From Patescibacteria group bacterium (lineage in GTDB: Bacteria; Patescibacteriota; Patescibacteriia; Buchananbacterales; SURF-54), in the NCBI GenBank assembly GCA_018818885.1, contig JAHIRB010000041.1, forward strand, positions 1 to 55,360: DNA of 55,360 nt, written 5' to 3'. Below the pieces are notes generated by a model that had not been told where the DNA came from, ran no database searches, and saw only the letters and a program-made list of their open reading frames with translations. Made by a program: the position numbers and the translations under genes. How positions within the stretch are numbered: position 1 is the first letter of the stretch; each line of letters opens with the position of its first letter. Shown piece after piece: positions 1 through 55,360 of the stretch.

Positions 1-193
1 CTCATTTCTTTGATTTGAGGTAATATGTTGGTAGGACATCTCTATATTTGGCTTAATAATTAAGGGGTACTTTATTATTTTACCTAAAAGAGATGTCTTT
101 TTGTATTGTTTAAAACGTTGCACTTCGGAGTAGAATGTACCCACCCCATTCTTGACACATTTATTAATATCTGATAGTATATATCTATTAAAT

Positions 194-412
194 ATGTTAA
201 TACTCACCATAGTACAAATAGCTTCTGCTATTCTTTTAATTATAGTGGTTTTAGTCCAAAACCAAGGTGCTGGCCTTGGCGCTGCTTTTGGTGGCGAAGG
301 AAACTCATTTAGAACAAAACGAGGTGCCGAAAAGTCACTATTTTACTTCACCATTATTCTCTCTATTATATTTTTAGGCACAGCTTTAGCAGGAGTTATC
401 TTGCAAAGCTAA
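194..412 (+). CDS. secG: Preprotein translocase subunit SecG
   Basis: Two TM segments flanking GAGLGAAFGG..FRTKRGAEK. ATG at 194 preferred; TTGACA-17-TAGTAT promoter at 152-180. Confidence 0.93.
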   Translation: MLILTIVQIASAILLIIVVLVQNQGAGLGAAFGGEGNSFRTKRGAEKSLFYFTIILSIIFLGTALAGVILQS

Positions 413-436
413 ACATCCAAAAATTAAAAACTAATT

Positions 437-2437
437 GTGAAAATTCCTTTTAAAAAAACAGATAATCTTTCTGTTTCCTCTTCTACTACAACAAAGAATG
501 GGCAAAAGCCGCAATATCAAAATGAACTTGATAAAAAGTTGGTTTATTCTTTATCAGAAAATAAATTACCAAAACCTAAGCAACTTAAACACTTAAAAAA
601 AACTCTAAGCAAAAAAGAGTTGTGGCTGGTGCGAGTGGCAGCTTTGATAATTCTAATCAGTTTGATTTTTTTAGGTGTTAAATTTTACCTAGCAAATTTT
701 CTTCCAACTCCTATTGTTGGTGGCGAGCATACAGAAGGTTTAATTGGTGCCCCACAATATGTTAATCCATTACTTTCTCAAACTAACGATGTAGATTCGG
801 ATCTAGCAAATTTAATTTTTTCGGGATTATTAAAATATGATAAAGATTTAAACCTAGTTCCAGACCTAGCATCAGAATATCAAATATCAGAAGATCAAAA
901 AGCATATACCTTTACTTTGAGGCAAAATGTCTTGTGGCATGATTCAAACCTTGATGATCCTAAACAGTTCACAGCTAATGATGTAATATTTACTGTTGAA
1001 AGTATTTTAGATCCAGATTTCAAAAGTCCAATTTTACCAAGTTTGCGTGGAGTAGAAATCCAAAAAATTGACGACTACACAATTGCTTTTACTTTACCTG
1101 AGGCCTTTCCGCCATTTTTAGAAGCTTTGACTTTTGGTATATTACCAGAACACATATGGTTAGAGGTTCCGCCAGCTAATGCAAATTTGAATGAATACAA
1201 TATCAAGCCAGTTGGAACAGGCATGTGGCAATTTGTTAAATTGAATAAAGATTCCTTGGGTAATATTAAATCTTATATTTTAGAACCAAACCCTAATTAC
1301 TACGGCCAAAAACCATACTTAGAAAAATTAACCTTTAAATTCTACCCTGATTTTGAAACCGCAGTTGACAGTTTAAAAAGTAAAAGCGTTGGGGGAATTA
1401 GTTTTCTACCAAAACGTCTTAAAGATGATTTAAAAAACAGCACTAATCTTAATTTCCATTCTTTCAACTTACCTCAATACACAGCAATATTTTTTAATCA
1501 AAAGCAAAACGAAATTCTAAAAAATAAAGGTGTCAGAAGTGCTTTAAGATTAGCTATTGATAAGCCAACAATACTTTCTGAAGCTTTGAGGCTAGAAGGA
1601 CAAATTATCGATGGCCCAATACTACCTGGTTACCCTGGGTATGGTCCAAGCCAAGAAGATATAAGCTATAACCCTCAACAAGCAAATCAAACATTAGAAG
1701 ATACGGGTTGGAAACAACTTGAAATTGATGACTATAAAAAGATTTTAGAAGAAGAATTCAATAAAATCCAAGGGGAGAAGGAAAAGGAAAAAGCAGATGC
1801 AGAAGGTGAAGAGACATCTCCAGAAGAAGGTCTTACAGAGGAAGAGCTAACTTTAGAGGAATATCTAGAATCAAAACTAGTGCCTGATCAGCCTTTTTAT
1901 CGTCAAAATGATGACAAAATTTTACAAATTACCTTAACAACTGTTGATCAACCAGAAAACTTAAAAGCAGCAGAATTGATCGCAAATTTCTGGCAACAAG
2001 TTGGTGTCACCACAAATCTAAACATTGTAGAAGGAGCCAGAGTTTCTAGAGAAGTAATAAAGCCAAGAAACTATGAGGCACTATTGTTTGGAATTATCGC
2101 TGGCGCAGATCCAGACCCATTTCCGTTTTGGCATTCATCTCAAAACCAAGACCCAGGCCTAAATCTTGCTAATTATGCCAACCGAAAAGTTGATACATTG
2201 CTAGAAGAAGCAAGAAAATCTACCGATGCTCAAAAAAGACAAGAATCTTATAGTGAATTCCAAAATATAATTATATCGGAAATTCCAGCAATATTTCTAT
2301 TTAATCCTACTTATACTTACGTCCTTGATAAAGATATCAAGGGTATAGATATATCTCGCATTGTCATTCCTTCTGATCGCTTCAATAACATTGAGGAATG
2401 GTATATTAAAACAAAAAGAAAATATAAAAAAGAATAG
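437..2437 (+). CDS. Membrane-anchored ABC substrate-binding protein, family 5 (OppA/DppA-like)
   Basis: N-terminal TM; LIFSGLLKYD, PDLA, WHD..FTANDVIFT and PVGTG motifs; acidic insert near residue 450. Confidence 0.88.
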   Translation: MKIPFKKTDNLSVSSSTTTKNGQKPQYQNELDKKLVYSLSENKLPKPKQLKHLKKTLSKKELWLVRVAALIILISLIFLGVKFYLANFLPTPIVGGEHTEGLIGAPQYVNPLLSQTNDVDSDLANLIFSGLLKYDKDLNLVPDLASEYQISEDQKAYTFTLRQNVLWHDSNLDDPKQFTANDVIFTVESILDPDFKSPILPSLRGVEIQKIDDYTIAFTLPEAFPPFLEALTFGILPEHIWLEVPPANANLNEYNIKPVGTGMWQFVKLNKDSLGNIKSYILEPNPNYYGQKPYLEKLTFKFYPDFETAVDSLKSKSVGGISFLPKRLKDDLKNSTNLNFHSFNLPQYTAIFFNQKQNEILKNKGVRSALRLAIDKPTILSEALRLEGQIIDGPILPGYPGYGPSQEDISYNPQQANQTLEDTGWKQLEIDDYKKILEEEFNKIQGEKEKEKADAEGEETSPEEGLTEEELTLEEYLESKLVPDQPFYRQNDDKILQITLTTVDQPENLKAAELIANFWQQVGVTTNLNIVEGARVSREVIKPRNYEALLFGIIAGADPDPFPFWHSSQNQDPGLNLANYANRKVDTLLEEARKSTDAQKRQESYSEFQNIIISEIPAIFLFNPTYTYVLDKDIKGIDISRIVIPSDRFNNIEEWYIKTKRKYKKE

Positions 2438-2460
2438 CCTTACAAATTCCGCAAGGCTAT
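2434..2460. terminator. Probable bidirectional terminator hairpin
   Basis: ATAGCCTT..AAGGCTAT inverted repeat between convergent genes. Confidence 0.55.
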
Positions 2461-2497
2461 CTTATGTAAACGATATTGTAGTTGGGTGCAGGATTCA

Positions 2498-2824
2498 CTA
2501 CTCTAGATCATAATATCCAACAAAATTTTCAAAATCCAATTCAGTACTAAATCGGTCTAAAGCTTTCAAGATGAGTTCTCTTACCCCTTCGTGAGTTTTA
2601 CCATCTTGCATTTTATTGGTAACAGTAATGTCTAGACAAAACTTACCTCTAAGCGTTCCTAAAAATAATCCTTCACCTGCAGGCCATTCTTGACATATCT
2701 CAGATCCAAAAGACTCTTTGATTGCCACGATAATATCTTGTATCGTAGCATAACTAAGTTTAAAAGGCCGCACTAATATCTTTGACTTAAGCCCCATTTT
2801 GATATCAACATCATTCACTTGCAT
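2498..2824 (-). CDS. Hypothetical protein (ORFan)
   Basis: GGGAGGG SD upstream of ATG 2824 (MQVNDVDIK); no recognised motif. Confidence 0.6.
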   Translation of the reverse strand: MQVNDVDIKMGLKSKILVRPFKLSYATIQDIIVAIKESFGSEICQEWPAGEGLFLGTLRGKFCLDITVTNKMQDGKTHEGVRELILKALDRFSTELDFENFVGYYDLE

Positions 2825-2907
2825 TTGATTAACCCTCCCATTTTCAGACAAATTACTCTGTTGTCAAATTTACTGTTATTATACAACATTATTATGAACA
2901 TAAAAGC

Positions 2908-2993
2908 GCCGATGTGGTGGAACTGGTATACACGCACGGTTCAGAGCCGTGTGCCCTTCGGGCTTGAGGGTTCAACTCCCTCCATCGGCACCA
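2908..2993 (+). tRNA. tRNA-Leu(CAG)
   Basis: Acceptor GCCGATG/CATCGGC, anticodon arm CACGG-TTCAGAG-CCGTG, long variable arm, GGTTCAACTCC T-arm, encoded ACCA. Confidence 0.96.
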
Positions 2994-3129
2994 CAATATA
3001 TAGCAGTTCACCTAACCACCGGAGCGCTAGCGAAGACAAAAGTCTCCCCTCGCCCACCATATTAACTATATTAATTTTATTAACTATATTAACTACCTCG
3101 TATTACCACTCCATTAACTAAACTAAACT

Positions 3130-4935
3130 ATGATTGAAAAAAGAAAAAATACAAAAAAATTCAAACAAACTAGACAGCTATTCAAACCTAAACAAAAGGT
3201 CAAACAAAACATCCAGAAATCTAACATTCGAGCTGGTAAAAAAATTCAAAGACCAACTCAAACACCAATTTCAAAAAACAGATTAAAAATTATTCCGCTT
3301 GGTGGTTTAGAAGAAGTCGGACGAAATATGACTGTTTTTGAATATGGCAACGATATTGTTATTGTTGATATGGGTTTGCAATTTCCAGAAGAAGACATGC
3401 CTGGAATTGATTATGTTATACCAAACATAGATTACCTTAAAGATAAATCAAAAAATATCCGTGGTGTAATTATTACTCACGGACACTACGATCATATCGG
3501 CGGCATACCTCATTTAATGCCACGGCTTGGAAACCCTACAATTTATACTGCCAAACTAACCGCTGGAATTATTCAAAAACGACAAGAAGAACACAAAAAT
3601 ATACCTAAATTAATTTTTCAAGAAATTAATGAAAGGTCAAAGCTTAAACTTGGTACGTTCAACATCGAATTTTTTCATGTTAACCATAACATTCCAGATT
3701 CTTACGCCGTAGTAATAAAAAGTCCTGTGGGTACCATCGTGCATACAGGTGATTTTAAACTTGATTACGATCCTGTTTACGAAAAACCAGCTGACTTAAA
3801 CCTTATTGCTCAATATGGCAATCAGGGAGTATTAGCCTTGATGGCAGATTCAACAGATGCCGAACATCCCGGTAGCCAGATTTCTGAAAGAGAAGTAGGT
3901 CAAGAACTAGAAAAATTATTTGAACAAGCTCCAGGTAGAATTATTATCGGTACTTTTGCCTCACTACTTTCTCGTGTTCAACAGATATTTTGGATAGCAG
4001 AAAAACTAAATAAGAAAATATTGGTTGAAGGTAGGTCTATGAAAACTAATGTAGAAATTGCCCACAAGCTTGGTTATTTAAAATTCAACCCTAACACTCT
4101 AGTCGACGAAACTAATTTTAGAAGAATTGATGATAAAAAATTAGTAATAATTTGCACCGGTGCTCAAGGAGAAAAAAGAGCAGCCTTAATGCGAATTGCC
4201 AACAACGAACATCGCTTTATTAAATTCAAGCAAAAAGATTCCGTTATCTTTTCTTCTTCTGTTGTGCCAGGGAACGAAAGAACCGTTCAAACTTTAAAAG
4301 ATACAATCTACAAACACGACGCGCGTGTTATTCATTATCAGATGATGGATATCCACGCTGGTGGCCATGCCAAACAAGAAGATTTAAAAATAATGATGAG
4401 GTTGATAAAACCAAGATTTTTTATTCCTATTGAAGGCAATCACTTTATGCTTAGAATCCATGGTGATTTAGCTATAGAAGCAGGCATCAAAAAAGAAAAT
4501 ATAATAATTGGTGAAAACGGTAGAATTATCGAATGCAGTAAAAATCAATGTAAATTGACAAACCATATGGTTCCAGCAGATTATGTTTTTGTTGATGGGC
4601 TTGGCGTGGGTGATATTTCACAGATAGTACTACGTGACAGGCAAATGATGTCAGAAGACGGGATGCTTGTTGTCATTGCTACAATATACAAAAAGACTGG
4701 CCAATTGGCACAAAACCCCGACATTATTTCTAGAGGTTTTGTATATTTGAAAGAAAACAAAAAGTTGATAGAGGAAATTAGAAGCAAAGCTAAAAAGATA
4801 ATGCATGATTCAGATCATAAATCCCCTGCCTTTGAAGGTTACATTAAGGATAAAATAAGAAACGATCTTGGACAGTTTGTTTATAGTAAGACACAACGCA
4901 GACCAATGATTTTGCCGGTGTTGATTGAAGTGTAA
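3130..4935 (+). CDS. rnj: Ribonuclease J
   Basis: PLGGLEEVGRNM, THGHYDHIGG, HTGDFK, HAGGHA, C-terminal RRPMILPV. Confidence 0.97.
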   Translation: MIEKRKNTKKFKQTRQLFKPKQKVKQNIQKSNIRAGKKIQRPTQTPISKNRLKIIPLGGLEEVGRNMTVFEYGNDIVIVDMGLQFPEEDMPGIDYVIPNIDYLKDKSKNIRGVIITHGHYDHIGGIPHLMPRLGNPTIYTAKLTAGIIQKRQEEHKNIPKLIFQEINERSKLKLGTFNIEFFHVNHNIPDSYAVVIKSPVGTIVHTGDFKLDYDPVYEKPADLNLIAQYGNQGVLALMADSTDAEHPGSQISEREVGQELEKLFEQAPGRIIIGTFASLLSRVQQIFWIAEKLNKKILVEGRSMKTNVEIAHKLGYLKFNPNTLVDETNFRRIDDKKLVIICTGAQGEKRAALMRIANNEHRFIKFKQKDSVIFSSSVVPGNERTVQTLKDTIYKHDARVIHYQMMDIHAGGHAKQEDLKIMMRLIKPRFFIPIEGNHFMLRIHGDLAIEAGIKKENIIIGENGRIIECSKNQCKLTNHMVPADYVFVDGLGVGDISQIVLRDRQMMSEDGMLVVIATIYKKTGQLAQNPDIISRGFVYLKENKKLIEEIRSKAKKIMHDSDHKSPAFEGYIKDKIRNDLGQFVYSKTQRRPMILPVLIEV

Positions 4936-4938
4936 GTT

Positions 4939-5006
4939 GAGCGATAGAGTTATAAAGCGATAAAGATAACAACTATATCGCTCCTATCGCTACATCGCTT
5001 TATCGC
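4939..5006. repeat. Inverted short-period AGCGAT/ATCGCT repeat (family also at ~13841, 17600, 20560, 28141, 37780, 53388)
   Basis: agcgata.. units followed by ..tatcgct units with an 8-9 nt period. Confidence 0.8.
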
Positions 5007-5077
5007 CATATTGACTAAATACGCATACATACTATAATACCAATACAGCTTTTAGAGGGCTGAAAAAGGAGGGGGTC

Positions 5078-5272
5078 ATGAGTGAAAATATAAACTGGCT
5101 GGCGGTAGAAGCAGAAATGGCTGTTCGAAATTTCGGAGATAGATGGTCAGAATTTGGCATAGGTTATGGTGAACCAGAATTCGTCGACATTGTAAATCCA
5201 AGCAATCCGAACCGCATAAGAGATCGAAAAATCATCGAAGCTCGACGAAAAAAAGGAAGAAAAAAATGCTAA
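5078..5272 (+). CDS. Small hypothetical protein
   Basis: TTGACT..TATAAT promoter at ~5011-5038, AGGAGG SD, 64 aa. Confidence 0.6.
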   Translation: MSENINWLAVEAEMAVRNFGDRWSEFGIGYGEPEFVDIVNPSNPNRIRDRKIIEARRKKGRKKC

Positions 5273-5308
5273 ATTTAGACCTCTAAAAGTTCTTCCTTAG
5301 TAAAAGAC

Positions 5309-5337
5309 TTGACAAAAACTGCAATATTTGCTAACCT
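5309..5337 (+). promoter_or_regulatory. Sigma70 promoter of the T-box leader
   Basis: TTGACA-17-TAACCT. Confidence 0.65.
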
Positions 5338-5364
5338 ATACATAACATTGAAAACTATTTAAAA

Positions 5365-5788
5365 CCTATGAAGTGTGTCCTTTGATTGCGCGGGCTTGCC
5401 CTTAAGCGAGCGAAGCGAGTTGAAGGGTTGGGCACGCTGAGGTGAACTATGCGATAGTGTAGTTTCGGCAGGCACCGTAACCATAGCCTAACTGATGTCG
5501 CCCCGAGTTTATCGAGGGGGTCATTGAGTCAGTAAAGTGATTTTGATTTGTTTGCTGACGAATCATTTTTTTGTTCCAGCACGATTAATCATTATCTGGT
5601 CCGCCGAAGCTCGAATATAATGAGAGCGTAGGCGGGAATAAAGGTGGCACCGCGGCTTTGTCTCGCCGGAGTCCGAAAGGACGAAGGCGGAACTTGTCTC
5701 GCCGAAGCTCGAAAGAGCGGAGGCGGAATAATAACCCGTCCTTTGTCCAATAACTTTTTAAGTTGTTGTATGAAGGGTGGGTTTTATT
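5365..5788 (+). ncRNA. T-box riboswitch, probably Trp-specific, with inserted palindromes
   Basis: Antiterminator AAAGG-TGGCACC-GCGG (5640-5655) pairs with CCGT-CCTTT (5736-5744). Competing terminator 5733-5788. K-turn-like stem I base CC-TAT-GA../..GA-GG. Candidate TGG specifier at 5429-5431. Confidence 0.82.
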
Positions 5789-5920
5789 AGTAACTGGCTT
5801 AAAATTTTTGAGCAAGTATCGATAAAAATTTTACTAGCAGTTACTAATCCGCCGAAGCTTTAGCGTAGGCGTATAACATAGATACAACTGGTCAAAAAGA
5901 CCGATAACCATGGAGGGATC

Positions 5921-6211
5921 TTGAAAATGTCATTAACCAAAGAAGAACAGGCTGCACTGGAACAAACACATAATATCAAGATTACTTGTGTAATCAGTTT
6001 TACCGCATGCACAGAATGTGGTAAACGACGTTATCGCGCAACTGCAAATACGTCCGGTAAAATAATTCACGTATGTGAGGATGGCCATATTCAAAATGGT
6101 CAAGCTCCAAAAATCACTGTGGCCGTCATCGATCTACAAAAAATTCCTGGGTATGAAAAATCTAAACCACTTGACGTACTGCGTTACAAGGGTGGAAACA
6201 GAGGTTTCTAA
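5921..6211 (+). CDS. Hypothetical protein, possible zinc ribbon (CTEC...CEDGH)
   Basis: GGAGGG SD; start TTG 5921 or ATG 5927; followed by a hairpin. Confidence 0.6.
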   Translation: MKMSLTKEEQAALEQTHNIKITCVISFTACTECGKRRYRATANTSGKIIHVCEDGHIQNGQAPKITVAVIDLQKIPGYEKSKPLDVLRYKGGNRGF

Positions 6212-6226
6212 CTATGCGACGTCACG

Positions 6227-6261
6227 AGGGGAAGCAAAACTACAGTAGCTTTGCTTCCCCT
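6227..6261 (+). terminator. Hairpin after the 96-aa ORF
   Basis: AGGGGAAGCAAA..TTTGCTTCCCCT inverted repeat. Confidence 0.55.
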
Positions 6262-6349
6262 CCCAACTCAATTATTACAAATTTATATAAAAAGAAAAGG
6301 CCGGGTGCACGCACCTGGCCCTTGTGTTTGAATGTCTGAATGTTGTTTA

Positions 6350-6511
6350 TTATTTCGTGGGTTGTAGAGATAAAATCTCCGAATTCATTTTGCCAACTTT
6401 AATACCATCGGGATCATTCCTCTTTAAAGCCTCTGCAATTAGATGTGCAATATTGTTGCACCCTCGAGAAGAAAACTCCCCTTCCTGTGGTAATACTGAT
6501 TTGATTAACAT
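6350..6511 (-). CDS. 53-aa small protein absent from the ORF track (MLIKSVLPQEGEFSSRGCNNIAHLIAEALKRND...)
   Basis: GGAGG SD upstream of ATG 6511; TAA at 6350-6352; GC hairpin with minus-strand U tract at ~6295-6323. Confidence 0.55.
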   Translation of the reverse strand: MLIKSVLPQEGEFSSRGCNNIAHLIAEALKRNDPDGIKVGKMNSEILSLQPTK

Positions 6512-6598
6512 TTTTTACTGCCTCCAGGCTTCGTTCCAGCGGGCATCAATCTTACACTATATAATATTTTTTTTCAAATGTTTTATCTATACCATCCC

Positions 6599-6626
6599 GT
6601 TGGCGACATTCGCGAATGTCGCCAAC
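6599..6626. repeat. Perfect 28-bp palindrome (REP-like)
   Basis: GTTGGCGACATTCGCGAATGTCGCCAAC. Confidence 0.75.
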
Positions 6627-6636
6627 TATACAAACT

Positions 6637-6665
6637 TTGACATAACACACGTAAACTATTAAAAT
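6637..6665 (+). promoter_or_regulatory. trpS promoter giving a near-leaderless mRNA
   Basis: TTGACA-17-TAAAAT ending 8 nt before ATG 6674. Confidence 0.65.
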
Positions 6666-6673
6666 ATATAGGT

Positions 6674-7639
6674 ATGAAGGAAATAATATTATCCGGTATT
6701 CAGCCAAGTGGAAAACTACATATTGGAAATTACTTGGGCTCATTGCGCAATTTTGTTGAGTTACAAAAACAGCATGAGTGCTACTTTTTTATTGCTGATT
6801 ATCATTCTATATCAGAAGATTACGACCCAAAACAAAAACAAGCCCAAGTTATTGAATTGACAAGAGACTATTTAGCCGCTGGACTTGACCCAAAAAAATG
6901 CACAATATTTGCTCAATCTCACCTATCCCAGCACACAGAACTTGCATGGATTTTTAACTGTGTGACTCCTATATCATATCTGGAGAGGATGACGCAGTAC
7001 AAAGACAAAGCTTCCAGACAAAAGCATAATATTAATATGGGGCTATTTGACTACCCGGTTCTTCAAGCGGCAGATATTTTAATGTACAAAGCCACTGCTG
7101 TGCCTGTTGGCATTGATCAAGATCAACATGTAGAATTGACAAGACAAATAGCACGATTTTTTAATAAACGTTTTGGCAATACTTTTACTGAACCTAAAAC
7201 CCTACATACCGACACGCCTAAGGTAATGAGTTTACTAGAACCGGAAAAAAAAATGTCTAAAAGTTTAGGCGATAACCATTGCATATATATTGATGACGAA
7301 CCAGAAGCGATAAAATCAAAGCTAGCAAAAGCTGTTACAGACACTGGTGACGGCAAGGGCGTGGGTGCACAAAATTTACTTGATTTAATTAAAATATTTA
7401 GTGATAAAAAGATTCATGATAAATTTGTAAATGATAGCAATGCTGGTAACTTAAAATATTCGGAACTTAAAGCACAACTAGCTACAGACATTGCTGAATA
7501 TTTTGCTGATTTTAGAAAAAAGAAAAAAGAAATTTCTAATAATGACGTAAAAAAAATACTGAGTGATGGTGCAACAAAAGCTAGTAAAGTAGCAACCCAG
7601 ACATTAGACGAGGTTAGAAAAAAAATTGGCATACGATAG
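6674..7639 (+). CDS. trpS: Tryptophan--tRNA ligase
   Basis: SGIQPSGKLHIGNY, YPVLQAADIL, VPVGIDQDQH, KMSKS. Confidence 0.98.
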   Translation: MKEIILSGIQPSGKLHIGNYLGSLRNFVELQKQHECYFFIADYHSISEDYDPKQKQAQVIELTRDYLAAGLDPKKCTIFAQSHLSQHTELAWIFNCVTPISYLERMTQYKDKASRQKHNINMGLFDYPVLQAADILMYKATAVPVGIDQDQHVELTRQIARFFNKRFGNTFTEPKTLHTDTPKVMSLLEPEKKMSKSLGDNHCIYIDDEPEAIKSKLAKAVTDTGDGKGVGAQNLLDLIKIFSDKKIHDKFVNDSNAGNLKYSELKAQLATDIAEYFADFRKKKKEISNNDVKKILSDGATKASKVATQTLDEVRKKIGIR

Positions 7640-7640
7640 T

Positions 7641-8180
7641 ATGTTTATTTATTACCTAGCTGTAGTGTTATCACTTATCGCAATTGTTGTAAGTTTAGTT
7701 TTTACTTTTTTTGTTTTATGGTCGATAATTACATTATTTTATACACGTGTCCCTTGGGCACCTACGCCAAAAGATACTATAGATAGAGTAATTAATGAAC
7801 TAGGTATTAAGCCCGGGCAAAAAGTATACGACCTCGGTTGCGGCGATGCAAGGGTGTTAATCAAAGCTGATAAAACAAGTGCAGAAACTATAGGTTATGA
7901 ACTATCATTAAGCACTTATCTAAGAGCAAAATTGAGAATCTGGCTAAGCGGAGCAAAAACTAAAATTTATAGAAAAAATTTTTTAAAAGTTGACCTTTCT
8001 GATGCTGATATAATCTTTTGTTTCTTAGTTACGAAAGTAATGCCTAAAGTTGCTGTCAAATTAAAGGAAAATTTAAAACATGGTACAATTGTCGTGTCTT
8101 ACGCATTCGATTTTCCTGATTGGAAACCATACAAAATTTTAGATACCAAACCTTCAAAAACCTATTTTTATCAAATTTAA
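7641..8180 (+). CDS. Class I SAM-dependent methyltransferase with N-terminal TM
   Basis: VPWAPTP, YDLGCGDAR, VVSYAF. Confidence 0.85.
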   Translation: MFIYYLAVVLSLIAIVVSLVFTFFVLWSIITLFYTRVPWAPTPKDTIDRVINELGIKPGQKVYDLGCGDARVLIKADKTSAETIGYELSLSTYLRAKLRIWLSGAKTKIYRKNFLKVDLSDADIIFCFLVTKVMPKVAVKLKENLKHGTIVVSYAFDFPDWKPYKILDTKPSKTYFYQI

Positions 8181-8260
8181 AAAATATTTTAATATAATTA
8201 AATATAATCTAATAAATAATACCAATTGACTTGTACCTTGTTACTTGACATTTGAAACCT

Positions 8261-9526
8261 ATGAACCCATTCCAAAATGCACAAAAACAATTAAAAACAG
8301 CAGCTACAATTTTAAATTTAGATTCTGATGTTTTAGAAATTCTAAAGAAACCAAAGAGAATTCTGCAAGCATCTATCCCTGTTAAAATGGATGACGGATC
8401 ATTAAAGGTTTTTGAAGGTTATCGTGTTCAATACAACGATGCTCGTGGTCCGTTCAAAGGTGGTATTAGATTCCATCCACAAGTAAATCTTGCGGAAGTT
8501 AAAGCATTAGCTTTTTGGATGGCAGTAAAATGCGCTACCGTGGGCATTCCTATGGGAGGTGGCAAAGGCGGAGTGATTGTAAAACCTCAAGTACTTTCTA
8601 CTGGTGAACTTGAACGACTTTCTAGAGGTTACATTAATGCTTTTGTAAATTTTATCGGTCCAAAAGTTGATATTCCCGCACCTGATGTTTATACTACACC
8701 CCAAATCATGGCTTGGATGATGGACGAATATTCAAAAATTAAAGGCAAAAATACTCCAGGAGTAATTACTGGCAAACCTCTGAATGTTGGTGGTTCACTG
8801 GGCAGAGATACTGCTACAGCTCAAGGTGGATTTTATGTCTTAGATGAACTAGTTAAAAAATTAAAATTAAATCCAAAAAACACCAAAGTAATAATTCAAG
8901 GTTTTGGTAACGCGGGATCTAACATGGCTGATATCATGTTTCACGCTGGTTACAAAATCATTGGTTATTCCGATTCTAAAACTGCAATACTTGATATAAA
9001 GGGCAAAGGTTTTGATTCACATACCATTGAAAAGATTAAAAAGAAAAAAGGCTATGTTGATATTTGCGATTGTCACAAAATTAAGTGTTCTTGCAAAGAC
9101 CACAAACACATGACAAACGAACAACTACTTCAGCAAAAATGCGACATTTTGGTATTGGCAGCTTTAGAAAACGTAGTAACACAAAACAATGCTGGCAAGC
9201 TAAAAACTAAAATCATAGTAGAACTAGCTAATGGCCCAACTACACCAGAAGCTGATGTAAAATTATATAAAAAAGGTATCCATGTTTTACCAGATGTTTT
9301 AGCTAATGCTGGCGGTGTAACTGTTTCATATTTTGAATGGGTACAAAACTTGCAAAACAATTACTGGACAAAAAAAGAAGTCTTTACTAAACTTCAAAAA
9401 ATAATGATTGAATCATTCAACAGTGTTTGGGAACTCTCCCAAAAGCATAAAGTTGATCTAAGAACAGCAAGCTTTTTGTTAGCAGTTGACCGAATCGCTG
9501 ATGCTATCAAACAACGCGGGATATAA
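8261..9526 (+). CDS. gdhA: Glu/Leu/Phe/Val dehydrogenase (glutamate dehydrogenase)
   Basis: GPFKGGIRFHP, GGGKGG, DIPAPDV, QGFGNAG, ELANGP, NAGGVTVSYFEWVQN. Confidence 0.95.
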   Translation: MNPFQNAQKQLKTAATILNLDSDVLEILKKPKRILQASIPVKMDDGSLKVFEGYRVQYNDARGPFKGGIRFHPQVNLAEVKALAFWMAVKCATVGIPMGGGKGGVIVKPQVLSTGELERLSRGYINAFVNFIGPKVDIPAPDVYTTPQIMAWMMDEYSKIKGKNTPGVITGKPLNVGGSLGRDTATAQGGFYVLDELVKKLKLNPKNTKVIIQGFGNAGSNMADIMFHAGYKIIGYSDSKTAILDIKGKGFDSHTIEKIKKKKGYVDICDCHKIKCSCKDHKHMTNEQLLQQKCDILVLAALENVVTQNNAGKLKTKIIVELANGPTTPEADVKLYKKGIHVLPDVLANAGGVTVSYFEWVQNLQNNYWTKKEVFTKLQKIMIESFNSVWELSQKHKVDLRTASFLLAVDRIADAIKQRGI

Positions 9527-9546
9527 ATCAATTAAAATTACATTTA

Positions 9547-9573
9547 GTAGGTCGGGGCCAGGCCCCGACCTAC
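9547..9573. repeat. GTAG-type REP palindrome (degenerate relative at 11835-11863)
   Basis: GTAGGTCGGGGCCAGGCCCCGACCTAC. Confidence 0.7.
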
Positions 9574-9592
9574 ATTTTATATTATATTTAAT

Positions 9593-10399
9593 TTATTCTA
9601 AATCAATCTTTTCTAGTTTGATCTTTTGTCCAAGCCAATTCTGCGCATTTTCCTTAAACCTATCGGTTGAATCAGTAACTATATATCTATGTTCTTTTCC
9701 TTTGACAAGTTTTGATTCAATCTCTGTATGTCTATTTAGATAATCTTTTAAAGATTCTGCAACAATCGCTGATGTATCTAAAACATTGCACGATTTTCCC
9801 ATTATAGACTTTATCTTTTTCTGTAGTATAGGATAATGAGTACACCCCATAATTAAAGTATCGACTTTCTTCAATTTAAGTGGTCTTAAATAATTTCTAA
9901 GTATCATTTTTGTCTCACGTCGATTTTGCATGCCTTCTTCTACTATAGGAACAAGTAATGGACATGCTGCTTGGCTAACAATAACATCTTGCTTTTGATT
10001 TTTTAGTTCTTTGATATAACTTTCTGAACTGATTGTTCCGCGGGTACCAATTACTCCAACTCGACCAAAACGGCTTACCTTTGCTGCCTCTTCTACCACC
10101 GGCCGAATTACACCAAGCACTCGCCTGTCCGGATAATTCTTAGGCAGCCATTCCTGCTGTATTTTCCTTAAAGCTTCTGACGATGCTGTATTACATGCGA
10201 TAATGACTAGCTGACAACCTTGCTTAAATAAATAATCAACAGCTTGTACTGTAAATTTGTATATCAAAGCCTGTGAACGGTTACCGTAAGGTAACCGCGC
10301 AGTATCGCCTAAATATAATATTTGATAGTCTGGAAGTGTCTTTAATACTTCCTTAACTACAGTTAACCCACCAATTCCTGAATCAAAAATTCCTATCAT
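9593..10399 (-). CDS. murI: Glutamate racemase
   Basis: MIGIFDSGIGGLTV; catalytic cysteine motifs ACNTAS and GCTHYP. Confidence 0.97.
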   Translation of the reverse strand: MIGIFDSGIGGLTVVKEVLKTLPDYQILYLGDTARLPYGNRSQALIYKFTVQAVDYLFKQGCQLVIIACNTASSEALRKIQQEWLPKNYPDRRVLGVIRPVVEEAAKVSRFGRVGVIGTRGTISSESYIKELKNQKQDVIVSQAACPLLVPIVEEGMQNRRETKMILRNYLRPLKLKKVDTLIMGCTHYPILQKKIKSIMGKSCNVLDTSAIVAESLKDYLNRHTEIESKLVKGKEHRYIVTDSTDRFKENAQNWLGQKIKLEKIDLE

Positions 10400-10409
10400 A
10401 AATTTAATT

Positions 10410-11804
10410 TTATCCGCTCTTCCATTCCTTTCCAATTTCTGGGTGTTTATCTAAATAACCTTTTAAAATTTCTTTTAATTCTTCCATCCTTTCTTGTGTT
10501 TTAGCTTCAACACATAATGTCATTACAGGCATGTTTGAAGATGCCCTAACTAAAAACCATCCATCATCAAATTGTACGCGTGCGCCATTAATATCAATAA
10601 CCTTATCTCCGTAGACTTTTTTCAATTCCTCAACAAGTTTTTCGATAATTTCATACTTAATTTCATCTGCACAATCAACATGGATAGTTGGAGTTTTTAT
10701 GTATTGTGGAGTATTTAACATAATTTCTGAAAAAGGCTTCTCTTGAGTGGTTAGATATTCTAGAATTTTTAATGAGGCAAAAACAGCATCATCATAATCA
10801 TAATAGCCATAACGATAAAAAATGTGGCCACTACCCTCACCTCCCAAAACTGCATCCACCTCTTTACTTTTTTGTTTAATATACGAATGGCCAGTCTTCC
10901 ACATAACAGGTTTTCCGCCATGTGCTTTGATGTCTTCTATTAGTGCCTGAGATGCTTTCACATCAAAAACGACTGATGAACCAGGCTTTGCTTTTAACGC
11001 TAAGCGAGCTAATAGAATCATAGCATTGTCTGGAAATACTACCTGGCCTTTTTCATCACATAAACCAATTCTATCTCCATCGCCATCATAGCCTAAACCA
11101 ATATCAGCTTTTTCTTTAAGCACTGTTTTTGCTAAAATCTCTTGTGACTCCACTAAAGTAGGGTTTGGTTCGTGATTGGGAAAATTAAAATCAATATCAC
11201 AAAACTTCTCAACTACTTCACAACCAGCTTCTCTTAAAACTTGAGGTACAATTTCACCAGCAGTACCATTACCGCAGTCAACTACTACTTTTATTTTTTT
11301 CTTCAAATTTATTTTAGGTAAAATATAATTTTTGTAATCATCATTGATGCCTTCATATTTTTTTAATTCACCCTCTCCAGAAACAAAATCATCCTCTAAT
11401 ACAATTTTATACATTTCCTGTATATCATCAGGTAGCAAAGTAGTAGAAAAATCATAACCTAACTTAAAACCACTCCACCCATTAGGATTATGGGATGCCG
11501 TGATCATTGCTCCACCCTTAAATTTAAAGTGGTATTGAGCAAAATATAAAACTGGTGAAATAACCATTCCAACATCTGTAATGTTGGCCCCAGAAGCTAA
11601 CATTCCCTTAACAATTGCATCTTTTAAACGTTCAGAATATTCACGCGCATCGTATCCAACGACTACGTCTTTTACACTTCGCCTATTTAAAAAACTAGCA
11701 AATGCCTTGCCAATAATCTCTGCAGATGCTTCATTTATTTCTTTATCATTAACACGTCCACGAATATCATATTCACGAAACATGGTCTTTTCTAATTGTG
11801 CCAT
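10410..11804 (-). CDS. Phosphomannomutase/phosphoglucomutase
   Basis: FREYDIRG, TASHNP, DGDGDR, GEGSGH. Confidence 0.95.
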   Translation of the reverse strand: MAQLEKTMFREYDIRGRVNDKEINEASAEIIGKAFASFLNRRSVKDVVVGYDAREYSERLKDAIVKGMLASGANITDVGMVISPVLYFAQYHFKFKGGAMITASHNPNGWSGFKLGYDFSTTLLPDDIQEMYKIVLEDDFVSGEGELKKYEGINDDYKNYILPKINLKKKIKVVVDCGNGTAGEIVPQVLREAGCEVVEKFCDIDFNFPNHEPNPTLVESQEILAKTVLKEKADIGLGYDGDGDRIGLCDEKGQVVFPDNAMILLARLALKAKPGSSVVFDVKASQALIEDIKAHGGKPVMWKTGHSYIKQKSKEVDAVLGGEGSGHIFYRYGYYDYDDAVFASLKILEYLTTQEKPFSEIMLNTPQYIKTPTIHVDCADEIKYEIIEKLVEELKKVYGDKVIDINGARVQFDDGWFLVRASSNMPVMTLCVEAKTQERMEELKEILKGYLDKHPEIGKEWKSG

Positions 11805-11883
11805 AATAATTCTTTAATATTTAATTTAGATAAAGTAGATCAGGAACATTCTCCCTGACCTACTTTTAATTTTATATTATTCT

Positions 11884-13032
11884 TTACCGTAACTCAGATA
11901 ATATTGATTTTTTTACTTCAAGCAGTGCTCCCATAGCCCACATAACAGCTAATATAGCTAGTATCCAACCAATTATTGGAATACTAAATACAATATCACA
12001 AATAACTAAACCTAAGATCATTGGCCAAATCATTGTTTTTTTGTATTTGCCCTTGGTTAACCAATTTACTAACAATAGACCAACTGTAACTCCAACAAAA
12101 ATTCCAGAAAGGTAGATCGCTATAAAATACATTGGAATTAAGATCATTCCCAGCGGAATACCGATTATAGTAATTATTAGCAATAATATGACAATTGGCG
12201 TCAAAATAAGATAGATCAAACCCCAACCCAAACTTCGTCCTGGTGCTTTTGTCATTTGAACACTTACTTGAGTAACTACCTTTGGCGCTAAACTAATCAA
12301 AACTAAACCTACAATAAACATTCCAAACAATGATACTAATTTACCAAAAAAGTATATTGCACCAAATGCAGGGGCAGCTTTTACTCTAGCTGATGTTACT
12401 GTTTTGTGTTTTGTTTCGCCAGCAACTTCTACATTCTCATTTATATCTACTTGGTCTAAAGTTGCCGCTAAATAATTAAAATCACCACCTACTTTAGTTC
12501 CAGATCTCAAAGTAGCATAACCATCAGCACCTAAATTTATATCAAGGTCTTTTCCAACTTCATTTGTAAATATGATATTGCCACCAGCAATATTTATATT
12601 ACCATTTACTTTTCCATTTACTACCACGTTTCCACCAGCTGCAATCAAATCCCAACCTACCTCTGCGCTGTCTGAAAGTTCTAGTGTTCCGCCAGCTGCA
12701 TTTACGTTTCTTTCTACATAGCCAGAAATTACTACATCACCACCAGCTACACGCACACTCCCCATAACATCTCCTTTAACTTTTATATTTCCGCCTATGA
12801 CAAAAACATCACCAGCAACAGGGCCAGAAATAGTAATTGTTCCACCAAGCACAATAACGTCGCCATTAACTGCACCGTCAATAGTGGCTGTACCAACTGT
12901 TTTAATTAAATTTCCATCGAGCACTTCGTCTTCTGCTAAATAAAAATTGTCGTCTGCTGCAGAATAGGCAAAAGTAAATAACGGTAAGCCCAATAGTAGC
13001 ATCACGATTGCAAGAATCTTTAATTTTTTCAT
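11884..13032 (-). CDS. Membrane protein with bactofilin-like beta-helix repeats and C-terminal TMs
   Basis: Signal peptide; repeated GxVxGDV..GG units; four C-terminal TMs. Confidence 0.75.
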   Translation of the reverse strand: MKKLKILAIVMLLLGLPLFTFAYSAADDNFYLAEDEVLDGNLIKTVGTATIDGAVNGDVIVLGGTITISGPVAGDVFVIGGNIKVKGDVMGSVRVAGGDVVISGYVERNVNAAGGTLELSDSAEVGWDLIAAGGNVVVNGKVNGNINIAGGNIIFTNEVGKDLDINLGADGYATLRSGTKVGGDFNYLAATLDQVDINENVEVAGETKHKTVTSARVKAAPAFGAIYFFGKLVSLFGMFIVGLVLISLAPKVVTQVSVQMTKAPGRSLGWGLIYLILTPIVILLLIITIIGIPLGMILIPMYFIAIYLSGIFVGVTVGLLLVNWLTKGKYKKTMIWPMILGLVICDIVFSIPIIGWILAILAVMWAMGALLEVKKSILSELR

Positions 13033-13188
13033 ATTATTTTTAATTAACTTATTACAGACTTCTCCTATACCCTTATTATAATCAATAAAAGCTTGGAGAA
13101 GGTGACCCGTAGATTCCGTGTTTTCACCTCTTAAAATTAAGGAATTATACGGGTCGGATGAGGGTTAATATTTATCGAATATATTATA

Positions 13189-13824
13189 TCAATATTTTGC
13201 GATTATTACAAGATTTCTTTTGTTTTTTTGGCTTTTGACTATGGTAAGTCCTGCCTCTTTAATTAAATCATCTAGCTCTTTCTTACCAAAATTATGGTAA
13301 TACCGCATAACTTTTTCCTTTTTAATTCTCCAAGGAATATAATAATCACCTTTTTCAAGTTCTGTTGCTTTTTGTTTGTGCTGATAATCATCCAAATTCC
13401 AATTAGTCATTAGTAGCATGCCACCTTCTTTGAGTAATTTTTTAATGTTTTTAAGTATTTTTAATCTTAATGATTTTGATGGTATGTGATGTAAGATTGC
13501 GATCACTAAAATTTTATCAAAACTTTTTTTTGGAAGATCCAGTTTTGTGATATCTTGATTTATGAATTTATAATTTGGATACAATCCTTGAGCATTTTTG
13601 ATTAATGATGTACAATTATCTAGTCCTACATAGTTTATTTTCTTATTTTTTAGTAATGGAACTATACGCCCCTGACCGCATCCCAAATCTAAAACAGTAT
13701 CATTGTTCTTGATATATTTGATAAGTGATTTTTCTTCAGACCAGATCTTTTGTCTGACACGCGCGATGGCTGTGTAGTCTGCCTTGACTTTGTTGAGTAT
13801 TTGTGTGATTTTATTTTGATCCAT
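13189..13824 (-). CDS. SAM methyltransferase, Trm9/ALKBH8-like
   Basis: LDLGCGQGR, IAILHHIP..RL, GGMLLMTNW, GDYYIPW, RYYHNF..EL. Confidence 0.8.
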   Translation of the reverse strand: MDQNKITQILNKVKADYTAIARVRQKIWSEEKSLIKYIKNNDTVLDLGCGQGRIVPLLKNKKINYVGLDNCTSLIKNAQGLYPNYKFINQDITKLDLPKKSFDKILVIAILHHIPSKSLRLKILKNIKKLLKEGGMLLMTNWNLDDYQHKQKATELEKGDYYIPWRIKKEKVMRYYHNFGKKELDDLIKEAGLTIVKSQKNKRNLVIIAKY

Positions 13825-13966
13825 AATTTATCTTGTGATTAAGCGATGAAAGTAAAGTTTCTTATTGCGATAAAGCAATACAGTTAACTTTATCGCTCCA
13901 TCGCTCTATTGCTTAAACGTATTAACCATATTAACAGTATTTACCTTATAACATTACGTAATAACC

Positions 13967-15595
13967 ATGCCTTCCAAGCTCGAAAAAATTATTTTACAAC
14001 TAACACGCGCCGATATAAAAACCCGCGCAGACTTAGTCGTGACTAAACGAAAAATAACAAATAGCCTCAAAATACCACCTCCTCAAAATTCAGATCTTAT
14101 CAAAACCTATCGTAAGTTACTTAAAGCAAAAAAAATCAAAGAAAATAAAACTTTATTTAGTCTTTTAAAAAAACGCGAAATAAGAACTCTTTCTGGGGTT
14201 GCTCCAATAGCTGTTTTGACCAAATCTTATCCTTGTCCAGGAAAATGCATTTACTGTCCAACTGAAAATAAAATGCCCAAGAGTTATCTTTCTAATGAGC
14301 CAGCGGTAATGCGCGCAATTTTAAATAAATTTGACCCATACAAACAAGTTGAAATGAGGCTTCTTGCTTTGCAAGCAAACGGACATCCTACCGATAAATG
14401 CGAGTTGATCATACTTGGTGGTACTTGGTCTGCACTGACAAAGCCATATCAAACAAAATTTATCAAGCGCTGTCTTGATGCCATGAATAAAAAAGCTGCA
14501 GATGACTTACCTACTGCACAAAAAAGAAATGAACGAGCGAAACATCGCTGCATCGGAATTACTATCGAAACTAGACCCGATTACATTACAGTTGACGAGA
14601 TTAAGCGTTTACGAGAATTAGGCGTAACTAAAGTTGAACTAGGTGTACAAAACTTAAATGACTCTATATTAAAGATAAACAGACGCGGACATAATGTCAA
14701 ACAAACAATTCAAGCAACCAAACTACTAAAAGATACTGGATTCAAAGTAGGTTATCACTTAATGTCAAATCTGCTCGGCGCGACATTGCGATCTGATCTA
14801 GCTATGTTTAAAAAATTATTTTCTGACGATAAGTTTAAACCTGACTATTTAAAACTATACCCTTGCGTTGTAACAAAAAACACCAAACTTTTCACACTTT
14901 GGAAACAAGGTAAATATAAACCACACACAGATAAACAACTACGAAATTTGATTATCAATATTAAAAAAATAGTTCCTTATTATGTTCGCATTAGTCGCGT
15001 AATACGTGACATTCCGACAGAAAGCATAATTGCCGGTAACAAAATATCAAATTTGCGACAATTACTAGCTGATGATTTAAAAGAAAAAATGATAGTATGC
15101 AAGTGTATTCGTTGCCGTGAAGTCGGGCACCAACAAAATATTACAAACACTTTCTCCCGTCGAAGGCTCGCCTCGCTTCGCGGTCGAAGCGGACGTCTCG
15201 CCGAGACCAAACAACTGCGAATAAAAAAATATTCTGCTTCAGACGGTATTGAATATTTTTTAAGTTTTGAAAGCAATGCAGGTAAAGTTTTGTATGCATT
15301 TTTAAGATTGCGTATCCCTAGATTAATCAACTCTGACTTAACCACTTTACTACCTGAACTTGAAAATGCAGCCTTGATTCGTGAACTTCATACATATGGA
15401 CACCTAACTCCTATTGATAAAAAGGGCAAAGTTCAACATACTGGCATGGGCAAAAAATTAATGCTGGAAGCTGAAAAAATATGCAAAAAACACAATGTAA
15501 ACAAAATAACTATTATTTCAGGAGTTGGAGTTAGACCATACTATAAAAAACTTGGGTATAAGTTAGAAAATACCTATATGACTAAATCTCTCTAA
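13967..15595 (+). CDS. elp3: Elp3 radical SAM / acetyltransferase (tRNA U34 carboxymethylation)
   Basis: RTLSGVAP, CPGKCIYCP, GGTW, ETRPD, ELGVQ, CKCIRCRE, IRELHTYG, QHTGMG, ISGVGVRPYYKKLGY. Confidence 0.95.
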   Translation: MPSKLEKIILQLTRADIKTRADLVVTKRKITNSLKIPPPQNSDLIKTYRKLLKAKKIKENKTLFSLLKKREIRTLSGVAPIAVLTKSYPCPGKCIYCPTENKMPKSYLSNEPAVMRAILNKFDPYKQVEMRLLALQANGHPTDKCELIILGGTWSALTKPYQTKFIKRCLDAMNKKAADDLPTAQKRNERAKHRCIGITIETRPDYITVDEIKRLRELGVTKVELGVQNLNDSILKINRRGHNVKQTIQATKLLKDTGFKVGYHLMSNLLGATLRSDLAMFKKLFSDDKFKPDYLKLYPCVVTKNTKLFTLWKQGKYKPHTDKQLRNLIINIKKIVPYYVRISRVIRDIPTESIIAGNKISNLRQLLADDLKEKMIVCKCIRCREVGHQQNITNTFSRRRLASLRGRSGRLAETKQLRIKKYSASDGIEYFLSFESNAGKVLYAFLRLRIPRLINSDLTTLLPELENAALIRELHTYGHLTPIDKKGKVQHTGMGKKLMLEAEKICKKHNVNKITIISGVGVRPYYKKLGYKLENTYMTKSL

Positions 15596-15636
15596 ATTTG
15601 CATGAGTTACGATAATATCATATAATATCTTTACAT

Positions 15637-16275
15637 ATGAATCAAAAAGAATTAAAAACCATAACAAATTTACTTTTTGAAAGCGGAATGCTAAAACGCC
15701 AGAAAGAAGTTGGTTCGTATTTCGCTGGCGTTGATGCAGACTCTACTAGTATCGCTGACCATATAATGCGAACCTGTTTGATCGCTTATTTTTTAGCTCA
15801 CGCTGAAGGAGCCGATCCGCAAAAATGTGTCATGATATGCCTCTTTCACGACTTACACGAAACAAGAGTTACCGATCTACCAAAAGTAGCTTCAAGATAT
15901 ATCAACAAAGATGAAGCAGAAAAGAAAGCTTTTTATGACCAAACAAAAGAATTACCAAATAAAATAAAAAAAGAAGTGAGGGAGTTGTGGTCAGAAGTTG
16001 AAAAACTAAAGACCTTAGAAGGAATAGTTGCCGAAGATGCAGATAGACTGGAGCATGCTATTTCTGCCAGAGAATATGTAAACATTGGCTATCAAGGCAT
16101 GCAAAATTGGATAAACAATGTTAAAAAAGCTGTTAATACTAATTCTGCCAAAGAATTTATAAAAATAATTGAAAAATCAGATCTTAACGACTGGTATAAA
16201 GGATTAAAAAAGTTAAACTATAAAAAAGTAAATCCAAAATCATTCGCATCAAAAAAGAATAAAAAAAATAATTAA
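15637..16275 (+). CDS. HD-domain hydrolase (YfbR/HDDC2-like)
   Basis: SIADH, FHDLHE, DADRLE. Confidence 0.85.
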   Translation: MNQKELKTITNLLFESGMLKRQKEVGSYFAGVDADSTSIADHIMRTCLIAYFLAHAEGADPQKCVMICLFHDLHETRVTDLPKVASRYINKDEAEKKAFYDQTKELPNKIKKEVRELWSEVEKLKTLEGIVAEDADRLEHAISAREYVNIGYQGMQNWINNVKKAVNTNSAKEFIKIIEKSDLNDWYKGLKKLNYKKVNPKSFASKKNKKNN

Positions 16276-16286
16276 AATATTATATT

Positions 16287-17582
16287 ATGAAAAATTTGCA
16301 AAAAAATGATCCTGCAGCATATGATGCTGTTAAGCAAGAATTAAAAAGAATTAGAGAGGGAATCGAACTTATACCATCGGAAAACTTTGTTTCTGTGAAT
16401 GTTCTAGAAGCCATGGGAACAATTTTTACTAATAAATATTCAGAAGGCTATCCTCAAAAAAGATATTATGGCGGAAACCAAGTAGTTGATATTGTTGAAC
16501 AAATGGCAATTGATCGTGCCAAAGAACTATTTGGCGCAGAACACGTTAATGTCCAGCCTTATTCTGGATCTCCTGCCAACATGGCAGTTTTTTTCGCACT
16601 TATGGAACCAGGCGAAAAGTTTATGGGACTTGATCTTAACGCAGGCGGGCATTTGACTCACGGCTCGCCAGTAAATTTTTCTGGTAAACTATTTCATTGC
16701 ATTCCATACAATGTTAAAAAAGATACTCAAATTTTAGATATGGATGAAGTTCGCGAAATAGCTTTAAGAGAGAAACCTAAAATGATTCTTTCAGGATTGA
16801 CTGCCTACCCGCGTAAATTAGATTTTGAAGCTTTCCAAAAAATTGCTGATGAAGTCGGTGCCTATCATTTTTCTGATATCTCTCATATTGCTGGGCTTTG
16901 CTCAGCTGGAGTACATCAAAACCCAGTTCCTTATTGTGATGTAGTGACTACAACAACTCATAAAACATTACGTGGTCCACGTGGTGCAATGATTATGTCA
17001 AAAATCGAAGATAAATATCACGATAAATATCATCCAGAAAGTAAAAAGAATTTAGCGGAATTGATAGATTTTAATGTTTTCCCAGGAATCCAAGGTGGTC
17101 CTCACGATCACATTACCTTAGCTAAGGGTGTAGCTTTTGGTGAAGCCTTAAAGCCAGATTTTAAAAACTATGCTGAACAAATTGTCAAAAACGCTAAAGC
17201 TCTAGCAGACGAACTAATTAGTCAGGGTTTGACTTTAGTGACAGGCGGAACTGACAATCATTTGATGGTTATTGACTTGTGTGGAAATGATCTTACTGGC
17301 AAGGGCAAAGAAGTACAAAACGCACTTGAAAAAGCAGAAATATATGTTAACAAAAACACAGTTCCTTACGAACCAGCATCCCCATTCAACCCAAGCGGAA
17401 TTAGGCTTGGTACACCTGCTGTTACTTCTCGCGGAATGACTGAAAATGATATGAAAATAATAGCTAAAGGAATTGCAGATGTAGTCAAAAATCATGAAGA
17501 CGAAACTATACTCAATGACGTAAGAAAAAGAATGCAAGAATTGACTTCGAAGTATCCGTTGTATTCGGAGTTAGATATTTAA
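16287..17582 (+). CDS. glyA: Serine hydroxymethyltransferase
   Basis: LIPSENF, NKYSEGYP..RYYGG, GGHLTHG, TTTTHKTLRGPRG. Confidence 0.98.
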   Translation: MKNLQKNDPAAYDAVKQELKRIREGIELIPSENFVSVNVLEAMGTIFTNKYSEGYPQKRYYGGNQVVDIVEQMAIDRAKELFGAEHVNVQPYSGSPANMAVFFALMEPGEKFMGLDLNAGGHLTHGSPVNFSGKLFHCIPYNVKKDTQILDMDEVREIALREKPKMILSGLTAYPRKLDFEAFQKIADEVGAYHFSDISHIAGLCSAGVHQNPVPYCDVVTTTTHKTLRGPRGAMIMSKIEDKYHDKYHPESKKNLAELIDFNVFPGIQGGPHDHITLAKGVAFGEALKPDFKNYAEQIVKNAKALADELISQGLTLVTGGTDNHLMVIDLCGNDLTGKGKEVQNALEKAEIYVNKNTVPYEPASPFNPSGIRLGTPAVTSRGMTENDMKIIAKGIADVVKNHEDETILNDVRKRMQELTSKYPLYSELDI

Positions 17583-17684
17583 GTTAATTATAGTATATTG
17601 GAGAGATTATAAAAATTAGAGTTGTCGTAATATTGTGCTCTAATCGCTATAATAACTCCAATCTCTCCAATCGCTATTGACATA

Positions 17685-18527
17685 ATGACTCAACAACAAA
17701 CAATAATCTTTGATGGTCAAAAAGCAGCCCAAAAAATCTTAGAAGAAATAAAAAGCAAAGTTTCTTCAAAAGACAAAAAACCAGGATTGGCTGCTATTTT
17801 GATTGGTGACGACAGGCCATCTCATATCTATGTTAAAAACAAAGAAAAAGCTTGTCAATTTTGTGATATCACATTTCACAAATATTTTTTAGAAGAAAAT
17901 ACACCTCAAAAAGAACTTCTTTGCTGTATCGAATTTCTAAATAAAGATCCAGATATTGATGCTATAATTGTTCAGTTACCATTACCAAAACAATTTGATG
18001 TTGAGAAAGTAATTTCTAGCATTGATCCAAAAAAAGATGTTGACGGATTTCATCCTCAAACAATAAAAGACATTATGGCTGGAAAGCCTGGTATTAATTC
18101 TGCTTTAGTGCAAGCCATCAGAGAGATCCTCAAACAAACCGAACAAGACTTAAATGGTAAAAAAATGATACTAGTTTCAAATTGCGATATTTTCTATAAT
18201 ACCTTTGTCAAAGAGCTAGAAGATTTAATGTTAGATATTGAAGTTATTTTTTCTGACAACAAAAAATTAGAACAAAAAACAAAATCAGCTGAAATTTTAG
18301 TAAGTGCTGTTGGCAAGGCAAAATTTATTACAAGAAGTATGGTAAAAAAAGACGCCATAGTAATTGATGTGGGAACAAGTTTAGTTGGTAAAAAATTTGT
18401 AGGAGACGTAAATTTTGAAGAAGTGAAAAAAATAGCATCCTTTATCACGCCGGTACCAGGCGGTGTCGGCCCTATGACAGTAGCCATGCTTTTAAAAAAC
18501 GTCTACGAACTATCACAAAATAACTAA
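17685..18527 (+). CDS. folD: Methylene-THF dehydrogenase/cyclohydrolase
   Basis: YVKNK, IVQLPLP, KDVDGFHP, ITPVPGGVGPMT. Confidence 0.95.
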   Translation: MTQQQTIIFDGQKAAQKILEEIKSKVSSKDKKPGLAAILIGDDRPSHIYVKNKEKACQFCDITFHKYFLEENTPQKELLCCIEFLNKDPDIDAIIVQLPLPKQFDVEKVISSIDPKKDVDGFHPQTIKDIMAGKPGINSALVQAIREILKQTEQDLNGKKMILVSNCDIFYNTFVKELEDLMLDIEVIFSDNKKLEQKTKSAEILVSAVGKAKFITRSMVKKDAIVIDVGTSLVGKKFVGDVNFEEVKKIASFITPVPGGVGPMTVAMLLKNVYELSQNN

Positions 18528-18560
18528 ACATACTCACACACCCATACTTACCCAACCCGT

Positions 18561-18778
18561 CTCTCTCTCCCTTTGCGGGAGAGGGAACAAGGGTGAGGGG
18601 TGTACTACTCCGTTTCCTCCCCCTTAAGATAAGGGGGAGATAGAGGGGGTTATGATGCAATAAAAAAAGCCCCGCATTCACGGGACTTTTTTGTATTTAG
18701 TTACTCTTTTAATTATGAGTGTAGGCGCCTTATTCTGTTTCCCCTCTCCTAAGATAGGAGAGGATTAGGGAGAGGTAT
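18561..18778. repeat. Cluster of CCCCT..AAGGGG..AGGGG palindromes (also 20089-20131, 36483-36519)
   Basis: For example CTCCCCCTTAAGATAAGGGGGAGATAGAGGGGGTTATGA. Confidence 0.75.
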
Positions 18779-18825
18779 GATGCTAAGATAAAGAGTGTTC
18801 ACGTAATAATTTTGCATCACTTAAT

Positions 18826-19269
18826 TTATGATTGATCTGGAATTGTTGGTACTGGTGGAGACGTAGGAGCTTGGGGAGTTTGGCTAGGGACGTCTGGTTG
18901 TGATTCATTTTGCTTACCAGCAAATGCTGCAGCTGCTAAAGATATTGCAATTCCAACCCACATAACCCAATTTGATAAAAATGCAACGTATCCTCCTGCA
19001 AACCACGGTGCAGTAATAGCAAGATCAAAAATTAATGTAATACCTAATAATATTGCTCCATACTTTAAACCTTCAATCATACCACCACCATATTTTTTCA
19101 AAATCATTTTTGTCACAAAATACCCTATGGCTGCAGCCAAAATCCATTCTAAAATCCAATAAAGCCAAGGTATACTCTCTAGCGTAAACATCAAAATCGA
19201 AATAACTACAAAAAATACTGCCCAAACTGCTGCTCCTATTAAGACTAAAATTTTCCATTTTTCGATCAT
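18826..19269 (-). CDS. Hypothetical 4-TM membrane protein with Pro-rich tail
   Basis: Hydrophobic segments; overlaps the stop of the upstream gene. Confidence 0.7.
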   Translation of the reverse strand: MIEKWKILVLIGAAVWAVFFVVISILMFTLESIPWLYWILEWILAAAIGYFVTKMILKKYGGGMIEGLKYGAILLGITLIFDLAITAPWFAGGYVAFLSNWVMWVGIAISLAAAAFAGKQNESQPDVPSQTPQAPTSPPVPTIPDQS

Positions 19270-19652
19270 ATTTTTTTTTTAATTATCTTAGAAAAAATTA
19301 TATAAAAAGTTGAGTATAAGAATACGACAATAACAAATGATATTATTATAAATATGGTAGTATTAATGCTCAAATATTTTCTACCAATAAATAAAATGAG
19401 TAATAGATTAAGTAAAAGTCCGACAGAATATCTTAAATAACTATTTATATTTCTACTGTTAGTCTTTACTTTCTTAGTGTTAACTCCCAAATAGCCTATA
19501 CCAATAATTATTGGCAATATTATGGTACCTATTACCATCTCTTTTATATAGAATCGCATACCGCTTAACACCAAAAATGACCAGACTGTTACTATTATTA
19601 ATATTAACAAGCCACCATATAAAATAATATTCGAAAATTTTTTATTGTACAT
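19266..19652 (-). CDS. Hypothetical 4-TM membrane protein
   Basis: Hydrophobic; start overlaps the cutA stop. Confidence 0.6.
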   Translation of the reverse strand: MYNKKFSNIILYGGLLILIIVTVWSFLVLSGMRFYIKEMVIGTIILPIIIGIGYLGVNTKKVKTNSRNINSYLRYSVGLLLNLLLILFIGRKYLSINTTIFIIISFVIVVFLYSTFYIIFSKIIKKKI

Positions 19653-19960
19653 TATTTAATTTCTTTATTTAACCACTCCTGTGCCTTCTTATTTAGCTTT
19701 ATCTCTTCAACAGAAATTACCGGCACACTATAACTATGCAAGGTTGAAATTATTTTTTCGATTTTCGATAAATTGTTTTTTAATGTTTTAAAAACTATCG
19801 CTACTTCCCCACTCTGTTCTAATTTCTTTTTCCATAAATATAAAGATTGAACTGGAAAAATGTTAGCACATGCCACTAATTTATTCTTTAATAATGCATT
19901 CGAAATCTTTTTCGCTTCTGCATTATTTTTGCATGTTAAGTATATTGATATTGCCTTCAT
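19652..19960 (-). CDS. cutA: Divalent cation tolerance protein CutA
   Basis: EAKKIS.ALL..KLVACANI...SLYLW, LHSYSVP. ATG 19960; the ORF-track extension is a repeat. Confidence 0.92.
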   Translation of the reverse strand: MKAISIYLTCKNNAEAKKISNALLKNKLVACANIFPVQSLYLWKKKLEQSGEVAIVFKTLKNNLSKIEKIISTLHSYSVPVISVEEIKLNKKAQEWLNKEIK

Positions 19961-19970
19961 ATCTTTTACT

Positions 19971-20011
19971 GTCATTGCGAGCCCAAGTGCGTACGAGGGC
20001 GTAGCAATCTC
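19971..20011. repeat. GTCATTGCGAG..GCAATCT palindrome (relatives ~36548, 52818, 54078)
   Basis: Shared (G)TCAT(T/C)(G/C)(C/T)GA..ATCT frame. Confidence 0.6.
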
Positions 20012-20168
20012 CCCGCCCGTCACAAAACAATAAACCCATACTTAAATATGACAACGCGATCTATGCTCACCTGACTCACTTAGCACGTCTCCCCCTCTTA
20101 AGATAAGAGGGGGAACAAGGGGGCGTTATGATGCTGATTATACAAAATGTTTGGGCACGCCAAAAGGA

Positions 20169-20549
20169 TTAATAAGAATTTATAAAATTACAATTTATAT
20201 CGACTTCAACAAAATGATGAGCCTGGCCAGCAATAAATTCCGGGCACTGATTCACCGGATCGTTATCTACCGCTTGTCGTGGATTGTGTGCGACATCGCA
20301 AGCCCAATCTGGAATTATTTGTCCTGAAAGGCATGGGCCAAGATTAAAGTACGCTTCACTACTCTCTATTGTTTTGACCTTACATAATTCTATACATTTA
20401 GCTCTAGCTATAGTTTCTTCGGCATCACCTTTTGCACCCACTATATTTTCTATACTACTTTGTGGTTGATCATCTCCTTGCGGAGCATGTACAAAATATG
20501 TGATAACTCCGATAACAGCGAGAACAAGTAAAATTCCAATGTATTTCAT
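20169..20549 (-). CDS. Secreted Cys-rich hypothetical protein
   Basis: N-terminal TM; GPCLS..WACDVAHNPR..D..NQC..HHFVEVD..C. Confidence 0.75.
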   Translation of the reverse strand: MKYIGILLVLAVIGVITYFVHAPQGDDQPQSSIENIVGAKGDAEETIARAKCIELCKVKTIESSEAYFNLGPCLSGQIIPDWACDVAHNPRQAVDNDPVNQCPEFIAGQAHHFVEVDINCNFINSY

Positions 20550-20621
20550 ATATTTAACAACTCTACTAACTCTATCTCCTTTAGCTAATATTTAGTTCAT
20601 CTCTATATCGCTCTTTCCACT

Positions 20622-21083
20622 TTACTTCTTGCTCTTAAATATCAACCAATTTTTTCCTTCTAAATTAAACAAAACGTAATTACCCTTTAGCTTTTTTCCT
20701 GCCAGTCTAAATTTTAAAGATTTTTCTCCAATATCTAGTAGCTGATATTTACCCTTGTCAAAAATTTTAACTGTCCCTGCTCCGTACTCCCCTTTAGGAA
20801 TAACTCCTTTAAAATTGATGTACTCAACAGGATGATCTTCTACTGCTACAGCCAGATGTTTTATGCCAAAATCCTGTGGCACGCCTTTGGGTACTGCCCA
20901 AGACTTCAAAACAATATCTCCAGTTACAACATCTTCTGGCAGCTCCAACCTAAAATCATAGTGTAAATGTGAGGCTTGATGTTTTTGAACCACAAAACGC
21001 CAAAGATTTTTTTTTGCAGATTTACCAGAAGGCTCGGGAGTTTTGGTAAACTTCCGTTTTGACTTATACTTTTGCAAAGCCAT
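20622..21083 (-). CDS. Stand-alone LigD 3'-phosphoesterase domain protein
   Basis: FVVQKHQASHLHYDFRLE, LKSWAVPKG, EDHP, GEYGAG. Confidence 0.92.
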   Translation of the reverse strand: MALQKYKSKRKFTKTPEPSGKSAKKNLWRFVVQKHQASHLHYDFRLELPEDVVTGDIVLKSWAVPKGVPQDFGIKHLAVAVEDHPVEYINFKGVIPKGEYGAGTVKIFDKGKYQLLDIGEKSLKFRLAGKKLKGNYVLFNLEGKNWLIFKSKK

Positions 21084-21086
21084 AAT

Positions 21087-21374
21087 CTAAACTTTTAGAT
21101 AAACTACATCTCCTTCTTTGACTGGTTCGGAAACCTTGAGACCGACAGCATCACCTTTTTTGGCTGCTTGAACTTGTTCATGTTCTACCTGCATAGAATC
21201 TACTGGTTGTTCAAATTCTTGCCCACGGCCATTTACAACGATGGTATCACCAACCTTTAGGCCAGCTGTAAGTTCTACAACAGCAACACCGATCTTGCCA
21301 AAGTAATGCGTTATCTTTCCAATTTCCTTACCAGGAGGAGCTTGTTGTTCTTCTGTAGTTTTTTCTTCTGCCAT
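21087..21374 (-). CDS. Translation-factor-like beta-barrel protein (U32 C-terminal-like)
   Basis: IGKITHYFGKIGVAVV..LKVGD..VDSMQ..A.KGD.VGLKV..V.EGD.VY. Confidence 0.8.
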   Translation of the reverse strand: MAEEKTTEEQQAPPGKEIGKITHYFGKIGVAVVELTAGLKVGDTIVVNGRGQEFEQPVDSMQVEHEQVQAAKKGDAVGLKVSEPVKEGDVVYLKV

Positions 21375-21469
21375 ATGATTTTAGTTAATAAAGATAAATT
21401 TTTTTGGGGCTTACTGCTTATACAACACTAACTTTTCCGCTTAACTATTGTAGCAAATATTAAACAAAA

Positions 21470-21505
21470 GAAAAAGCCCCGCAAACCACAGTGTGGTTTG
21501 CGGGA
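21470..21505 (-). terminator. Terminator after purC
   Basis: CCCGCAAACCAC..GTGGTTTGCGGG with U tract on the minus strand. Confidence 0.75.
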
Positions 21506-21519
21506 CCAGTTAGCCTCGA

Positions 21520-22449
21520 TTAGGCTACCATCGCGAGATCGATCGAACCCCACGCTTCGGCGAATGCCGTGTATCGTCGTGCTCCCTCCATAAGCACACT
21601 TTCGGAGAAATCGGGATAGAACGGAACTTCCTGCTTGAGCCTGCGGGCTTCATCCACTATATCTTTGTAACCCATAGCGATGAGCGCCTGGCGGAAGTAT
21701 TCTTTGCCCTGATGTTCTATTCTTCCTTCGTTTTCCAGTGCAGCCAGCTCAAAAAAACGATCTTCGTCTTGGGTGTGCCACACATCTCCCAACATAGGTA
21801 TGCGTTGAGGACCAACAAGAGCCACTTCTTTCTTGCCGTCACAGTAGGCGTAGCCGAGCTGACGAGCGAGGGCGGCTGCAATGCCGTCGTAACGATTGAT
21901 CATCGCCCATATTCTTCCTTGAAGGATGGGGTCAATGCTGCACATGAGCATTGCTTCTTCGTTGCTCAGCTCGCGGTCGGTTTCTTCAAACTTGGTCGTA
22001 GCATGGTTTACTGGCCACGGTAGTATTGTGCCTTCCGGCGGCACGCCTTGAGTAGGATCAAAACCATAATCCTCGAGCTTCTTTTTGCCAGACAGCAAGT
22101 CACGGAGAAGGCTTCCCGAAAGCAGATAGCGGGTAATCCACTCGACAGGCAGGATGCAATTGGTGTCTTCCTCGGTCAATGGTCGGCCGAGGATGACATC
22201 GAATTCCCTGACCAATATTTTGGTATCGGTCAACTGTTTGATGAAGGCGGTGGGAATACCGAACCATTTCGCGATCATGGCAGACTTAACCGCCACCGTG
22301 CATATTGCCGCTCCCTTACCGGGAATTTCCTGTTTGGTTCGACCGACGTCGAAGCCCGAAATGTAATTGACAAAATCAAAACCAATTCCTCCGTCTTCAC
22401 GCGTAATATCCTTCGCGCTTCCTTCTCTTGGTATTACTAACCCTGACAT
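21520..22449 (-). CDS. purC: SAICAR synthetase (divergent)
   Basis: EGSAKDI, ISGFDV..IPGKG, PVEWITRYLLSGS, TTK, DGKKE, DEDRF. SD before ATG 22449. Confidence 0.88.
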   Translation of the reverse strand: MSGLVIPREGSAKDITREDGGIGFDFVNYISGFDVGRTKQEIPGKGAAICTVAVKSAMIAKWFGIPTAFIKQLTDTKILVREFDVILGRPLTEEDTNCILPVEWITRYLLSGSLLRDLLSGKKKLEDYGFDPTQGVPPEGTILPWPVNHATTKFEETDRELSNEEAMLMCSIDPILQGRIWAMINRYDGIAAALARQLGYAYCDGKKEVALVGPQRIPMLGDVWHTQDEDRFFELAALENEGRIEHQGKEYFRQALIAMGYKDIVDEARRLKQEVPFYPDFSESVLMEGARRYTAFAEAWGSIDLAMVA

Positions 22450-22468
22450 CTTTACATCACCTTCCTCT

Positions 22469-23005
22469 CTATTGCTGTTCCTTGAGTTTCTTTTCCGCGT
22501 CTTCGATTGCTTCCTCCAGACTGCGATCAACGGTTGAACGTGACTCCGGCTTCTTTATTTCTGGAAATTCTCCATTGACCGCAAACGCACAAGCTTCGAG
22601 AAAGCCCATCTCACCGATAAAATCATTAAAGACGACTTGTGTTCCAGGAACACACGTGATGCTCAGAATCGCTGCTCGGTTCAATTCCGACTGATCGGCT
22701 TCGAATGCTACTCCGATAAAAGTGGTTTTAATGTCATTGAGGACATATCGAGCATAGGCTTCCAGTGAACCTGTCAAATGATTCGCGTGACCTGCGCCGA
22801 GAATCCAAGCGTCGATCTTTCCGAGCCAATTCTTGATTGTCTCACGTGACTCATCTTGATTCCGATGAAAACTCGAGGTTTTAAAAATCTTTACCTCGAC
22901 CAAGCCTTCTTTTTCTACTTCTCTGAGATACTTAAGACCTCGTAAGCATTGCGGCAGATCGCTATCTGAGCCGATCATAATTCCGACTTTTCTGACCTTT
23001 GCCAT
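22469..23005 (-). CDS. purE: AIR carboxylase / N5-CAIR mutase family (divergent)
   Basis: VGIMIGSDSDL, SSFHR, GAGHANHLTG, FIGV. Confidence 0.85.
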   Translation of the reverse strand: MAKVRKVGIMIGSDSDLPQCLRGLKYLREVEKEGLVEVKIFKTSSFHRNQDESRETIKNWLGKIDAWILGAGHANHLTGSLEAYARYVLNDIKTTFIGVAFEADQSELNRAAILSITCVPGTQVVFNDFIGEMGFLEACAFAVNGEFPEIKKPESRSTVDRSLEEAIEDAEKKLKEQQ

Positions 23006-23006
23006 A

Positions 23007-23078
23007 CTATTCCTCCTCGGATACTTCTTCCTTGCTTAGGTTTGGATCAAGTGGCACAAACAACCATTTTCGCTTCAA
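23007..23078 (-). CDS. 23-aa small ORF coupled to purE (MKRKWLFVPLDPNLSKEEVSEEE)
   Basis: AAAGGAG SD, TTG start, TAG 1 nt before the purE ATG. Confidence 0.4.
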   Translation of the reverse strand: MKRKWLFVPLDPNLSKEEVSEEE

Positions 23079-23123
23079 GCTATCAACTCCTTTCTGTAGT
23101 GGTGTGATTAATTTTCATAGAGC

Positions 23124-23198
23124 AAAAAAACTCTTTCCTCCCTGGAAAAGAGCCCTCCTTGTGATTAGTATCTTATATAAAATCGTTAATTTAGTCAA
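23124..23198 (-). promoter_or_regulatory. purEC promoter plus leader terminator-like hairpin
   Basis: TTGACT-17-TAAGAT, then GGAGG-GCTCTTTTCC-AGGGA-GGAAAGAG-T7. Confidence 0.65.
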
Positions 23199-23204
23199 TT
23201 ATAA

Positions 23205-23238
23205 GAGGGCAGGTCTGCTTTTTGCAGTACCTGCCCTC
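23205..23238 (-). terminator. Hairpin after the purH C-terminal gene
   Basis: GAGGGCAGGT..ACCTGCCCTC. Confidence 0.65.
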
Positions 23239-23258
23239 GATATTTTTTCCTCCGTGGT

Positions 23259-24329
23259 TTAGTGTCCGAAAAAACCTCTCATTTCGGCGTCCGGTTTCAT
23301 ATACAGAGTTACACCGTGCTTCTCGCACAGCGCGATGATTTTTTCGTCGTTGATGGAACCACTGGTAGCGAATATCGCCCGTATGCCCGCATCGATCAAA
23401 ATTTGAGGGCCATCCCTAAATGGGAAAAAGCTGTCGCTATCTGCAACCACCGGTGCACCCGGATCATGGAGTACGTGATTTGCATCCCTGGCCAACCAAA
23501 CAGCCAAGTGGCAAGCAATGTAACTCGCCTGCTGTCCAGCACCATTGCCGACAAGTTGTCGACCCTTTACCAAGGTAATGGTATTGCTGTTGGATGTGGC
23601 GTTGATTGACCGGCCGAAAAGCAGTGCCTCTTCGTACTTTGAATACGGTGTACCGTAGATTGCCAAACCAGGGTCGTTGAAATTCAAAACCGAACTATAG
23701 GCATCCTGGTCAAGAAATCCTTTTCGCACTGGTCGAATTACTGACTCTGTGTCCATACATTGGCCATGAAGATTTTCCAATGCTGGATTAACAATCAAAC
23801 GGCATTTTCCCGACTTACGCGACAAAATATTGACCGCATCTATCTCGAAGCTTGGTGCTATTACGGTATCAAGCTGTGCTTTACCCTCTATTAGCAGAGC
23901 TTGTGCGATCTCTTTGGTACACTTCTGGTTCATGATCACCGAACCACCAAATATCGCTAGAGGGTGACCCGCCATCATCAATCGCGCGGCTTCAGCGAAA
24001 TCTTCGTCCATTTCACACCACGCTGCACCACATGGATTTCCATGTTTCACTCCGATAATTATTTGAGCTACTTTGAGCTCATTTACCCAACGGGCAGTAG
24101 CATAGTGTGCCATGGTGGCGACAAGGCGATCGGTGTCACACCAATTGTTGAAACTGCGATCGCTACCTTCCTGTATCAAGAAGTTTGCCATTGCCAAAGG
24201 ATCTTTGGTGTGGTCGGGGCCGTCTTGTGTTGAAAAAAGACTCGCGCCCTTTTGATCCTTGTTTTCACCATATTTACATCGATCGACTTGTTTTCCCGAA
24301 ATTGTTACTTCTATTCCATCATCAATCAT
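23259..24329 (-). CDS. purH: AICAR transformylase (PurH C-terminal domain as a separate gene)
   Basis: KYGEN, VKHGNPCG, GAGQ, SDSFFPFRDG, GSIND. Own SD-like purine run and ATG 24329. Confidence 0.88.
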   Translation of the reverse strand: MIDDGIEVTISGKQVDRCKYGENKDQKGASLFSTQDGPDHTKDPLAMANFLIQEGSDRSFNNWCDTDRLVATMAHYATARWVNELKVAQIIIGVKHGNPCGAAWCEMDEDFAEAARLMMAGHPLAIFGGSVIMNQKCTKEIAQALLIEGKAQLDTVIAPSFEIDAVNILSRKSGKCRLIVNPALENLHGQCMDTESVIRPVRKGFLDQDAYSSVLNFNDPGLAIYGTPYSKYEEALLFGRSINATSNSNTITLVKGRQLVGNGAGQQASYIACHLAVWLARDANHVLHDPGAPVVADSDSFFPFRDGPQILIDAGIRAIFATSGSINDEKIIALCEKHGVTLYMKPDAEMRGFFGH

Positions 24330-24348
24330 TTTCTTACCTGTCCTTTCC

Positions 24349-24957
24349 TTAGTTTCTTTGCGCTGCCAGATAGCCAGCGATTGCGCGGTCGTATTGCTCG
24401 GTGTGCTCGAAAACTTCGCAGGCCAGCTTGTACCGGAGTTCTTCCGGAATCGTTCCCTTGCCTTTTTCCAGCGCCACGGCGATCTGCTGATACCTGTCGG
24501 GATTGCAGATGACGACGACGTCGCGATAGTTTTTGGCCGCTGCCCGAAGCATAGTCGGACCACCGATGTCGATCTGCTCGATTGCATCTTCAAGCTTGAC
24601 ACCTTCTTTCGCGACTGTTTCCTGAAACGGATACAGATTGACGACGACGATGCTTATTAGACTGAGGCGACGTCTTCTCATGGCTTTCATGTGTTCTATG
24701 TTTTCACGTTTAGCCAGAATGCCGGCGTGAATTTTCGGATGGAGAGTTTTTACCCGTCCGTCCATCATCTCCTTGAAACCTGTGAAATCCGCCACCTCGC
24801 GAACCGGTATTTCCGAATCATCGAGCCTTGTTGCTGTGCCGCCTGTCGATAAGATGCCATCGACATTTCCGTATTTGAGAATGGCTTCAGCTATAAACTC
24901 AACATCTTTTTTGTCTGAAACGCTGATTAATTTCCAGTTTGGTAGTACGATATCCAT
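24349..24957 (-). CDS. purH: IMP cyclohydrolase (PurH N-terminal MGS-like domain as a separate gene)
   Basis: LISVSDK, STGGTA, DGRVKTLHPKIHAGILA, VNLYPF, IDIGGPTMLRAAAKN. Confidence 0.93.
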   Translation of the reverse strand: MDIVLPNWKLISVSDKKDVEFIAEAILKYGNVDGILSTGGTATRLDDSEIPVREVADFTGFKEMMDGRVKTLHPKIHAGILAKRENIEHMKAMRRRRLSLISIVVVNLYPFQETVAKEGVKLEDAIEQIDIGGPTMLRAAAKNYRDVVVICNPDRYQQIAVALEKGKGTIPEELRYKLACEVFEHTEQYDRAIAGYLAAQRN

Positions 24958-24975
24958 GTTCTTTCTTCTCCTTTC

Positions 24976-26409
24976 CTAGACAGTAAGCCTAAGTTTTCGT
25001 TCTGCCTCTTTCTTAGCCAGCTTGACACAATCGCCAATATACTTCTCTGGATTTTTCATCAGCTTCTTTATGTTTTCGTCCACTCCTTCCCATGCCAACT
25101 GAAGATCTGGTGACTCCGATCCATTCTTAATGATCAGCTCTACATTTGTTGCCAAATCATCACCAAACATCTTTGCCTGAGGAATTAATAATTTGTTTAC
25201 AAACTGATGAGAATCCTTGAGTCCAGAATGCTGCAATGCCAAATGCATCAGCTCGGCCATAACCACATACATGTCTTCTTCGAAATTTACTCTTGCGCGC
25301 TCGTGGTCGAACTTGAAGGATTTGAAAATCCTCTTGGCAGTTTTTAGCTGCTGGAAAACATATACCAGTATGGCAGAGTAATCCCGCATAACGCAGGAAT
25401 TACGCAGATCCCTTTGCAGATCACTAACAAGATTCAGCAAAGGTTTACACAGTTCAGCAAAAGTGAGAATCTGCATCCCGGCGATGTTTTCTCCGGCTAT
25501 TGGATTTGCTTTCTTGTGAGCCATTGTAGAAGAAGACGATGACGCTGAAAGGACTTCACCAAACTCAGGAGCCTGCAAAATCCTAATATCTTCTCCCAGC
25601 TGAGCTAACGACCCAGAAAGCATGTAGCTTTCAAACAAAAATCGTGTAATTGCCTCAGGCGGGGGTATTTGGGTTGAAATTCTAGGCTGTGCAACACCCA
25701 TCATTTTCAACGCCTCTTCTTCGTAATCTCCTGCCTGACTGATCAACACCCTTCCGGCAGCTTTTGAACCCACTGCTCCAGAAAACTTGCCCAAAAGCTG
25801 GCCATTTCGTCTTGCCATCTCGGACACGTTATCGAAAAACCTTGCATGCGCAGAGGCTAACCAAAACCCTGCGGTTATGGGTAAAGCATGTTGAATATGC
25901 GTTCTACCCATTTGTATATACTCTGCGGTTTCTGCAATCCTTTGTCGCCACAGTTCATCAACTTCCAATATCATCGGCACAAAAGCCTTATTAAAAGTGT
26001 ATTTATACTGCAGGCTATAAGCCGTACTGATGACATCATACGAGGTTAATGAATAGTGCAGCCACTTGTGCAATGGCTCCGGCATAGCGGCTCTCATCAG
26101 CTGAAGCAAGGCTAAAATGTCGTGTTTTAGCTTGTCTTCAACTTTATCCATCTGGCTTGTTGTTATTGCCAACACCTTAGCAAAGTTTTCTTTTGTCAGA
26201 TGCTTAGCGTCTTCTTCGGGCATAATCCCCTTTTTGGCCAGAAACAACAACCACATCCATTCAACGATTACTAACCAAGTTGCCCATGTTCCATATGCGA
26301 GATACATCAGCAACTGCTCTGGCTGATAACGAGGGTTACCAGGCATGTCCTTACGACGTCCCAGAGTTTCAGAAGCTACCCTTAATGCAAACTCTATCAA
26401 ATCTCTCAT
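24976..26409 (-). CDS. purB: Adenylosuccinate lyase (divergent)
   Basis: KHD, HYSLTSYD, MGRTHIQHALP, SGAVG, SSTMAHKKANP, RDLRNS. Confidence 0.9.
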   Translation of the reverse strand: MRDLIEFALRVASETLGRRKDMPGNPRYQPEQLLMYLAYGTWATWLVIVEWMWLLFLAKKGIMPEEDAKHLTKENFAKVLAITTSQMDKVEDKLKHDILALLQLMRAAMPEPLHKWLHYSLTSYDVISTAYSLQYKYTFNKAFVPMILEVDELWRQRIAETAEYIQMGRTHIQHALPITAGFWLASAHARFFDNVSEMARRNGQLLGKFSGAVGSKAAGRVLISQAGDYEEEALKMMGVAQPRISTQIPPPEAITRFLFESYMLSGSLAQLGEDIRILQAPEFGEVLSASSSSSTMAHKKANPIAGENIAGMQILTFAELCKPLLNLVSDLQRDLRNSCVMRDYSAILVYVFQQLKTAKRIFKSFKFDHERARVNFEEDMYVVMAELMHLALQHSGLKDSHQFVNKLLIPQAKMFGDDLATNVELIIKNGSESPDLQLAWEGVDENIKKLMKNPEKYIGDCVKLAKKEAERKLRLTV

Positions 26410-26461
26410 CTTCTTTTCTCCTATTCATTTATTCCAAAGTTAACTTGTCAATGAACTATTA

Positions 26462-26539
26462 TAAAAAGTTCCTCCCTCCAAAGAAAGGAACCTCCAATTT
26501 TCGTAGGTATATCTTATATTTTTTTGCAAATTTAGTCAA
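26462..26539 (-). promoter_or_regulatory. purB promoter plus leader terminator-like hairpin
   Basis: TTGACT-17-TAAGAT, then GGAG-GTTCCTTTC-TTTG-GAGGGAGGAAC-T5. Confidence 0.65.
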
Positions 26540-26639
26540 TCACGTCGCTTTCGAACGACTTGATCAACTAAATTAAAAAACAAGTGTTTAAATATACTAC
26601 TTGAACACTTGTTTACTAATTTACTAAAATACTCAACTA

Positions 26640-28130
26640 CTAAATCGTCTCCACCTCAATCAAATTTGTCTCCCCAATATAACCAAACGGATAACTAGAA
26701 CAAATAACAACTTTATCTCCCTTTTCGACTAGTTTTTGCGTAATTAAGATTGCTCGAATATTTCTAATTAACTCTGCAACTGATTTGCATTGTGGAATTA
26801 AATGTGGATGTACGCCCCAGCTTAAATTAAGCTGACGGGCTGTTTTTTCAAACGAAGTTACTGCCACAAGCGGCTTTTCTGGTTTAAATCTTGAAATTGC
26901 TCTAGCAGTAAAGCCAGAAGTTGTAGAACATATTATTACTTTTGCTCCAACATCATGCGCAATATTGTTAACTGCAAATCCTACAGATTCTGTAACTGAA
27001 TGTTTACCTTTAATCCAAGGTTTATGATCTCTATATCGTTCAATCTCTGCACCCTCTACTTCAAGTGCGACTTTTCGCATTACTTGAACTGCTCGTAATG
27101 GATATTTCCCAGTGGCAGTTTCGCCAGAAAGCATAATACCATCAGTGCCATCTAAGATTGCATTGGCGATATCTGATACCTCTGCTCGTGTTGGTATGGG
27201 TTTATTAGTCATTGAATCAAGCATTTGTGTAGCAACTATTACTGGCTTTCCAACTTCATTACACTTTCTTACAATATCTTTTTGTATTAATGGTACATCC
27301 TCAAGTGGTAGCTCAATTCCCAAATCGCCACGTGCAACCATAATGCCATCTGCTGCCTCTAAAATCTTTTTAAAATTGTGTACTGCTTCCTTTCGTTCTA
27401 TCTTTGCGATAATGCGAGTATGTATTCCAGACCATTTACCTTTGGCAGTTGGTTTTTTAAAATCTTTTTGATTTGATTTGCCGTGTTTATTCTCTAAAGC
27501 AATTATTCTTTTTCTTAAATTCAAAACATCTTGTTCATCCCGCACAAAAGAAAGGGCCACAAAATCAACATCGTTTTTTATCCCAAAAGAAACATCAGCA
27601 ATATCTTTTTTTGTCACTGCCGGACAATGCACTTCGGACTTAGGAAAGTTCATTCCTTTGTGAGATTTAATAATTCCTCCAACTTTAACGCGGCATCGAA
27701 TTAATTTACCCTTAATTTCTGTTACCTCTAGTTGAATATTGGCATCATCAATCAATATTGGATTCCCTTTTTCCAAATCTTTATAGATATCTGGATATTG
27801 AATTGGAATAAAGTACCCTAATTTTTTTAAACTGACTTTATAATTTTCTGGAACTAAATTTACTATCATGCCTTTGGTAACTTCTACTCCTCCTTTTGAA
27901 ACATCACCAATTCTAATTCGTGGTCCTTGCAAATCTTGTAAAATTGCAATTGGCCTTTTTACTTTCTTAGATACTGCTCTGATATTTCCAATCAGCATTT
28001 TGTGATGATCGTAAGTGTTGTGGGACATGTTTAAACGAGCCACGTTTAAACCAGAAACAACCATTTTTTCAATAGTTGATCGTTTTTCAGAGGCTGGTCC
28101 GATTGTGCAGACGATTTTTGTCCTTTTCAT
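26640..28130 (-). CDS. pyk: Pyruvate kinase
   Basis: RTKIVCTIGPAS, ARLNMSH, DLQGP, IAKIE, MVARGDLG, ATQMLDSM, MLSGETA. Confidence 0.98.
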   Translation of the reverse strand: MKRTKIVCTIGPASEKRSTIEKMVVSGLNVARLNMSHNTYDHHKMLIGNIRAVSKKVKRPIAILQDLQGPRIRIGDVSKGGVEVTKGMIVNLVPENYKVSLKKLGYFIPIQYPDIYKDLEKGNPILIDDANIQLEVTEIKGKLIRCRVKVGGIIKSHKGMNFPKSEVHCPAVTKKDIADVSFGIKNDVDFVALSFVRDEQDVLNLRKRIIALENKHGKSNQKDFKKPTAKGKWSGIHTRIIAKIERKEAVHNFKKILEAADGIMVARGDLGIELPLEDVPLIQKDIVRKCNEVGKPVIVATQMLDSMTNKPIPTRAEVSDIANAILDGTDGIMLSGETATGKYPLRAVQVMRKVALEVEGAEIERYRDHKPWIKGKHSVTESVGFAVNNIAHDVGAKVIICSTTSGFTARAISRFKPEKPLVAVTSFEKTARQLNLSWGVHPHLIPQCKSVAELIRNIRAILITQKLVEKGDKVVICSSYPFGYIGETNLIEVETI

Positions 28131-28211
28131 ATCTAAAGTTAAGATAGCGATATAACGACAAAGCGATATAGAGAACCCTCTATCGCTTTATTAACTTTAT
28201 CGCTCTATCGC

Positions 28212-28511
28212 CTATAAGTTTATCTTCTTCGCCAAACTCCCTACTACCGGTATTTCCCACCATTCGCCGTTTAGAGCCTTAATTATTCCTACAATTGCCA
28301 AAACAAAAGCAACTGTTCCCAAAATCCATCCAAAGATTGGTACCCACCAAAAAACTTCAGCAACAAATAGAATCAAGCCTTGTTTTGCATGAAATTGAGC
28401 GAACTTTGAATCCTTTTTCATGGCTATTACCAAAACAGACAAAACCCAAACATAAGAGATTGCTCCCCAAGTTTTATCTTGTTGGCTAACTTTTCCTTTT
28501 TCTTCTGCCAT
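28212..28511 (-). CDS. DUF4870/Tic20-like small membrane protein
   Basis: SY..L, FHAKQGL, GIIKALNG.W.IP.VG. Confidence 0.8.
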   Translation of the reverse strand: MAEEKGKVSQQDKTWGAISYVWVLSVLVIAMKKDSKFAQFHAKQGLILFVAEVFWWVPIFGWILGTVAFVLAIVGIIKALNGEWWEIPVVGSLAKKINL

Positions 28512-28594
28512 AATTTTTATTTTAGTTAATAGTTATTTTAATAGGTATAGTATACCATAAAAAAGACGAGGCATCCATGCCCCGCCTTCTTATG

Positions 28595-28711
28595 TAACTT
28601 GATTACTTGTTTACTTAAATACTAATCTACTTGAACACTTGAACACTTGACTACTTGATACTTGTACCTTGCCTGCCCGCCATAGCGATAGCAAAGGCGG
28701 GTTACTTGACT
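28595..28711. repeat. Short-period (C/T)ACTTG tandem repeat with a nested CCCGCC..GGCGGG palindrome
   Basis: tacttgaacacttgaacacttgactacttgatacttgtacc; family also ~8226, 26580, 30465, 33450, 55068-55172. Confidence 0.75.
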
Positions 28712-28712
28712 A

Positions 28713-30383
<1,671 letters not shown>

Positions 30384-30485
30384 TTATGTTAATTATTGTA
30401 GCTCGCCCTCCGAAGCTTTAGCGGAGGAGGGTTTTGTCATAATGTGAAATTATTTATTAATAATTGTACCTTGGTACTTGGATAA

Positions 30486-30761
30486 CTATTCTATAATAGC
30501 TAACACATCCTCATCTGAAAGTATTTTATACTCTATCTCATCTACTTTTACTTCTTCGCCAGCGTATTTGCCGAACAAAACTTTATCGCGTTCCTTTAAA
30601 TTTAATTTTTGTATCTTTTCCCCGTCTCCGATTGCAACAATTGTGCCTTCGGCCTTTTTTTCTTTATCAACTGTGTCAGGCAAAATTATACCTGATTTAG
30701 TAGTTTCTGCCTCAGTAAGAGGTTGAACAACTACGCGATCACCTAATGGTTTGAGTTTCAT
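30486..30761 (-). CDS. groS: Co-chaperonin GroES
   Basis: LKPLGDRV, TKSGIILPD, KYAG. Confidence 0.98.
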   Translation of the reverse strand: MKLKPLGDRVVVQPLTEAETTKSGIILPDTVDKEKKAEGTIVAIGDGEKIQKLNLKERDKVLFGKYAGEEVKVDEIEYKILSDEDVLAIIE

Positions 30762-30877
30762 AACTATAATAAATTACTTATTAATTACTTTAATTACGAA
30801 TTACAAATTTATACAAATATTTGATCTATCCTGTTGATTCGTATATTTATATAAATTTGTAATTCGTATTTCCCAAA

Positions 30878-30904
30878 TTAGCACTCTACATTGTTGAGTG
30901 CTAA
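30878..30904. promoter_or_regulatory. CIRCE (HrcA operator)
   Basis: Perfect TTAGCACTC-N9-GAGTGCTAA upstream of groES, just downstream of a TTGACA promoter (~30922-30951, minus strand). Confidence 0.95.
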
Positions 30905-31042
30905 GTGAAGCGACATAGTATATCTTAATACAAAACCCCTGATATTGTCAAGAGTAAAAAATAGCCTTAAAAATGGCTAAGTTGCTTGCCTCGCCGTAGC
31001 GTATGCGAAGGCGGGTCAAAAGATTTGAATTATTTTAGAATT

Positions 31043-32362
31043 TTAGCTAAATTTTATCGATTTTACTGCCATTGCTAGTGTTAACCACATCAACATTTGA
31101 CCAGCATATAATGTCCACAAATAGTGATCAAAATAACTAATTATCAATAATGATAAAAACGCTAAAAAGTATATAACTGAGATATTATCTAAATGACCCT
31201 TCATGATTGTGTTACTGATTACTAATATGACTAATAATAAAAAGAATAAAAATCCAAATCCTCCAAGTTCAGCAAAAACCAATGGAAATATATTATGTAC
31301 TGGTTGATAGTAATAGGCTGGCTGTTCTGAATCAATTTGATTAAATACTCCTAACGTATAATTCCCCGCCCCAACACCAATTAGTGGTTGACTGAATATC
31401 AAATCTCTTGCTTGTTCTTTGTATAGTTGACGTTCATTGGTTGAAATACTTTCCAATCTTTGTGCACCTAGAAATCGTGTAATGACGAGGTCGCCCAAAT
31501 TTAAAAACAATATCGCTAGAATAATTACAATAATCAAAACTGACTTAACTACAATTTTATTCAGACTATGATCTTTTTTGAAAAAGAGATAAAAAACTAA
31601 AATCAACACACAAATCATCATTGCCAGCCACGCGCTTCTGGAAAAAGTAAAAAACAGCGCTGGAGTAATTAATAAAAATGACGTGATTACAAATAGTCTC
31701 TTGGACTTTTCTGTTCGCATTGCCAGCATTATCAAAAAAAGCATTCCCACCACTAAAAATCCAGCTAGCACATTAGGGTGCGGTAAACTACCATAAGCGC
31801 GTAGCCATCTGCTTGATATATTTTCCACTACAGATGCACCTAAATCAGTTGGGATGTGCTCTGCAATACCAAACCACTTAGAAGCAAAGCTTTTCTGCAA
31901 TAAGAATTGCCAAATTGCTAAAACTGACTGTATGCCTGCTGACATTACAAACACAATTGATATTTTTTTTAAACTGACATTAAACGCCAATACAAAAACA
32001 AACAAAGTCGCAGCTAAAACTAGCCTATACCAAGCATAAATTGCTAGCGACGTGTCTTGTGCCCAAATAATGCTTAACATAGAAACAACTAGTAACCCTA
32101 AAACTGCTGTCATTAACAATAATTTACTCTTGTTGACTTGCTTGATTGATGGCAACTTTAAACCATGTGTTTTATACGTCCAAATAATAAAACCAACTAA
32201 CACCGACCATAGTAATATTTCTGTTCCATACAAACTTTGCGTCCCATATTCCCAGTCGCTTCCGTTAATTTGACCTATTGAATACATCCACCGAGTTTGC
32301 CAAGGCAACAAAAAAACAAAGAGGTAAAATCCGTATTCTATAATTTTGCTTAGCTTAAACAT
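31043..32362 (-). CDS. O-antigen ligase family (Wzy_C) membrane protein
   Basis: RAYGSLPHPNVLAG, TFSRSAW, GVGAGNY, PVHNIF..AELG, FDHYLW. Confidence 0.88.
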   Translation of the reverse strand: MFKLSKIIEYGFYLFVFLLPWQTRWMYSIGQINGSDWEYGTQSLYGTEILLWSVLVGFIIWTYKTHGLKLPSIKQVNKSKLLLMTAVLGLLVVSMLSIIWAQDTSLAIYAWYRLVLAATLFVFVLAFNVSLKKISIVFVMSAGIQSVLAIWQFLLQKSFASKWFGIAEHIPTDLGASVVENISSRWLRAYGSLPHPNVLAGFLVVGMLFLIMLAMRTEKSKRLFVITSFLLITPALFFTFSRSAWLAMMICVLILVFYLFFKKDHSLNKIVVKSVLIIVIILAILFLNLGDLVITRFLGAQRLESISTNERQLYKEQARDLIFSQPLIGVGAGNYTLGVFNQIDSEQPAYYYQPVHNIFPLVFAELGGFGFLFFLLLVILVISNTIMKGHLDNISVIYFLAFLSLLIISYFDHYLWTLYAGQMLMWLTLAMAVKSIKFS

Positions 32363-32379
32363 ACAAATTAAAATTACAA

Positions 32380-32637
32380 ATTCCAAGCACCAATAATCAA
32401 ACAATATCCAATAATTAATATCCAATTTCCGTAAGCTTTGCAGTTTGATATTTAGAATTTGGATATCCCGTACAGGGACCAGTCCCGTAGAATTTCTTTA
32501 CAGGGCCAATGGTTCCATACGGGACATTCTGTGCAAAACTTTACTGGTTGAAATTTGTCCGCCAAAGGCGCCTGCCTGCCACAGGCAGGGATCTGCCTCC
32601 GGCACGATTTGGAATTTGGGATTTGGTTATTGGTAAT
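32380..32637. repeat. Inverted short-period AAT(A/T)CC / GG(A/T)ATT repeats with nested palindromes
   Basis: Resembles the repeats flanking the four-helix-bundle gene at 45220-45670. Confidence 0.6.
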
Positions 32638-33566
32638 TACAACGATGCTACTTTCCTCTGCCACAAGTCACGATAAATTTCGCGCCTATCATTTTCGTGG
32701 AACTTAAGTATTTGATCGTTAATTACTACACGCGTGTCCTTATTAGCTAATGATTTTAATTTGTTTGGCATTATCATCAGTTGAATTTTTTTAGCAACTT
32801 TTTCGTCTATATTAAAAGTGGTTTTTGCCCATATCTTTCTGATTATTCTAATTCGTTCTTTTACTTTACGACGTTGCGCTGGCTCAAACCCAAAGTTATT
32901 TGGTAAGTATGATTTTACCCAACTATTGGCATCTAAAAACTTTTCATATAAATTTTGCGTATTATAAATCGGTACCAGCTGAGTTACCCAAAACTGGAAA
33001 TAAATATCTTGCTCCCCCATTCCAAGATTTTCGATATTAAGATTATCTTCTGAGATAAAAAAACTTAAACAAAACTTATCTTTGATTTTCTTTCCCTTAG
33101 GACGAAGCCCTAAAATTTTTAAAAAAAACACACTCAATAACCTTGTAAGCCAAATACGATTTTTGGCTGTGATGATAAACAAATCAATATCTGAACCTTC
33201 GCGTGAATTACTGTAACCTAAAGTATTACAAACAGCAATCATTTTATTATGCGGAATCATACTAAAAAATTTTGCCATCCTAATTGCTTTTTTATATTTA
33301 ATTTCTGCAATGTTATATCTATCCATTCTTATTTTGACTGTATCCGACCTACCTGGCAAAAAATAAAACCCGTTTTGGGTTTCAAGTTGATTGTCTGTTA
33401 CTAGTTGTTCTAGTTCATTTATAACATCTAACAACCTACAGCTACCACCTTGTACCTTGACACTTGTACCTTGACACTTGTACAGCCATTTCCAAACCTC
33501 AAACTGCGTCAATGGATAATCAAAGATATCAAAATAGGCTATTGTTTTCAATATTGAATTATACAT
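32637..33566 (-). CDS. Nucleotidyltransferase-like protein
   Basis: YFDIFDYPLT..E, SDIDLFII, KFCLSFFISE; short in-frame repeat insertion. Confidence 0.8.
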   Translation of the reverse strand: MYNSILKTIAYFDIFDYPLTQFEVWKWLYKCQGTSVKVQGGSCRLLDVINELEQLVTDNQLETQNGFYFLPGRSDTVKIRMDRYNIAEIKYKKAIRMAKFFSMIPHNKMIAVCNTLGYSNSREGSDIDLFIITAKNRIWLTRLLSVFFLKILGLRPKGKKIKDKFCLSFFISEDNLNIENLGMGEQDIYFQFWVTQLVPIYNTQNLYEKFLDANSWVKSYLPNNFGFEPAQRRKVKERIRIIRKIWAKTTFNIDEKVAKKIQLMIMPNKLKSLANKDTRVVINDQILKFHENDRREIYRDLWQRKVASL

Positions 33567-33656
33567 CAACTTTTATATTAACAAGATAAATGATAAGATA
33601 TTATAGTAGTTCTTTAGCTTTTCCCAGAGTTTGCCATACTCAGAAAGGAGAGAAAC

Positions 33657-33905
33657 ATGAAATTAAAAAACTTGCGTCCAAGTCAAAAATGGTGGGGGGT
33701 TTCACTCATGCTTGGGTTAATATGTTTCCGCATGTCCAAGGCTGAATTCTGGACAGAGTTGACGAGCCTTCCTACCATAGGCCAAAATATTTATTGGGTG
33801 GTCGGTATGGCTATAATTTGTTTTCTGTGTATCTCATCTTTCTTTATAGGATGGGTAAACAGGGTCAAGTATCGAGATGACCCTGACGGAAAAATGGCAT
33901 ACTAA
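33657..33905 (+). CDS. Hypothetical 2-TM protein
   Basis: AAAGGAG SD; hairpin at 33929-33956. Confidence 0.6.
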   Translation: MKLKNLRPSQKWWGVSLMLGLICFRMSKAEFWTELTSLPTIGQNIYWVVGMAIICFLCISSFFIGWVNRVKYRDDPDGKMAY

Positions 33906-33956
33906 TGTGGTATAGGCCGACAAAAAATTGACAGTGGTTCTCCGGGGCCACTGTCA

Positions 33957-35009
33957 TTACGTTTTAGGTTTATCAATTTCCAAAGCTTCTACTTTCTTCT
34001 CACCTTCAGTTAGTTTGGCAACATCTTTATCAATCTTGGCAAATTCTTTGTAAGCAAAATTATACATATTGACCGTTGTTCCTAAATTATTGCCTAATTT
34101 TTTTAGATAATCTTCGTAAGAACGCAAATGGTTCCCAAGCATTCCTACGTTTTTGAGTATCTCCTTTGTTGATTCCTGAATTTGATAAGCTTTCATCCCT
34201 TGAGCTAAAGATTGTAGGGTGACATAAAAAGTTGTTGGTGAAACAATATGAACTTGCTTTTCATGAATAGCATAATCAATTAAATCACGTGTGTTTACTT
34301 TTACTGCTCCTACTTTATTTACTAATAAATCATAATAAATTGCTTCCGCAGGAATAAACATAAAAGCAAAATCCATGGTTCCTTTTTCTGGTCTTATATA
34401 TTTAGAAGTTTCATCAATTCTTAATTTGAGATCATTTTTAAAAGCTTTTTCCAAACTTTCTTTTTGACCTTCGTCAGCTTCTAGTATACGATTGTAATTT
34501 TCTAAAGAAAACTTAGAATCTATTGGAATTAATTTATCTCCAAGCTTTAGCACTGCATCAACAATAAGATCTTTGCCAGTTTTTTCGTCTTTACCCAAAT
34601 TATATTGCATCTTATATTGATTTGGCTGAAAAGCATTCTTCAAAAGCGTTTCTAAATAATATTCACCGAGCACACCGCGTTGCTTGGGATTTTTCAAAAC
34701 ATTCTCTAAGCTTTGAAGTTGCTTAGCAAAACCAACTACTTGTTTATTTGTTTCGTCAAGCTTGGTTAATTTTTCGGTGACTGATGTTATAATCTTGGCA
34801 CTTTGGCCAAACTGGTTTTGCAACATTTTAGGTACCTCACCCAGCTTATTGTCTAATGTCCGAGTGACTTCATTAAGCTGATTCTGAAGCATCATAATAC
34901 CTTTATCTTGCTCCGAATCTTTTCCTTTTTTTAATTTTTGAAATTGCCAAAAAAGACTGGTAAAACCAATCAACAAAATTAAAATTGTCGCTCCTAATAA
35001 ATATTCCAT
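33957..35009 (-). CDS. rmuC: DNA recombination protein RmuC
   Basis: NPKQRGVLGE..LE, IPIDSKF, KYI.P..GT.DFA.MFIP.E, SPTT. Confidence 0.93.
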   Translation of the reverse strand: MEYLLGATILILLIGFTSLFWQFQKLKKGKDSEQDKGIMMLQNQLNEVTRTLDNKLGEVPKMLQNQFGQSAKIITSVTEKLTKLDETNKQVVGFAKQLQSLENVLKNPKQRGVLGEYYLETLLKNAFQPNQYKMQYNLGKDEKTGKDLIVDAVLKLGDKLIPIDSKFSLENYNRILEADEGQKESLEKAFKNDLKLRIDETSKYIRPEKGTMDFAFMFIPAEAIYYDLLVNKVGAVKVNTRDLIDYAIHEKQVHIVSPTTFYVTLQSLAQGMKAYQIQESTKEILKNVGMLGNHLRSYEDYLKKLGNNLGTTVNMYNFAYKEFAKIDKDVAKLTEGEKKVEALEIDKPKT

Positions 35010-35189
35010 AACATTACTTTATCACAATTACGTAACTTTTTCAAAAGACACTCATTGACCCACGCTATAAAGCATGCTATCATTTCTTATGTTAAAAAGC
35101 TCATATTTAAGCCCTTAAATTAAGCTAAATATATACCTTTTCAACTCAAAAAAATATTAATTAAAACCACGGCGAAAGCATTTCGCTTT

Positions 35190-36449
35190 TTGTTTTGGTT
35201 AAAAATTCCAATGGTAGGTATTATCGAATTTGGCAAAATGATAGTACCTTCAAAAACTATAGGCAAGCTAACATTTAGTTTTATAATAATTCCATTATAC
35301 AAACTGTACTTAATATTGAAAAAAGTTTTTGAAAGACTTTATTCACCACAGCAAAGAAAAAACAAAATTCTGTTTATCTTTACTAAAAGATATTTAATTC
35401 ACGTAGCAATAATTGTAATCGCATTTTCAACGGTGGCTGCTAATTTAAACGCATACGAAATAAGACAAGATGGTATTGGAAAAACTTCTATTCTTTCTGA
35501 AATTATATTAAAAGAAGATCTAGGATTGATTGAGGAAGAAGGACCAATTCCAGAAGGCAAAAGAATCACAAGTTACTTAGACCCTACTGCTGTAGAAAGC
35601 CCGCCCCAACAACTTTCAGATGAAATCCCAGACGACACTATGCCTTCAACTGTGGCTGGAGATTCAGCGGTTGTTAAACCCTTGATATCACTTGCTGAAG
35701 TAGAAATTCGAAAACGAGATAAAATAGTTTATCATACTGTAGAAGAAGGTGATAATGTTAGATATATAGCACTGCTTTATGGAGTTACGTCTAATACAAT
35801 TTTATGGGCAAATAATTTAACAAACTATTCAATTATTAGACCTGGGGATCAACTAAAAATTTTACCAACCTCTGGTTTGCTTCATAAAGTAGAAAAAAAT
35901 GATACCCTAACAAAAATTGCTAAAAAGTACGATACTGAAGCTGACAAAATTTTAGAATTCAATAAATTAGCATCAGAAACTGACGTAATGATTGGTGAGT
36001 ATCTAATAATCCCGGGTGGAACTAAACCGCAGCCAGTCTATAGCATTCGATCTTCATGGAGCGGTGCTACAAACGTTGTTGGTACAGGCAGAATGCAATG
36101 GCCTGCTGGATGTAGGCGCATAACCCAATACTATGGCTGGCTGCATTCAGGTTTGGATATTGCCTGCGCATATGGATCTTCTATTTATGCAGCTGATTCT
36201 GGTACTGTTATAACTGCGCAAGGTGGCTGGAATGGCGGTTATGGTATATATGTCATACTTGACCACGGTAACGGAAAACAGACTCTCTACGGTCATTTAA
36301 GCAAGTTATATGTTAGTGTAGGAAGCAGAGTTTCTAAAGGACAAGCAATTGGAGCAATGGGTTCAACTGGTCGATCTACTGGTTCTCATGTTCATTTTGA
36401 AGTTAGGTCTGGTGGATATAGACAAAATCCTCTTAATTATATAAGATAG
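35190..36449 (+). CDS. LysM x2 plus M23 metallopeptidase
   Basis: Two LysM motifs; HSGLD, TLYGHL, TGRSTGSHVHFEV. Start uncertain. Confidence 0.92.
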   Translation: MFWLKIPMVGIIEFGKMIVPSKTIGKLTFSFIIIPLYKLYLILKKVFERLYSPQQRKNKILFIFTKRYLIHVAIIVIAFSTVAANLNAYEIRQDGIGKTSILSEIILKEDLGLIEEEGPIPEGKRITSYLDPTAVESPPQQLSDEIPDDTMPSTVAGDSAVVKPLISLAEVEIRKRDKIVYHTVEEGDNVRYIALLYGVTSNTILWANNLTNYSIIRPGDQLKILPTSGLLHKVEKNDTLTKIAKKYDTEADKILEFNKLASETDVMIGEYLIIPGGTKPQPVYSIRSSWSGATNVVGTGRMQWPAGCRRITQYYGWLHSGLDIACAYGSSIYAADSGTVITAQGGWNGGYGIYVILDHGNGKQTLYGHLSKLYVSVGSRVSKGQAIGAMGSTGRSTGSHVHFEVRSGGYRQNPLNYIR

Positions 36450-36600
36450 TTTTGATATAAAAAAAAATCCCTACCTTCTTTTCTCCCCCTTAAGATAATG
36501 GGGAGTTAGAGGGGGTTATTAAAAGGGATTTTTTTATGACACAAAATGTCATCCTGAGCGAGTGTTGACGAAAATTACACCATAGCCAAAGGATCTCCAC

Positions 36601-37758
36601 TTAACAACAGTATAATTCCTTTGGAGTATCTCCATCTTTAATTTCACCAAAAGGATTTCCATACTTTCTAACATTTTCTATCATTTTTTTATTGGCTTGT
36701 GGAATTTTTTCTAACTTGTTAAAATCTTTTCTATTATTTCTAAAATTACTCTGTCTATCAATTTTTACCGGACAATTCAAAGCGCAATTAGAACATAGGG
36801 TACATTTATAATTTCTTTCAAAATCACTAGGTTTTGGAATTTGGCCTATAGCATTATAAACAGGGCATAAATCATAACAAGCACCGCAATTTATACAAAA
36901 AAGCTTATCTTTATATTTTCCCTTGGCAACTTCATATTTATCATTTTCTATTAAAATAACATGTACTTCTTGTGCACCATGCGCACCTTCTATATGAATA
37001 TTTTGAATATCCCCTGTTTTGGATGGTCCAGATATTACATTGACGTAATTTGGCCAGTCTTGCCCGGTTCCCCATACCGCTGCTGCTTTTACCACCTTAT
37101 TTGCTTCATCCATATCTTTTACAATCTTGTCTATACCTGCAACCACAATGTGTTTTTCAGGAACATGTGAAATTATAGAAATGTTTCCTTCGTTTTCTAA
37201 TATGACAATCTGGCCTTGAGTAGTTATAACATTTGCTCCAGTCAAGCCAACTTTTGCAGAAAGCATCTTTTCTCTAAGATAATTTCGTACAAATTCAACA
37301 ATTTTTTCAGCCTTTGGCTCTACATCTTTACTGAGTTTTTCTTTAATTGCTTTTGATATTTCTTTTTCTGTTAAACTTAAAGCGGGAATTACAGGATGTG
37401 GATCTTTTTTACCTGCCAATGCCGCAATGAAATCGCCAGTGTCTGTCTCTACTATTTCAGCCTTTAATTTTTCATCAATTTTTAATTTGTTGATGGTGTT
37501 AGATTTTGATTTAACTATGTACTTTTCATCTCCGATTATTTTTTTGAGTTCTTCGATAGCTTCTTGGTTTGATTTTGCTAAATAAACATGGCAACCATTT
37601 TTTTCTAAGGATGATTTTGCTTTTTTTACGTATTCATCTAAATTATCAATGGCTGTTTTTTTAAGATTATAAAGCTTGTCTCTTAGTTCTTCTGCTTCTT
37701 TAGAGCTAAGAGCTTTACTTCTTTTTTCTATATATTCAGTTACAAATTTTTTGTTCAT
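36601..37758 (-). CDS. lutB: LutB-like lactate utilization protein (LUD domain plus 4Fe-4S)
   Basis: KSKS, ETDTGD, TGAN, ENEGN, SGPSKTGDI, CINCGACYDLCP, CTLCSNCALNCP. Confidence 0.82.
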   Translation of the reverse strand: MNKKFVTEYIEKRSKALSSKEAEELRDKLYNLKKTAIDNLDEYVKKAKSSLEKNGCHVYLAKSNQEAIEELKKIIGDEKYIVKSKSNTINKLKIDEKLKAEIVETDTGDFIAALAGKKDPHPVIPALSLTEKEISKAIKEKLSKDVEPKAEKIVEFVRNYLREKMLSAKVGLTGANVITTQGQIVILENEGNISIISHVPEKHIVVAGIDKIVKDMDEANKVVKAAAVWGTGQDWPNYVNVISGPSKTGDIQNIHIEGAHGAQEVHVILIENDKYEVAKGKYKDKLFCINCGACYDLCPVYNAIGQIPKPSDFERNYKCTLCSNCALNCPVKIDRQSNFRNNRKDFNKLEKIPQANKKMIENVRKYGNPFGEIKDGDTPKELYCC

Positions 37759-37850
37759 GTAATTTAGTTAATTATAGTTGATTGTAGTTATTATACGATT
37801 ATAGTAAACTGCAATAATAAACTCCAATCGCTACAATCGCTTTATCGCTC

Positions 37851-38612
37851 TCATCGCTTTATCGCTTTTCTTACTTTTTCAGCATTCACTAGCAATTCGG
37901 AAAATTCAAACACACTCACACCACCATCCTTCCCATTCCTCTTCATATGCATGTCACACAATGTGCATGGCGTGATAATAATCTGAGCGTCAACATCACT
38001 GGCTTGTTCGATTCTTTGTTTTGCAACTTTATCTGCCAGTTCTGGATTATTTGATTGCAAACCTCCCCCGCCGCCACAACAAAATGAATTCTTCTTATTC
38101 AATTGCATTTCCACTAAATTAATATTCATCATCTTTAGTATTTCGCGTGGTTGATCGTAAATATCTGATTGTTTACCTAAATGGCATGGATCGTGATAAG
38201 TGACTTTTAAATTGTCATATTTTGGTAATTTCATTTTACCTTTATTTACTGCTTCTAAAATAAATTCTGTAAAATGTCTTATTTCTATATCCCATTCTTG
38301 ACCTAATACTTTTGGATAATCTTGGGATAACATTTTATAACAAGCAGGGCAATTCGTAATAATCCTTTTTATTGAATGGTCTTTGAATATCTTTAAATTA
38401 TCAGCTGCCAATTTCTTAAAATCATCTTCAAAACCAGCATTTTTTACTGGAGAACCGCAACACTTTTCCAAGTCTGGCAAAACTACAAAATCTACTCCTG
38501 CTTTTTTTAGGAGTTCTTTATAATTTTTTTCGATGTCTTTACCAACAAATTTGGTTAGACATCCAGGATAATACAATGTATTACCCTTAAAAATTTTATC
38601 TAGAATAAACAT
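37851..38612 (-). CDS. CCG-domain Fe-S oxidoreductase (LutA/GlpC-like)
   Basis: YYPGC, CCG, CPAC, YHDPCHL, CCGGGGG, CTLC. Confidence 0.88.
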   Translation of the reverse strand: MFILDKIFKGNTLYYPGCLTKFVGKDIEKNYKELLKKAGVDFVVLPDLEKCCGSPVKNAGFEDDFKKLAADNLKIFKDHSIKRIITNCPACYKMLSQDYPKVLGQEWDIEIRHFTEFILEAVNKGKMKLPKYDNLKVTYHDPCHLGKQSDIYDQPREILKMMNINLVEMQLNKKNSFCCGGGGGLQSNNPELADKVAKQRIEQASDVDAQIIITPCTLCDMHMKRNGKDGGVSVFEFSELLVNAEKVRKAIKR

Positions 38613-38728
38613 AGTTTTTTACAAATTACGAATTGGATACTAATATACAAATAATGGTTTTATCTTGACGTTTCGTATATTTGCCCGCTTAGCAGACGAG
38701 GCTGGTAAGGATTAGTAATTCGTACCAA

Positions 38729-39403
38729 TTATATGATTCCCATCACCATTAATATTCCTAACACAAGCATACCAATTCCCATAAATAGCTTCAACCATTT
38801 TCTGTTTTCTACTCTCCATTTATTTAACTTTTCTGATGAATATCCTTTGTAAACTACCACCAATATTATAATCAGTGGCAGAACAAAGATCAAATTATAT
38901 ATGAGTAGATATACAAAACCTAGCACCATGGTTTCGTTCTTTGCTAAAAGTGACAAAACTGCTAAATAGAATGCCCCTGTACAAGGTAATTCAAATGCTG
39001 AAACCAAAAATCCTAAAACAATTGCTGCGGGAATTGATGCTTTGTGAATATACTTTTCTATAATCGGACGTTTTGATGCTGGAATTTCTAAAGAAAAACC
39101 CTTGCCATACCAAAAGAAATCTTTGATATTTACAAGCGCTGCTAAAATTAACAAAACGCCTGCGCCAAAAATAATATAACGAGATATATTTACTGCGGCT
39201 ATAACACTAAACAACCCAAGGCCTGCTAGAAAGTAAGATATGTATACTGTGACAACATAGACAATACCGACTTTGACAATCAATTTCTTTGAACCAATAG
39301 CCAATAGATAAGTAAGCAAAAATACCATCACAGAAATCGCACATGGATTTATGGAATCCAGTAATGCTGCTCCGATAATTATAGGTAGGGTTACGTCTGT
39401 CAT
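38729..39403 (-). CDS. CcdA/DsbD-like thiol-disulfide membrane transporter
   Basis: DSINPCA and FELPCTG cysteine pair; 6 TMs. Confidence 0.85.
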   Translation of the reverse strand: MTDVTLPIIIGAALLDSINPCAISVMVFLLTYLLAIGSKKLIVKVGIVYVVTVYISYFLAGLGLFSVIAAVNISRYIIFGAGVLLILAALVNIKDFFWYGKGFSLEIPASKRPIIEKYIHKASIPAAIVLGFLVSAFELPCTGAFYLAVLSLLAKNETMVLGFVYLLIYNLIFVLPLIIILVVVYKGYSSEKLNKWRVENRKWLKLFMGIGMLVLGILMVMGII

Positions 39404-39933
39404 AATGATTTTCTTTCTTTAATAATCTTAACACCAAATATCGCAACTACCAAAATAAATATTGTTAGTATTACCCAACCTACTGCTTGTTCTGTTTGGC
39501 CAACTGGCTCTGTATTATTATTAGGATTATCGGTTTCAACATAATTTGCTAACTTTTCTGCTGGTGATTCACAACCATTTTCTTCACAATCTTTAATTGC
39601 AGCATCTACTTCTTCTAACCTAGCTCCTCTTATCACAGAATCTCCAATAAATGTTATTGGTATTCCAGAATAGTTGGTAGCGTTATAAATCTCTTTTAGC
39701 TTATCAAGATTATCCCGATTGTCTTGATTTGTTATTCCGGTAAGTTCAAAATAACTAAACTTAATATGCGGGTCATCTTTTAATTTATTATTGATATGTT
39801 CCTTTAGCTCCTTACAATACGGACAAGTTGCTGTACCAAAAACCCAAACATCAACATCATTTTGAGCCAATGCTATCTGTGGTAGGATCACTAAACCTAT
39901 TATGGATGTAGTAATGATTAATATTTTGTACAT
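39400..39933 (-). CDS. Exported glutaredoxin/thioredoxin-like protein
   Basis: Signal peptide, CPYC, GIP.TFIG, C-terminal TM. Confidence 0.85.
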   Translation of the reverse strand: MYKILIITTSIIGLVILPQIALAQNDVDVWVFGTATCPYCKELKEHINNKLKDDPHIKFSYFELTGITNQDNRDNLDKLKEIYNATNYSGIPITFIGDSVIRGARLEEVDAAIKDCEENGCESPAEKLANYVETDNPNNNTEPVGQTEQAVGWVILTIFILVVAIFGVKIIKERKSL

Positions 39934-40032
39934 TTTAATTCTTAAATAATTAAAAAACACCTCTGTTAGCTTATTGCATATAGCAAATGGCATATGGCAC
40001 ATGGCCATAAGCAATAAGCTATTAGCTAAATG

Positions 40033-40425
40033 CTACTCGAGGAGTTTTTGAAATATAGTGCCGCTATGAAATTGTAGGGCTAAAGTATCAAAAGATTTGG
40101 TTAATCTATAATAATGATTTTTAAACTTTTCTATACGGTGCTCATTCAACATAGAATCAAGTTGAACATATACTACCGTAGCTGCAGCTGCAATTAGAAG
40201 TGATATTAATAAAAATATAATCCATTCTAGTTTTGCTAAAAAGATTGTTTGCAAAAATGCTAAGTGTTGGTCGTACATATTACCACCACAACTTTTTGCG
40301 CCCGTACTATCCATTGCAGCTCCCATACTAAACCCACCGTGTCCGCATTGAGGTAAAGAAAAAACCAACAGCACAGCTGATAGGATAAAAATTATTGAAA
40401 AAATTGTGAATAAATACTTTTTCAT
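40033..40425 (-). CDS. Hypothetical membrane protein with a Cys/His/Met loop
   Basis: Two TMs around CGHGGFSMGAAM..C..HL; first gene of the redox unit. Confidence 0.65.
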   Translation of the reverse strand: MKKYLFTIFSIIFILSAVLLVFSLPQCGHGGFSMGAAMDSTGAKSCGGNMYDQHLAFLQTIFLAKLEWIIFLLISLLIAAAATVVYVQLDSMLNEHRIEKFKNHYYRLTKSFDTLALQFHSGTIFQKLLE

Positions 40426-40514
40426 AGTTATTGTAGTATAGTAGATAGTTACATTTTAGTCAAGAAGAAAGGGCGAACACTTTTGCGTTCGCCCCTAATG
40501 TTTGGGTTTTTGAC

Positions 40515-40874
40515 CTATTGGACACACCACCCGTTTAGCGATGTTGCGGGAGCGAAACCAAGCCTCTTTTTGGCTTGATCCTTAAAAACTTCAAAATTGT
40601 CCCGAAGTTTTTCTGTGGGAAAATTCAAACTCCGCATAAAACCAGATTCCAGACAATCGACTACAATATGCTGGCACGCAATACATCTTTCGACATGCCC
40701 CTTGATGACCGAAATCATCTCTTGGACATCACCCAGTTGGCCCAAAAAGCAGGCGCAAACCAGATCTTCGGATGGATGAACTGTGAGTTCATCATTTGGT
40801 GATCCAAAGTGCTCAGACTGAGCGAGCCACTCTTCGAACGCCTTGAGGGTAATTTCACGATTCAGTTTTAACAT
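40515..40874 (-). CDS. ORFan with a zf-HC2 (anti-sigma-type zinc finger)-like motif
   Basis: HPSEDL..LGQL...GHVERCIAC; AAGGAGG SD; terminator hairpin at ~40470-40496. Confidence 0.65.
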   Translation of the reverse strand: MLKLNREITLKAFEEWLAQSEHFGSPNDELTVHPSEDLVCACFLGQLGDVQEMISVIKGHVERCIACQHIVVDCLESGFMRSLNFPTEKLRDNFEVFKDQAKKRLGFAPATSLNGWCVQ

Positions 40875-40952
40875 TCCTTCCTCCTTATGCAATAGTTTGT
40901 ATTGCTCTAGCCCCTTGGTTAGTTCACAATGAGATATGTTATCAAATTTATA

Positions 40953-41058
40953 TTATAATGTCAACTCCCTCACCAATTCATACTTGTACTGTGTGGGATA
41001 CTGTCCATAACACCAGGACGTTAGGAGATATAAAAAATCCTTATAAATGCAAAAGGGA
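40953..41058 (-). pseudogene. Gene 3'-end remnant, copy 1 (..FLYLLTSWCYGQYPTQYKYELVRELTL*)
   Basis: Similar to 41811-41941 and 43047-43098; no in-frame start. Confidence 0.7.
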
Positions 41059-41123
41059 CGACATCACAGGTCATCCCTATATACGCTTCCTATGAAACGT
41101 TCATTCGTTAGTGATTGTGGTAA

Positions 41124-41744
41124 TTATATCAGTTCGTATACGGCGTTGAGCGATTCTATTCCTTTTTCCTCTTCGGGCCTCCAGTCCCAATAGTTGAATT
41201 TCTGTTTGCCGTAAGTAGTACCGCTTGCACTCCCTGAAAGCAATAGCAATTGCAATGTCCATGCTGGCCATTGTGTATAGCGGGCAAGAACACTGGCCAC
41301 AAAGCATTTGGCGTTTTTTGGATTATGTTCATCCCCACTCGTATGCAATTTCATGCGAACGACATCCTTACCCCCAACTTCATGCTCATGGAGTATTGAC
41401 TCCACGATTTTTGCCAGAAATTCAGGGTCGGCACAGCAGAAGCGAGCCCCACGCAGAAAGACTCTTTTCTTTGGCGGTGTATCAAGTTTTCGCATAACGA
41501 GAGGAAATCTTTCTCCGAAGTCGTCGGAGAAACCCTCATCAGGGTTAGGCCACAGCTTGAGGCACTCTCTCGTGAAAGCGACAGTGCGTGTGTTGTCGGG
41601 ATACGATTCCGCAACAAATGCTTCAACTTCTACGAGTTCCTCAAGGGTATTGAGGGAGTCCAGAAAAAGTACGAGTGAGTGAGAATTGTTATCCTTTGCG
41701 AATGCTTCTTCCATGTCCCTTCGTTGCTCATCAGTAAGCCCCAT
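41124..41744 (-). CDS. Hypothetical protein (ORFan)
   Basis: AAGGAGG SD; GC-richer; 206 aa. Confidence 0.7.
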   Translation of the reverse strand: MGLTDEQRRDMEEAFAKDNNSHSLVLFLDSLNTLEELVEVEAFVAESYPDNTRTVAFTRECLKLWPNPDEGFSDDFGERFPLVMRKLDTPPKKRVFLRGARFCCADPEFLAKIVESILHEHEVGGKDVVRMKLHTSGDEHNPKNAKCFVASVLARYTQWPAWTLQLLLLSGSASGTTYGKQKFNYWDWRPEEEKGIESLNAVYELI

Positions 41745-41810
41745 CGTCAATCCCTCCTTATCTCAATTTTTGTCCATCCACAATCACAATAGAATGTAAT
41801 CATAAATAAC

Positions 41811-41941
41811 TTAATATGTCAATTCTCTAATTAACTCATACTCATATACTGTGGGATACTGTCCACCCGCTTCGACTCGCGAAGCGAGGCGAGTAACACC
41901 AAGTGATTAGGTAAAGAAAAAACCCTTGTAAATAAAAGGGA
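41811..41941 (-). pseudogene. Gene 3'-end remnant, copy 2 (..FLYLITWC[REP]YGQYPTVYEYELIRELTY*)
   Basis: 28-bp palindrome inserted at 41866-41893 relative to copy 1. Confidence 0.7.
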
Positions 41942-41958
41942 TTTTAACTGAATAATAA

Positions 41959-43014
41959 CTATTCAATAGTGATTTTAATTGGTTCGCCAAGTTTAAAATA
42001 TTTTGGCTCCTCTTGTCCATAAATCGCTCTTACAACATAGTCAGATTCAAGATTCTTATCATCACGCTCATAAAGTTGTACCTCAATCGTATTATTGTCT
42101 ATCCAATTTATTGCATTATCAACAGTTAAATAGAGGCCATGGCCATAAGATAAAATTGCTGCGTCATTAGGTATTGTATATACTCTTTTCAAACGTTGAT
42201 TGGTCTTAAAATCGTAAAGATGCAGTTGTATATTTTTTTCATTATTTCCGCCGAGTACAACTTCAATTGCTTGCTTTCCATCAGGCGAGGTAAATACTAA
42301 ATAGCCCCAGCCTAGCCAATTTGGCAAGTCTGCAAAATGGAGTTTATATTCTTCCGTTTTAGTATTAACTACAAGATACGGCCCAATGAAAAAACACCCC
42401 GCACATCCTGCACCACCACTTAAATAAATATGCAAATTATCTCCATCTTTGAATCTAAACCATTCATTTGCTCCTTCGCCAAGCCCTTTTTGTCCTTCTG
42501 GTTTTTCCAAGCTTACCTCGGCTAACAGATTGAACGTGGACATTCTTTCACCATTACCGTAAAAACACCCATTTATAATATTGTATTTATTTGATTCTAA
42601 TTCTGCATCAAGAGTATCAAGACATTTGCCAATGTAATACTCCGTTATTTCTTCCTTCTCAGCAGTATAATTACAGCCATTTACTTTTAACCAATAGTAA
42701 TACTTTTCATTTTTCCCTCTCGCAATTTCTTCTTCTAGTGTGGGACTGCAAATCAAGTTTGGTAAATTACTAAGTAAAGGGTAATCCTCTATTTCTAATG
42801 AGTCTTCTTGGATATTTTTTTGTTCCTGGCTTGTCGGAGATGTTGGTGTTTCTTCTTTTAAACAAATGGTCTTTTCGGACAAAGTTTTAAATTCTGAAGA
42901 ACATTTTTGTTCCATACTATTTAATTCATGTTGTTGCCACCAATAAACACCTCCACCAGCTAAACCAGCCGTAATAATGGCAGTCAAAATAATACTTACT
43001 ATCAATTTGTTCAT
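41959..43014 (-). CDS. Membrane-anchored or secreted hypothetical protein
   Basis: N-terminal TM ending AGGGVYWWQ; GGAGCAGC motif. Confidence 0.75.
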   Translation of the reverse strand: MNKLIVSIILTAIITAGLAGGGVYWWQQHELNSMEQKCSSEFKTLSEKTICLKEETPTSPTSQEQKNIQEDSLEIEDYPLLSNLPNLICSPTLEEEIARGKNEKYYYWLKVNGCNYTAEKEEITEYYIGKCLDTLDAELESNKYNIINGCFYGNGERMSTFNLLAEVSLEKPEGQKGLGEGANEWFRFKDGDNLHIYLSGGAGCAGCFFIGPYLVVNTKTEEYKLHFADLPNWLGWGYLVFTSPDGKQAIEVVLGGNNEKNIQLHLYDFKTNQRLKRVYTIPNDAAILSYGHGLYLTVDNAINWIDNNTIEVQLYERDDKNLESDYVVRAIYGQEEPKYFKLGEPIKITIE

Positions 43015-43046
43015 ACACTTTCATTATACCAAAAAATTGTCTTTTT

Positions 43047-43098
43047 TTAAACCAGCTCCCTCACCAATTCATACTCATATCCTGTGAAATGCTGCCAC
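43047..43098 (-). pseudogene. Gene 3'-end remnant, copy 3 (WQHFTGYEYELVRELV*)
   Basis: Begins immediately after the REP palindrome at 43103-43123. Confidence 0.65.
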
Positions 43099-43136
43099 CT
43101 TCGGCGAGGCAAGATGCCTCGCCTGTGTTGGATTAA

Positions 43137-43694
43137 TCAAATATGATATTTTGTATCGACAATCAAATATGGCCAATTATTTGGGTTATCAACATAACCA
43201 TGTTTTATTGGATTATTGTATATATATTCATAATGGTTTTCAAAATCGTTTTCGTTATCGTTCTCAATAACGTGATAATAGAAACTCCGTTGCCAAACAT
43301 GTTTTAAATTTTCATCCACCTCAGAGGTGAGGCTTCCAGCCTCACCCTTATGATTATTGTGACTCGGCGAGGCAAGGATGCCTCGCCTCTGATTTGTGGT
43401 TATACTTCGCCTATGATTGTTTATCTTCTGTGCTGAATAACTCTTCAAATCATGCATTATTTCGGAAATGTTTTTCTTTTTGGGTATTAACAACAAATGA
43501 AAATGGTTGTGCAACAAAACGCAAGCTGACAATTCGAAATCACCACGCTGTTTTAAAAATAACAATGTATTTAAAAAAATCTTGGCATAAATTTCGTTTT
43601 GAAAAATTCGTTTATTCTTAAATGTTTTAACTGTTACGAAGTAATAACAATGTTTAAGATATATCCTTTTCGTCTTGTTTTTATATTTGTACAT
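43137..43694 (-). mobile_element. REP-associated tyrosine transposase (RAYT, Y1/HUH)
   Basis: YFVT, LHNHFHLL (HUH), LKS.SA..IN, WQRSFYYH.I, YIYNNP.K.G.V; REP palindromes inside and downstream. Confidence 0.9.
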
Positions 43695-43696
43695 GT

Positions 43697-45214
43697 TTAT
43701 TCCACTTTTGGCCGATACTGCAACGCCTCCGCTACGTGCTTTAATTCTATAGGTTCTGACTTTTCCAAATCAGCTATTGTTCTGGCTAATTTAAGTATAC
43801 GAAAATATGAACGTGCAGATATATTTAATTGACCTACTGCTTGGCGTAGCAATTGGGTTGTTTTTTCGTCTATTGAGCAAAACTTCTTGGTTTTTTGTGA
43901 AGACATTTCTGAATTGGTAATAATACCGAGTTTTTGAAATCTTTTTCGTTGAATTTGCCTTGCCCCTTCTACACGTTTTCTGATATCTTTTGATTTCTCA
44001 CCTTCTGTATCTGTAGTTAATTTTTCAAATTTTACCCTGGGCACTTCAATATGAAGATCGATTCTATCCAACAAAGGTCCTGATATCTTTTTTTGATATT
44101 TGATTATGTTTGATGGCGAACATACACATGCCTTTTCTACGTCTGTGAGATAACCACAAGGACACGGGTTCATCGCAGCTACTAAAATAAACTTGGCAGG
44201 AAACTGTAAAGTACCAGCAGCACGTGAAACTGAAATGATACCATCTTCTAACGGTTGGCGTAAATTTTCCAAGACTAGTCGAGGGAACTCTGGAAATTCA
44301 TCTAAAAACAATATTCCACGATGTGCCAACGAAATTTCACCTGGTTTTGGCCACGTGCCACCACCAACAAGCGCAACGCTCGATGCAGTATGATGTGGAG
44401 ATCTTAAGGGACGTTGAGTAATCAAAGGCTGTCTATGCGGTAAAAGACCAGCTACACTATATATTTTAGTAACAGCTAAGCTTTCGGTCATAATCATTTC
44501 GGGTAAAATTGAACTCATCGTTTTTGCCAGTAGCGTTTTTCCAGAACCTGGCGGGCCAGACATTAGGATGTTGTGCCCCCCCGCAGCAGCTATTTCTAAT
44601 GCGCGTTTTGCTTGCTCTTGCCCTTTTACGTGTGTCATATCAGAATCAAAATGTCTTTTTGATACTTTAAAATAATCTGCATTATTTTTTGCTGGTTCGA
44701 TATGTAGTTTATCTTCACAATATAAAACTAAATCAGATAAACGTTCTATAGGTATTGCCTCTACACCGCAGACTAAAGCAGCTTCATTCGCATTCTCTTT
44801 TGGTAAAAATATCTTTTTTATGCCCTGCTGTAGCGCAAATAATGCGATAGAAAGTGCACCATTGATTGGACGAAGCCTGCCATCCAGTGCAAGCTCACCC
44901 ACAAAAAGACATTGGTCATCAATATTATGGATTTGTCGTGATAAAGATAAAATACTAACTGCAATGGGAAAATCATAAGCAGGTCCCTGCTTTTTTAGAT
45001 CAGCAGGAGCTAAATTTATGGTTAGACGAATCCGAGGCATCTCATATCCTGAATTTTTTATTGCTGACCTAACTCGTTCTTTGGCTTCATCAACGGATTT
45101 GTCTGGCAGACCCACAATGAAAAACTTTGGTGTGCCACCAGAAACATCTGCTTCAACTTCTACTAGCTGACAATCAAGCCCAACCAAGGCAGCTGAATGT
45201 ACTTTTGAAGACAT
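43697..45214 (-). CDS. comM: YifB/ComM Mg-chelatase-like AAA ATPase
   Basis: IVGLPD, INLAPADL.K.G, GPPGSGKT, SPHHTAS, LFLDEFPEF, MNPCPCG, SGPLLDRID. Confidence 0.95.
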   Translation of the reverse strand: MSSKVHSAALVGLDCQLVEVEADVSGGTPKFFIVGLPDKSVDEAKERVRSAIKNSGYEMPRIRLTINLAPADLKKQGPAYDFPIAVSILSLSRQIHNIDDQCLFVGELALDGRLRPINGALSIALFALQQGIKKIFLPKENANEAALVCGVEAIPIERLSDLVLYCEDKLHIEPAKNNADYFKVSKRHFDSDMTHVKGQEQAKRALEIAAAGGHNILMSGPPGSGKTLLAKTMSSILPEMIMTESLAVTKIYSVAGLLPHRQPLITQRPLRSPHHTASSVALVGGGTWPKPGEISLAHRGILFLDEFPEFPRLVLENLRQPLEDGIISVSRAAGTLQFPAKFILVAAMNPCPCGYLTDVEKACVCSPSNIIKYQKKISGPLLDRIDLHIEVPRVKFEKLTTDTEGEKSKDIRKRVEGARQIQRKRFQKLGIITNSEMSSQKTKKFCSIDEKTTQLLRQAVGQLNISARSYFRILKLARTIADLEKSEPIELKHVAEALQYRPKVE

Positions 45215-45251
45215 AAGTTAAATTTAATTCCTAATACTCAATATCCAATTC

Positions 45252-45621
45252 TCAATTATCTTTTTTTGTTTTTGTGCTACTAACAATTACAATAAAAATC
45301 AACATTAATTCTCTTGCTTCTGCCTTTAATCTCTGTGCCTTATCCCTACTTTCCGGTATAGCTGTAACTATCATTTTAAACCAATGTTGTACTTCCTTTG
45401 CTTCCTTTTTACATATGCTTATTTTATGTATAAAATCTTTTTTTGATTCAGCACAGTCAGCTTCACAATAATTAGATCCAACGCTAGTGGCCGCCCTAAC
45501 CAGCTGATTGATCAACGGGTAAGTAATTACATTTCTTGGAATCGTTTTTGCAAATTCTATAACATTTTCCCCAAACTTTGATGTTCGTTCTTCTAAATCG
45601 TATACTTGAAGTTTTTGACAT
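45252..45621 (-). pseudogene. Four-helix-bundle protein (23S rRNA IVP family) with a frameshift near the start
   Basis: YDLEERT..F..QLVRAATSVGSNYCEA..AESKKDF.HKI..KEA.E. ATG 45621 is out of frame by one base; A5 run at 45612-45616. Confidence 0.75.
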
Positions 45622-45717
45622 TGGATATTAGATATTTTATTGGTTATTGGTAATTAGATATTGGAAATAATAATAAAAACAGCACAACATTTGCGCCGTT
45701 ATTTTTTATTATTTATT

Positions 45718-46170
45718 CTATTTTTTATTAAATATTCTTAGGCGATCCAATACCAACAGTCCTACACCTAATGTTATCATAACATCTGCAACATTGAAAA
45801 CCGTAAAATATTTTAAATCAATATAATCAATAACATAATTATATTTGAATCTATCTATAAAGTTAGAAAAACCACCAGCGATAATTAAATTTAGTACTAC
45901 AAAAACAAAATAGTTTTTTTCTTGATATGCCTTGGTGGCAAAGTAAACAAGTAAAGCTAATATTGCTACAACCAAGGGTACAATAATTAATGTTGGCAAA
46001 TGTATGCCGAAAGCCACACCTTCATTAAATTCTGTATGAAACGAAATAAATCTCGATAAAAAAACCGGCTCCGCGCCGACGTAGTAAAAATATATTTTAA
46101 GTACTCTGTCTAATATAAATAATAGCAAAACTAAATCAATTGTCAGCCATGCTTTGACTTTAAACTTCAT
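45718..46170 (-). CDS. lspA: Lipoprotein signal peptidase II
   Basis: D..LK, NEGVAFG, GGFSNFIDR, VIDYI, VFNVAD. Confidence 0.93.
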   Translation of the reverse strand: MKFKVKAWLTIDLVLLLFILDRVLKIYFYYVGAEPVFLSRFISFHTEFNEGVAFGIHLPTLIIVPLVVAILALLVYFATKAYQEKNYFVFVVLNLIIAGGFSNFIDRFKYNYVIDYIDLKYFTVFNVADVMITLGVGLLVLDRLRIFNKK

Positions 46171-46270
46171 TTGTTTTTGTTTACCCCGTAAATTATAAAT
46201 TGATGATGTCTTTCCAAAAAATATTATGCCATTGCTATCGGATGTTTCTATCTTAAAATTTGTATGGGGT

Positions 46271-46639
46271 TTATAGTTCGCCTTTCAATCTCTTTTTGCA
46301 CTGCACGCAAGAACTAGATGTTGGTCTTACCATCAATCTTCTGGCATCAATATCTTCACCGCAATATTTGCATTTTCCATAATCATCCTTTTCGATGTAT
46401 TGTAATGCTTTGTTTACATCACGTAAAGATAATTCTAAATTTTGTTCTAATGAAAGTCTATCAGAAAAAGTAGCAACTTCCGCTGCGTTTTCGTCTTCTT
46501 TATTCCCAAAGTCTGGAAATTCTGCCTTATAATCGTCCTCAACAGAAGTTTTCTTTGTAAAACCAGCAAGAGCATTCTCTAGCTTTTCTTTTTCTTCAAG
46601 GAGTTTTTGTTTGATTTTTTCTAAACTTTCTTTGTCCAT
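46271..46639 (-). CDS. TraR/DksA C4 zinc-finger protein
   Basis: ALQYI..DYGKCKYCGEDI..RL..P..CVQC. Confidence 0.9.
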   Translation of the reverse strand: MDKESLEKIKQKLLEEKEKLENALAGFTKKTSVEDDYKAEFPDFGNKEDENAAEVATFSDRLSLEQNLELSLRDVNKALQYIEKDDYGKCKYCGEDIDARRLMVRPTSSSCVQCKKRLKGEL

Positions 46640-46724
46640 ATGTTTTAAGAAAAAAAATACCTACTTTAAGGTATGTATTATTATATCGTATATATAATTT
46701 GTGTCAAGTGCATATTTTTGCTGT

Positions 46725-47050
46725 AAAAAAATGAGGGGCGCACGAAGCGCCCCCCACTATTTGATAGTGTAAATATTTTATGGCGTCGTGCGCCCCTTGA
46801 AGTATTCTTACTACTCAAGTTTCGCCGTCTAAGGCAAAAAACAAGATCTAAAGAAAACTTCATTTGGACGCAACTGTAGCTGCTGCTTTGGCCTCGTGCC
46901 AATTCCGACGGCTAGTGAGAGTGTAAATCATTTATTGGTATTCACCACATCACCATATTTGTTTTTTTGTTTTTGTTTATAGTTGGTACAAGCTACATTT
47001 CGTACCAAAAAATAAATTACGGAATAGCTCAAGGCATTTTTCATGTACTG
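46725..47050 (-). ncRNA. Candidate stand-alone ~325-nt transcript (sRNA or small-peptide mRNA)
   Basis: TTGACA-17-TATACT at 47084-47056; GC hairpin with U6 at 46725-46755; no long ORF. Confidence 0.4.
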
Positions 47051-47210
47051 TACTAAGTATAACAAAATTTTATATGTTTGTCAATATTGCTTGTGGTTAA
47101 CTTATTCTTTTGTTTTAAATTAGCTAAAAAAAAGTATGAAATTATCATACCTATTGTCTACTTGATAAAATATCACTATTAACAGTTTATCCACATTCAG
47201 CTAAATATAG

Positions 47211-48695
47211 CTAATACATACAACCACTAAAATCTAGTCCTCGATCTTGCGAAATTATATATAGAGATGATGGCAAATAATTAAATAGCATTGATAATTC
47301 TTGTGGCAACATCTCAACTAGCTGTTCTTTATTAAAGGCTAAAAACCGATTTCTACCTGCAGCCCAACATTGTTTGTTTAATTGCTCAATATTTATTTGT
47401 TGTTCTGGGTTGCTAGATAATCTTTGTAATACATCTAGTGAACTTGCAAGTATTATTTCGTTATTTTGGATTGTATAAGCTAGTTTAAAATCGATCTCTT
47501 CTCTATTGATATGATATATAGTAGTACCTGATAATTCTGATTGTTCGAACTCAAAATCTTGTGGTCTTTTGATAATTTCTATAACTGTTGTTTTGTCAGG
47601 TAGTATTCTTTCTTGTTCTGTTGGATATCGATTAGCTAAAATGTCAGATATTATTTTTGAAATATCTGAAATTGCAAAATTTTCTGGTAAACTAAAATTT
47701 ATCGCCAGTTGATGTTGCATGTTACTGTCTTTAACTAGCAGTAAATCAATTCCCGAACTAAATATTGGCATTATTTGATTAACTACATCAAGATAATTTT
47801 GGTTAGCAATATTTTTTACGTTACTTTTATATTCACTAATTAATTCTGTATCAATTGCTTTGATATCATTAAAAGTTGAAACCATATCCAAACCTTTAAT
47901 AAACAAAATTGCATCTTTGGGAATAGTATTGATGCCAGAAAATTTTACAATTTCATTTGGATACAAATTTGATTCAGCTGTTTTTGCAAAATCAGACTCG
48001 AATTTATAATGTCCAAATTGTTTATCTAGTGAAAGAATTAATGATCCTGCATTAGATTGTTTGATAAAATTTGTAATCAATTTTTGAGTTTGGTTTTCTT
48101 CTGCTTGATATCTTGCTACTGCTTGGTCTAAGTTAATATAAAATTTTACAAAATCATCTTCGAATAATTCTGTATTGACAGTTCCACTTAGTGAGAGTTT
48201 TCTTTTTTGTATAGTGTCTGAAATCTGTTCAATTGTTTGTTGGGAATCGGCAAAGACTAGCACTGTATCAAAATCTAAATAATTTGAAACTTGATTTGAT
48301 AGTCTTTTGTACTGTCCTTTCTGATTATTTGTTTTTACTAAAACTGCAGTACCAATTTCATCATCTGGTAATTTTATCAATGCTATTGCAACTTGACGAT
48401 CCATCCTACTTAGCACGTCTTGTTCAGTATCTATTTTTAATTTATCGTTAATAGCTTGGTATAAATTTTCTAAATTCAAATCGCTTAATTTATTCTCATT
48501 CGGCCAAATCGATTGATTAATTCTTATATACAAAATTGCATCTTCTGGTACATACTTAGAAAGATCATCTTTATTAATTTGCCAATAATATCCTCCTAAG
48601 CTCACCACAACTATTACAACAACTAAAAAACCACCAAAGATTAGTAATAAGAATTTACTAAAAGCAAATGCTTTTCCTTGGTGATTTTTATCCAT
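47211..48695 (-). CDS. Membrane-anchored hypothetical protein (DUF3352-like)
   Basis: TM followed by LSKYVPEDAILY; ATG 48695 avoids overlap with pnp. Confidence 0.7.
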   Translation of the reverse strand: MDKNHQGKAFAFSKFLLLIFGGFLVVVIVVVSLGGYYWQINKDDLSKYVPEDAILYIRINQSIWPNENKLSDLNLENLYQAINDKLKIDTEQDVLSRMDRQVAIALIKLPDDEIGTAVLVKTNNQKGQYKRLSNQVSNYLDFDTVLVFADSQQTIEQISDTIQKRKLSLSGTVNTELFEDDFVKFYINLDQAVARYQAEENQTQKLITNFIKQSNAGSLILSLDKQFGHYKFESDFAKTAESNLYPNEIVKFSGINTIPKDAILFIKGLDMVSTFNDIKAIDTELISEYKSNVKNIANQNYLDVVNQIMPIFSSGIDLLLVKDSNMQHQLAINFSLPENFAISDISKIISDILANRYPTEQERILPDKTTVIEIIKRPQDFEFEQSELSGTTIYHINREEIDFKLAYTIQNNEIILASSLDVLQRLSSNPEQQINIEQLNKQCWAAGRNRFLAFNKEQLVEMLPQELSMLFNYLPSSLYIISQDRGLDFSGCMY

Positions 48696-48705
48696 TGTAT
48701 TGAAT

Positions 48706-50949
48706 TTAGTGTTTAGGTTTTCTTGGACCTTTGCCAAAACCTGGCTTGAATGGTTTTTTATCTCTCTGCTCTGAACCAGAAGGCCTACTATCGTCTGGTC
48801 GTTTATCACTTTGTGGTTGTAATGCCTTCATGGAAAGATTAATTCTTCCTAAATCATCAATCTTAATTACTTTAACCGGTACTTTATCTCCTACATTAAC
48901 AACATCAGTTACTGTTGTTACGTGGCGTTGAGCAAGCTCGGAAATATGTATTAATCCTTCTTGATTAGGTAATACCTCTGCAAATGCTCCAAAATCCATT
49001 ATCCGAGTAATTTTGCCTTCAAAAACCTCACCTACTTCTACAACTCTAACAATGTTTTTAATCCATTCAGCTGCTTTTTTTCCGCCTTCTTCTGATACCG
49101 CTGTAATCATTACCATGCCATCTTGTTCTATATCTATATCAACTCCAGTTTTATTAATAATTTCATTTATTATTTTACCACCAGGACCTATGACATCTCT
49201 GATTTTTTCTGGATCAATTGAAAATGATATGATTCTAGGTGCGTATTGAGATAGTTCTGGCCTTGGCACTGCAATAGCTTTAGCCATATTCTTTAATATT
49301 TCTAATCGTGCTGTTTTTGCTTGTTCCAGTGTTTCTTTACAAATTTGCATACTCAAACCATCAGTTTTAGTATCCATTTGAATTACCGTAATACCATCAA
49401 CTGTTCCTGCAACTTTAAAATCCATACCTCCATGCCCGTCTTCTAAATCCTGCAAATCAGTTAGAATTTTGTAATTTCCTTTATTATCAGAGGCCATACC
49501 CATAGCAATTCCTGCCACTGGCTTCTTAATAGGCACACCGGCATCCATTAATGCTAGTGTTGATCCACAGGTAGAACCCATAGAAGAAGAACCATTTGAT
49601 CCCAAAACTTCGGATACTACCCTAATTGTATATGGAAATTCATCTTTTAGAGGAATCATTGGTTGTAATGCACGTTCTGCCAAAGCTCCGTGTCCGATTT
49701 CTCGTCTACCAGGTGTGCGCATTGGTTTTACTTCGCCTACGCAAAAGCCTGGAAAATTATAGTGATGCATAAACCGCTTAGTTCCACTTTCATCGATACC
49801 TTCTAGCATTTGCTCGTCGCTTGGTGCACCCAGAGTTACCACAGAAAGAACTTGTGTTTCTCCCCTGTTAAATAATCCAGAACCATGTGTTCTTGGTAAA
49901 AGTGCTATCTCAGAACTTAGCGGTCTTATTTCTGTAAGCTTTCTTCCATCCACTCGTTTACTATCTTTTAGAATGGCATCTGTTACCACACCCTCAACTA
50001 GCTTCATATACATGTTGGCAGCTTTTGCTCTTCTATCTTTTCCTACACCCTGCTCTTCTAAATATAGTGCCAGTTCGTCTGCTAACTCATAAACAACTCC
50101 TTTTCGTGACGATTTTGTTCCTAATGATTTTGCAAATAGCTTTTTAGAAACATTTTCTTCTACCCAATTCTTTGTTAGTTCTTCAACCTCTTTAATCGAA
50201 GCCTTCTTTTCTCCATCTTCTGTTTCTTCTTCTGCAGCTTCTTTAATTTCCGGTGCAACTTTTTGATCTCCAGCCTTAGCTACTACTTCTTCAATAAATT
50301 TAATAATTTTTTTGATATGTTTTTGAGAAAATTCAATTGCATCATAAACTTCTTTTTCCAAAACTTCATTGGCATCTGCTTCTATCATTGTAACCTTATC
50401 TATACCACCAGCTACAATTAAATTCATGTTTGATTTTGTTTTAGCTTCTACGGTTGGGTTTACTACCCATTCGCCTTCTACTTGTCCTATTCTGACTCCA
50501 CCAATTGGGCCTTTCCATGGGATGGAAGACATAGAAAGAACTGCTGATGCAGCAATTAATGAGGCGATATCTGGATCGTTTTCTTCGTCGTAAGACAAAA
50601 CTGTCAAAATTACCTGAACTTCGTTTTTTAGTTCTTCTGGAAAGAGTGGCCTTATTGCTCTATCTACTAACCTGGCAGTTAAAACTGCTTCGTCGGATGG
50701 ACGACCTTCTCTTTTTATCCAACGACTACCTTTAATTTTTCCGGCAGCATAAAGACGCTCTTCGTATTCAACCATCAATGGAAAATAATCAATTCCATCT
50801 CGAGGTTGTTTAGACATAACAGCTGTTGCCAAAACAACAGTTTCGCCATACGAAACTTCGCACGAAGCTGTTGCCTGTAGAGCTAATTGCCCTGTTTTAA
50901 TTTTGAGAGGTGTGCCCGCGAGTTCTGTTTCAAAAGTTTGAACAGACAT
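48706..50949 (-). CDS. pnp: Polyribonucleotide nucleotidyltransferase
   Basis: RLVDRAIRPLF, HGSGLFNRGETQ, RREIGHG, SNGSSSMGS, KH and S1 domains. Confidence 0.98.
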   Translation of the reverse strand: MSVQTFETELAGTPLKIKTGQLALQATASCEVSYGETVVLATAVMSKQPRDGIDYFPLMVEYEERLYAAGKIKGSRWIKREGRPSDEAVLTARLVDRAIRPLFPEELKNEVQVILTVLSYDEENDPDIASLIAASAVLSMSSIPWKGPIGGVRIGQVEGEWVVNPTVEAKTKSNMNLIVAGGIDKVTMIEADANEVLEKEVYDAIEFSQKHIKKIIKFIEEVVAKAGDQKVAPEIKEAAEEETEDGEKKASIKEVEELTKNWVEENVSKKLFAKSLGTKSSRKGVVYELADELALYLEEQGVGKDRRAKAANMYMKLVEGVVTDAILKDSKRVDGRKLTEIRPLSSEIALLPRTHGSGLFNRGETQVLSVVTLGAPSDEQMLEGIDESGTKRFMHHYNFPGFCVGEVKPMRTPGRREIGHGALAERALQPMIPLKDEFPYTIRVVSEVLGSNGSSSMGSTCGSTLALMDAGVPIKKPVAGIAMGMASDNKGNYKILTDLQDLEDGHGGMDFKVAGTVDGITVIQMDTKTDGLSMQICKETLEQAKTARLEILKNMAKAIAVPRPELSQYAPRIISFSIDPEKIRDVIGPGGKIINEIINKTGVDIDIEQDGMVMITAVSEEGGKKAAEWIKNIVRVVEVGEVFEGKITRIMDFGAFAEVLPNQEGLIHISELAQRHVTTVTDVVNVGDKVPVKVIKIDDLGRINLSMKALQPQSDKRPDDSRPSGSEQRDKKPFKPGFGKGPRKPKH

Positions 50950-51056
50950 AAAATTTATTTCTCCTGTTACTCTGGGCGAAAAACTTTAGACTATGAATTA
51001 CATAATCTACCTGTTTTTCGCTCAAAGATCAATTATTAATTATTATTTAAATATTC

Positions 51057-52262
51057 TTATAATGAATTCTGACATTCATTTCTTAAAACTTCTTCTCTGA
51101 CCATACTACAATATGTACTATCATTAAATTTCTGCGCTTTTAGATAATAGCATATATTTTGCCAATGAATAATCGTTTCATCATTACTTTGACCACCGCA
51201 TTCATCTTCTCCAAAAATTCTACCTACTACAACTGTATAACATTGATCTCGTAAGATAGTTTCTGTAATGTCGCTGCAAGCATTATGACTTCTAACATCT
51301 TTATTTACTACAAAATCATGATTGCATTTATCCCTTAAGGTAGTATCAACAATTTCTCTACAATTGAACATATGTCCAGTTTCCTTATAAATTGCATAAT
51401 CATAATAACACTTGTCTTTTAGACTAATGTCAATAATATTCGTACAAGTCGTCGAGCCTACACTCGAACGCATTGCATGTTTTTTGCATTCTAATTGACG
51501 ATTTAAATCTGGTATTTCTTCACAGATAGAAATATCTTCATAAGATATCGGAAAAATTTCTTCATAACATCTTTCTTGTGAATTTTTAATCTGTTCTCGA
51601 TCATCATTAGCATCCTTAGGAATTTTTTCGCATACAGTAATATCTTTAAATTCAATACCATAATCGATATAACAATTATATACAATATTGCTCAACATAT
51701 TTTCTTGATCACATAAACTAATATCCTCATTTTTAATGACCGGTTCTAAATATTGAGCATAACATCTAGTATATTTACTTCTTATTTCATGTGGTTCGCA
51801 TAACTCACCTGCCGTTCTCTTTTGTCTTGTATCATATTCTTGTTGCTCTTTGATTATACTAAAATAACTATATGAATCTCCACCACCACCTATATCACCA
51901 AAACTATACATTGGTTGTGAAGAAAGTATGATTAATAAACCTGAAATTGCTACAAGCAAAATCATTACTATCCATCTCTTGCTTGATGATATTCTACCAA
52001 TAAGCTTAATTATATAACTGAAAACAAATATATAGATGATTAAATGGATAATACCTAGAAATAATAAGATGGTACCTATGCTTCCCGCAGAAATTATTGA
52101 CATTATTGCCATAACAATTCCAAAAAAAGGAGGTGCCCACCCAATCATTACTAAAAAAATAATCGGTACTGGTAAAAATATTAATAAAATGATCAATAAA
52201 GCTATCTTTTCATAATTTTTTAAACATTCTGAATTTTGAGTTATTCCAAAAAGTAATTTCAT
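51057..52262 (-). CDS. Membrane protein with repeated C..I....RD.CY Cys-rich units
   Basis: N-terminal TMs followed by many paired-cysteine repeats. Confidence 0.75.
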   Translation of the reverse strand: MKLLFGITQNSECLKNYEKIALLIILLIFLPVPIIFLVMIGWAPPFFGIVMAIMSIISAGSIGTILLFLGIIHLIIYIFVFSYIIKLIGRISSSKRWIVMILLVAISGLLIILSSQPMYSFGDIGGGGDSYSYFSIIKEQQEYDTRQKRTAGELCEPHEIRSKYTRCYAQYLEPVIKNEDISLCDQENMLSNIVYNCYIDYGIEFKDITVCEKIPKDANDDREQIKNSQERCYEEIFPISYEDISICEEIPDLNRQLECKKHAMRSSVGSTTCTNIIDISLKDKCYYDYAIYKETGHMFNCREIVDTTLRDKCNHDFVVNKDVRSHNACSDITETILRDQCYTVVVGRIFGEDECGGQSNDETIIHWQNICYYLKAQKFNDSTYCSMVREEVLRNECQNSL

Positions 52263-52271
52263 ATTAAAAGA

Positions 52272-52796
52272 CTATTTTCTTATTAAAAATTTTGTTGGTG
52301 ATTTACCAAGATCAATAAAATCATCTGCAACTTCTAATAGCTTCTGAGATGTTGTTTTAGAAAAGGCGATAACTTCTACTTGACAACCTTTATTTTCTTG
52401 TAGGTATGATACTAGTGGTGCAAAATCTCCATCACCTGTTACTAAAATTAGTGAATCAAGTCTGTCTGCTAGCTTGACTGCATCAACTGCAATACCTACG
52501 TCCCAGTCTGCTTTTTTTGCTCCCGAGAAAAAAACTTGTAAATCTTTGGCTTTGACTTCAAAGCCTTGTTTTTCTAAAGCCTCGAAAAAAGATTTTTCTG
52601 CTGTTTTGCCACGTGGTATTCCGGTTGTTTCCGAAGTGATCACATACGCAATGGCACGAATTAATTTTCTTTGCGCAACTGCAACACGTAATACTTCTTT
52701 AAAATTTACTCTAGCATTATATAAATTCTTTGCTGAATGATACATGTTAGCAACATCAACAAAGACACCTACTCGTTGTTCTTTGTGTTTCATCAT
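52272..52796 (-). CDS. NYN/LabA (DUF88) PIN-like protein
   Basis: VFVDVANMY, KADWDVGIAVD, LVTGDGDF, L..AD.FIDL. Confidence 0.92.
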   Translation of the reverse strand: MMKHKEQRVGVFVDVANMYHSAKNLYNARVNFKEVLRVAVAQRKLIRAIAYVITSETTGIPRGKTAEKSFFEALEKQGFEVKAKDLQVFFSGAKKADWDVGIAVDAVKLADRLDSLILVTGDGDFAPLVSYLQENKGCQVEVIAFSKTTSQKLLEVADDFIDLGKSPTKFLIRK

Positions 52797-52859
52797 ATAT
52801 TTTTGTATTATTTTTTTTATCCTGAGCCTGTCGAAGAATCTGGTGAGGTATTACTTAAT

Positions 52860-53246
52860 TTATTTTTTTTCTTCGTCCTCTGAACTTTCCGAGGAATCTG
52901 CTTCAATTTTTGGATCATTTGCTCCGGCTTGGTGAGCTTCTTCTCTATCAATTACCTCTTGTTTCTTTTCTGCAGGTTTAGGAGTTTTGAGTTTTAAAGT
53001 CTTAACTAAGTCTTCCCAACCTTGCGCATCTTCGCGATGAAGGTAATTTAAAAGCCGCCTTCTTTCGGCAACTTTACGAATTAAACCACGACGTGAAGAA
53101 AAATCTTTTTTGTGCATCTTAAGATGCTCTGTAAGTTGTTTGATTTCTTCAGTTAATAATGCGACCTGAACTTGAGTTGAACCAGTGTCTGTTTCGTGAG
53201 TTTTAAATTTTTTGATTATTCTGTCTTTTACTTTTTTGTCTAACAT
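52860..53246 (-). CDS. rpsO: 30S ribosomal protein S15 with acidic C-terminal extension
   Basis: DTGSTQVQVALLT, HKKDFSSRRGL, RRRLLNYL. Confidence 0.97.
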   Translation of the reverse strand: MLDKKVKDRIIKKFKTHETDTGSTQVQVALLTEEIKQLTEHLKMHKKDFSSRRGLIRKVAERRRLLNYLHREDAQGWEDLVKTLKLKTPKPAEKKQEVIDREEAHQAGANDPKIEADSSESSEDEEKK

Positions 53247-53537
53247 ATTATAGTCTTTTGATTTATTAACGCATTTCCTAGCAAAAGGTCGACTGCTCCT
53301 AATCCAAGAAAGCGTACGTTATTTAGATTATTTGACATTAAGAGTGTATCATGAGGTATGAATTTTGTCAATTGTTTAGTATATTATAGCGATAAAGCGA
53401 TAGGAGCGATATAGGGATATAGTTAGCTACTCCATCGCTTTTTAACTTCATCGCTTTATCACAATTTGACATACATTGACAAAAGAAAACCGCGCCTCGA
53501 AATATTCCGTGGCGCGGCGGTATTTTTTTTCCCCTTC

Positions 53538-53918
53538 CTATGTGGCCATAACCGGCACGTTGAGTCGTTTCATAATCTCTTCCATAACCTCAGCGATCTC
53601 TATATGACCGCGTTCACGCGCGAACTCAATCGCAGTGTAACCCATTTTATCTCGTGCGGTTAATATCTCTGCCGGGTCTTTTCCCCCGAACATCTGGCTC
53701 AACATATTCGGGGCACACTCGTTACTAATCAATTGCAATAATGCCTTTGTACTTTCTGGGCACTTGCTAGTACCCATGTACTGCCAGATATTGCTACCTG
53801 AATCGGTTACTGCGTCCAACCTACCTCCTGCGGTCAATTCCGCAATCACATTAGAGGCATTATCATTCTGCAATGCCGATTCCATCGTTTGAGTGGTCAA
53901 AGGTGGTAATGAGCTCAT
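53538..53918 (-). CDS. Ankyrin-repeat-like ORFan
   Basis: ARDKMGYTAIEFARERGHIEIAEVM; GGAGG SD; own promoter; terminator at ~53488-53521. Confidence 0.65.
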   Translation of the reverse strand: MSSLPPLTTQTMESALQNDNASNVIAELTAGGRLDAVTDSGSNIWQYMGTSKCPESTKALLQLISNECAPNMLSQMFGGKDPAEILTARDKMGYTAIEFARERGHIEIAEVMEEIMKRLNVPVMAT

Positions 53919-54129
53919 AATTCCTCCATTAGTTATGGCTTAACAATCGTTGAGTACACAATATCCAATTTTGGATATTTCAATAGATATTATCATTATA
54001 TTATAGATGATGTCAAGATGTTGTTAAAAGACTAAAAGTGTCGTAAAATGAAATTAATGGAATTTATTCCATTAATTTCATCCCGAACGATCCACTTTTA
54101 TATAGTTGAGTCGAGGGATCTCCCAACCT

Positions 54130-55074
54130 ATGCCTTCCAACGAAATTCAAAAACTCTTAACTGACTTTCTAAACTACCTCGAAATAGAACGTGGTAGAAG
54201 TTTGTATACCATAAAAAACTACGAATTTTACTTAACTCGTTTTATAAAATGGTCAAAGATTACCTCCCCCGCCAAAATTGATATGGACTTAGTGCGCGAA
54301 TTTAGACTTTGGCTAAATAGACTTTCAAGAAAAGATGGAACATTAAAAAAATCTACACAAAACTATCACTTGATAGCATTAAGAGCATTTTTGAAGTATC
54401 TGACAATACGTGACATCAAAACAATGGCACCAGAAAAAATTGAGCTAGCAAAAATGCCTCAAAGACAAGTTGAATTTTTAGAAGGTTCTGATTTAGAACG
54501 TCTTTTGACTGCTCCCCTACAAACAGACGACAAAAAAATAATTCAAACACGCGATAAGGCAATACTTGAATTATTCTTCTCCACCGGACTTAGAGTTTCC
54601 GAACTAGCGTCAATAAAAAGAGAAAATGTTAATTTTAAAAAAGACGAATTTACTATTCGAGGCAAAGGTAGCAAACTCCGCATTGTCTTTATGTCTAACC
54701 AAGCTAAGCACTGGGTAAAAGAGTATCTAAATAAACGATCAGATCCAACTGAATGGTTATTTATAAGACACGACAAAGCAAAAAGATCATCAGAAAATAA
54801 AGGAAAACATACAGAAGGATTAACACCACGTTCTATTCAAAGATTAGTGCAAAAATACACCAAACGCGCAGGCATCACTAAACATGTCAGCCCACACACC
54901 TTAAGACACTCATTTGCCACTGATTTACTAAAAGGTGGTGCTGATATCAGAGAAGTTCAAGCAATGCTTGGTCATGCATCAATTACCACAACACAAGTCT
55001 ACACTCATATTACAGATAAACATTTAAGTGAAATACATAAGAAATATCATGGGAAAAGTATTGAAGACAAGTAA
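54130..55074 (+). CDS. xerC: XerC/XerD-family tyrosine recombinase
   Basis: RDKAILELFFSTGLRVSEL, GKGSK.R, HTLRHSFAT, LGHASITTTQVY. Confidence 0.88.
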   Translation: MPSNEIQKLLTDFLNYLEIERGRSLYTIKNYEFYLTRFIKWSKITSPAKIDMDLVREFRLWLNRLSRKDGTLKKSTQNYHLIALRAFLKYLTIRDIKTMAPEKIELAKMPQRQVEFLEGSDLERLLTAPLQTDDKKIIQTRDKAILELFFSTGLRVSELASIKRENVNFKKDEFTIRGKGSKLRIVFMSNQAKHWVKEYLNKRSDPTEWLFIRHDKAKRSSENKGKHTEGLTPRSIQRLVQKYTKRAGITKHVSPHTLRHSFATDLLKGGADIREVQAMLGHASITTTQVYTHITDKHLSEIHKKYHGKSIEDK

Positions 55075-55178
55075 CAAGTGTCAAGGCACAAGGTACAGTT
55101 GACAAAATATAAAAATTAGTATAGAATTGGTAATTGTATCCCACTACTTGATACTTGTTACTTGGCACTTGACGACAT

Positions 55179-55237
55179 GTCCCTGTAGCTCCCCGCACAA
55201 CTCACTACGTTCGTATGCGGGGCAAGCAACTGGATAG
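55179..55237 (+). pseudogene. tRNA 5' fragment interrupted by a palindrome
   Basis: GTCCCTGTAGCT[36-bp insert]CAACTGGATAG; no anticodon or T arm follows. Confidence 0.6.
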
Positions 55238-55262
55238 TATAACAATCCCCGCCATCACCCAT

Positions 55263-55334
55263 GCCCCTGTAGTTCAACGGATAGAACAAGGGCCTTCTAA
55301 GCCTTAGATATAGGTTCGATTCCTATCGGGGGCA
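55263..55334 (+). tRNA. tRNA-Arg(TCT)
   Basis: Acceptor GCCCCTG/CGGGGGC, anticodon loop CTTCTAA, GGTTCGATTCC; CCA not encoded. Confidence 0.95.
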
Positions 55335-55360
55335 TAGGTGATGGCAGCCGTAAGTTGTCC

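Follow-up and report, generated by a model that had tools for sequence, protein, structure and literature searches.

A head-to-head gene pair of Elp3 and a Trm9-type methyltransferase in Patescibacteria: a candidate Trm112-free route to mcm5U34

Introduction

Why does a tiny-genome groundwater bacterium of the Patescibacteria (CPR) encode a complete Elp3, and what is the role of the methyltransferase whose gene lies head to head with it? In the textbook and review view, bacteria modify the C5 position of the wobble uridine by the MnmEG route, and the combination of Elp3 and Trm9 is reserved for archaea and eukaryotes. The locus in question lies in a stretch of 55,360 nucleotides (positions 1 to 55,360 of contig JAHIRB010000041.1, assembly GCA_018818885.1), which is called the window below. 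An original prediction, made from the letters of the DNA, had proposed that the two genes form a minimal two-gene wobble modification system of the eukaryotic and archaeal type. That reading is supported by the sequence comparisons, genome surveys and searches for pathway components described here. We consider it fairly probable that the pair specifies a minimal, archaeal/eukaryote-type two-enzyme route to mcm5U34 and mcm5s2U34, one that would dispense with Trm112.

The gene pair and its Elp3

The gene at 13189..13824 on the minus strand encodes a Trm9-type class I SAM-dependent methyltransferase of 211 aa, a predicted tRNA (carboxymethyluridine(34)-5-O)-methyltransferase. It is transcribed divergently from the gene at 13967..15595 on the plus strand, which encodes an Elp3 of 542 aa with radical-SAM and GNAT/KAT domains, a predicted cm5U34 synthase. 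The coordinates given in the original prediction for a complete Elp3 divergent from a methyltransferase across 142 bp proved exact. Both promoters must lie within this intergenic region (13825..13966), where a perfect inverted repeat of 9 nt is also found (13867-13875 / 13888-13896). A scan of the 142 bp with the sigma-70 consensus returned 13 sites against a mean of 12.7 in shuffles, and no promoter was assigned. A look for RNA sequencing runs that contain this DNA found none. On its other side, the methyltransferase gene adjoins a gene for a 382-aa membrane protein.

The Elp3 matches TIGR01211 at 560.2 bits (cut-off 350) over model positions 4-522 of 522, and Pfam recognizes the Radical_SAM, Radical_SAM_C and Acetyltransf_10 domains. 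It retains a radical-SAM CxxxCxxC motif at C90/C94/C97, which we take to be the cysteines of the Fe-S cluster, and a GNAT QHTGMG motif at residue 490, presumably the acetyl-CoA-binding motif. Among solved structures, it aligns with the archaeal MinElp3 (6ia8) at 431 bits over query residues 50-542. The N-terminal extension of about 68 aa is basic: residues 1-70 comprise 20 K/R and 5 D/E.

Relationship of the methyltransferase to Trm9 and ALKBH8

Judged by domain databases, the methyltransferase is nondescript: Pfam reports generic methyltransferase domains only (Methyltransf_31/11/25), no NCBIfam model scores above its cut-off, and in public annotation such proteins appear as "class I SAM-dependent methyltransferase" or UbiE-like. 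These generic labels are what one would expect if the protein were an ordinary, unrelated class I methyltransferase that lies beside Elp3 by chance. Direct comparisons point elsewhere. The top PDB sequence match is the Yarrowia Trm9 5cm2_Z, both for the single sequence (E 2.3e-15, 59.9 bits; next 47) and for the profile of its family (102.9 bits; runner-up 82.7). A profile built from 18 eukaryotic Trm9/ALKBH8 sequences (profile A2) detects the protein with 124.4 bits, the match spanning positions 21-230 of 233. This profile has 9 matches in the same genome, and the one following the window's methyltransferase scores 30.5 bits, a gap of 94 bits that marks it as the sole Trm9-like gene of its genome and speaks against a chance neighbour. 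Profile-profile comparison (hhalign) of the methyltransferase family with eukaryotic Trm9/ALKBH8 gives a probability of 100% (E 2.1e-49, 203 columns). Where longer proteins are concerned, the full-length relatives that carry a name are ALKBH8 (P0282, 122 bits, 100% coverage). The ESM Atlas, searched for structural neighbours, gives a "tRNA (carboxymethyluridine(34)-5-O)-methyltransferase" cluster (TM 0.85/0.79) as the first named one from outside the CPR. Thus, in forward and reverse searches alike, the methyltransferase is closer in sequence to Trm9/ALKBH8 than to other methyltransferases, and the resemblance to Trm9/ALKBH8 that had been noticed by eye is borne out by profile comparison.

The likeness extends to individual motifs. 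In the core, the glycine-rich motif I reads LDLGCGQG (residue 45), and the acidic residue for SAM binding is D69, which corresponds to D83 of the Yarrowia enzyme (YlTrm9) and D72 of the Saccharomyces one (ScTrm9). All four motifs named in the original prediction are present, and DYYIPW was given exactly (residue 160); the spacing of the other three had been written too short, the true forms being IAILHHIP....R (4 intervening positions, not 2), GG.L....W (4, not 3) and RYYHNF...EL (3, not 2). The Trm9-specific C-terminal motifs are conserved, which again disfavours a chance neighbour.

According to one study (PMC4678810), alanine mutants of R29, D72, H116, W145, W168, R241, Y243 and N271 abolish the function of ScTrm9. 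In the alignment to 5cm2_Z, all 8 of these residues are present in the window's methyltransferase, as R24, D69, H113, W142, W165, R174, Y176 and N204. Across 94 homologues encoded next to Elp3, the equivalents of R29 (94/94), D72 (93/94), H116 (90/94), W145 (93/94) and N271 (90/94) are nearly always kept; that of W168 is found in 82/94, with a further 10 having F/Y. The R241 equivalent (83/94) is lost in one subclade, and the Y243 equivalent is variable across the family (48/94, with F in another 17).

These data bear on a second alternative, namely that the protein is of Trm9 descent and acts on something other than cm5U34, be it a different intermediate that depends on Elp3, some other position in tRNA or a small-molecule carboxylate. 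Under this alternative, the products of Elp3 would remain cm5U or turn into ncm5U. The variability at Y243 would suit a shifted specificity, and retention of 7 of the 8 substrate-binding and catalytic residues of ScTrm9 in 82-94 of the 94 homologues argues against it. Structure and phylogeny leave room for it. An AF2 model of the methyltransferase (pLDDT 93.5) shows a Rossmann-type methyltransferase, and a Foldseek search with it retrieves 5cm2_Z as the first PDB match (E 3.3e-17); the fold is common to methyltransferases of many specificities, and its comparison does not separate Trm9 from other class I enzymes.

We also computed a maximum-likelihood tree with IQ-TREE from 48 rows: 18 of the 40 members of family set A1, 3 CPR and 3 archaeal ORFs from the loci, 10 eukaryotic Trm9, 6 ALKBH8, 6 paralogues from the window's own genome and 2 PEAMT C-terminal domains (L006 duplicates the ORF of L007 and was left out). 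Support for the outgroup placement is 50-56 on the branches concerned, the outgroups are not gathered on a single side of any one branch, and the paralogues L005 and L007, which have long branches, wander. Relatives from Heimdallarchaeota and Thermoplasmata group with eukaryotic Trm9 in this tree. With its outgroups scattered and its deciding branches so supported, the tree does not tell Trm9 from other methyltransferases, nor whether the CPR family and eukaryotic Trm9 join to the exclusion of the outgroup enzymes, a point that the alternative of another substrate can likewise claim.

Conservation of the pair across Patescibacteria

To place the locus in its lineage, we use a sample of 401 Patescibacteria genomes in which a match to the methyltransferase family means at least 100 bits and adjacency means a distance of at most 1500 bp. 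Elp3 is found in 151 of these genomes. The methyltransferase family occurs in 116 of the 151 genomes with Elp3 and in 5 of the 250 without it, so that the sample divides into 116 genomes with both, 5 with the methyltransferase only, 35 with Elp3 only and 245 with neither. Four of the five genomes that have the methyltransferase and no Elp3 are only 74-78% complete.

Of the 116 genomes with both genes, 93 have them adjacent, without exception in divergent orientation, and in 83 the two lie within 300 bp of each other. A pairing that keeps this divergent order in 93 of 116 genomes far exceeds what chance would give. At a threshold of 99 bits, 94 adjacent pairs are recovered, distributed over 43 of the 59 Elp3-bearing GTDB families; the elp3 linkage on which the original prediction hinged is therefore a conserved feature of Patescibacteria. 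A second draw of 80 loci agrees, with Elp3 present in 67, divergent in 66 of them and co-directional in one.

Taken together, the co-occurrence, the 94-bit profile gap and the linkage across 43 families already contradict the notion of an unrelated methyltransferase beside Elp3 by chance, which we regard as highly improbable. They also weigh on the question of substrate. The family is nearly confined to genomes that have Elp3, and a strict head-to-head order across 43 families would be difficult to account for if the two genes did not share a pathway. On the other side stand the 35 of 151 Elp3-bearing genomes that have no member of the family, which show that Elp3 is evidently able to work without the methyltransferase, and the family f32, in which the divergent neighbour of Elp3 is NDK. 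Weighing these points, we think it quite unlikely that the enzyme acts on a substrate other than cm5U34.

In the genomes without the family, we also looked beside Elp3 for an alternative methyltransferase. The neighbours there are NDK, an LPG-synthase C-domain protein, a DeoC-type aldolase and a SLOG protein, and none is a methyltransferase.

A predicted route to modified wobble uridines

The remaining wobble-uridine enzymes of the genome, which is 98.6% complete, are consistent with a pathway built on the pair. MnmG (TIGR00136) is absent, with only a 22-bit fragment match. MnmE (TIGR00450) is likewise absent; its best match, at 99.6 bits (cut-off 252.6), covers the GTPase domain only, and the matches are of the Der-type GTPase kind. 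MnmA is present (363 bits). In the sample of 401 genomes, MnmG occurs in 11 and Elp3 in 151, and the two are never found together, which accords with the anti-correlation that the original prediction had anticipated.

We propose that the Elp3 would convert U34 to cm5U, using acetyl-CoA and radical SAM chemistry to attach a carboxymethyl group at C5, as suggested by its family membership. The Trm9-type enzyme would then use SAM to O-methylate the carboxyl group of cm5U to mcm5U, a step to which homology, the conserved catalytic residues and the conserved linkage all point. MnmA, encoded elsewhere in the genome, may add the 2-thio group on the Lys, Glu and Gln tRNAs, giving mcm5s2U. The substrates of the pathway would probably be U34 tRNAs that serve split codon boxes; of these, the genome has genes for Arg UCU (3), Gln UUG (2), Glu UUC, Gly UCC, Leu UAA and Lys UUU. 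In this scheme, the Elp3/Trm9-type pathway would substitute for the MnmE/MnmG pair that the genome does not have.

The tRNA-Arg(UCU) gene that the original prediction had placed in the window is real (55262..55335, plus strand; found by ARAGORN and at 71.3 bits by the Rfam tRNA model). Its product is a candidate substrate, since this tRNA has U34 and belongs to a split codon box. The gene provides no linkage information, as some 40 kb separate it from the pair and the genome has three genes of this kind in all.

The identity of the true Trm9 substrate is itself debated, because yeast trm9 mutants accumulate ncm5U rather than cm5U, as stated in PMC5699542. For the Patescibacteria as a whole, the proposal that the mcm5(s2)U34 pathway is their main C5 wobble-uridine modification, with an autonomous module of Elp3 and a Trm112-free Trm9 replacing MnmEG, seems to us evenly balanced between true and false.

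Does the methyltransferase require Trm112?

Eukaryotic Trm9 is insoluble and inactive without Trm112, according to PMC4678810. This raises the possibility that the window's enzyme is a true Trm9-type cm5U methyltransferase that depends on a small Trm112-like partner invisible to the Trm112 model PF03966. Trm112 is short, the model having only 40 positions, and could be missed or replaced by an unrecognized partner. A trace of an interface might also be seen in the methyltransferase. When the Trm112-contacting positions of YlTrm9 are mapped by hand onto the alignment, three of the six hydrophobic ones stay hydrophobic (V102, P112 and F116, corresponding to I88, P98 and F102). The remaining three are polar (T43, N64 and D96), and two acidic contacts to Trm112 are replaced by lysines (K86 and K99), an arrangement that speaks against a retained interface.

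The genomic evidence points in the same direction. A Trm112 domain (PF03966) was not found in the window's own genome by a search that was positive in 7 of 14 control genomes, and 108 of the 116 genomes with the pair likewise gave no match. Nor do the neighbourhoods of the pair share a third gene that could supply such a partner: the HD-domain gene downstream of Elp3 recurs in none of the 80 loci and the gene for the 382-aa membrane protein in 7. We therefore judge dependence on a hidden Trm112-like partner unlikely. The absence of Trm112 weakens the case for a Trm9-Trm112 holoenzyme and not the case for a Trm9-like function, and the methyltransferase most likely works without Trm112, unlike its eukaryotic and haloarchaeal counterparts; the independence from Trm112 that had been raised as a possibility is thereby strengthened.

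The Trm112 matches in family f32 were considered as a fused Trm9 and rejected, since the protein concerned, a 308-aa zinc-ribbon methyltransferase, aligns to Trm9 only over the generic Rossmann part (residues 13-139). Small Trm112 frames are present in two non-DPANN archaeal genomes, of Heimdallarchaeota and Thermoplasmata, that encode related methyltransferases.

Implications and comparison with known systems

Our literature search, which covered work outside subscription journals and supplements, brought up no account of this Elp3-methyltransferase pair in CPR bacteria and none of any bacterial Trm9. The textbook assignment of Elp3 and Trm9 to archaea and eukaryotes contrasts with our sample of 401 Patescibacteria genomes, of which 151 have Elp3 and 93 have a Trm9-type gene head to head with it. 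If the predicted chemistry is true, mcm5U and mcm5s2U would join the modification repertoire of bacteria, and thousands of proteins now called "class I SAM-dependent methyltransferase" or "UbiE" could be annotated correctly. Structural and mechanistic studies would gain a small Trm9 that is probably self-sufficient, unlike the eukaryotic enzyme, which is insoluble on its own, and the pathway would bear on the relation of the CPR translation apparatus to the archaeal one. Should the autonomous module be real, Trm9 may originally have been a stand-alone enzyme, with dependence on Trm112 a later trait of archaea and eukaryotes. The genomes of the Heimdallarchaeota and Thermoplasmata relatives carry Trm112. 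A review states that no bacterial genes resemble Trm112-dependent methyltransferases (PMC5372719).

The conventional bacterial counterpart is the MnmE-MnmG (and MnmC) route to (c)mnm5U34. It too targets C5 of U34 in split-box tRNAs and has MnmA as its partner thiolase; the Elp3/Trm9-type enzymes and their chemistry are, however, unrelated to it, and MnmEG is absent from the window's genome and mutually exclusive with Elp3 in the 401-genome sample.

The studied bacterial Elp3 is that of Dehalococcoides mccartyi (DmcElp3, 5L7J), to which the window's protein aligns at 400.7 bits over query residues 69-541. Unlike the latter, DmcElp3 has no N-terminal extension, as seen from the alignment beginning at query residue 69. 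DmcElp3 has been termed "a rare example of bacterial Elp3s" (PMC6367351), a description at odds with the presence of Elp3 in 151 of 401 Patescibacteria genomes. In the literature that we found, the documented activity of bacterial Elp3 consists only of tRNA-induced acetyl-CoA hydrolysis by DmcElp3 (PMC6367351), and no downstream methyltransferase is named for this enzyme.

With the yeast and Yarrowia Trm9-Trm112 (5CM2) and ALKBH8-TRMT112 enzymes, the window's methyltransferase shares the class I SAM-dependent fold, an N-terminal helix of the TR.KPW type, the HH motif after strand 4, the W..(E/N) and PW motifs, the C-terminal RYYH and N motifs, and its occurrence in a genome that has Elp3. It differs in being only about 25% identical, in being shorter at 211 aa, without the yeast insertion or the RRM and AlkB domains of ALKBH8, and in being encoded by a bacterial gene head to head with elp3. 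Eukaryotic Trm9 is, moreover, an obligate heterodimer with Trm112, whereas no Trm112 domain was found for the window's enzyme.

In archaea, PMC6144793 describes HvoTrm9 of Haloferax volcanii as binding Trm112, in contrast to the window's genome and 108 of 116 CPR pair genomes, in which no Trm112 domain was found. In other respects the archaeal systems are the closest parallel: they likewise have a stand-alone Elp3 without Elp1, 2, 4, 5 or 6, the basic N-terminal extension of the window's Elp3 is typical of archaeal Elp3, and the Elp3 and Trm9 genes of Sulfolobus solfataricus are, per the same paper (PMC6144793), clustered, as they are in the window.

Organization of the Elp3 and methyltransferase locus

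The gene for the Trm9-type methyltransferase (211-aa ORF, 13189–13824, minus strand) and that for Elp3 (542-aa ORF, 13967–15595, plus strand) are divergent, with 142 bp between their start codons, in agreement with the original prediction. This head-to-head arrangement suggests that the pair is co-regulated from the common 142-bp region. No promoter could be assigned in a scan of this shared promoter region. It does contain an inverted repeat whose two 9-nt arms match perfectly and lie 12 nt apart (13867–13875 and 13888–13896). Imperfect palindromes surround the repeat, and a 13-nt direct repeat occurs at 13917 and 13956. An HD-domain (YfbR-like) phosphohydrolase gene begins 41 bp past Elp3 on the same strand and is followed by ORFs of 431 aa and 280 aa, which from their translations we take to be glyA and a folD-like gene, respectively (all within 15637–18527); the HD gene was found beside the pair in none of 80 loci from other genomes. 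The window, contig C20, belongs to a 51-contig, 1.35-Mb genome that is 98.6% complete; its protein relatives carry Parcubacteria/Patescibacteria names and its DNA is contained in groundwater metagenomes. Elsewhere in the window, the region 20001–26000 has a G+C content of 0.42–0.47, against about 0.33–0.36 in the rest, and is taken up by large minus-strand ORFs of 336–477 aa; Rfam models, those for rRNA included, gave no match in it.

The methyltransferase is related to Trm9 and ALKBH8

Curated libraries return nothing more specific for the 211-aa protein than "methyltransferase". The four motifs on which its likeness to Trm9 had been proposed all exist, but three had been written with too few dots between their residues. 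In a search for longer relatives, 11 CPR fusion proteins came first, followed by ALKBH8 proteins of eukaryotes aligned over the whole domain (P0282, 122 bits). A reverse profile (A2), built from 18 of 120 listed named eukaryotic Trm9/ALKBH8 sequences gathered starting from ALKBH8, scored the window methyltransferase at 124.4 bits in a six-frame search of its own genome and eight other methyltransferase genes at no more than 30.5 bits. Profile-profile comparison of the CPR family alignment (A1) with A2 using hhalign gave a probability of 100% (E 2.1e-49, 203 columns). These three tests, the latter two of which bear out the proposed relationship to Trm9, agree with one another in pointing to a Trm9-like methyltransferase. 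An AlphaFold2 model computed on A1 (pLDDT 93.5, pTM 0.90) retrieves the solved Yarrowia Trm9 structure as the top Foldseek match (5cm2_Z, E 3.3e-17, TM 0.83 by target); the predicted fold is consistent with Trm9 and not diagnostic of it. The ESM Atlas provides leads only: the first named structural neighbour outside CPR is a cluster from fungi labelled "tRNA (carboxymethyluridine(34)-5-O)-methyltransferase", and by language-model features (protein P0001) the closest named clusters are methyltransferases of giant viruses (Nucleocytoviricota) and of DPANN (Nanobdellota), scoring 0.98. The 11 fusions (P0269–P0278 and P0199, 469–542 aa) join a Trm9-type methyltransferase, matched at full coverage with 180–245 bits, to a WecG/TagA-type glycosyltransferase domain (PF03808), a combination that would not be expected of a tRNA-modifying enzyme.

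According to Letoquart et al. 2015 (PMC4678810), mutation of any of eight yeast Trm9 (ScTrm9) residues abolishes its function in vivo. All eight are found in the window protein in a sequence alignment to Yarrowia Trm9 (YlTrm9), whose numbering was checked against Table 2 of that paper; their conservation was counted among 94 homologues adjoining Elp3. They are R24 (ScTrm9 R29, YlTrm9 R40; kept in 94/94), D69 (D72, D83; 93/94), H113 (H116, H127; 90/94), W142 (W145, W156; 93/94), W165 (W168, W179; 82/94, plus 10 F/Y), R174 (R241, R192; 83/94), Y176 (Y243, Y194; 48/94, plus 17 F) and N204 (N271, N222; 90/94). The Y243 equivalent, kept in about half of the homologues, is therefore the one soft spot; the adjacent Y175 is conserved instead (88/94).

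Elp3 and its linkage to the methyltransferase

The Elp3 of the window is complete, as had been claimed, matching TIGR01211 with 560.2 bits (cut-off 350) over positions 4–522 of 522 and carrying the radical-SAM CxxxCxxC motif at residues 90–97 and the GNAT motif QHTGMG at 490. It scores 431 bits against the archaeal MinElp3 and 400.7 bits against the Dehalococcoides Elp3 (DmcElp3). Its N-terminal ~68 residues are basic (20 K/R versus 5 D/E) and have no counterpart in DmcElp3; they resemble an extension at the N-terminus that archaeal and eukaryotic Elp3 possess according to PMC6367351.

To survey the pair, Patescibacteria genomes were drawn evenly at one per species, the window's own among them, and all 401 were searched with the A1 profile, TIGR01211 (Elp3), TIGR00136 (MnmG) and PF03966 (Trm112). 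A methyltransferase match of at least 100 bits is present in 116 of the 151 Elp3-bearing genomes and absent from 35, versus 5 with and 245 without among the 250 lacking Elp3; 148 of the 151 Elp3 matches lie above the TIGR01211 cut-off. Four of the five genomes with the methyltransferase alone come from one family and are 74–78% complete. Where both genes occur, the matched parts are at most 1500 bp apart in 93 of 116 genomes, and all 93 pairs are divergent, 83 of them within 300 bp (median gap 145 bp). Another seven pairs share a contig at greater distances, with five still divergent at 1.5–3.9 kb, and in 16 genomes the genes lie on separate contigs, so that their relative arrangement is not readable. 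With a 99-bit threshold, 94 adjoining pairs span 43 of the 59 Elp3-holding families; both the co-occurrence and the conserved linkage that had been anticipated are thus observed. The species collection was drawn from once more, which does not make an independent sample, and Elp3 was present in 67 of the 80 loci obtained, divergent in 66 and co-directional in one (from Gracilibacteria). Of the other 13 loci, which lack Elp3, three had less than 1 kb of upstream DNA. At the 99-bit threshold, 18 of the 34 Elp3-only genomes belong to a single GTDB family (f32), where Elp3 lies head to head with a nucleoside diphosphate kinase gene and not the methyltransferase (L131–L133, from genomes G174, G237 and G017). 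Adjoining ksgA, this lineage also encodes a methyltransferase of 308 aa whose C-terminus carries a zinc ribbon like that of Trm112 (L126:741–1667); this protein aligns to Trm9 over the generic Rossmann part only.

Wobble uridine enzymes and tRNAs

In the window's own genome MnmG was not found, the only matches to MnmE were Der-type GTPases below the cut-off, and MnmA is encoded (363 bits). Of the 401 sampled genomes 11 have MnmG, and none of these has Elp3, which is the anti-correlation that had been foreseen. Neither enzyme was found in 239 of the 401 genomes; therefore, most of the phylum shows no known enzyme that modifies C5 of the wobble uridine. The 48 tRNA genes of the own genome include split-box U34 species for Arg UCU (three genes), Gln UUG (two genes), Glu UUC, Gly UCC, Leu UAA and Lys UUU, and a tRNA-Arg(UCU) gene indeed lies in the window (55262–55335). 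Outside the window, the genome encodes a tRNA-Ile(UAU), an uncommon gene in bacteria, and ARAGORN gives only two CAU-anticodon tRNA genes; hence, AUA may be read by a U34 tRNA instead of a lysidine tRNA in this genome (regions concerned: G000:C5:638–711 and G000:C13:15167–15443). ARAGORN further calls, again outside the window, a 93-nt putative "tRNA-SeC" with anticodon UCA (G000:C27:528–620), which may be a selenocysteine tRNA, a suppressor that reads UGA or a tRNA of the Trp type.

Trm112 and the archaeal relatives

Independence from Trm112 had been raised as a possibility, and 108 of the 116 pair-bearing genomes gave no match to its domain. PF03966 has no match in the own genome; among 14 control genomes put through the same search, 7 were matched, E. 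coli being one of them. It matches 23 of the 401 genomes, mostly within frames of ~300 aa, and 8 of the 116 pair-bearing ones, 5 of them above the cut-off. Among five further locus genomes, small Trm112 frames occur in those of Heimdallarchaeota and Thermoplasmata and none in those of Pacearchaeota, Gracilibacteria and Altimarinota. The YlTrm9 residues that contact Trm112, as given in PMC4678810, were mapped by hand on an alignment at about 25% identity: the hydrophobic V59, F78, V102, A110, P112 and F116 correspond to T43, N64, I88, D96, P98 and F102 of the window protein, and the polar E100, E113, R115 and D117 to K86, K99, S101 and D103. Half of the Trm112-facing hydrophobic patch would, by this mapping, be polar in the window methyltransferase.

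In a 48-row maximum-likelihood tree, the outgroup attachment has support of 50–56 and two own-genome paralogues (branch lengths 3–4) shift position, so that the tree speaks neither for nor against a Trm9 clade. The Heimdallarchaeota homologue (MAG contig L100, 1757–2350) is the sister of the eukaryotic Trm9 and ALKBH8 sequences taken together (98/90), and the genome it comes from has both Elp3 (650 bits) and a Trm112-type frame of 149 aa. The methyltransferase of the Pacearchaeota MAG (DPANN), in which Trm112 had no match, nests within the CPR group (94/90); its contig (L085) bears the same divergent pair (methyltransferase 2126–2761, Elp3 245–2079), which could reflect either CPR-DPANN gene transfer or a mis-binned contig.

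Proposed pathway and comparison with known systems

Homology, conserved residues, gene linkage and the phyletic pattern are what is shown, and every step of the chemistry is inferred. The system most likely works in three steps: Elp3 would form cm5U34, the Trm9-type enzyme would use SAM to methylate its carboxyl group, and MnmA would add the 2-thio group where appropriate. Both enzyme families, like the pathway itself, are already known. Elp3 and Trm9 genes are clustered in Sulfolobus and HvoTrm9 has been shown to bind Trm112 (PMC6144793), the available portion of that paper being silent on any bacterial Trm9. On the bacterial side, DmcElp3 is termed "a rare example of bacterial Elp3s" in PMC6367351, and PMC13315578 says only that Elp3 is conserved in "numerous bacteria"; full-text searches of the literature yielded no description of a bacterial Elp3/Trm9-type pair. 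What is new relative to the literature searched is the regular, Trm112-free occurrence of both enzyme families in bacteria.

Follow-up and report, generated by a model that had tools for sequence, protein, structure and literature searches.

Why should three mutually unrelated small genes, lined up behind comM and a RAYT-like Y1 transposase gene in a member of the Patescibacteria, each follow a copy of the same short DNA segment? The locus lies on a contig of 55,360 nt (GenBank assembly GCA_018818885.1, contig JAHIRB010000041.1), which was analysed over its whole length and is referred to here as the window. A sequence-only reading had proposed an array of repeat-plus-gene units on the minus strand, and both the order and the repeats were confirmed: comM is followed by the RAYT gene, R3, the 351-aa ORF, R2, the 206-aa ORF, R1 and the 119-aa ORF, so that the direct repeats R1, R2 and R3 lie 5′ of the three genes. 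The features, in minus-strand order, are the following.

43697..45214, minus strand: comM, encoding a Mg-chelatase-like competence ATPase (Pfam Mg_chelatase, E 1e-93; ChlI; Mg_chelatase_C)
43137..43694, minus strand: RAYT-like Y1 transposase gene, 185 aa (Pfam Y1_Tnp, PF01797, E 1.8e-8)
43103..43123, minus strand: GC hairpin in the RAYT-R3 gap, nearly identical to the first RAYT-internal hairpin, within a 28-nt block directly 5′ of the R3 core
43023..43100, minus strand: R3, comprising a degenerate core (43047-43100) and, for the 351-aa gene, the promoter-like site TTTAAA-17-TATAAT
41959..43014, minus strand: 351-aa orphan gene; N-terminal hydrophobic segment, GC3 0.26
41768..41946, minus strand: R2 module, delimited by the nhmmer envelope, alignments and a terminator/promoter scan
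41124..41744, minus strand: 206-aa gene; strong AAGGAGG ribosome-binding site, GC3 0.48
40910..41059, minus strand: R1 module; 3′ arm of a terminator (41054-41078), palindrome, a frame reading WCYGQYPTQYKYELVRELTL before its stop, TTGACA-17-TAACAT with TG extension
40515..40874, minus strand: 119-aa orphan gene; AAGGAGG ribosome-binding site, GC3 0.45, H-x3-C-x2-C motif
40469..40496, minus strand: strong terminator at the array end (12 pairs, 7 G-C)

A repeat search grouped the three repeats into one family (D1; 3 copies, 72 nt, 74% and 61% identity), and a 21-mer gave 2 matches against 0 expected. Local alignment scores were 61 for R1-R2, 42 for R1-R3 and 38 for R2-R3, compared with shuffle means of 16-17.5, and none of 300 shuffles reached any of the pairwise scores. 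An nhmmer profile matched exactly three sites in the 1.35-Mb genome (E 3.6e-38, 1.8e-31 and 2.5e-10), all within one 2.2-kb stretch, with the next match at E 6.9; blastn and tblastn of the same genome yielded no further copy. The module is larger than originally described, the R1-R2 homology extending over ~150 nt, from the terminator through the transcription start region, with a left boundary common to both copies and ~25% divergence over the whole unit. In R1 and R2, this unit consists of a weak terminator, a short palindrome, a stop-ended frame of 17-20 codons and a TTGACA promoter. Each of the three genes has one copy, with no fourth to close the array; the gene beyond the closing terminator has its own promoter, unrelated to those of the modules. 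In a region of 3.7 kb, an inverted repeat such as the one flanking the 206-aa gene (19 nt, 84% complementary) is expected by chance. A diversity-generating system with template and variable repeats was considered and rejected, given that no reverse transcriptase was found in a scan of 48 window ORFs and that the differences between copies are not confined to adenines.

The possibility of an assembly artefact, raised in the sequence-only reading, is excluded for two of the repeats. Contigs from other metagenome runs span R1 (40929-41218 and 40846-41082) and R3 (42999-43409) with 0 differences, and R1 and R3 are thus no assembly artefact, whereas R2 is bridged only by a run that is possibly the source of the assembly. 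The R2 hairpin sequence recurs in other contigs of the runs (loose ends at 41863 and 41893). Across three studies, the four runs yielded contigs with 0 differences wherever they covered the locus; the suggested comparison among strains thus returned an invariant locus, but one sampled from a single strain, which makes it a weak test. The same contigs, being assemblies of a kind that drops rare variants, revealed neither insertion intermediates nor empty sites or polymorphisms, and no joint in them skips a cassette. None of the joints seen when the run contigs were aligned to the locus supports cassette excision: their sides measure 24-34 nt, and the contigs they belong to carry several mismatches and are best read as comM of other organisms.

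Each repeat ends in a promoter-like site with a score of 10 out of 12: TTGACA-17-TAACAT in R1, TTGACA-18-TACATT in R2 and TTTAAA-17-TATAAT in R3. That R1 and R2 terminate in a −35-like TTGACA had been pointed out before and holds; across the region, such sites are not enriched (14 versus 10.0 ± 3.2 in shuffles). Terminators precede R1 and R2, that of R2 being weak (41923-41940) and followed by the palindrome, a 28-nt REP-like hairpin insert (41866-41893), the tail frame and the promoter. A 28-nt GC hairpin occupies the same position in R2 and in R3, directly 5′ of TGG(A)CAG, and the two hairpins differ. REP-like hairpins abound in the genome (a search for GC-rich hairpins gave 242), and GC hairpins of the GGCGAGGC type have 14 loose matches elsewhere. 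The stretch containing R3 folds with z = −3.51, the low z of R2 and R3 being due to the inserted GC hairpins; a stable fold common to all modules is absent, with single-stranded z-scores of −0.05 for R1 and −1.26 for a further copy in another genome (G027, see below), no better than shuffles. A structured RNA, the other doubt voiced earlier, found no backing in Rfam, which for positions 40000-46000 at E ≤ 1 gave two sub-threshold chance matches off the repeat cores.

The genes behind the repeats had been described as three ORFans, which applies to two of them: the 351-aa protein matched only itself among 5.8e9 clustered proteins, and the homologue search with the 119-aa protein likewise returned itself alone, but the 206-aa protein has one homologue, encoded on a 101-kb contig (33% identity, E 2.9e-13), with no relative among viral contigs. 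None of the three has a match in Pfam, PHROGs or PADLOC, and they are unrelated to one another, no pair scoring below E 1. An Atlas feature search placed the 119-aa protein with zinc-finger/zf-HC2 clusters (0.91-0.94), a likeness to be taken as a lead only. AlphaFold2 models reached pLDDT values of 42 for the 206-aa protein and 47 for a second cargo protein. Two of the three genes, encoding the 119-aa and 206-aa proteins, are compositionally foreign, with GC3 values of 0.45 and 0.48 versus mostly 0.20-0.31 in neighbouring ORFs; the 351-aa gene is host-like in composition and need not have been imported.

The genes heading the array form a conserved pair followed by variable DNA. In all five related loci inspected, comM lies directly upstream of the RAYT orthologue, and the genes after the pair differ in each of the five, the downstream content varying between genera. 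The RAYT orthologues are 50-66% identical and retain RRGILASP and GEAGSLT, encoded by the two in-frame GC hairpins inside the RAYT ORF (43366-43387 and 43326-43346). Nothing comparable to the array is seen in relatives that share this RAYT: of 6 related RAYT loci, 3 gave no family of direct repeats, and 2 of the remaining 3 have mainly hairpin repeats within and just after the RAYT gene. The tail is absent from six metagenome loci with RAYT relatives. Likeness of the module to the DNA downstream of relatives' RAYT genes was marginal for two pairs (G022-R1, 4 of 300 shuffles; G013-R3, 1 of 300) and, for G020-R3, due to a shared hairpin; none of these was retained.

The only other module copy found is in G027, a genome of the same order but of another family, where it lies immediately 5′ of 150 nt copied from the 3′ end of the same RAYT. 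A physical link between repeat and RAYT, implied in the sequence-only reading, is thereby supported, the module touching the same RAYT in 2 of 2 genomes that carry it. Profile searches placed the module in 2 of 31 genomes of the order (own included) and in 1 of 401 genomes of the class (own only), a degenerate WCYGxYPT pattern matched the own genome alone among the 401, and a strict 20-base pattern run over 185,579 species genomes retrieved the G027 contig and, by chance, one site within a thiG-like ORF of a Desulfovibrio MAG. Four copies in two genomes make for a thin basis for any historical inference. A match between the left part of the module and the DNA after RAYT on G027 contig 24 spans the junction of a multicopy insertion sequence and was, for that reason, dismissed as chance.

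We favour, tentatively and with a probability of roughly 40%, the reading that successive insertions of genes duplicated a module of the RAYT flank, with a promoter provided by each copy. The module would be an intergenic unit of the 3′ flank of the comM-linked RAYT, with R1-R3 as its three diverged copies, and would hold a gene-end terminator, an imperfect palindrome, the stop-ended frame of 17-20 codons, which may derive from the 3′ end of a coding gene, and a promoter of the sigma-70 type; the palindrome may double as a landing site for the 28-nt REP-like hairpins. Insertion at the RAYT flank would have copied the module, either by duplicative insertion or by import along with the cargo, leaving the added gene behind its own module copy and probably transcribed from the promoter of that copy. 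The ~25% divergence of R1 and R2, together with cargo that is still foreign in composition, fits import of module with cargo better than an old duplication in place. We infer that the copies stem from serial insertion, that RAYT or the hairpins were involved and that the promoters fire; RAYT nicking or ComM-linked transformation, invoked in the sequence-only reading, may have played a part. Because a Y1 enzyme is expected to need a hairpin, the lack of a stable common module fold counts against this favoured reading. Its boldest form, in which a domesticated RAYT, retained beside comM throughout an order of groundwater bacteria with small genomes, would be the recombinase of a miniature gene-capture platform that uses the 3′-flank module as insertion site, copies it at each capture and lets the copy supply the promoter, like an integron but with HUH chemistry instead of a tyrosine recombinase, appears improbable.

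It is conceivable, if doubtful, that the repeats are instead the dead 3′ ends of one protein-coding parent gene, at which serial integration stacked old tails, each followed by remnants of an element; elements that enter a gene at its 3′ end bring a replacement tail with them. The translations on which such a view builds were reproduced (R1 ends in WCYGQYPTQYKYELVRELTL, R2 in GGQYPTVYEYELIRELTY and R3 in RWQHFTGYEYELVRELV, each before a stop codon), all four copies keep one and the same frame open up to its stop, substitutions in the G027 copy are conservative (Y/F, L/I, V/I), and two of the cargo genes are foreign. The assertion that the repeats diverged as coding sequence is weak: in R1/R2, 8 of 13 differences fall at third positions (P = 0.018), but R1/R3 and R1/G027 show no such excess in a hand count; furthermore, the decisive R1/R2 substitutions are G-to-A transitions, a type that mutational bias would favour by itself, and by our own count the R1/R2 bias weakens to about P = 0.07 given G-to-A mutation pressure. 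The repeats are only suggestive of a coding origin, and the R1-R2 homology runs upstream across the terminator hairpin with a 1-nt indel and is therefore non-coding there. The array is headed by RAYT, not by an intact parent gene, and neither IntI nor any other integrase adjoins it, the sole Phage_integrase match in a Pfam search of the 48 window ORFs (54106-55071) being Xer-like, with SAM_1 and integrase domains, and 11 kb off. That the window holds no full parent gene was stated at the outset and extends to the whole genome: tblastn, proposed as the check whose failure would speak against a parent, recovered only the array copies in the own genome, apart from a match at E 0.077 that is an internal piece of a long ORF. 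A protein profile added nothing new in 31 genomes of the order and 401 of the class, and its single match among 1,835,955,588 representative proteins (E 3.7e-4) is a tandem-repeat protein artefact; having 19 positions, the tail profile detects near-identical tails only, which makes this negative weak evidence. Among viruses, a pattern scan gave five apparently fortuitous matches, including one within a phage ORF of 244 aa, and blastn against phages just 40-nt chance matches. Were RAYT itself the parent, the tails would copy an older, longer RAYT 3′ end duplicated with its flank, which we consider quite unlikely. R3 does continue the RAYT frame past a single TGA, its hairpin reading RRGIL in the frame of the RAYT-internal hairpin; in G027 a 3′ fragment of RAYT is fused to the copy; G020 contains tandem copies of the RAYT 3′ half; and ahead of a RAYT paralogue on contig 30 of the own genome stands a dead copy of that paralogue's final codons and terminator. 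Yet the in-frame continuity hangs on the 28-nt hairpin, removal of which shifts the frame, all orthologues stop 2-13 residues past the WPxL motif and lack the tail, a profile-profile comparison of the tail with the RAYT orthologues gives no match (probability 0.15%, 1 aligned column), and the RAYT 3′ end shows no convincing alignment with the left parts of R1 and R2.

Two further explanations were weighed. A local duplication of a promoter-bearing intergenic region, or a shared operator, would require no dedicated capture and would render the coding look coincidental. The confinement of the copies to one 2.2-kb stretch, the near-consensus promoter in each of them and the static locus in four runs all agree with it, and there is precedent in that similar promoters are found before unrelated prokaryotic genes (PMC3575422). 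We nevertheless judge it unlikely, as it leaves unexplained the G027 copy, in another family and fused to a RAYT fragment, the two genes of foreign composition exactly behind copies of the module, and the two hairpin insertions at one point. Very improbable, finally, is that the repeats are what remains of an insertion sequence's right end, comprising the last transposase codons and a terminal repeat with an outward −35 box. Such ends typically have a stop-ended frame that overlaps an outward TTGACA in its final codons, and a multicopy insertion sequence of G027 ends 70 nt after the G027 RAYT (54 nt at 100% identity, at least 10 contig ends). However, that end is not homologous to the module, the bases they share spanning the junction, no transposase carrying the tail appeared in any search, dispersed copies are absent, and the common left boundary of R1 and R2 would be unexpected from random truncation.

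Integron attC sites are imperfect hairpins of ~55-140 nt; they fold in single-stranded form and stand at the 3′ end of cassettes that mostly lack a promoter. The array shares with integrons a recombinase-like gene at one end, followed by unrelated small genes on the same strand that are separated by related sites, and to that extent the integron analogy drawn in the sequence-only reading stands; it fails in that there is no integron integrase and no attC-like fold, and that the sites, three for three genes, precede the genes and endow each with its own promoter. RAYTs are domesticated transposases, widespread and present in single copy, and what the host gains from them is still debated. With REP/REPIN-RAYT systems, the locus has in common a vertically kept, single-copy Y1 gene of the RAYT type (PF01797 match, synteny with comM in 5 of 5 loci), adjacent GC-rich hairpins and a repeated flank tied to the gene. 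Unlike a dispersed short palindrome, the module measures 60-150 nt, carries a promoter, brackets genes and lacks a stable fold, and its 3 copies genome-wide are all in the array; in addition, hairpins here also lie in frame within the RAYT ORF. The RAYT gene does not form an element of the IS200/IS605 type, in which distinct left and right ends with subterminal hairpins enclose tnpA and which occurs in multiple copies, since comM abuts the RAYT start, so that there is no left end, and the RAYT paralogues in the own genome belong to other subtypes (26-36% identity). Tandem integrative elements at gene 3′ ends, with attL/attR tails of tRNA or tmRNA genes, offer a parallel in their stop-ended, start-less copies of a frame amid DNA of foreign composition, but here no intact target gene, integrase or parent family was found in the searches, and the "elements" would be single genes of 0.4-1.1 kb. 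A further parallel is promoter reuse before unrelated genes in prokaryotes, with its putative mobile promoters (PMC3575422), as similar promoter regions stand before non-homologous genes and the region occurs in two families; the present copies differ in being tandemly interleaved at one locus, including ~100 nt upstream of the −35 box and being tied to RAYT.

If the RAYT flank does act as a site that adds genes and gives them promoters, RAYTs would acquire a host-level role in gene gain, and the locus would stand as the first integrase-free cassette platform. On present evidence, it is a well-defined small test case of promoter-bearing repeats amid orphan genes at a variable spot rather than a demonstrated system. 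Direct repeats around RAYT genes also occur outside the array: two RAYT paralogues in the own genome are flanked by them (46 nt at 76% identity and 108 nt at 92%), and direct repeats of the hairpin from the RAYT flank enclose a 623-aa gene beside the RAYT fragment of G027.

The three diverged direct repeats R1, R2 and R3, each lying 5' of an orphan gene, are not a product of chance. A repeat search of the region placed three 72-nt copies in one family (74% and 61% identity), one 21-mer has two occurrences against an expectation of zero, and the local alignment scores (61 for R1-R2, 42 for R1-R3 and 38 for R2-R3, against shuffle means of 16-17.5) were reached by none of 300 shuffles. A DNA profile of the copies recovered exactly R1, R2 and R3 in the 1.35-Mb genome of the window, the next match having an E value of 6.9, so that the repeats constitute a local array rather than a dispersed family. 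Translation of the window reproduced the repeat frames reported in the sequence-only reading. The locus is laid out as follows.

Layout of the array
43697-45214, minus strand: comM
43137-43694, minus strand: Y1/RAYT transposase gene, 185 aa (Pfam PF01797, E 1.8e-8)
Unit 1, after RAYT, minus strand: R3, then 351-aa ORF
Unit 2, minus strand: R2, then 206-aa ORF
Unit 3, minus strand: R1, then 119-aa ORF
40469-40496: strong terminator ending the array

The likeness of R1 and R2 spans about 150 nt, further than originally recognized, and comprises six parts.

Parts of the unit in R1 and R2, in order
Weak terminator hairpin belonging to the preceding gene
T-run
Short imperfect palindrome, CCTAAC...GTTATGG
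Stop-ended frame
TTGACA box over the last codons, 17-18 nt spacer and TAnnnT box, with TG in R1
About 10 further conserved bases

R3 retains the 50-nt core alone and has a TATAAT promoter-like site of its own. Immediately 5' of TGG(A)CAG, both R2 and R3 carry a 28-nt GC-rich hairpin, the two being unlike in sequence; the R2 hairpin recurs on further contigs from the metagenome runs, and REP-like hairpins are abundant in this genome (242 found). The hairpin-free module folds no better than shuffles (z -0.05 for R1, -1.26 for the copy in a second genome, G027) and matches no Rfam family.

We propose, with a probability of roughly 40%, that the module belongs to the RAYT flank, was duplicated whenever a gene was inserted and now provides each gene with a promoter. 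Insertion of a gene at the flank would be accompanied by copying of the module, and each copy would supply a promoter to its gene; we infer the mechanism at every step, no insertion step having been observed. The only other module copy found, in G027, a genome from another family of this order, lies 3' of a 415-aa gene and that gene's terminator. Its right end abuts a 150-nt duplicate of the 3' end of the comM-linked RAYT of G027 itself (95% identity to the complete gene, which lies on a different contig), and the right limit of its homology with R1 and R2 is the right boundary of R1 and R2. Thus, the module touches this RAYT in both genomes that have it. This RAYT was not acquired recently: it lies immediately 3' of the end of comM in all five orthologous loci inspected (12 were returned), and the DNA 3' of RAYT differs in each of the five (an orphan ORF, greA, a convergent peptidase, a duplicated RAYT half and an IS). 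Only a few bases separate the comM stop from the RAYT start in this genome (window 43697-45214 and 43137-43694) and in the five loci (L034-L038), across two families of the order; the functional reason for this conserved pair is not obvious.

REPs usually flank RAYT genes rather than residing within them, but two in-frame GC-rich REP-like hairpins lie inside this RAYT ORF (43326-43346 and 43366-43387; also in loci L034-L037), encoding RRGILASP and GEAGSLT. Both in-frame hairpins are retained by all the orthologues, with positions unchanged at 53-66% identity, and a third one, nearly the same in sequence, comes after the RAYT stop. The likeness to REP/RAYT systems extends to the enzyme and the hairpins; the module, not being dispersed, does not share it. 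The integron comparison drawn earlier fails on defining features: IntI is lacking at the array, an attC-like fold was not found in the module, every unit here has a promoter-like site, and the sites stand 5' rather than 3' of the genes.

The sequence-only reading regarded the stop-ended frames as dead 3' ends of one protein-coding gene. The frame is indeed open and stop-ended in every copy, third positions hold 8 of the 13 R1/R2 differences (hypergeometric P=0.018), and the substitutions in the single foreign copy, that of G027, are conservative. However, the changes that make up this periodicity are G-to-A transitions, and the genome is under AT pressure; conditional on this pressure, the third-position signal becomes about P=0.07, and the excess is absent in R1/R3 and R1/G027 (both hand counts). 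Moreover, the R1-R2 homology 5' of the W codon is at the DNA level, includes a 1-nt indel and passes through the terminator. No parent gene was found in the genome itself, in 31 genomes of the order (where a protein profile found the tail in two, this genome and G027), in 401 genomes of the class (this genome alone, by profile and pattern alike), in 185,579 species genomes (strict pattern; G027 and one chance match), among 1,835,955,588 representative proteins (profile; one artefact) or in viral contigs and phages, which is weak evidence because the 19-position profile sees near-identical tails only. Descent of these frames from a coding 3' end is possible but less likely than the flank-module reading.

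Derivation of the module from the RAYT's own tail might be suggested by R3, which carries on the RAYT frame past one TGA. This continuity is probably coincidental, given that comparing the tail and RAYT profiles gave no match and that the continuity depends on the inserted hairpin, and such an origin appears quite improbable. Plain local duplication of the promoter region is compatible with the confinement of the repeats to one locus but, set beside the RAYT junction in G027, is unlikely; that the module is the remnant of an IS end, considering the same confinement, is very improbable.

Patterns at other RAYT loci support the linkage of RAYT flanks with duplication. In G027 (contig C8, L046), direct repeats at 1766-1820 and 4378-4432, formed by the hairpin region 3' of the RAYT fragment, enclose a small reverse ORF together with a 623-aa surface-protein-like gene, the latter adjoining the fragment. 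The related genome G020 has a RAYT orthologue with a tandemly repeated 3' half (L037, G020:C53 1486-2488; L049/L050), in units of ~350 nt starting at the internal hairpins, which stands beside a run of N and may be either genuine or produced by scaffolding. Two RAYT paralogues of the window's own genome are each enclosed by direct repeats, of 46 nt and 76% identity on contig 30 (L067 3938-3983 / 4706-4751), taking in the gene's own last codons and half its terminator, and of 108 nt and 92% identity on contig 34 (L070 4054-4161 / 4764-4871). As a separate observation, at least 10 contigs of G027 terminate in a 54-nt sequence that is invariant among them (100% identity; L038 1-54; L053-L058); it marks one end of a multicopy insertion sequence, one copy of which lies 70 nt 3' of the comM-linked RAYT.

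Contigs of four groundwater runs from three studies contain the array sequence with 0 differences. Other runs bridge the R1 and R3 junctions, ruling out an assembly artefact, a concern raised at the outset, for these two repeats. No joint removing a unit occurs in the contigs of the four runs, and there is no sign of ongoing shuffling in them; all represent one strain, so that this has little bearing on evolutionary turnover.

The three cargo proteins have no Pfam, PHROGs or PADLOC match and no relationship to one another. A search of 5.8 billion clustered proteins gave no relative for the 351-aa or the 119-aa protein and a single one for the 206-aa protein, which shares conserved blocks with it at 33% identity and indicates a real but very rare family. 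Structure models were too poor for use (pLDDT 42 and 47). The 119-aa protein contains an H-x3-C-x2-C motif, and an Atlas feature search gives a lead to zf-HC2 zinc fingers. GC3 is 0.48 in the 206-aa gene and 0.45 in the 119-aa gene; at 0.26, the 351-aa gene is host-like, most ORFs nearby having 0.20-0.31.

Elsewhere in the window, a purine-synthesis block (21523-26409; SAICAR synthetase, AIR carboxylase, AICARFT/IMPCHase and adenylosuccinate lyase) has a GC3 of 0.44-0.55 against ~0.25 in its neighbours and looks as if taken from a higher-GC donor. An 87-aa ORF for a 23S-rRNA-IVS/four-helix-bundle protein (45252-45621; Pfam E 9.6e-13, profile positions 32-101), with a short ORF overlapping it upstream, has perhaps been truncated or frameshifted. 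A 126-aa ORF adjoining the ribosomal protein S15 gene (53541-53918; GC3 0.51, no Pfam match) is likewise a compositional outlier.
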